Below are positions 1 through 27,730 of a DNA stretch of 27,730 bases, piece after piece (position 1 is the first letter of the stretch; every line of letters starts with the position of its first letter). The translations under genes were made by a program, and so were the position numbers. Source of the DNA: a virus (taxonomy: Duplodnaviria > Caudoviricetes); the IMG/VR virus record IMGVR_UViG_3300027733_000173, positions 1 to 27,730 of that record; one strand, 5' to 3'. Under the pieces are notes generated by a model. It saw only the letters and a list, made by a program, of their open reading frames with translations. It did no database searches and was not told the DNA's origin.

Positions 1-264
1 TTACTTCGCGCGCGCAGTTAGGTCAATTTAAAAATAGTATGGACACAGCACATGAAATTGCAGTGGAAGTTTGGAATAACTACATTGCAAGACCACAAAA
101 TAATCCTGATCTACTTCGGCAATGGGTATGCCCTCAGCAACTATAAGCACTATACTTACTTCGCGCGCGCAGTTAGGTCAATTTAAAAATAGTATGGACA
201 CAGCACATGAAATTGCAGTGGAAGTTTGGAATAACTACATTGCAAGACCACAAAATAATCCTGA
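1..264 (+). repeat. Exact 109-bp direct repeat (1-109 and 156-264)
   Basis: TTACTTCGCG...TAATCCTGA occurs twice with a 155-bp offset at the window edge; probably an assembly or chimera artefact. Confidence 0.9.
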
Positions 265-328
265 AGAACATAAGTTTAGCTTCAAGGATTTAGAAAAAAT
301 GATTAAACTAAAACTTGAAAAGATGTAG
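122..328 (+). CDS. Hypothetical protein, probably the 3' part of a gene truncated at the repeat junction
   Basis: The frame stays open upstream of the ATG until a TGA at 107-109, exactly at the repeat junction. Confidence 0.5.
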   Translation: MGMPSATISTILTSRAQLGQFKNSMDTAHEIAVEVWNNYIARPQNNPEEHKFSFKDLEKMIKLKLEKM

Positions 329-329
329 T

Positions 330-524
330 ATGGAACAAGTTATTAGTAAAAGATCTAAATATATCTTTCAACACAGAGCTACCAAAGCTAGATTATCATT
401 TGAAGCAGAATCTGATCAAGAAGCCATTATGACTTTAGGAAGATTATGCCAGACTGTTATGGATTGGGATATGAGAAAGTTTAGACTTAGTAAAAACAAA
501 AGAAAGAAACTTAAAAATAAATAA
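330..524 (+). CDS. Hypothetical basic protein
   Basis: ORF track 315..524; the ATG at 330 (MEQVISK) directly follows the previous stop and is the more likely start. Confidence 0.6.
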   Translation: MEQVISKRSKYIFQHRATKARLSFEAESDQEAIMTLGRLCQTVMDWDMRKFRLSKNKRKKLKNK

Positions 525-526
525 TT

Positions 527-958
527 ATGTGGAAAATTAATAAAGATGGTAAACAAATGGAGTTTACAGAAGAAATGATACCAGAAAATGCAGTTGGATT
601 CGTTTATCGCATGACAGCAGTAATAGATGGTAAGTTTGTAATGTATATTGGTAAAAAGAATTTCTATGCCGATGTAAAGACTAAACTTGGTAAAAAAGAA
701 ATGCCTACCGATAAAAGATTGAAACAATACAAACGTGTAAGGAAGTTCACTTACAAAAATTACTATAGTTCCAATGAAGTATTAAAAGAACATTATAAGA
801 ATGGTGGTGAAATACATCGTACTATACTGGAGATATGTTACTCTAAAATTTCATTAACTTATTGCGAATGCAAACATTTATTCATCAATGAAGTGCTAGA
901 AGAAGAAAGTTATTTGAATAATAATATACTTGGAAAGTTCTATAAAACAACAAGTTAA
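527..958 (+). CDS. GIY-YIG-like endonuclease
   Basis: GFVY-x(12)-YIGKK motif, later YYSS, conserved E (YCE) and YLNNNI, typical of small phage GIY-YIG proteins. Confidence 0.7.
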   Translation: MWKINKDGKQMEFTEEMIPENAVGFVYRMTAVIDGKFVMYIGKKNFYADVKTKLGKKEMPTDKRLKQYKRVRKFTYKNYYSSNEVLKEHYKNGGEIHRTILEICYSKISLTYCECKHLFINEVLEEESYLNNNILGKFYKTTS

Positions 959-969
959 GTGTTAGATAT

Positions 970-1030
970 AAAATAAATGATTTTTTTTATGTAAAAAAGA
1001 TTGTTTATCCACAAAAGTTGTGTAGATTTG
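970..1030 (+). promoter_or_regulatory. Bacteroidota-type promoter with a shared upstream 20-mer
   Basis: TTG at 1001-1003, 19-nt spacer, TAGATTTG at 1023-1030; AAAATAAATGATTTTTTTTA at 970-989. Confidence 0.7.
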
Positions 1031-1052
1031 TAAAAACAAAAGGCAAATAGTT

Positions 1053-1322
1053 ATGAACGTAATGTTAAAAAAAGCGATTGAGTTCGCAGAAAATCTTGAA
1101 GGTAAAGCTACCCAAGACAAAATTGATGAGTTTCACAACTTAATCAGATGTGTTATTTCCGAAGTGGAAAATACAGCCAAAGTAAACCATCCAACCATGT
1201 CATATACAGCTATGAAGTGTGAATTTGAGTCGATGGTAGTGTTATTATTGTTTAAAATGTTATTCAATAAGGAAAGACAAAATAGAACAGTAGAGTTATT
1301 AATCAATAATTTAAAATCGTAA
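1053..1322 (+). CDS. Hypothetical protein
   Basis: 89-aa ORF after the promoter; TAATG overlap with the next gene. Confidence 0.7.
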   Translation: MNVMLKKAIEFAENLEGKATQDKIDEFHNLIRCVISEVENTAKVNHPTMSYTAMKCEFESMVVLLLFKMLFNKERQNRTVELLINNLKS

Positions 1323-1519
1323 TGGAAAAAAGATGTACAATCTTGCTTACTCCAGAGGTAACAGAAGCGATGGATATTGCATTTGCAATTGGGTTTCAGA
1401 AGCAAGAAAAAGAAAGGGTAAAAACAAAACCACAGCAAATTGCATACGCACTAGAGTTGTTAGCAAAGTTGCACAAGCAAAACAAAATAGATAATGTATT
1501 ATTAATCGGTTTAAAATAA
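1322..1519 (+). CDS. Small hypothetical protein, possibly ribbon-helix-helix DNA-binding
   Basis: 65 aa; KRCTILLTPEV N-terminal strand followed by predicted helices. The fold call is weak. Confidence 0.6.
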   Translation: MEKRCTILLTPEVTEAMDIAFAIGFQKQEKERVKTKPQQIAYALELLAKLHKQNKIDNVLLIGLK

Positions 1520-1525
1520 AGAAAG

Positions 1526-2101
1526 ATGGAAGGTTTAGAATTAGAAATGAATGGTGCTACTTACGTTTTAGCAAAGATTCAAAATGAAGTTAAAGTATTG
1601 AAAAACAACTACAATGCTTTTGGTAAATACAAGTTCCGTTCCGTAGAGGATATTCAAGTTGCTGTAAAACCAATTTTACTACAATATGAATCGGTAATCG
1701 TACTTTCAGATTCAGTAATTGAACTATGCAACATTCCAGTTATACAAGCACAAGCAAAGTTTATTTGTCCATTTGGAGAGATTCACGTTACAGCACAAGC
1801 AGGAGTTGATATTCATAAAAAAGGTATGGATATTCCACAAACTTTTGGTACTGCAAGTTCTTACGCTAGAAAGTATGCTTTAGGTGGTTTATTATTGCTA
1901 GATGATGTTGCTGATTCAGATGCTACAAATAGTCATAAGGATGAACCTAAAAAAGTATTACCAACTTGTTCAGATTTATTATTTGAAAAAGCAATAGCAC
2001 GTTTTGAAGGTGGTGAAGCAGATATTTTTACTAAGTTGGCTACTACTTATACTTTGACTGGTAAACAAGCGTTAGAAATTAAAGCTATTACAAATGGATG
2101 A
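1526..2101 (+). CDS. erf: ERF-family single-strand annealing protein
   Basis: N-terminal YNAFGKYKFRSVEDI and the ERF signature GTASSYARKYALGGLLLLDDVADSD. Confidence 0.9.
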   Translation: MEGLELEMNGATYVLAKIQNEVKVLKNNYNAFGKYKFRSVEDIQVAVKPILLQYESVIVLSDSVIELCNIPVIQAQAKFICPFGEIHVTAQAGVDIHKKGMDIPQTFGTASSYARKYALGGLLLLDDVADSDATNSHKDEPKKVLPTCSDLLFEKAIARFEGGEADIFTKLATTYTLTGKQALEIKAITNG

Positions 2102-2183
2102 GTTGTACATGGAAATGCTTATGCAAGACCCAGAATACATGATGCAATTAGAATGGGATCAGTCAAATGTTCCCAGTAATTAA
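2094..2183 (+). CDS. 29-aa acidic, Met-rich micro-ORF
   Basis: MDELYMEMLMQDPEYMMQLEWDQSNVPSN; start overlaps the erf stop region and the ORF fills the gap; not in the ORF track. Confidence 0.5.
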   Translation: MDELYMEMLMQDPEYMMQLEWDQSNVPSN

Positions 2184-2200
2184 CTTAAAAAGAAAGAAAG

Positions 2201-2443
2201 ATGGAAAAGATATATTGGACAATGAAAGATGGTACTAACATATCAATTGATGATATGGATATTAATCATCTTAGAAACTCTTTAAAAATGGTAGTTAGAG
2301 GGTTTGAAAGATTACAAAAAGAACAGCAAAAAAAGAAGTCGAAACCTAAATTTGAATTAAAGGGTAATATTGCACAAGACCACTTTGATGTGATGATGGA
2401 TAATGAGTATGCTAATGACATGGGTTATTTTCAAGGATTATAA
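2201..2443 (+). CDS. Phage hypothetical protein
   Basis: 80 aa with WTMKDG...IDDMDINHLRN; A-rich leader. Confidence 0.7.
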   Translation: MEKIYWTMKDGTNISIDDMDINHLRNSLKMVVRGFERLQKEQQKKKSKPKFELKGNIAQDHFDVMMDNEYANDMGYFQGL

Positions 2444-2462
2444 ATAAATAAATAAAAGCAAG

Positions 2463-3068
2463 ATGAAAGAAGTAAATTTAGAGCAAGGAACAAGAGAGTG
2501 GTTAGAAGCAAGAAAAGGTAAGATCACTGGAACAAGGCTAAAAGATGTTTTAAAGACTGATAACCTACCTGCAATTTACGAAATGATAGCTGAATTAGGT
2601 TCAGATGAAATAGAAGAAACATTTGTAAATAAAGCAATGCAAAGGGGAAAAGATTGCGAACCTATCGCAATATCACTTTACCAACATATGACTGGAGAAG
2701 TGATCGATAGTGTTGGATTCTGTATTAGTGAAGAAAATGAAATGTTGGCTTTATCTCCAGATGGATTCACAGCAGATAGAACTGGTGCAATAGAAGTTAA
2801 ATCACCAAATACAGCTACTCATGTTAAATACATTCTTGGTGATAGAGTTCCGAGTGAGTACCTTCCGCAAGTGATGAATTACTTTCTTGTAAATACAAAA
2901 TTAGAGTGGTTAGACTTCATTTCTTTTGATGATAGATATAAGCCTAAACAAATCTGGATTAAACGTGTTACAAGGGAAGAATTGCAAGACCAACTTGTAG
3001 AAGTAAATCAAAAAATAAATAAGTTCGTTGATAAATTCAATAAATACTACGAAAAAATAAATTTTTAA
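2463..3068 (+). CDS. YqaJ/lambda-exonuclease-like recombination nuclease
   Basis: EQGTREWLEARKGKITGT, AMQRG..CEP, SPDG, IEVKSP and QV motifs; lies near the ERF gene. Confidence 0.92.
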   Translation: MKEVNLEQGTREWLEARKGKITGTRLKDVLKTDNLPAIYEMIAELGSDEIEETFVNKAMQRGKDCEPIAISLYQHMTGEVIDSVGFCISEENEMLALSPDGFTADRTGAIEVKSPNTATHVKYILGDRVPSEYLPQVMNYFLVNTKLEWLDFISFDDRYKPKQIWIKRVTREELQDQLVEVNQKINKFVDKFNKYYEKINF

Positions 3069-3077
3069 TTAAATAGA

Positions 3078-3323
3078 ATGAAAAATTTAGAACAATTAGC
3101 AAAAGAATTGCAAGAGCAAATTCAAAATGGTGCAAGTATTTCAGACATAATACAATTGCTATCAAATGTAAAACCAAATGACTTTGAAAGTGCATGCAGA
3201 CCACTAATGAAGTATTTATGTGAAAATCATCACCCACACATGAAAGTAATTGTAGAGGGCAATTGTGCAGTATTACTTGAAGGTGAAAAATGTTTTAATA
3301 CTAATGAATATATTTTAGATTAA
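3078..3323 (+). CDS. Hypothetical protein
   Basis: 81-aa ORF in a tight operon, containing ACRPLMKYLCENHHPH. Confidence 0.7.
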   Translation: MKNLEQLAKELQEQIQNGASISDIIQLLSNVKPNDFESACRPLMKYLCENHHPHMKVIVEGNCAVLLEGEKCFNTNEYILD

Positions 3324-3324
3324 T

Positions 3325-3579
3325 ATGGTAATACATGATAGTTCTGTTTGGATAGAACCAAAAATAATTAAAGAATGGTATCAGTTGGAAGTAATAAGTC
3401 AATGGGATTGGGATTCAAAAGCAATTTGTTTTAAACAAATAGGCAATGATATAATTAGTTATAAACTATGTCATCATATTGCAGATGCTGAAAAACAACC
3501 TTATTTATCTTGTAAGACCGTAGATATTATTACTGATGAGATGAAAGAAGAATTAATTAATCAAGGTTATACAATTTAA
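3325..3579 (+). CDS. Hypothetical protein
   Basis: 84-aa ORF starting 1 nt after the previous stop. Confidence 0.65.
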   Translation: MVIHDSSVWIEPKIIKEWYQLEVISQWDWDSKAICFKQIGNDIISYKLCHHIADAEKQPYLSCKTVDIITDEMKEELINQGYTI

Positions 3580-3591
3580 AAAATAGAAATT

Positions 3592-3732
3592 ATGATCGAA
3601 TTAATTGTAGGTGGATTTATTTATTATGTAATAAATACTATCGAAAAGGACAGAAAGCAAATGCAACGTGTAAAAAAAATGAAAGAAAAGTATTTTACAG
3701 ATGATAGACCAAAATATTATACAAGTTTATGA
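3592..3732 (+). CDS. 46-aa small protein with a hydrophobic N-terminus
   Basis: MIELIVGGFIYYVINTIEKDRKQMQRVKKMKEKYFTDDRPKYYTSL; ATGA overlap with the next ORF; not in the ORF track. Confidence 0.6.
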   Translation: MIELIVGGFIYYVINTIEKDRKQMQRVKKMKEKYFTDDRPKYYTSL

Positions 3733-3794
3733 AATTAGCAAGAATTATACTGGCGATTATAGTAATAACAATTACAATACTATTTGTATTATGA
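3729..3794 (+). CDS. 21-aa single-transmembrane micropeptide
   Basis: MKLARIILAIIVITITILFVL; ATGA overlaps at both ends. Confidence 0.6.
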   Translation: MKLARIILAIIVITITILFVL

Positions 3795-4045
3795 CAAGTG
3801 ATTATGCAAGAAAATTAGCTACGGAAGATTTAACGCGTAGACTACAAAGGCAACCATTCAACACTACGATACTAAACGAGTTGAATAGACGCGCTACAAG
3901 GATTAGTAAGTGCCAAATAGAAGGGCAAAAAAGACTAGATAAAGAGAAAGCAAAGTATGATTCAGAGGAGAATATGCTGAATGATTTTACTTGTTGTTAT
4001 GAAGATTTAAGTCCAAGCGAAAAAGTAATATATGATAGATTATGA
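3791..4045 (+). CDS. Hypothetical protein (84 aa)
   Basis: ORF track 3701..4045; start reassigned to 3791 (MTSDYARK) from the ATGA coupling. Confidence 0.65.
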   Translation: MTSDYARKLATEDLTRRLQRQPFNTTILNELNRRATRISKCQIEGQKRLDKEKAKYDSEENMLNDFTCCYEDLSPSEKVIYDRL

Positions 4046-4269
4046 AAAAATGTTTCACCTGTAGGAATAACTACCCCATGTTTTTTTATCATTTAGATGA
4101 GTCTAAATACAAGATAAAAGCAAATAAGGGTAAGACTATCGAATGCAGATTTTGTTCACTTAAACGCAATATATTAGATAAAGGGTTTACGCATCGAATA
4201 GATGGGAAGTTTGAATTTGTACCAATGAGTAAAATAGAAATATTAAAATATGTTGTGTCCAAATTGTAA
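4042..4269 (+). CDS. Putative zinc-binding protein
   Basis: CFTC and CRFC pairs; ATGA overlap. Confidence 0.65.
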   Translation: MKKCFTCRNNYPMFFYHLDESKYKIKANKGKTIECRFCSLKRNILDKGFTHRIDGKFEFVPMSKIEILKYVVSKL

Positions 4270-4459
4270 CTCTAAAACGTCGTGTGGTTGCAAGTCATGT
4301 GCTGAAAGACCATCTGAATTTAAAAAAAACATAATGGAAGAAAATAATATCACTTGTGGCTATTGTGGATTCACAAATTCTTTTGATATTTGGCTCGATT
4401 TTGAATACAAAAGATATGATGCCACCAATGACGTGCGGAAAAATAAATCAAGCGATTGA
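4250..4459 (+). CDS. Putative Cys-rich zinc-finger protein
   Basis: CPNC, CGCKSC and CGYC motifs. Confidence 0.6.
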   Translation: MLCPNCNSKTSCGCKSCAERPSEFKKNIMEENNITCGYCGFTNSFDIWLDFEYKRYDATNDVRKNKSSD

Positions 4460-4589
4460 ATTAGTGATTGAATCCGATTTAGAAAACTATGATAAAGATT
4501 TAATTGTAGATAGCTTAGAACGTGTTAGACGTGATAACATAAGGCTACGTGAAGCCGTAAATGAATTAAAAGAAATAAAACCAGTATAG
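4416..4589 (+). CDS. Hypothetical protein with coiled-coil C-terminus
   Basis: ORF track 4356..4589; first ATG is at 4416 (MMPPMTCGKIN). Confidence 0.6.
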   Translation: MMPPMTCGKINQAIELVIESDLENYDKDLIVDSLERVRRDNIRLREAVNELKEIKPV

Positions 4590-4631
4590 TTTAATATTAA
4601 TTATGAGGGTAATTGTTTAAAATAGGTTTTC

Positions 4632-4659
4632 CCCAATCTTTAATTAGGTTGGGTTTTTT
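4632..4659 (+). terminator. Intrinsic terminator
   Basis: CCCAATCT-ttaatt-AGGTTGGG followed by T6. Confidence 0.75.
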
Positions 4660-4691
4660 CGTTTTAGGTGATGAGGTGTAGGAATTTCAGA

Positions 4692-4881
4692 TTAGAAAAA
4701 TTAGTATAGCCCTCCAGAATTTTTAGTGTAGTTTTTTGTATTTAGAAAAATTAATCCAGTTTTCTGTATCCAGAATTTTACGTTTCATTTTTTCACTTTC
4801 AAAAAATTCGACTAGTTTTTTCAGTTTGGAAAATTTAGTCTAGCTATCTCAATTTCAGAATTTCCATTTTTGTATATACAG
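4692..4881. repeat. Degenerate 28-bp tandem repeat array
   Basis: Units start at 4714, 4742, 4770, 4798 and 4826, with partial units at 4692 and 4854; consensus about YYAGAAWWWTTAGTCTAGTTTTTTSWNT. Confidence 0.75.
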
Positions 4882-5044
4882 AATCAAAAGAACCAGTACA
4901 GGGTAATAAGTGTTATTTAGAATCATTCTATGTAATAATCCAATCCAATCAATCAAAAATAAATATTACAAAAGACTTGTTTAATTAAAAAATAGTTTTA
5001 TACACGTGTACACGCATTCATATTAATAGAAAGGTTATTTATGT

Positions 5045-5130
5045 TAATTAGTTGATTATCAGTAAAGAAGAAAATAAATGATTTTTTTTAATCTTTTTTG
5101 TGTAAAATGTAAAAAGTATTCGTATATTTG
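5045..5130 (+). promoter_or_regulatory. Promoter of the small-gene island, with an IHF-like site and the shared 20-mer
   Basis: TAATTAGTTGATT (5045-5057) matches YAANNNNTTGATW; 20-mer at 5071-5090; TTTG at 5097-5100; TATATTTG at 5123-5130. Confidence 0.7.
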
Positions 5131-5173
5131 TATAAGAGAAAGAAACAAAGAAATTAATTAAAACAAAAAAGCC

Positions 5174-5449
5174 ATGAAAAGAATGATTTTAATAGCAGCA
5201 GTTTTCGCACTGGTAAGCTGTAAGAAAGAACAAAATACATTTAATTATACTTACAGATATACGACGGAAGAAAGCGAAGAATATAGAAAAGAAAATAAAT
5301 TAAAAGAGTTTTTTATTACTTCATTAACTGAATTTAATGAAATATTATCCAGTACAGAAATAGAAAATGAAAGAACTTTTTTAAGAGAATCAAAAGCAAA
5401 AAAAAACATAGTTGTAATAAATGATACTTTATTTATTACAGCGAAATAA
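5174..5449 (+). CDS. Putative lipoprotein
   Basis: MKRMILIAAVFALVS-C-KKE: basic n-region, hydrophobic h-region and lipobox Cys16. Confidence 0.75.
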   Translation: MKRMILIAAVFALVSCKKEQNTFNYTYRYTTEESEEYRKENKLKEFFITSLTEFNEILSSTEIENERTFLRESKAKKNIVVINDTLFITAK

Positions 5450-5478
5450 TTAATATAAACCTATAAAAAAAAGAAACC

Positions 5479-5835
5479 ATGGAAACAAGAAACGAAAAAT
5501 TAAAAGAATTGTTAAAAGACAATTATTTATTAAATGATTATCTAGACTGTGATAATTTATTAAATGATGTAATAAATGATGTTTGGGAGTTAATCGATGC
5601 TGTACAAGAAGATATAAACGAGGTTGAGGTTATATACTACATTGAAGCAATGAAGCTATTAAATGTACATGATACAAGCTTGACAATCAGTTTAAGCCTT
5701 GCAAGTGATTTTGGATATAATACAATCGATTTAAATTCTGAAATATTAGCAACCTTGTTAATACAACAGATGTTAACTGAAGAGTTAAACACAGTAATAG
5801 AGGAAATAGAAAAACAAAATATTTTTAACGATTAA
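5479..5835 (+). CDS. Highly acidic protein, possible Ocr-like DNA mimic
   Basis: 118 aa with 26 D/E versus 6 K/R; central VIYYIEA. The CDS is solid; the function is inferred. Confidence 0.6.
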   Translation: METRNEKLKELLKDNYLLNDYLDCDNLLNDVINDVWELIDAVQEDINEVEVIYYIEAMKLLNVHDTSLTISLSLASDFGYNTIDLNSEILATLLIQQMLTEELNTVIEEIEKQNIFND

Positions 5836-5846
5836 AACTAAATAAC

Positions 5847-5987
5847 ATGGAAACGCAAAACATAACTTTATTTATCGAAAGCATAAATAATAAGATAACA
5901 CAACTGGAAAGAACAAACGATACGCTTGAAATTAGACGTTATAAGCGTATTTTAAGTATCTGTTGGGAAAACATATCAAAGAAATAA
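5847..5987 (+). CDS. 46-aa hypothetical protein
   Basis: METQNITLFIESINNKITQLERTNDTLEIRRYKRILSICWENISKK; A-rich leader; not in the ORF track. Confidence 0.6.
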   Translation: METQNITLFIESINNKITQLERTNDTLEIRRYKRILSICWENISKK

Positions 5988-6011
5988 TTTAAACCTTTAA
6001 AACGAAAGAAA

Positions 6012-6185
6012 ATGAAAGCAACAGCAAACAAATCGGCTAGAACATACACGTTACGCGTGGATGGTAACAAGTACCGCACGATCAAAATGGATAAGCAAGA
6101 ATTTAAAAGTGCTTATTACTGGACGAATAACGATTGGAAGCAATTTTTAAAAACAGATGAATATTTTATAGTTAAATCTAAATAG
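6012..6185 (+). CDS. 57-aa hypothetical protein
   Basis: MKATANKSARTYTLRVDGNKYRTIKMDKQEFKSAYYWTNNDWKQFLKTDEYFIVKSK; not in the ORF track. Confidence 0.65.
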   Translation: MKATANKSARTYTLRVDGNKYRTIKMDKQEFKSAYYWTNNDWKQFLKTDEYFIVKSK

Positions 6186-6205
6186 AAACAAAATAATTAA
6201 TTAAC

Positions 6206-6292
6206 ATGAATAGCATCCAGCAACTCACAGCCTTAATACTTATCTACGTAGGGTATACACTAATAAAACTAACTTTAATTAACTTAATATAA
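6206..6292 (+). CDS. 28-aa hydrophobic micropeptide
   Basis: MNSIQQLTALILIYVGYTLIKLTLINLI; fills the gap and has a TAAC-ATG context like its neighbours. Confidence 0.5.
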   Translation: MNSIQQLTALILIYVGYTLIKLTLINLI

Positions 6293-6299
6293 TATAACC

Positions 6300-6500
6300 A
6301 TGAACTACCAAGATTTTTTATTTTCTCAATTATTCATGAGACATATCGAAAATAATTCTACACAATATCAAGATTTAGAGTACGATTTAATATATCCCGA
6401 AGTATTAATACACAAAGAATTATATATAAATTCAAACTTTAATGTAGATACAATAGGGGAGTATGAATGTATAATTAATTACTTAACACAAACAATTTAA
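6300..6500 (+). CDS. Small acidic hypothetical protein
   Basis: 66-aa ORF in the operon. Confidence 0.65.
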   Translation: MNYQDFLFSQLFMRHIENNSTQYQDLEYDLIYPEVLIHKELYINSNFNVDTIGEYECIINYLTQTI

Positions 6501-6511
6501 TATAATATAAC

Positions 6512-6697
6512 ATGAAGACAATAAACGAAACATACCCACAAATTAAAGTGGGAACTATATTAATAAGTAAAGAACAAATTAAATACAAAGTAACACATAC
6601 ATTTGATTATACTATACAAGTTATAACAAACAACAATATCCCATACTCATTCAATACAACAGATATAAAACAAATGAAACTTAAAATATACGAATAA
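6512..6697 (+). CDS. Small hypothetical protein, beta-rich
   Basis: 61 aa; IKVGTILISKEQIKYKV is a pattern common in small SH3-like phage proteins. Confidence 0.6.
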   Translation: MKTINETYPQIKVGTILISKEQIKYKVTHTFDYTIQVITNNNIPYSFNTTDIKQMKLKIYE

Positions 6698-6720
6698 ACA
6701 TACATAACAAACAACATACC

Positions 6721-6751
6721 AAGCACTTACATATACGTAGGTGCTTTTTTT
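6721..6751 (+). terminator. Intrinsic terminator closing the island
   Basis: AAGCACTTAC-atatac-GTAGGTGCTT followed by a T tract. Confidence 0.8.
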
Positions 6752-7455
6752 ATGTCCATACATTACAATCCAATAAAAAACACACAAAAAACATTGACAA
6801 ACCATACATAAAATAGAAAATGAATTTACACAAAAGAATAAAACAACTTTGCACAAAACCACAAAAAACCAAGTTCGCACCATTTATACAAATCCACAAC
6901 AATTGCAATTTAAAAACCATCACCAGTTAAACACCAGTATCATCAAACTACAATCAAACCAACATACTTAATAATTTACTCAATACGTAACATCTTGAAA
7001 ATCAAGTGAGATAGGTACCCCCTTGCTCATGGAAAAATGTAACTGACCTATTTAGACCCCTCTATAAAATTTCTGATTTTAAACACTTTCCAATTAAAAA
7101 CTGCCTTAGAAATTTTTGATTTTTTTCTAATGCAATTTAAAAACACGTATAAAATTTTCGTGTAAATTATTGGGTGTGAATTAAAAGAGTGCAATCACGT
7201 GTAACCTACCCAGGGCGAAGCTTCTAAGCGAGCCAATCAGAACATTACAAAGTTTACTTTGGGATATAGTTACTCCAAGTTACCTAAGTGGGCAGGAGTG
7301 TCAATCGTTGTCGTAAAACGACGTTGTCAAACGACGAAGTGAAGTTACAAGAAATAATTGACATTGTCAAGTGTTTTAGTGATATATATGTAATTATTTG
7401 TTAAGTAGTTAGTTTATTGCATTGTGTATTTTTGTGTAATTTTTTAAATTAAGTG

Positions 7456-7485
7456 TTGTTTTTAAATATTTAAAAGTTATCTTTG
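7456..7485 (+). promoter_or_regulatory. Bacteroidota-type promoter for the ssb-terminase operon
   Basis: TTG at 7456-7458, 19-nt spacer, TATCTTTG at 7478-7485. Confidence 0.7.
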
Positions 7486-7509
7486 TGATATAATTAAAAA
7501 GATAGAATT

Positions 7510-7890
7510 ATGAGTTATTCAATGAAAGGAAAAGTTAAGGTAGTAGGATCTACTTTGCAGATTAGTGAGAAGTTCTCTAAGAGAGAGTTTGTAGTTGTTG
7601 ATGATACTAATATGTATCCACAAGACATCATGTTTCAGTTAACGCAAGATAAGTGTAGCCTTATTGATAGTTTGGTTATTGGTGATGAAGTAGAGGTTAG
7701 TTTCAATCTTAATGGTAGAGAATGGGTTAATCCTGAAGGCGAGAGTAAGTTCTTTAATACACTAGATGTATGGAAGATCAGTAAGATTGGTAGTAATGCT
7801 GTAAAGAATGCACAAGGACAAGGTTTTGAACCTAAGAAAAGTGTTATGCCAATTGCAGAAGAAGTTGAGAGTTCAGATTTACCGTTCTGA
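7510..7890 (+). CDS. DUF3127-like single-stranded DNA-binding protein
   Basis: FSKREFVV, YPQDIMFQLTQDK, VSFNLNGREW and FNTLDVWKI motifs; acidic C-terminal DLPF tail. Confidence 0.85.
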   Translation: MSYSMKGKVKVVGSTLQISEKFSKREFVVVDDTNMYPQDIMFQLTQDKCSLIDSLVIGDEVEVSFNLNGREWVNPEGESKFFNTLDVWKISKIGSNAVKNAQGQGFEPKKSVMPIAEEVESSDLPF

Positions 7891-7903
7891 TAATATATTG
7901 ATT

Positions 7904-8125
7904 ATGAGTAAGTTAAGTAAAGGTTTGAAATTATTTATCGGTGTCTTATTGATGCCGATAATGTTTTCTGTATTTATTGCAGATAGATTAGTGATAGTTC
8001 CATTTGTTTGGATAAAGGCTGAATCACTTATGCAATGGTTAAGAAACAATAGTGCTATAGTAGAAAGTTTAATCAGAGTAGTGTTTGCTTCGGTTGTGTT
8101 ATTAATCTGTAAATGGATATTCTAG
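7904..8125 (+). CDS. Small membrane protein
   Basis: ORF track 7808..8125; likely start 7904 (MSKLSKG); two hydrophobic segments. Confidence 0.65.
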   Translation: MSKLSKGLKLFIGVLLMPIMFSVFIADRLVIVPFVWIKAESLMQWLRNNSAIVESLIRVVFASVVLLICKWIF

Positions 8126-8202
8126 TGAAATACTCTAAACGTGAACTATTCTCTATTAGATGGGATTTTCGTGAGAATAGAAAAGGCAAGGTGGTACGAT
8201 GA
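8125..8202 (+). CDS. 25-aa basic micro-ORF (GTG start)
   Basis: MKYSKRELFSIRWDFRENRKGKVVR; overlaps the previous TAG and ends in an ATGA overlap. Confidence 0.4.
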   Translation: MKYSKRELFSIRWDFRENRKGKVVR

Positions 8203-8423
8203 AAAAGCTAAAAAACTACGCAATGAGTTATCTTAGAAGTCAAAAAAGACAATTAAAGCGTGATTTTAAAGACCCAAAGAAACGCACTAAGATTGTTGAA
8301 ATACATAACACTAAAGTTCGTAAACAACAAAAGAAAGACAAGAGGTTCGAGGTTATCGTGACCTCTTGCTTCATGTTGGTGCTAATCGTAGTAATTGCAT
8401 TGAAGCTATGGAAGGTGATTTAA
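8199..8423 (+). CDS. Basic protein with a C-terminal transmembrane helix
   Basis: K/R-rich N-terminus, then VIVTSCFMLVLIVVIAL. Confidence 0.65.
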   Translation: MKKLKNYAMSYLRSQKRQLKRDFKDPKKRTKIVEIHNTKVRKQQKKDKRFEVIVTSCFMLVLIVVIALKLWKVI

Positions 8424-8680
8424 GTTTTGGTAGTTTTTCACTAGATGAATTGAACTTAGATATTCAATTAGATGCTTTAAACTTTGATTCATTCGATAAT
8501 ATGTTTGAACCACAAGAAGCACCTACAGAACAGCGTTCACACTTCATAGTAATATGCACTACAGAAGAACAAGATGAGTTGATTCGTGAAAAGTTTAACC
8601 TTGGATTGAAGACTAAATCTGGCAGAGGTAAATACGAAACGAATATTATTCAAGCAGAACAATTAATTGATTTATTCTAA
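8408..8680 (+). CDS. Acidic hypothetical protein upstream of terS
   Basis: ORF track 8366..8680; likely ATG at 8408 (MEGDLSF); TAATG coupling to terS. Confidence 0.65.
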   Translation: MEGDLSFGSFSLDELNLDIQLDALNFDSFDNMFEPQEAPTEQRSHFIVICTTEEQDELIREKFNLGLKTKSGRGKYETNIIQAEQLIDLF

Positions 8681-9372
8681 TGGAACAAAACGAAGAATCT
8701 GAACCTAAAAAACCTAAGGTTACAAGACCAAGAAAGAAAAAAGTAGAGCCAAGAGGTGTAAAAGCTGGAACTAAGCGAGGTAAATATATTATAAAACCTA
8801 AAAAACGAGGTGATGAAGGGCTTTCTTTCATTGAAAAAGTACAATTTAGGAACAAATACAGTGAAAAAGAGGTAAAAGAAGCACTTTATCCACTAAGAGT
8901 ACCTAAACCAGACGATGTAACTAAAAAAGATGAGCCTATAGAAGTTGAACAAACCGATGTACCTAAAAAAAACCTTGTTGGTAGACCTAAAGGTAGATTA
9001 AATAGAAGTACAGTTGTTCGTGCCATTTTAGAAGCTACACGATGGGGGAAAGACCCTATTACTGGTATTGAGTCATATATTCCTATAGAATATCAAATGA
9101 CACTAGCTATTTTACAGAAAGCACTTAAAGGCGATGTAAATGCCTATAAAGCATTAATGGATAATGCGTATAAACCTCACGCACAAGAAGTTGAAAGTAA
9201 AAACGTAACAGTTGATATTAGTAACTTTTCAGAAGAAGATATTAAAGCACTATTAAATGACGATGACGATGACGAACCAGACTACTTTAGAGAACAAGAA
9301 CTTGCTCTCGGAGAACGAACAGAAGATAGCGACGAAGGAAGAAGCGAGGAAAGCACTGGAATACCATCTTAG
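8680..9372 (+). CDS. terS: Terminase small subunit (putative)
   Basis: GRPKGRLNRST and KALKGDVNAYKALMD motifs; directly upstream of terL. Confidence 0.75.
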   Translation: MEQNEESEPKKPKVTRPRKKKVEPRGVKAGTKRGKYIIKPKKRGDEGLSFIEKVQFRNKYSEKEVKEALYPLRVPKPDDVTKKDEPIEVEQTDVPKKNLVGRPKGRLNRSTVVRAILEATRWGKDPITGIESYIPIEYQMTLAILQKALKGDVNAYKALMDNAYKPHAQEVESKNVTVDISNFSEEDIKALLNDDDDDEPDYFREQELALGERTEDSDEGRSEESTGIPS

Positions 9373-10693
9373 AGCCAAGTTAGGTAAAGATGACTTTTGG
9401 GAGTTTTGTAAATTCTATGATAAAGACTTTTTTCTTAAACGTAAATTCTTGCAACGTGTCGCTAGAGCCTTTCAAAGAATCGAGGAAGGTAAGATTAACT
9501 CTTTATCAGTATCAGTACCACCAAGGGGAGGAAAATCATATATAACAACTTTGTTTTGTGCTTGGACTTTAGGTAGGAATCCTTCTGAATCTGTAATGCG
9601 TAATACTTGTACCGGAACTCTATATCAAAAGTTCTCTTACGATGTACGTCAAGTGTTAAAATCAGAAAAGTTTAATTCTGTATTTCCAGAAGTAAGTATA
9701 TCCAATGATAAAGCAAACCTTAATGGTTGGAATACTAATCAATCTCGTCAAGTAGGTTACTTTGGTGCTGGTGTAGGTGGAACAATTATCGGTTTTGGTG
9801 CTACAAAACTTGCTATTACCGATGACTTGTATCGTGGTATTGAGGATGCGTTGTCCGATGTTACCAATGATAGGGTTTTACAATGGAAAGAAGGTACTCA
9901 CGACTCACGTCTTGAACGAACGTGTGCTAAGATTGATATTGGTACAAGATGGTCGACAAACGATGTTATAGGCAAGAATTTCCAAGAAGGTAGTTATGAT
10001 GAATCGATAGTTATTCCTGCCTTAGATGCGAATGAAGAGACTTTTTGTGCTGATGTAATGTCTACAGACCAATATAAGATGATCCGTAAGAAAATCAATC
10101 CAGATATTTGGAGTGCAGAATATATGCAAGAACCAGTCGATTTAAAAGGACGTTTGTTCTCTAATCTACGAACTATTAGTGAAGCAGACTTTAACCTCAT
10201 CAAAGGTAGAAGTGCGGGAAGTATTGCTTACGTCGATGTATCAGACCAAGGTGCAGATTATACAGCTATGGCACTAGCAGTAATTATTGATGGTACAATT
10301 TATATTGCAGATTATTGTTTTAACAAAAATAATACCGATGTAACCATTCCTTTAATTGCAGAAAAGTTAAATAGATACCGAACGTCTTATTGTAGGGTAG
10401 AAAGTAACGCAATGGGGGCGGTTTTTGCTAGAACACTTCAAAAACAAACTAGAACCAAGATTTTACAAGTGCATAACACACAAAATAAAATGACTAGAAT
10501 AATTATGCAATCTGCAAGTATAAATAATGCCTTTGTCTTTGTAAAATATGAGAATAACAACGATTATCACCAGTTTATGACAAACCTACTATCTTTTAGT
10601 AAGGAAGGTAAAATGAAAAATGATGATGCTCCAGATTGCTTGGCTGGATTGTCAATGTTAATTAAATCTTTATTTAAAAGGTTGGATATATAA
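9257..10693 (+). CDS. terL: Terminase large subunit
   Basis: Walker A VPPRGGKS, Walker B AITDD, GTRW, YMQEP, and nuclease motifs YVDVS, ESN and DDAPD. The start may be 9257, 9263 or 9269. Confidence 0.95.
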   Translation: MTMTMTNQTTLENKNLLSENEQKIATKEEARKALEYHLRAKLGKDDFWEFCKFYDKDFFLKRKFLQRVARAFQRIEEGKINSLSVSVPPRGGKSYITTLFCAWTLGRNPSESVMRNTCTGTLYQKFSYDVRQVLKSEKFNSVFPEVSISNDKANLNGWNTNQSRQVGYFGAGVGGTIIGFGATKLAITDDLYRGIEDALSDVTNDRVLQWKEGTHDSRLERTCAKIDIGTRWSTNDVIGKNFQEGSYDESIVIPALDANEETFCADVMSTDQYKMIRKKINPDIWSAEYMQEPVDLKGRLFSNLRTISEADFNLIKGRSAGSIAYVDVSDQGADYTAMALAVIIDGTIYIADYCFNKNNTDVTIPLIAEKLNRYRTSYCRVESNAMGAVFARTLQKQTRTKILQVHNTQNKMTRIIMQSASINNAFVFVKYENNNDYHQFMTNLLSFSKEGKMKNDDAPDCLAGLSMLIKSLFKRLDI

Positions 10694-10771
10694 AAAAAGA
10701 GTATATTTACACAGTTATTAGTGCTTTTCTTTCTTTTCTTTCGGTGCTAACTACTTTTGATTCTTTCTTTC

Positions 10772-10808
10772 AGCCCTCTCGCTATTTATTTGGATTGAGG
10801 GCTTTTTT
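10772..10808 (+). terminator. Plus-strand intrinsic terminator
   Basis: AGCCCTC...GAGGGCT followed by a T tract. Confidence 0.7.
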
Positions 10809-10815
10809 AATGCAC

Positions 10816-10845
10816 AAAAAAAGACCCGATTATTAGTCGAGTCTT
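10816..10845 (-). terminator. Minus-strand terminator for the portal gene
   Basis: On the minus strand: AAGACTCGACT-aat-AATCGGGTCTT-TTTTT. Confidence 0.75.
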
Positions 10846-10867
10846 AAAAATAAAGGTAGTATGATAC

Positions 10868-12097
10868 CTATTTAATTCCTTTTTTCAATCCAAGGAATAT
10901 CTTTTTTTCATCATCAGTTAAAGTAATTCCTATTTCATTTTCTATTTTGATTAAAGCAGATGCTCTGTAATCTATAGATTGACTTTCTTGAAGTATATCA
11001 TTCTGTAGAACTGGTAAATGAGTATAATCAGCAACTAATCTCAATCCTTCTTTATCTAATCCTAATTGTTCAGTAATATTATTATAAATTCTTTCAGCTT
11101 CTGGAATGATAGTAGAAGTATAACATAATCTCTCACCATAATTCACGTTAGAGTAAGTCGAACCACTTTCGTTAGAGAAAATATAGTAGTTAAGACCAAA
11201 AGCATCTATAATAGCAAGTTTATCAGCTTTAAGTTCATCAAACAACATTAAATCCTTTGTAGGATAAGACATTGGAGTCCATTTAACATCGTTTTCAGAA
11301 ATAATGATCTCATCTTTAGAACGATTGTACCAATCTTTACGTATTTGTTCTTTTTCTTCTGGACTCATTGGTAAAGCACCACCTAAATCAGAGTTTGAAG
11401 CAGATAATATACCAATAGCGCCAATATTCTCTAAAAGTATGTTACGTTTGTTATATTGAGCCTTAATATTAGATAATGGGTACTTTAAAGATTCAATTCT
11501 TGATATAGAATCTAAAATATTCACACCATCCGTAGTTTGAATGATAACAACTTCTTCATTTAGCAATGTTTCTGGTTTATCACCTTCATAGTTATAAGTA
11601 TAATCTTTTATAAGACCACCTTTATCCATTTGTTTAAGAGTACGACCAGAAGTGTTAATTTGAACCTTATGTCTAGCAAGCGGAACAAATAAATTAACTA
11701 TTCCAAAACTTCTTCGTGGTGCATAACATAAAGCAGTTGAAAATAAACTGTCGTTAACGGATATAGAATACATTACGTCTTGCCAAGTTTGCATTGGATT
11801 AGGATTCTTAATTAAATCAAGTACCCAATGTTTTTCTACTTCCGTACCATCCTCTTTTACAAGCCTTGGACGACCTTGCGAAAGCATTTGAGCCTTTTTA
11901 TCAATTACAGTTCTAAGTTCTGGTATTTCAACATACGCTTGAAATGGTTTTTCGGTATTCATCCAGATTGGAACTTTCTTGCCATAGAAGTCATGTTGAT
12001 ATGCTCTATTTGTATCTAATAGGGTATTTATTTCCCTAAGTTGATTATTATTTATAGGTGTTCCGAAAAAAGCGTTCCAAAAAGAAGGGTTACTCAT
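10868..12097 (-). CDS. Portal protein (HK97-like family)
   Basis: LIKNPNPMQT, SRIESLKYPLSNI, ENIGAIGILS, IIDAFGL and STYSNV motifs; likely start ATG at 12097 (MSNPSFW). Confidence 0.9.
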   Translation of the reverse strand: MSNPSFWNAFFGTPINNNQLREINTLLDTNRAYQHDFYGKKVPIWMNTEKPFQAYVEIPELRTVIDKKAQMLSQGRPRLVKEDGTEVEKHWVLDLIKNPNPMQTWQDVMYSISVNDSLFSTALCYAPRRSFGIVNLFVPLARHKVQINTSGRTLKQMDKGGLIKDYTYNYEGDKPETLLNEEVVIIQTTDGVNILDSISRIESLKYPLSNIKAQYNKRNILLENIGAIGILSASNSDLGGALPMSPEEKEQIRKDWYNRSKDEIIISENDVKWTPMSYPTKDLMLFDELKADKLAIIDAFGLNYYIFSNESGSTYSNVNYGERLCYTSTIIPEAERIYNNITEQLGLDKEGLRLVADYTHLPVLQNDILQESQSIDYRASALIKIENEIGITLTDDEKKIFLGLKKGIK

Positions 12098-12108
12098 AAT
12101 AATTTTTT

Positions 12109-12129
12109 TACATTTGTACAACAAATTTA
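12109..12129. promoter_or_regulatory. Interlocked bidirectional -7 promoter boxes
   Basis: TACATTTG (+, 12109-12116) and TAAATTTG (-, 12129-12122), 5 bp apart, within a 39-bp divergent gap. Confidence 0.7.
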
Positions 12130-12136
12130 AGTAAAT

Positions 12137-12901
12137 ATGAATAATAAACTTAATTCTACCTATAAAATTAAATCACATTCTTTAGAAATTAAGGATGTTG
12201 ATGCAAAATCACGTAAGGTATCGATGTATTTAGCGCATTTTGGAAATATTGACTCCGACCAAGATATGATTGTAAAAGGTGCTTTTTCTAAATCTTTACA
12301 AGAAAGAGGTTGTGATTCTTCTTCAAATAGAAAAATTGCATTCCTAAGACACCATGACTGGAAAATGCAAATAGGAAAGTTCGTTGAACTTAAAGAAGAT
12401 GAAAACGGATTATATGCTGTAGGTGAACTTGGAAGTTCTACTTTAGGTAATGATGCTTTATGCGATTATCAAGATGGAATTATACGTGAGCATTCTATTG
12501 GCTTTAAATATCTAGCAGATAAAATTAAGTGGATTGAAGACAAAACCAAAGATGGTGGTGGATATTACTTAGTTTCAGAGGTAGCACTTTGGGAAGGTTC
12601 AGCGGTAACATTTGGAGCTAACGAAATGACTCCAGTATTAGAAGTTGGTAAATCAGAGGAAAAATCTAAGATTATCACTACTATTACAAAAGAAATGGAT
12701 ACTATAATTAAGGCTTTAGGAAATGGAAGTCGTACAGATGATAGTTTATATTCACTTGAAATGAGACACAAGTTTTTAACTGCACAACTTTCTGAAATTG
12801 CAAGCATGAATATCGAAGCAATGGACGTTAAAAAAATAATTGAACCTACAGAAGAAGAAAAATCTTTTGATTGGAGTAAAGTTGTAACTAATATTAAATA
12901 A
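12137..12901 (+). CDS. HK97-family prohead protease
   Basis: FGNIDSDQDMIVKGAFSKS, LRHHD, EDENGL, EHSIGF and LWEGSAVTFGAN motifs. Confidence 0.92.
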   Translation: MNNKLNSTYKIKSHSLEIKDVDAKSRKVSMYLAHFGNIDSDQDMIVKGAFSKSLQERGCDSSSNRKIAFLRHHDWKMQIGKFVELKEDENGLYAVGELGSSTLGNDALCDYQDGIIREHSIGFKYLADKIKWIEDKTKDGGGYYLVSEVALWEGSAVTFGANEMTPVLEVGKSEEKSKIITTITKEMDTIIKALGNGSRTDDSLYSLEMRHKFLTAQLSEIASMNIEAMDVKKIIEPTEEEKSFDWSKVVTNIK

Positions 12902-12903
12902 TC

Positions 12904-13095
12904 ATGGAAAAAGTAAAACGCACTACTAAAGAAGCTAAAGTTGTTTTAAACGAAAAGTTTGAAAACCACGAATTAGTAAAGTTTTCATTTAATAATAAAG
13001 CACCATATCATCATGAAGGCGTGATTGAAGTTATTTCTGGTGAACACGCAAATATTTTTTTAGATCAAGGTTATGGGGTTGTTTGTAACGATTAA
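12904..13095 (+). CDS. Small head-associated hypothetical protein
   Basis: 63 aa between the protease and the adaptor-like gene. Confidence 0.6.
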   Translation: MEKVKRTTKEAKVVLNEKFENHELVKFSFNNKAPYHHEGVIEVISGEHANIFLDQGYGVVCND

Positions 13096-13573
13096 TGATT
13101 TTACTGGCAAGTTCGCACTTTCTACTGGAATGTATGCGAATACTAATATCCAATCTTATATTGATAGGTATGAAGATATATATTTAACTGAATTGTTAGG
13201 TGTAAAACTTTATAACTTGTTTATAGCAGATTTAGTTAGCAATGTTCCAGTTACAGCAAAGTACACTAAGATATTTAATGCTTTTAAGGAAGAATTAGAT
13301 ATTCGACTTATCATTTCAAAAGGAATGAAAGATATGCTCGTAGGATTCATCTATTTTGAATATATGAAGGATTCTGTTACTCAAACTACTCCTATTGGTG
13401 TCGTGAAACAGTCTACTGAAAATTCTACACCTATTTCAGCACACACACCTATATATTTACGTTATAATGAATCTGTAAAGAATTATCGTGCTATTCAAGA
13501 TTATATTATGCAGAATTTAAGTACATACCCTTTATTTAGAGGTTACACAAAACAATATGCTTATTGGCTATGA
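13073..13573 (+). CDS. Putative head-tail adaptor/connector
   Basis: IQSYIDRYEDIYLTELLGVKLY...GMKDMLVGFIYFEY pattern; size and context. Confidence 0.6.
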   Translation: MGLFVTINDFTGKFALSTGMYANTNIQSYIDRYEDIYLTELLGVKLYNLFIADLVSNVPVTAKYTKIFNAFKEELDIRLIISKGMKDMLVGFIYFEYMKDSVTQTTPIGVVKQSTENSTPISAHTPIYLRYNESVKNYRAIQDYIMQNLSTYPLFRGYTKQYAYWL

Positions 13574-14247
13574 GAGATATTAGTGTTTTATTTGAGGAGA
13601 TTGTAAATAAGATTGACACTTCTATTGAAGTTAGTTCTTATTCTAATAAAAGATTTTATACTTGTAACACTAAATGGATTCGTGCAGGTAAAATTATTTT
13701 TGGTAAAACAGCAGGAAATACAGACGCTACTTCTGTTGTTACCTTAGTAGTAAAGGACACGTACTTTGAAATAGAAAGTGCTACACTCGTGAAATCGGTG
13801 CGTTGTCCGTTACCATTTGCAATTACTGGAACTAAGTTAGCTACTAATATAGAGTTTACTAAAAAAGACAATAATCTATTAAATAAAACTCCTTTAGTTT
13901 GGTTGCTTGAAAATCATAGTGAAAAACTTTATGGTATAGATTCATCAATTGAAAGAGATATGGAAATGACTGTATTATTTCTTGATGAAACAGATGTATT
14001 GAACTATTACACTAAAGACCATAGACTTCAAGTTTCCGAACCAATGATTGCTTTAGAGGAAGAATTTGAAAAAGTAATTAATAATTTTGCACTTTATAGA
14101 CGATTAATTAGTTTTAATAGAAAAGTTTTTAGTAGATTTGGTACTGAAACAGAAAATGGTATGTATAAAAACATACTTGACGCTAATTTAAGCGGTATTA
14201 TTATTACCTATTCTGTATCAAAATATAAAGATGCTTGTAAATGTTAG
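13564..14247 (+). CDS. Putative virion structural (neck/tail completion) protein
   Basis: 227 aa in the head module; C-terminal DANLSGI; assigned from context only. Confidence 0.55.
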   Translation: MAMRDISVLFEEIVNKIDTSIEVSSYSNKRFYTCNTKWIRAGKIIFGKTAGNTDATSVVTLVVKDTYFEIESATLVKSVRCPLPFAITGTKLATNIEFTKKDNNLLNKTPLVWLLENHSEKLYGIDSSIERDMEMTVLFLDETDVLNYYTKDHRLQVSEPMIALEEEFEKVINNFALYRRLISFNRKVFSRFGTETENGMYKNILDANLSGIIITYSVSKYKDACKC

Positions 14248-14345
14248 TTTGAAGCGTTAGAGCCGAGATAATCACTCTACAAAACGAAAACCCAACGTAG
14301 CGTAGAATGAATTATTGTAAACTTTAACCTAAAAACAAACAAAAA

Positions 14346-15557
14346 ATGGAAATGACTCCAGAACAAGTAATTGAGAAAGTAAACTCAATTGTCGCTGAAA
14401 AAACAGCAAATTCCGTTTCTAAAACAGACTTAGAAGCGTTGAAAAATCAATTAACAGACTTAGAAGGTAAATCTGACAACTCCGAAGTTAAATCTGCAAT
14501 TGCAAAATTGGAAGGTTTAGTAGAAGGAATGAAAGAAGAAAAAACTTCAAAAAATGTTAGTTTGAAATCTATCGGACAAGCTATCGCTGATGCTTACTCT
14601 GACTCTATCGACCAAATCAAGGACATCGCTGAAAAAGGTGGTTTAATGAACCTTGACATCAAAGCAGTAGGTACAATGTCAATCACGAACAACTACTCTG
14701 GTGGTACAGTTGCTTTATCGCAATTAGAAGCTGGTGTTACTCGTATTGCACGTAGAATGCCTTTCTTACGTTCTTTAGTTAATGCTTCTGGTACTACTTC
14801 TAAGTATATCACTTATATCCAATCTAACGGACAAGAAGGTGGTGCTGATATGACAGCAGAGGGTGCTTTGAAATCACAAGCTGACTTCAATGTAGTTGAA
14901 ACTTCTGTAGCAGTTAAGAAAGTTACAGCATGGATTAAAGTTTCTAAAGAAATGATTGCTGATTTACCATTCATGCGTAACGAAATCAACAATGAGTTGA
15001 TGGAAATCGTTGAATTGAAATTAGATTCTCAAATCCTTTCTGGTGATGGTTCTGGAGATAACTTAACTGGTATCTTACAAAATGCTGTTGCTTGGGCGGC
15101 TGGTAACTTTGCTTTAGCTTATGTTTTACCTAACGAGTTTGATGTATTATCTGTAGCAATCGCGCAAATTCAAACTGGATTATTTAATGCTAACTATATT
15201 GTTCTTCACCCAGAGGATGCAGTTAAAATGCAATTAACTAAAACAAGTACTGGTGAATACACTTACGCAATGCAATATGTTGATGCTAACGGAGTTACTA
15301 GAGTAAAAGGTATTCCAGTTATCGAAAATGTTGGTATGACTGCAGGAACTTTCTTAGTTGGTGACTTTACTAAATCTAACTTACGTATTCGTGAAGACTT
15401 GAATATCCAAGTTGGTTATGTGAATGATGACTTTACTAAAAACTTAATGACAATATTGTGTGAAGCACGTGCGGTTCATTATGTTAAGTCTAATCATTAT
15501 GGAGCATTTGTAAAAGGTACATTCTCTACTGCAAAAACTGCATTATTAAAACCATAA
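14346..15557 (+). CDS. Major capsid protein, HK97 fold, with N-terminal delta domain
   Basis: About 105-aa coiled-coil N-terminus, then AEGALK, KVSKEMIADLP, QILSGDG, VLHPED, GDF and DDFTKNL motifs. Confidence 0.95.
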   Translation: MEMTPEQVIEKVNSIVAEKTANSVSKTDLEALKNQLTDLEGKSDNSEVKSAIAKLEGLVEGMKEEKTSKNVSLKSIGQAIADAYSDSIDQIKDIAEKGGLMNLDIKAVGTMSITNNYSGGTVALSQLEAGVTRIARRMPFLRSLVNASGTTSKYITYIQSNGQEGGADMTAEGALKSQADFNVVETSVAVKKVTAWIKVSKEMIADLPFMRNEINNELMEIVELKLDSQILSGDGSGDNLTGILQNAVAWAAGNFALAYVLPNEFDVLSVAIAQIQTGLFNANYIVLHPEDAVKMQLTKTSTGEYTYAMQYVDANGVTRVKGIPVIENVGMTAGTFLVGDFTKSNLRIREDLNIQVGYVNDDFTKNLMTILCEARAVHYVKSNHYGAFVKGTFSTAKTALLKP

Positions 15558-15564
15558 TTTGAAT

Positions 15565-15590
15565 GGGGAGGGCAACTCCCCTTCTTTTCT
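15565..15590 (+). terminator. Hairpin/terminator after the capsid gene
   Basis: GGGGAG-ggcaa-CTCCCC followed by an interrupted T tract (TTCTTTTCT). Confidence 0.7.
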
Positions 15591-15612
15591 TTAATCTTTA
15601 AAATTAAAAAAT

Positions 15613-16521
15613 ATGTCATTAGGATGTAAATGTGATTCTGGATTATCAAATACTGGTAAACCAAACTGCGTAACGATTCAATCCGTTACCTCAAAACTTA
15701 TATTAGTTCCATTGAAAGATGCTACTGGAACAAAAAACTCTTTAGACCTTACAGCTACTTTTACCGAAGCTACTTTTACAGCTTTAGCTAATCAAGCAGA
15801 TGCTACTAAAAGATGGTTTTCACTTCCACAATTTGAAAATGTTGAACTAGCAAAGGCTGATTCTACTTTCGAGGAAGCTCCATCTGGAAGAAAAGTCTTT
15901 ATCAAACAAGGTAAACGTTCTTTTGCAGGTCAATTATGGAATGAAACACCACAATTATTAGGTAAAATTCAAAACAATAGATGTGTTGATTTTGGTGTTT
16001 ACATTGTTGACGTTAACGGAAACTTAGTTGGTTCTAAAGTTGGTGATAAATTATACCCAATTCCAGTAGATAATGAGTCTTTTGAAGCAAAATTAATGTT
16101 TGCTACAGATGCGGCTACTCAAAAAATCATGGTAGGATTTGACTTCTACAGATTGTTTGATGAGTCTACAATGTGGTTATTAACTCCATCTGATACAACT
16201 GACTTGTATGACTTCAATAACCTTGAAGGTTTGTTAGATGTAAACATTGCCATCTCTGGTATTACAACTACTGGTGCAGTTGCTACATTGACTTTAGACT
16301 ATGGTACGGCTAAAAACCCAATTAAAGTTAAAGGATTAGTTGCTTCTGACTTCTTGTTATATAACACTACGACAAGTACAACTGTAACTAAAACTGTTAC
16401 TGAAACAGCAGATGGTGTATATGCTTTTGTTTATACAGCAATTACTGGTTCAACTGACGTAATTAAATTGTCTTTAGCGAAAAGCGGTTATGTTGGAAGT
16501 AAAACTTATATTGATGCTTAA
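15613..16521 (+). CDS. Major tail (tube) protein, putative
   Basis: 302 aa after the capsid gene and before the tape measure; Cys-containing N-terminus (CKC..GLSNTGKPNC); Thr-rich Ig-like C-terminus. Confidence 0.7.
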   Translation: MSLGCKCDSGLSNTGKPNCVTIQSVTSKLILVPLKDATGTKNSLDLTATFTEATFTALANQADATKRWFSLPQFENVELAKADSTFEEAPSGRKVFIKQGKRSFAGQLWNETPQLLGKIQNNRCVDFGVYIVDVNGNLVGSKVGDKLYPIPVDNESFEAKLMFATDAATQKIMVGFDFYRLFDESTMWLLTPSDTTDLYDFNNLEGLLDVNIAISGITTTGAVATLTLDYGTAKNPIKVKGLVASDFLLYNTTTSTTVTKTVTETADGVYAFVYTAITGSTDVIKLSLAKSGYVGSKTYIDA

Positions 16522-16546
16522 TCTTTAATTAGATTCTTTTTAAGAG

Positions 16547-16577
16547 GAGGTACATTAATTTGTACCTCTTTTTTTTT
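16547..16577 (+). terminator. Intrinsic terminator
   Basis: GAGGTACA-ttaatt-TGTACCTC followed by T9. Confidence 0.85.
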
Positions 16578-16584
16578 ACCTTTG
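16577..16584 (+). promoter_or_regulatory. -7 box fused to the terminator T tract
   Basis: TACCTTTG, 4 nt before the ATG at 16589. Confidence 0.6.
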
Positions 16585-16588
16585 AATT

Positions 16589-17041
16589 ATGAAAGATCTT
16601 TTTGCTAAAACTGACATAAACAAAGTGCTTAATAAGGCAAAGTCTTTAGGTGGTTACAATCAAAGTTTATGGGTAAAATGTTTCGATGTTGAGTTTAGAA
16701 ATAAGATTGTAAAATGGGTTCAAGAATACCAATTTCAAAAAGGACTTGATATAGATGGGAATATTATCGGTAGATACTCAAAACGTACAGAACAAATTAA
16801 TCCTGACAAAATAAAAGGCACTCCGTTCACTTTAGAAGATTCTGGAGAGTTTTATCGTTCGATGTTTGTATCTGTATTTATAGATTCTATAGAGGTAGAA
16901 GGTGATGTAAGTAAATTTGAAGAATCTAAATGGTATGATGACCGAATACTTGGAATGACAGAAGATACACTTGTGTTATTTAAAGAAGAAATGAAAGAAA
17001 AATATATAAAGAATGTTAGAGAAATATTATCAATCGATTGA
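16589..17041 (+). CDS. Putative neck/tail completion protein
   Basis: YSKRT...TLEDSGEFYRS...ILGMT pattern of virion morphogenesis proteins. Confidence 0.6.
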   Translation: MKDLFAKTDINKVLNKAKSLGGYNQSLWVKCFDVEFRNKIVKWVQEYQFQKGLDIDGNIIGRYSKRTEQINPDKIKGTPFTLEDSGEFYRSMFVSVFIDSIEVEGDVSKFEESKWYDDRILGMTEDTLVLFKEEMKEKYIKNVREILSID

Positions 17042-17456
17042 AGAAATACCATTGTTTAATTGGCAAAAATGCCTTGAAGGTGATGTAAAGTACGTTAATT
17101 TAGAAACTAAAGAAGATTCTAGTAACCAAGAAGCATTCACTAAGTTATACGATGAATTTTTACAGAAACGTGGTGTAAACAAAGAATATAAGAAGTATTT
17201 GGATATTCTAAAGAAGAAAGCGTTGTTGCAATGTGAATTTTTGATTACAAAAGATGATTTCAAGCTAACAGAAATAGAAATACAAGATGCTAAAATTGTA
17301 TCTTTACAAAAGACTTCTGAAGCAGGTTTAAGTATTGATAAGACATTGATATATTTAGGTAAATGGTTAGGTTATAGATTAGATTGGAAAATTATCTCTG
17401 TATCAGAGTTTTATTCGATACTAGAAGAATACGAAAAACAAAGTAATATTAGTTGA
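17013..17456 (+). CDS. Putative tail assembly chaperone
   Basis: Helical 147-aa protein immediately before the tape measure gene. Confidence 0.55.
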   Translation: MLEKYYQSIEEIPLFNWQKCLEGDVKYVNLETKEDSSNQEAFTKLYDEFLQKRGVNKEYKKYLDILKKKALLQCEFLITKDDFKLTEIEIQDAKIVSLQKTSEAGLSIDKTLIYLGKWLGYRLDWKIISVSEFYSILEEYEKQSNIS

Positions 17457-17457
17457 T

Positions 17458-20400
17458 ATGAGTGAAAAAATTAAGAGTTCCGATATATTTGAAGGCGATA
17501 TATTTAAGATAGTTGTAGATAGTGCAGAATTAGCAAAAACTAAAATTGCTGAATTAAACAAAGAACTGGTAGAGGTAGGAACGTCTTTTAAAAAAGAATT
17601 AAGCGGAATTAAAACTGACAACGTAAAAGAAATAGAAGCATTAATTGTCAAGGTTAAAGAATTAACTAAGGCAGTAGATGCTCAAACGCAAGTAAATAAA
17701 GCAAATGAAATCGCAATTCGTGAAGCTAAAAAGACTTCCGAACAAGCATTACGCGAAGAAGAAAAAACTAAACGTGATGTATTAAAAACGCAAGAACAAA
17801 TAAATAAATCAAATGAACGTGCTGTAAAAAATCAAAAAGATTTATCTGATGCTTACAAGCAATTAGCACAAAATACTCGTGATTTAAAGAATGAATCTAA
17901 GCGTTTAGGTGCTGAAATGCTTGAACTTGAAAAACAAGGCAAAAAAAACTCGGCAGAATACTATAAACTAAGCAGACAATATAAAGAAACTACTAAATCA
18001 GCAATTGAAGGTGATAAAGCACTTAAAAAACTTGATAGTACAGTAGGTGATAACTTCCGTAATGTAGGTAATTACCAAAAGGCTATTGGTGGATTGAAAA
18101 ATGCTTTAATGCAGTTAGGATTAGCATTTGGAGTGTTTGATGGTATTCGTGCATTGTTAGATACACAGATTAAGTTAGATTCACTTAATTTATCACTAAA
18201 GAACGTTTCTAGTAGCACCAAAGAGTATCAAGCTAACTTTGCCTTTCTTAAAGATTTATCATTGTCTTACGGACAAGATTTACTTGTATTGATTGATTCG
18301 TATAAAAACTTTATTGCATCTACTTCATCATCTAATTTAAGTTTAGACCAACGTAAAAGAATTTACGAAAGTGTAATTAAAGCAGGTTCAGCACTTGCCT
18401 TATCAAATGATAATATAAAAGGTTCGTTACTTGCTATATCTCAAATGTTCTCTAAGGGTACGGTTTCAGCAGAGGAATTAAGACAGCAATTAGGCGAAAG
18501 ACTTCCTGGTGCTTTCGGTATCATGGCAGATTCAATGGGTGTTACCGAAGCTGAATTAGGTAAATTAATGAAGGAAGGTAAAGTTTTGGCAGATGATGTA
18601 ATGCCAAGATTTGCTATAATGTTAGAAAGAAGTTTTGGTGATAACGCTAAGGCAAGATTAGAAACTTTTGGTGGAGCATGGAACGTACTTAAAAATAATG
18701 TTACTTTATATTTCGACCAAGCACAAAAAAATATTGGTGTAAATAAAACTTTAGCAGGAGTATTATTAGGATTAGGTAAAAACATTGGAAGTGTACTTAA
18801 TAATATTCGTCAATTAGTTACATCTTTTATTGCTTTTAAATCTATTTCTATTTTAGCTTCTTTAGCTATAACTTCTGTTAATACTGGATTATTTACAATG
18901 ATAAAAAATGCTTGGAAAAGCAAAGAAGCATTTAACCTATTAGGATTATCATTAAAACAATTAACATTTATTGCTGTAATAGATGGATTAGTTAAATTAA
19001 CAGAGCATTTTATAGCTTTAGCAAATGGAACAGACCAAGCGACAATAGCTCATTTAAGGTATCAAAATGCAACTGAAAGAGGTAATGATAATACTAAAAA
19101 GTTTTTAGATGCAAAGAGAGATGAATTAGCATTAGAGATAAAAACTCAAAAAGCCTTATTAGATACAAAACAAATTACAGCAGAAGTATATAAAGCTAGA
19201 ATAAAATTAAAACAAGATGAAATTAATGAAGATGTAAAAGCAAAGATTAAAAGTTTAGAGAGTGAAAGAATCGCTTATTCCGATCCAAGATTAGCATTAA
19301 GAAAACAACTTGGTGGGGCGCCAAAACCTGCGAAAAAACCAATTAAAGAATTTTTTACATCTGGTATTGGTGGCGACCAAGTTGGAGAAAGTGATGCTTC
19401 CGCACAATATCAAGCAGATTTACAACAATATTTTCGAGATGCAGCACAATTTAATAAATATGTTAAACAAGGTGCTGAAATGCAAAGAGTAGATATAGAA
19501 TTAAGAAAATACTACTCATACCTTAAAGAAAATGCAATAATGAACACTAAATTTTCTGGAGGTGCAGGAGATGGTAAAAAAGAGAAGGGATATGCTGAAA
19601 GAGATAAAGCTCTTATAGATTTAAACACAGAATATAAAACTACAAATGAGTATTTATCAAGACAAGTAGAATTACAAGCTAAAATATCAGAATATGAATT
19701 AGATAGAGATATTATAAAAGCACAAGAAGAATATAATAAAGAATTAGAAAAACAACAAAAAATACTTGAAAATACTGGAGATTATGCTATCGGTTCACTT
19801 TATTATGCTTCAGAAGATGAAAAATCTAAAATGATAGCGTCTGAACAAAAACAGTTTGATAATAAAAAACTTTTAAGAGAAAAAGATTATAAGGAAAAAT
19901 ATGATGAATTAAATGCAGACCTTGAACAAGAAAAAAATAAAAAAATTGAAAATGCACAAGAAATAGAGGATACAATTGCATTAAAGCGAAAAAATGCAAA
20001 GAAAGTATTAGGCACTAAAGGAACTTCTGATAGTGCAAGGCAATCTGCAAAAGATGATTTAAAATGGGCTATTGAGCAAGAAGAATATTTAAAAATTAAA
20101 AAATTAGAAATAGATGATAACTATGAAGTTGAAAAAGCAAATATTAAAGAACAAGCTAAAAACGAACGTAAAGATTTAGATAAAGAAGAACTCAATGAAT
20201 TAAAGATACTTGGTGATAAAAAAGCAGATATTGAAAAACAAATAAATGAAAAAATTGCTAAAGACCAAGATGATTTTGAGTTGAAAAAAGCAGAGATGCG
20301 ATTAGAAATGATTAAAAACACAGCTGAATCTGTAAATAATCTAATTCAAAAATCACTTGAACATTATATCAACATGGCAGAACGCAGAATTGATATGTTA

Positions 20401-21087
20401 GACAAGCGTATGGATAGGATGTCTACACAAGCTGACTTCTTACGTGAAAAAGCAGTAGCAGGGAATATTCAAGCACAAGAATCACTTGCTGTAATAGACA
20501 AACAAGAAATAGATGCACAGAAAGAAAGAATGAATGAGCAAAGGTCAATACAAAGACTACAAATAGCAATGACTGTATTTCAAGCGTATTCAAACAATAT
20601 TCAAAATGCTAAGGTAGGAGAGAATCCATTTACAAAAACACTTACTGATATTACTTTGCTAAATCAATTTGTTGCTAGTTTACCTACATTTATTGATGGT
20701 ACTGAAACTAATATTGCTGAATCTTTAGGTAAAGCACACATGCAAGGTCAAGACGGTTATATTGTACGTGTAGATGGTTCTGAAAAAGTATTAAATCCTA
20801 AACTTTCTGCAATGACTGGTAACATGACTACATATGAAATTGCTAAATTAGCAGAAGACTTCCGTAGAGGTGATATTATGCGTAAAGGTGAAGGTGCAAT
20901 GCAATTAAATGTTGGTTCATGGGGAACGGATATGATTGTATCTAAATTAGAATCTTTAGAGCAAACAATTAAAAACAAACCAGAATCTAACATTGAACTT
21001 GGGGAAATAGTTGGTGGAGTAATGCACATTATGGAAACTAAAAAGACTGGCAATACAAAAGTTCGTAACATTTCAAGATTCTCTTAA
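17458..21087 (+). CDS. Tail tape measure protein
   Basis: 1209 aa, coiled-coil rich; RNVGNY and the tape-measure domain motif QMFSKGTVSAEELRQQLGERLPGA. Confidence 0.93.
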   Translation: MSEKIKSSDIFEGDIFKIVVDSAELAKTKIAELNKELVEVGTSFKKELSGIKTDNVKEIEALIVKVKELTKAVDAQTQVNKANEIAIREAKKTSEQALREEEKTKRDVLKTQEQINKSNERAVKNQKDLSDAYKQLAQNTRDLKNESKRLGAEMLELEKQGKKNSAEYYKLSRQYKETTKSAIEGDKALKKLDSTVGDNFRNVGNYQKAIGGLKNALMQLGLAFGVFDGIRALLDTQIKLDSLNLSLKNVSSSTKEYQANFAFLKDLSLSYGQDLLVLIDSYKNFIASTSSSNLSLDQRKRIYESVIKAGSALALSNDNIKGSLLAISQMFSKGTVSAEELRQQLGERLPGAFGIMADSMGVTEAELGKLMKEGKVLADDVMPRFAIMLERSFGDNAKARLETFGGAWNVLKNNVTLYFDQAQKNIGVNKTLAGVLLGLGKNIGSVLNNIRQLVTSFIAFKSISILASLAITSVNTGLFTMIKNAWKSKEAFNLLGLSLKQLTFIAVIDGLVKLTEHFIALANGTDQATIAHLRYQNATERGNDNTKKFLDAKRDELALEIKTQKALLDTKQITAEVYKARIKLKQDEINEDVKAKIKSLESERIAYSDPRLALRKQLGGAPKPAKKPIKEFFTSGIGGDQVGESDASAQYQADLQQYFRDAAQFNKYVKQGAEMQRVDIELRKYYSYLKENAIMNTKFSGGAGDGKKEKGYAERDKALIDLNTEYKTTNEYLSRQVELQAKISEYELDRDIIKAQEEYNKELEKQQKILENTGDYAIGSLYYASEDEKSKMIASEQKQFDNKKLLREKDYKEKYDELNADLEQEKNKKIENAQEIEDTIALKRKNAKKVLGTKGTSDSARQSAKDDLKWAIEQEEYLKIKKLEIDDNYEVEKANIKEQAKNERKDLDKEELNELKILGDKKADIEKQINEKIAKDQDDFELKKAEMRLEMIKNTAESVNNLIQKSLEHYINMAERRIDMLDKRMDRMSTQADFLREKAVAGNIQAQESLAVIDKQEIDAQKERMNEQRSIQRLQIAMTVFQAYSNNIQNAKVGENPFTKTLTDITLLNQFVASLPTFIDGTETNIAESLGKAHMQGQDGYIVRVDGSEKVLNPKLSAMTGNMTTYEIAKLAEDFRRGDIMRKGEGAMQLNVGSWGTDMIVSKLESLEQTIKNKPESNIELGEIVGGVMHIMETKKTGNTKVRNISRFS

Positions 21088-21097
21088 ATAAAACATT

Positions 21098-22813
21098 ATG
21101 AAGCATAAGATAAACGGACAAGAAATATCTCCAGATAATAGATTTGACATTGGTGTTTCTATTGATTTTGATGCACGTATAGACCAACAGAAAATGACTA
21201 CTGATACAGTTGTACTTTCAAGGGAAGGAAATAAGATTGTAAAAGACCATATTAATCAAGGTAAACTATTAGAAGGAATACCATACGAAGTTGAGTTTGC
21301 GCCACAACAATCAATTCAATACTTTGTAGATTTAACAAGTGAAATGAAGGTGTATGATAATAAAGTACACGTTACGCTTAAAAACTACTTAGGACACGAC
21401 CAATTTTTTGATAAAGCAGAAACTTTAATATGGGATTTAGTTAACTTATCAAATCCAATTACTAGTATTGACATTAAGTATCAGATATTACCACAAGATG
21501 CAAATGCACGTGCTTTAATGGCTTCATTAGGTTTATTTACTATATCTATGTCTATTGCACAACAAAGTAGAGAGGTAAAAGAAAGAGCAATAAGTGTTGC
21601 GTGGGCTACACAACCTTTATATGGAGTATCAGCAGTAGGACCAGTACTTGTTCCAGATTGGAAAAGTATTGTAATAAATATACTTAAATTAGTTGTTGCA
21701 TTGATTTTTACTGCAATATTACTATTCCAAGCAGTTGTATTAGGACTTGAAATATATAGATTATTAAATCCACCATTAAACATTTTAAAAGCAAGTACAG
21801 CAATAGATCTACTTAAAAAAGGATGTAATCACTTAGGGTTTAAGTTTAAATCCTCAATCTTAGAGGGTGATTATAAAGACATGGTAATACTTCCAGTTCC
21901 ACAGAATAGAACAAATGTAAAGTGGTACGATGTATTCTCTGGTGATTTTGGTACTGGATTAAACAAAGCATTTCCACAAGCAAGTGATACAGTTGGAACT
22001 TTAGGTAGTTTAATCTATGCAATGGAAAATATGTTCAATGCTAAGACTAAAGTTCAAAATGGTGTTGTTCAATTAGAACGATGGGATTATTGGAAAGTTA
22101 ATGCTAATCAACAATTATCTTCTTCACTTGTTGTTCAAGCAGATAGGGTTAATGCCTTCGAGTATGACTTTAGTAAACTATTCAAAAGATATTACATACA
22201 TTATTTAACTGACTATTCCGATTATAATACACTTGATGCTTTTGAAAATAACTTAGCAGAATATTCATTAGATACAACTAAACCTACAGACCCTAAATTA
22301 AACCTTATAAAAGGACTTCAAGAAAAAACGATACCATTTGCACTTGCTAAGAGAAAAAGTAAGCTAACGTGGCTAGAAAAGCAATTCTTAGGGTTATATA
22401 AAGCTATAGATAAGTTGTCGGCTGGTAAAACTGGGCTTGTTGCTAAGAAAAACAAATATGGTGCAATACAGATTACAGACCCATTCTTTTCCACTACTAA
22501 AATATTTATGTGGGATAAGGCGTTTGGTGCTAGAGAAAATCAAGATCTTCTTAAACCTACATATCTTTGGGATAAATATCACTACATAAATAATCCAGAA
22601 ATATATCAGTATATAGTAAAAAAAGGTCTTAAGATAAAAATAACTAGCACTGAATTTTTAGGTATTTTAAATAAAAACTTTGTGCTTATAGATGGTAAAT
22701 TATGTGAAATTACCAAACTAGATTATTTTGATGAAAGAAATTATGCTATAATTGATTACAAAGAACCTTATAATGTGTTTACAAATCAATTTAAGTTAAC
22801 AAAAATATATTAA
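21098..22813 (+). CDS. Tail tip/structural protein with hydrophobic segments
   Basis: 571 aa after the tape measure gene; contains ILKLVVALIFTAILLFQAVVLGL. Confidence 0.65.
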   Translation: MKHKINGQEISPDNRFDIGVSIDFDARIDQQKMTTDTVVLSREGNKIVKDHINQGKLLEGIPYEVEFAPQQSIQYFVDLTSEMKVYDNKVHVTLKNYLGHDQFFDKAETLIWDLVNLSNPITSIDIKYQILPQDANARALMASLGLFTISMSIAQQSREVKERAISVAWATQPLYGVSAVGPVLVPDWKSIVINILKLVVALIFTAILLFQAVVLGLEIYRLLNPPLNILKASTAIDLLKKGCNHLGFKFKSSILEGDYKDMVILPVPQNRTNVKWYDVFSGDFGTGLNKAFPQASDTVGTLGSLIYAMENMFNAKTKVQNGVVQLERWDYWKVNANQQLSSSLVVQADRVNAFEYDFSKLFKRYYIHYLTDYSDYNTLDAFENNLAEYSLDTTKPTDPKLNLIKGLQEKTIPFALAKRKSKLTWLEKQFLGLYKAIDKLSAGKTGLVAKKNKYGAIQITDPFFSTTKIFMWDKAFGARENQDLLKPTYLWDKYHYINNPEIYQYIVKKGLKIKITSTEFLGILNKNFVLIDGKLCEITKLDYFDERNYAIIDYKEPYNVFTNQFKLTKIY

Positions 22814-22818
22814 ATTTG
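22811..22818 (+). promoter_or_regulatory. -7 box overlapping a stop codon
   Basis: TAAATTTG, 4 nt before the ATG at 22823. Confidence 0.5.
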
Positions 22819-22822
22819 TTCT

Positions 22823-23050
22823 ATGAATACAGATACTCTATTGCAACTTTCTAAAGAATTAGAAGTTATAACAAAAGAAGCTAAGGATAAGTTCGAATTA
22901 ATATCACTTAATAAGGATTTAAGTGATGAATATAAGTCGGTTATTGAAAGAGCAAAGCAAATGTGTTCCGAATTGCAAGTAGCAATGGAGAATAAGGATA
23001 TTAACAAAATGAATAAACTATTAGAAGATGCCAATAAAATTAGTATCTAA
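22823..23050 (+). CDS. Small coiled-coil hypothetical protein
   Basis: 75-aa ORF in the tail operon. Confidence 0.65.
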   Translation: MNTDTLLQLSKELEVITKEAKDKFELISLNKDLSDEYKSVIERAKQMCSELQVAMENKDINKMNKLLEDANKISI

Positions 23051-25313
23051 GTCATATACAGACATTTATGGTAACTCTAGTAGCAACTATAAAGCAAATG
23101 CTGGTGATAAAATAATCTCTAAACTAACAATTAGTTCTGATATTTACGTTCGTTCTAGTAGTAAAAATCAAATGACATTTGATGATTTTGATGGTGTGTT
23201 CAGTCAATCAGATGGAGATTTTTTAGAGTCTGGATTTAGAAAAGGAATGACTCTTTATTGGAAAGCTATAGACAATGCAAATGTTGTTAGGAGTTCATGG
23301 ACAGTAACTATTACCGAAGTTTATCCATTATATCTAGTTCTTACTGGTTCACTTCCAAATGTAAATAATAGTAGTTCACAAGATTCTATTTGGTTAATAT
23401 ATACTGATTCTACTCATGATGAAATAAATTTAAGTTTAAACTTTACAGATAGTGAAAATCCTACTTCTACACCAGATAGTTTAATTGATGGTGAAGTAAG
23501 CAGATTTTCTTATCAAGGACTTACAGCATTATCGGTTGGTTCTACAGCTAATTTAACACAATTAGGCAAAAAGTCTGGACAATTTGCAATAACAACTACT
23601 ACAATTAAGCGTTTAGCTGATTCTACTAACGTATATGTAACTGGAAGAAGTGTTAGAAATTATGAAGTATCATTTACTACGATCTTCTCTGGAATGTTGT
23701 TTGAAAATATGTTTATTGGTAAAAAATACCTTAAACAATTTGCTCAATTAGATTTTAGAGTAGTGTCTTCTGAAACAATTAAGCCTACTACAATATCTAT
23801 AGATGATGAATGTGATACTGGATGGTTTAATGAATCTTATAACACAGAAATTCCAAAGGTATTATCAGCTACGGATGATGCTAGTAAATTATATTACAAT
23901 CAACCTATTAGTTTTACGGCTACAATACAAGTTAAAGGCACAACTACTACTCAGTTAGAAATAGGTGCTGTTTATGAAACTTTTGATGATACATATAACT
24001 TAAACAAAGCACAAAATCAAAGTGATAAATTATTTTTACTTAAAACTGGATTAATAGGAGTTGCAAACATAGGTAGTACATATACTTCTTTAGGAATTGG
24101 AGCGTATCAAATAACATTAAATAGCTTTTCTTACTTTGATTCTGGTGGAGATAGGTTTTTTAATGTTGGATTAAGTTTTAATCCTTATACATTTGGTGCA
24201 TTTATTGAAGCTAGAGGTGATTCTGATAGACAATTTTACTTGTGGATTAAAGCTGAAAACTATAATTACCTTGTTTTTGGTGGTGATTTAGAATATAAAT
24301 ACGAAATAGGTCAAGAAATTACACCATATACTAATATTGTATTTAACCACTCTTACAATTTAGACTATTCAGACCTTACAACTCCTACTCAATGTAACGA
24401 TATAAACATAGAGGATGATCTCGGATTTATAGCTGACTTTGATTTATTTCAGTTAAATGTAAATTCGTCTGTTAAATCTAGTATTGTTGTATATAATTCT
24501 ATTACTTGGGATGAATTTGTATTAGATTCTATTGAATTTGACATATCACAACAAGATTTAAACTATTTTACAAAACAAACACTCGCTTTAAATAATAATT
24601 TACCTCAAAGTTCTGCAAAGAAAGTAGCATATTTAATGCAAAAAGCAAACGATGAAGGAATTATAACGGTTAGATTATATTATCCATTCTTAATTAATTG
24701 GACTTACTGGCAAAAACTATTAAATACACATCCTTACTTTACTTCTAAAAATATTAGCAACAACGATTGGTTTAATTTTCAAGTTGCACCATGGTCTTTG
24801 AAAATAAAAACAGAGATTGTTCGTAATAATAAAACAGATTGGTTTTATAAAGACATATCAATTAAAGACTATGATGATAGCACAATTGTATCTACTATAT
24901 CTTTGTTTGAATATCCTGCAATGACAGCGTTAAACGGTCTTAAAGAAGATAAACAGATACTTATTAGAGCAACACACGTAGCACCTTCTGTATGGGCTTC
25001 TGATATTTACGGACAAATAACTATTGAACCTAAAGAAAGTTCACCAAGATGGTTGATGTCTACTGAAATAGATACTAATACAGATAATATTAATCCTTTG
25101 TATGGTATTACAGATAACAAACTTACTTCTAGTGGATTAGGTACTAACACTATTGTTTTTGAGTGTTTATTAGACATGACTAAGGTTACTTCTACGAATT
25201 TATGTATTACCTCAAAAATAAGTGATGATTCAGCACAAGGTGGAGATTTATTTATTTATACGACTGGAATTGGAGTTTCTAACACAAATAATATTAATTT
25301 TATAACAGCATAA
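23028..25313 (+). CDS. Tail structural protein (beta-rich)
   Basis: 761 aa, S/T/D/N-rich, in the distal tail region. Confidence 0.7.
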   Translation: MPIKLVSKSYTDIYGNSSSNYKANAGDKIISKLTISSDIYVRSSSKNQMTFDDFDGVFSQSDGDFLESGFRKGMTLYWKAIDNANVVRSSWTVTITEVYPLYLVLTGSLPNVNNSSSQDSIWLIYTDSTHDEINLSLNFTDSENPTSTPDSLIDGEVSRFSYQGLTALSVGSTANLTQLGKKSGQFAITTTTIKRLADSTNVYVTGRSVRNYEVSFTTIFSGMLFENMFIGKKYLKQFAQLDFRVVSSETIKPTTISIDDECDTGWFNESYNTEIPKVLSATDDASKLYYNQPISFTATIQVKGTTTTQLEIGAVYETFDDTYNLNKAQNQSDKLFLLKTGLIGVANIGSTYTSLGIGAYQITLNSFSYFDSGGDRFFNVGLSFNPYTFGAFIEARGDSDRQFYLWIKAENYNYLVFGGDLEYKYEIGQEITPYTNIVFNHSYNLDYSDLTTPTQCNDINIEDDLGFIADFDLFQLNVNSSVKSSIVVYNSITWDEFVLDSIEFDISQQDLNYFTKQTLALNNNLPQSSAKKVAYLMQKANDEGIITVRLYYPFLINWTYWQKLLNTHPYFTSKNISNNDWFNFQVAPWSLKIKTEIVRNNKTDWFYKDISIKDYDDSTIVSTISLFEYPAMTALNGLKEDKQILIRATHVAPSVWASDIYGQITIEPKESSPRWLMSTEIDTNTDNINPLYGITDNKLTSSGLGTNTIVFECLLDMTKVTSTNLCITSKISDDSAQGGDLFIYTTGIGVSNTNNINFITA

Positions 25314-25320
25314 TAAAGAT

Positions 25321-26160
25321 ATGAGTGAACAACTAAAACAGCAAACATTATATAATGTTTCCGAATCAAATACTAAGAACTTACTATGGGCTGATGTTTA
25401 TGTAAGTGGTACAGAAGGTGCATCTGGAATTTATGTTTCTCGTAGAATGACTTGGGCGCAATGGATAGCCTATCTTAATGCAAACGGAGCAACTGGTCCT
25501 GCTGGTACTAATGGTACTAATGGTACAAATGGAACTAATGGAACTAATGGTACAAATGGTGATAGAGCACTAATGACTCTTAACTATCAAAGTAGCAATT
25601 TAACACTTCAAACTGGAACTTTAACATTACCAGTAAATCCTTCTTTTCCTTTAGTTAATTTAGGATGGATACAAGGTACTAGAATTAGAATTTGGAATAG
25701 TGCTACAGCATATATGGAAGGTGTTATTACTTCTACTATAAATAATCCGCAAACAACTAATATTTCAGTTAATATTGACTACGTTATTGGTAGTGGTACT
25801 CAATCTTTATGGAATGTAAGTGTTGCTGGAGATTTAGGTAATGGAAATCCAAGACTTCAAACAGTTACAAGTTCAGCTACAGTTACGCCAGTATCTACTA
25901 ATGATATAGTAACTATTACAGCGCAAGCTGTTGGACTTACACTTGCTAATCCTACTGGTACTTTTGTTGAAGGTCAAGCATTAATGATTAGAATAAAAGA
26001 TAATGGTACAGCAAGAACTATTGCTTTTGACACTAATTATAGAGCAATAGGTATTACTTTACCTACTACTACTGTTATTAGTAAAACTATCTACCTTGGA
26101 ATTATATACAATTCTACGGATGCAAAATGGGATATTTTAGGTTTAAATCAGCAAGCATAA
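25321..26160 (+). CDS. Tail fibre-like protein with a short collagen-like segment
   Basis: GATGPA(GTN)6G; C-terminal TLANPTG...IRIKDNGTARTI...KWD domain. Confidence 0.75.
   Translation: MSEQLKQQTLYNVSESNTKNLLWADVYVSGTEGASGIYVSRRMTWAQWIAYLNANGATGPAGTNGTNGTNGTNGTNGTNGDRALMTLNYQSSNLTLQTGTLTLPVNPSFPLVNLGWIQGTRIRIWNSATAYMEGVITSTINNPQTTNISVNIDYVIGSGTQSLWNVSVAGDLGNGNPRLQTVTSSATVTPVSTNDIVTITAQAVGLTLANPTGTFVEGQALMIRIKDNGTARTIAFDTNYRAIGITLPTTTVISKTIYLGIIYNSTDAKWDILGLNQQA
25504..25557 (+). repeat. Six 9-bp GGWACWAAT units (GTN x6)
   Basis: Read directly from the sequence. Confidence 0.9.
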
Positions 26161-26879
26161 TGAATTACTATAGTTTAATAAGTTCAATGTTAAAAGCAAA
26201 GGCTAGTACGCTTTTAAATGGTTTGTATGCTGTATATAAAGCTGAATCAAACGCTAACGATTCGCTAGGTGTTTACAATGGAACTGCACAAGGTGGATTA
26301 ACTTATAGTGCTGGAAAGAGTGGAAATGCTTTTACTTTTAATGGCACAAATGCTTATGTTCAATTGCCTAATAACTCATTGAACTTTTTAAATAGCTTTA
26401 CGATTGGTTGGTGGATGTTTATTACGGGAAATTCGGGTGATGGTCAACAGCCAATATCAAATGCACAAAGAAATGCTGGCGGGAGCACAATATTTGGATA
26501 TGGTGTGTTTGTATACACCAATAATTTAACACTTCAGGTTATGGATGGTACTAATTACGTAGGTTTATCTTGTAATATGAGTGCATTATTTGGTACTTGG
26601 GCTTACGTTGAGATTGAAAGAGAATGGAATGTAGGCTCTAAAATAAGAATAAACGGGAGTGTTGTGGCTAGTAATAGTTCAACAATCAATCCAGCTTATA
26701 GGTCTGACGTAGCACATACACCATCTATTGGTGTATATAAACACACTCTTGGAGAGAGTTACTTCATGACTGGTTTAGGTAAAATTGACGAGGTAACTAT
26801 TCACAATAGGATATTGACACCTACAGAAATAACAACATTATATAACGCAGGAGCTGGAAAGTTCTATCCAACATTTTAA
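26160..26879 (+). CDS. LamG/concanavalin-A-like lectin domain protein (candidate receptor-binding protein)
   Basis: GNAFTFNGTNAYV, FTIGWW and GKIDEVTIHNRILTPTEITTLYN motifs; likely start 26160 (TAATG overlap). Confidence 0.85.
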   Translation: MNYYSLISSMLKAKASTLLNGLYAVYKAESNANDSLGVYNGTAQGGLTYSAGKSGNAFTFNGTNAYVQLPNNSLNFLNSFTIGWWMFITGNSGDGQQPISNAQRNAGGSTIFGYGVFVYTNNLTLQVMDGTNYVGLSCNMSALFGTWAYVEIEREWNVGSKIRINGSVVASNSSTINPAYRSDVAHTPSIGVYKHTLGESYFMTGLGKIDEVTIHNRILTPTEITTLYNAGAGKFYPTF

Positions 26880-26882
26880 ATT

Positions 26883-26966
26883 ATGAAAGTAAGACAATTA
26901 ACACTAGAACAAAAGAATATCCTTGTAGGCAAAGTATGGGGGTTCCAAGGTCAATTATTCAATTAA
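26883..26966 (+). pseudogene. Truncated 5' fragment of the gene interrupted by the HNH cassette
   Basis: MKVRQLTLEQKNILVGKVWGFQGQLFN*; 20 of 26 residues identical to the N-terminus of the ORF at 27592. Confidence 0.8.
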
Positions 26967-26994
26967 TAAATGTTACTATTCCATTTATTACTAG

Positions 26995-27002
26995 TATCTT
27001 TG
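26995..27002 (+). promoter_or_regulatory. -7 box for the HNH gene
   Basis: TATCTTTG, 3 nt before the ATG at 27006. Confidence 0.6.
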
Positions 27003-27005
27003 AGT

Positions 27006-27599
27006 ATGATTAAAATAACTCAAAAAGAAAATAGTAAGTACACTATATTAGGATATAGTCATACTGATAATAATTACGTAAAATATTTTGACGCTAAATG
27101 TATTTGCGGAAACAAAACAAAATTAAATCTTCAAAGTGTTAAAAAAAGTATTTCATGTGGTTGCTTATCAAAATACATGAAACATAAAACGCATGGAATG
27201 AGTAAAACAAGTGAGTATAAAACATGGCAAAGTCTTAAAGATAGATGTATTAACGTAAACAATCCTAACTTTAATAATTATGGAGGTAGAGGAATAAGTG
27301 TTTGTAAAGAATGGATTGATTCTTTTGATGTTTTTTTAATAGATATGGGATTAAAACCATCAGTAAAACATTCTATAGAAAGAATAGATGTAAATAAAGG
27401 GTATTATAAAGAAAATTGTATTTGGGCTACAAAAAAACAACAAGCTAATAATACACGTTCAAATTATTTTTTAACATATAAAGGAATAACAAAAACGAGG
27501 GCGGAATGGGCTGATTTTATAAATGTAAACGTAAGAACTTTAGCTAGTAGATGTAGAGCTAATAAACCAATAAATGAAATACTAAAAGAATATGAATAA
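27006..27599 (+). CDS. HNH-type putative homing endonuclease
   Basis: CICG, SCGC, THG, YGGRGISVCKEW, DMG and SIERIDVNKGYYKENCIWAT..QANN motifs, plus a C-terminal HTH-like region; likely start 27006. Confidence 0.88.
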   Translation: MIKITQKENSKYTILGYSHTDNNYVKYFDAKCICGNKTKLNLQSVKKSISCGCLSKYMKHKTHGMSKTSEYKTWQSLKDRCINVNNPNFNNYGGRGISVCKEWIDSFDVFLIDMGLKPSVKHSIERIDVNKGYYKENCIWATKKQQANNTRSNYFLTYKGITKTRAEWADFINVNVRTLASRCRANKPINEILKEYE

Positions 27600-27730
27600 T
27601 ATAAAAGTAAGAGAGCTTACAAACGAACAAGCTCAAATTTTGACAGGAAAGGTATGGGGTTACCAAGGTCAATTATTCAACCCTCAAACAGATGCAAATG
27701 GTAAAAAATTTATCTCAAATGAAGAGGTTA
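27592..27730 (+). CDS. Small tail-region protein, restored copy; runs off the window end
   Basis: MNNIKVRELTNEQAQILTGKVWGYQGQLFNPQTDANGKKFISNEEV...; start overlaps the HNH stop region. Confidence 0.75.
   Translation, partial: MNNIKVRELTNEQAQILTGKVWGYQGQLFNPQTDANGKKFISNEEV

Follow-up and report, generated by a model that had tools for sequence, protein, structure and literature searches.

Organisation of the locus

The window, i.e. the whole stretch of 27,730 nt that was analysed, is a contig from a tailed phage in which Pfam and PHROG matches mark genes for terminase, portal, protease, capsid, tape measure, Erf and YqaJ. At its right-hand end lies the locus considered here, all features of which are on the plus strand. 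A LamG-domain gene (26127..26879; Pfam Laminin_G_3, E 2e-13), probably encoding a tail-tip protein, is followed by a stub ORF of 27 aa closed by TAA (26883-26966), an HNH endonuclease ORF (26970-27599) that matches PHROG 374 'HNH endonuclease' (E 1e-52) and has no Pfam hit, and a replacement gene (27592..27730), the ATG of which overlaps the HNH stop. The replacement gene is cut by the end of the contig; its homologue in L002, a second phage with the same layout, has 80 aa. The HNH protein is 209 aa long when read from 26970, or 197 aa from a conserved ATG at 27006.

The stub and the second start are related by one 81 nt direct repeat (26882-26962 and 27600-27680; 73% identical, spacing 718), which ends in an 18-mer identical in both copies in the window (26945-26962 and 27663-27680); in some sequencing runs the second copy encodes FFN in place of LFN. 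The stop of the stub lies one base past the 18-mer (AAT TAA TAA). Stub and second start have 20 of 26 residues in common, and 7 of the 19 scored codons for the same residue differ, namely the six synonymous differences listed by an earlier sequence-only reading plus N30. The layout described there, running from stub and 18-mer through the promoter box and HNH gene to the second start, is present in all its parts.

The box TATCTTTG (26995-27002), 3 nt before the ATG at 27006, is a putative -7-type box of Bacteroidetes sigma-A, for which a consensus is given in PMC9723704. It occurs at chance level in the window (44 found against 46.8 expected), and its support is conservation, the box being invariant in 7/7 aligned loci. 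In the cassettes of this HNH and of a GIY-YIG-like nuclease described below, a TAnnTTTG box precedes the ATG of the nuclease by 3 nt (26995-27008 in the window; L344:1490-1503), which predicts a leaderless transcript or a transcript that starts inside the ATG. RNA folds of three regions at the junctions gave z values of -0.85, -1.79 and 1.00, and no regulatory hairpin is claimed. The promoter motif and the lack of Shine-Dalgarno-like leaders point to a Bacteroidetes host, and the sequencing runs that match the window best are labelled freshwater or lake.

The layout is not an assembly artefact. One contig from run X1, which may be the source sample of the window, covers 26912-27654 without a difference, and in each of runs X2, X3 and X4 a single contig spans the stub end, HNH and replacement, such that the junction is backed by spanning contigs in all four runs. 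The variant in X4 has a stub one codon longer (Phe-Asn-Pro-stop) and around ten differences in the HNH. Contig L001 is close to the phage of the window (3 mismatches in ~3.6 kb), and was not counted as independent of it.

Some features elsewhere in the window were also recorded. The portal gene (10868-12124) is on the minus strand, opposite to all neighbouring virion genes, and near it are a terminator-like hairpin and a TANNTTTG box, a sequence not enriched by count within the window. A second mobile-type nuclease, with a SegE-like GIY-YIG domain (E 1e-19), lies at 527-958, and a tail gene (25321-26160) has short, collagen-like Gly-Thr-Asn codon repeats at 25500-25560.

Empty alleles and the origin of the two starts

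Two scans gave the same best 80 related loci, out of 107 and 116 confirmed. In these sets, ordered by similarity to a single query and not sampled at random, 78 of the 80 loci are without HNH and the other two, on the contigs of L001 and L002, are filled. Empty alleles, the existence of which the sequence-only reading presupposed, are hence the rule. The target gene follows a LamG-like gene in 76 of the 78 HNH-less loci; L078, which has no upstream DNA, was left out of later counts. L009 lacks the LamG gene: there, downstream of a tape-measure-like gene, an unrelated ORF continues in frame into the target gene (L009:1928-2734).

Among 64 unique HNH-less sequences, the stub has 98.8% nucleotide identity to the empty allele L059 and a mean of 86% to the 60 W-type empty alleles, which average 82% identity to one another. 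The replacement behaves differently along its length: over codons 5-30 its mean identity to the empty alleles is 69%, against 82% among these alleles (0/60 lower), and over codons 31-40 it is 63%, against 72% (3/60 lower), while codons 41-53 are ordinary (83% against 84%). With a typical stub and a replacement that is an outlier only in its 5' part, these comparisons imply that the first copy, i.e. the stub, is the host's native start, and that the second start is foreign over approximately 40 codons and fused to a native 3' part from about codon 41.

This bears upon the synonymous differences, which the sequence-only reading had stressed. Over codons 5-30 they are in excess in the replacement (0.43 against 0.29, with 0/60 empty alleles as high), as are residue changes (6.6 against 5.1 in empty alleles); at codons 31-40 there is no synonymous excess. 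Purposeful synonymous recoding was rejected because both kinds of difference are in excess, as a foreign allele explains, and the synonymous changes are located upstream of the junction. A foreign allele is the best reading of the apparent recoding, and may have been retained for its immunity and its poor recombination with the stub.

The target gene has no match in annotated phage records, where all matches to the HNH are below 60%. The target protein has no Pfam hit and no useful PHROG hit, and matches uncharacterised phage proteins only in a viral fold search. Searches of the PDB by sequence and with Foldseek found nothing, and the protein atlas gave no usable hit. Proteins P0150-P0154 consist of the target protein fused to an extra C-terminal domain of 80 residues.

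Mobility of the cassette

The window and L002 share a tract with 1 mismatch in 765 nt (26961-27725), comprising the promoter-like box, the nuclease gene and the foreign 5' part of the target; in both, this fresh tract encodes LFNP in the replacement. Up to 26960 the stubs have 13 differences, and the downstream gene of L002 differs from that of the window. The LamG genes at the same place have 45% amino acid identity; the LamG gene is host-specific context, outside the cassette. That 765 nt are near-identical behind different stubs implies that the cassette moves as a unit, the comparison between diverged hosts consisting of one independent pair (window and L002) plus read contigs.

Alleles with cassette sequence and no HNH are also observed. 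In run X1, a joint from 26906 to 27625 skips 718 nt, with six letters (GAACAA; 26907..26912 and 27625-27630) that fit both sides, and L005 is the same HNH-less hybrid, its native start being joined to cassette sequence at GAACAA. A second hybrid type, with a later crossover, is present in runs X4 and X6. The sequence-only reading had proposed to check reads for an excision junction; a skip of 718 nt is indeed seen in X1, but via GAACAA rather than the 18-mer and in a phage with other flanks. On their sequences, the hybrids fit either co-conversion without the nuclease gene or nuclease loss by recombination between stub and replacement. Filled alleles are rare, both among the best 80 loci (2/80) and by depth of the filled-allele contig (43 against 684 in X4, 19 against 266 in X6), so their distribution does not look like a sweep.

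The nuclease subfamily

The HNH group comprises 29 protein clusters of 52-99% identity, after which the score drops from 225 to 187 bits. A first viral scan with the HNH alignment covered 39/64 parts and was repeated with a specific C-terminal pattern, which is found in 11 viral contigs and one genome contig; a metagenome scan with the alignment, over 9/64 parts, gave one subfamily locus, L171, which shares its contig with L092. A homologue of the small gene overlaps the HNH stop in 12/12 subfamily contigs (11/11 viral, 1/1 genome), whereas 0/152 control loci of more distant HNHs have the target gene after the HNH. Contig L262 (1735 nt), a phage-like sequence with the cassette, is in a bin titled Saccharibacteria and is possibly misbinned.

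The stub has 27 codons in the window, L001 and L002, 31 in L096 and 22 in L097. In L092-L095 and L260-L262 it amounts to a start codon plus about one codon, and in L258 there is none. Since 7/12 subfamily contigs have at most one or two stub codons, the stub is not needed for the element. Stub-bearing members are scattered on a FastTree tree with weakly supported deep nodes, and stubs of 27, 31 and 22 codons are found in three separate HNH branches. In P0037 and P0045, stub and HNH form a fusion protein. That P0002, which has a K-type start, and the HNH P0041 come from one contig of 1109 nt is a guess, prompted by contigs of equal length and by codons that overlap, and was given no weight.

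R126, Y133 and N148 of the HNH core do not vary in an alignment of the 29 relatives, and the catalytic His is missing. In the fold comparison PacI ranks first, with a middling Z of 6.4 (rmsd 2.8 over 80 aligned positions, residues 59-153; the next match has 5.8). The fold comparison suggests a His-Me finger with a PacI-like core, in which R126 and Y133 stand in place of the catalytic His, and activity is predicted by analogy with PacI.

Other nucleases at the same site

A more distant family of target genes was surveyed through its best 80 of 535 loci, 56/64 parts having been scanned. Among these best 80, one locus is HNH-filled, one (L281) has a stub and another nuclease, four have a third nuclease and the other 74 are without a visible nuclease, six of them having <400 nt upstream. 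The third nuclease (L302:593-1351), present with no stub in L302, L304, L305 and L316, is His-Me-finger-like (PHROG 3322, E 8e-21), free-standing and unrelated to the others. At its 3' end it is similar to the last part of the gene usually found upstream.

The nuclease of L281 (L281:797-1728) matches PHROG 314 'homing endonuclease' and NUMOD3, and by its motifs we take it to be GIY-YIG-like. It is found in 13 loci (L281, L343-L355; 73-100% identity), all of which show the stub end; one shows only the last 26 nt of the stub, and counts use 12. These 12 loci have eight distinct stubs, all with Tyr-Phe-Asn, followed by Pro in 11. All 12 visible replacements alter YFNP, ten to FFNP and two to YFNE, and Phe at the first position of this motif is found in 7/62 other alleles. 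In 7/12 of the replacements, the first 75 nt have 95-97% identity to the start that is linked to the HNH in L093, a type of start present in 0/78 loci without either cassette; the arm is thus common to unrelated nucleases.

Several further observations concern these loci. The start of the GIY-YIG-like replacements is also common to HNH-linked L094. An in-frame relation between stub and nuclease was considered as a general feature and rejected, as it is present in the window, L096 and L097 and absent from most GIY-YIG-like loci. Another GIY-YIG-like relative (63% over the N-terminal part) precedes the target gene, with no stub, in L384 and L386 (1501-2350), and diverged paralogues of the target (31-46% identity) lie slightly downstream in the distant phage group, in L096 (3284-3514), L258 (2283-2804) and many of L264-L341.

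Candidate target and immunity site

It is likely, on this sequence evidence, that the nuclease is free-standing and homes, with its target in the small gene. The tract common to the window and L002 ends at 27725 (codon 45), and the first difference of hybrid L005 from the cassette is at codon 41; the target would lie within ~50 nt of the junction and be short (~45 nt). As replacement and stub of the window are identical in the 18 nt that precede the junction, immunity cannot be located there. Codon 39, 26 nt downstream of the second 18-mer, is TGG in 60 of the 64 unique HNH-less alleles and AAA in the cassette (27706..27708), and the encoded Trp is present in 80/80 of the distant best 80 of 535. 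This change from Trp to Lys is a better candidate for immunity than the synonymous changes.

The HNH-linked contigs of runs X4, X6, X11 and X13 (4/4) have no listed change at 27703-27708. They have five or six differences, of which three are at 27675-27681 and the other two probably at the last bases of the window; with the changes otherwise accounted for, there are too few to restore TGG. Across the subfamily, the Trp codon is changed to Lys in the clade of the window, to Tyr in L096 and L258 and to Phe in L262, and is kept in five of nine distinct HNH-filled contexts (L092, L093, L094, L097 and L260), so its alteration is not a general mark of immunity. The HNHs of L092, with Trp, and L262, with Phe, are 85% identical. 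Lys is present in four HNH-less alleles; three of them (L067, L068 and L077) form another lineage, in which no trace of a cassette is seen. K39 may have been carried along neutrally with the founding allele. A test for rare bases in the distant family was rejected as evidence of immunity: each of the eight HNH-filled copies has a rare base at one or more conserved positions in codons 23-44, compared with no more than 4/62 unique others, two of them with the third nuclease, and this comparison is confounded by lineage and by the choice of empty alleles.

Whether immunity resides at the Trp codon seems about evenly balanced. The cassette may instead home with target and immunity at the Phe-Asn-Pro codons or elsewhere, an account that overlaps with the best explanation and to which we assign about a third of the probability. 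It draws upon the clustering of stub ends at Phe-Asn(-Pro), the alteration of the stub's YFNP in every visible GIY-YIG-like replacement, the FFNP of the HNH replacement in X4, X11 and X13, and the retention of Trp in five of nine HNH contexts. It fits less well with the window and L002, which have LFNP, the commonest empty sequence (Leu TTA in 37/60), and still share a fresh tract.

A mechanism and its alternatives

Homing could proceed as follows. In a mixed infection, the nuclease would nick or cut an empty allele between approximately codons 31 and 45, and the right end would be repaired on the donor's replacement gene, with a crossover near codons 41-45. Were the left end to pair with the donor stub, the recipient would keep its own start as far as Phe-Asn(-Pro) and gain the cassette; were it to pair with the replacement start instead, cassette sequence would be gained without the HNH. 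The first stub may have come from a one-sided microhomology join, serving thereafter as the left homology arm. The donor would escape its own enzyme through changes in the target, for which TGG to AAA at codon 39 is the best candidate, and the replacement gene would be translated by coupling to the HNH stop; with a complete second start, splicing is needless.

A more speculative extension, which we hold as a possibility rather than an expectation, is that the stub serves as a renewable homology arm and the replacement start as a chassis swapped among nucleases, with rivals driving the target changes. If so, the cassette would home independently of the hypervariable upstream tail-tip gene, each recipient giving its own start, and changes such as Trp-to-Lys and Tyr-to-Phe would become widespread among the phages whether or not the nuclease gene went with them.

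Homing need not be invoked if the locus is a passive mosaic, made by relaxed recombination around an HNH that does not cut, with the stub as a recombination scar. The phage encodes Erf and a YqaJ exonuclease, filled alleles are low in frequency, and tail-tip regions are mosaic anyway, LamG genes being ~30-55% identical among loci. Such an origin is nevertheless unlikely, as it leaves unexplained the three unrelated nucleases at one site, the position of 12/12 subfamily contigs before this gene and the shared Phe-Asn-Pro codons at which stubs of two nuclease families end.

Integrative elements that restore an att-site gene carry a copy of part of the interrupted gene, and the sequence-only reading had likened the cassette to these. 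It does carry part of the gene that it interrupts, and an integrative element with an 18-bp att-like core and precise excision would account for the two matching copies of the 18-mer in the window and L001, one at each end, and for the 718-nt skip in X1. The 18-mer is broken in other filled alleles, however: the L002 stub differs from the window at 3/18 of its bases, and the replacement copy differs within it in runs X4, X6, X11 and X13. The skip occurs at a 6-nt match elsewhere, stub ends vary among relatives, and the cassette is without an integrase or other recombinase. Lacking a conserved core and having variable junctions, the cassette is very improbably an element of this kind. The 18-mer is neither conserved nor a target-site duplication and, given that the L002 stub differs up to 26960 beside the shared tract, is to be regarded as local homology rather than a duplicated att core.

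The weakest alternative, a self-splicing intron or a read-through joining the stub to the 3' part, may appeal to the stub being in frame with the HNH ORF in the window (TAA TAA between) and to the fusions in P0037 and P0045, but is very unlikely, as the 718 nt are taken up by the 81 nt gene copy, the ORF and a leader of ~40 nt, with no room for a ribozyme, and one chance-level Rfam match (E 0.62) was found.

Homing of the cassette therefore stays the preferred explanation, and it offers a population-level view of the entry of a homing endonuclease into coding sequence without an intron, intein or split protein. Filled, empty and nuclease-less hybrid alleles are all in public data and the inferred target is short, so the question of immunity can be tested with natural sequences and one cleavage assay. 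If K39 is the mark of immunity, the element imposes the replacement of a Trp that hardly varies otherwise in its host protein. In annotation, short stubs that precede phage nucleases should be treated as scars rather than genes.

Comparison with known systems

The cassette resembles free-standing homing elements in having an intact ORF of homing fold outside an intron or intein, in being optional at a fixed site and in its tract, with a co-converted flank, being found in diverged hosts. The elements of PMC2988022 are intergenic and have a cut site far from the gene, whereas the insertion here is 27 codons into the target; the stub-less relatives do have the intergenic form. The closest parallels are the MobE, Seg and Mob elements of T4. 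MobE is a free-standing HNH that nicks the downstream gene nrdB at nucleotides 122-126, and its self-protection has been proposed to depend on polymorphism (PMC2790892). Both systems have a free-standing HNH just upstream of a conserved gene, the 5' part of which travels along, with a target, here a putative one, in that downstream gene and a polymorphic host allele, and co-conversion without the nuclease gene, i.e. marker exclusion, would be common to both. A review of T4 covers intronless homing, marker exclusion and split genes, and also describes one-sided events with microhomology joins in intron homing (PMC2988022). The T4 elements differ in being intergenic, or in dividing a gene into two parts that both function (mobA, Aeh1 mobE), in having His-type rather than PacI-like nucleases, and in that no duplicated start or stub is described in the accessible text of PMC2790892 and PMC2988022 (0 matches to 'duplicat' in the latter).

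In PacI, a tyrosine replaces the catalytic histidine (PMC5714182). PacI (PDB 3m7k) is likened to the protein of the window by the fold match over residues 59-153, the absence of a catalytic His and the invariant Arg126 and Tyr133 of the latter. PacI is a restriction enzyme, whereas the window protein behaves as the product of a mobile gene and has two further domains, a Cys-bearing beta domain at the N-terminus and a helical one at the C-terminus.

A stub with a replacement start in phages was not found described in the literature searched, including the accessible text of PMC10448857, PMC12724721 and PMC8351571, which is weak evidence of absence as most subscription papers and supplements were outside its scope. 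The nearest gene hybrids are the mORFs of fungal mitochondria, known from Allomyces atp6, Glomus atp6, atp9, cox2 and nad3, and Ophiostoma rps3 (PMC3630166, PMC4019555), in which a foreign C-terminus is supplied and the native one displaced (PMC3630166, PMC4019555, PMC6279837, PMC7487136); GIY genes duplicated along with the atp9 N-terminus are also mentioned (PMC7487136). As in these hybrids, a nuclease gene and a foreign piece of its target are fused in frame with no need for splicing, and the displaced native piece is closer to relatives than is the inserted one. The mORFs are mitochondrial, affect the 3' end and hence the C-terminus, and have LAGLIDADG or GIY-YIG nucleases, in contrast to the 5' end, phage and HNH of this case; the cassette works like an mORF hybrid and is not a member of that class. 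Since the 5' end is replaced, a start codon and a promoter-like box have to come with the cassette.

The sequence-only reading held that damage to the target is avoided without splicing, through the element's own copy of the 5' end. The native stub, foreign second start, mobility of the cassette and absence of an intron support this account of the locus in part; avoidance without splicing is not new, since T4 free-standing endonucleases and mORF hybrids do the same. Both halves of the mechanism, intronless homing and mORF-type hybrids, are already known. Hence the best reading, which rests on sequence comparison and analogy, is that the cassette probably represents intronless homing as in T4 MobE, yielding a gene hybrid as in the fungal mORFs, at the 5' rather than the 3' end.
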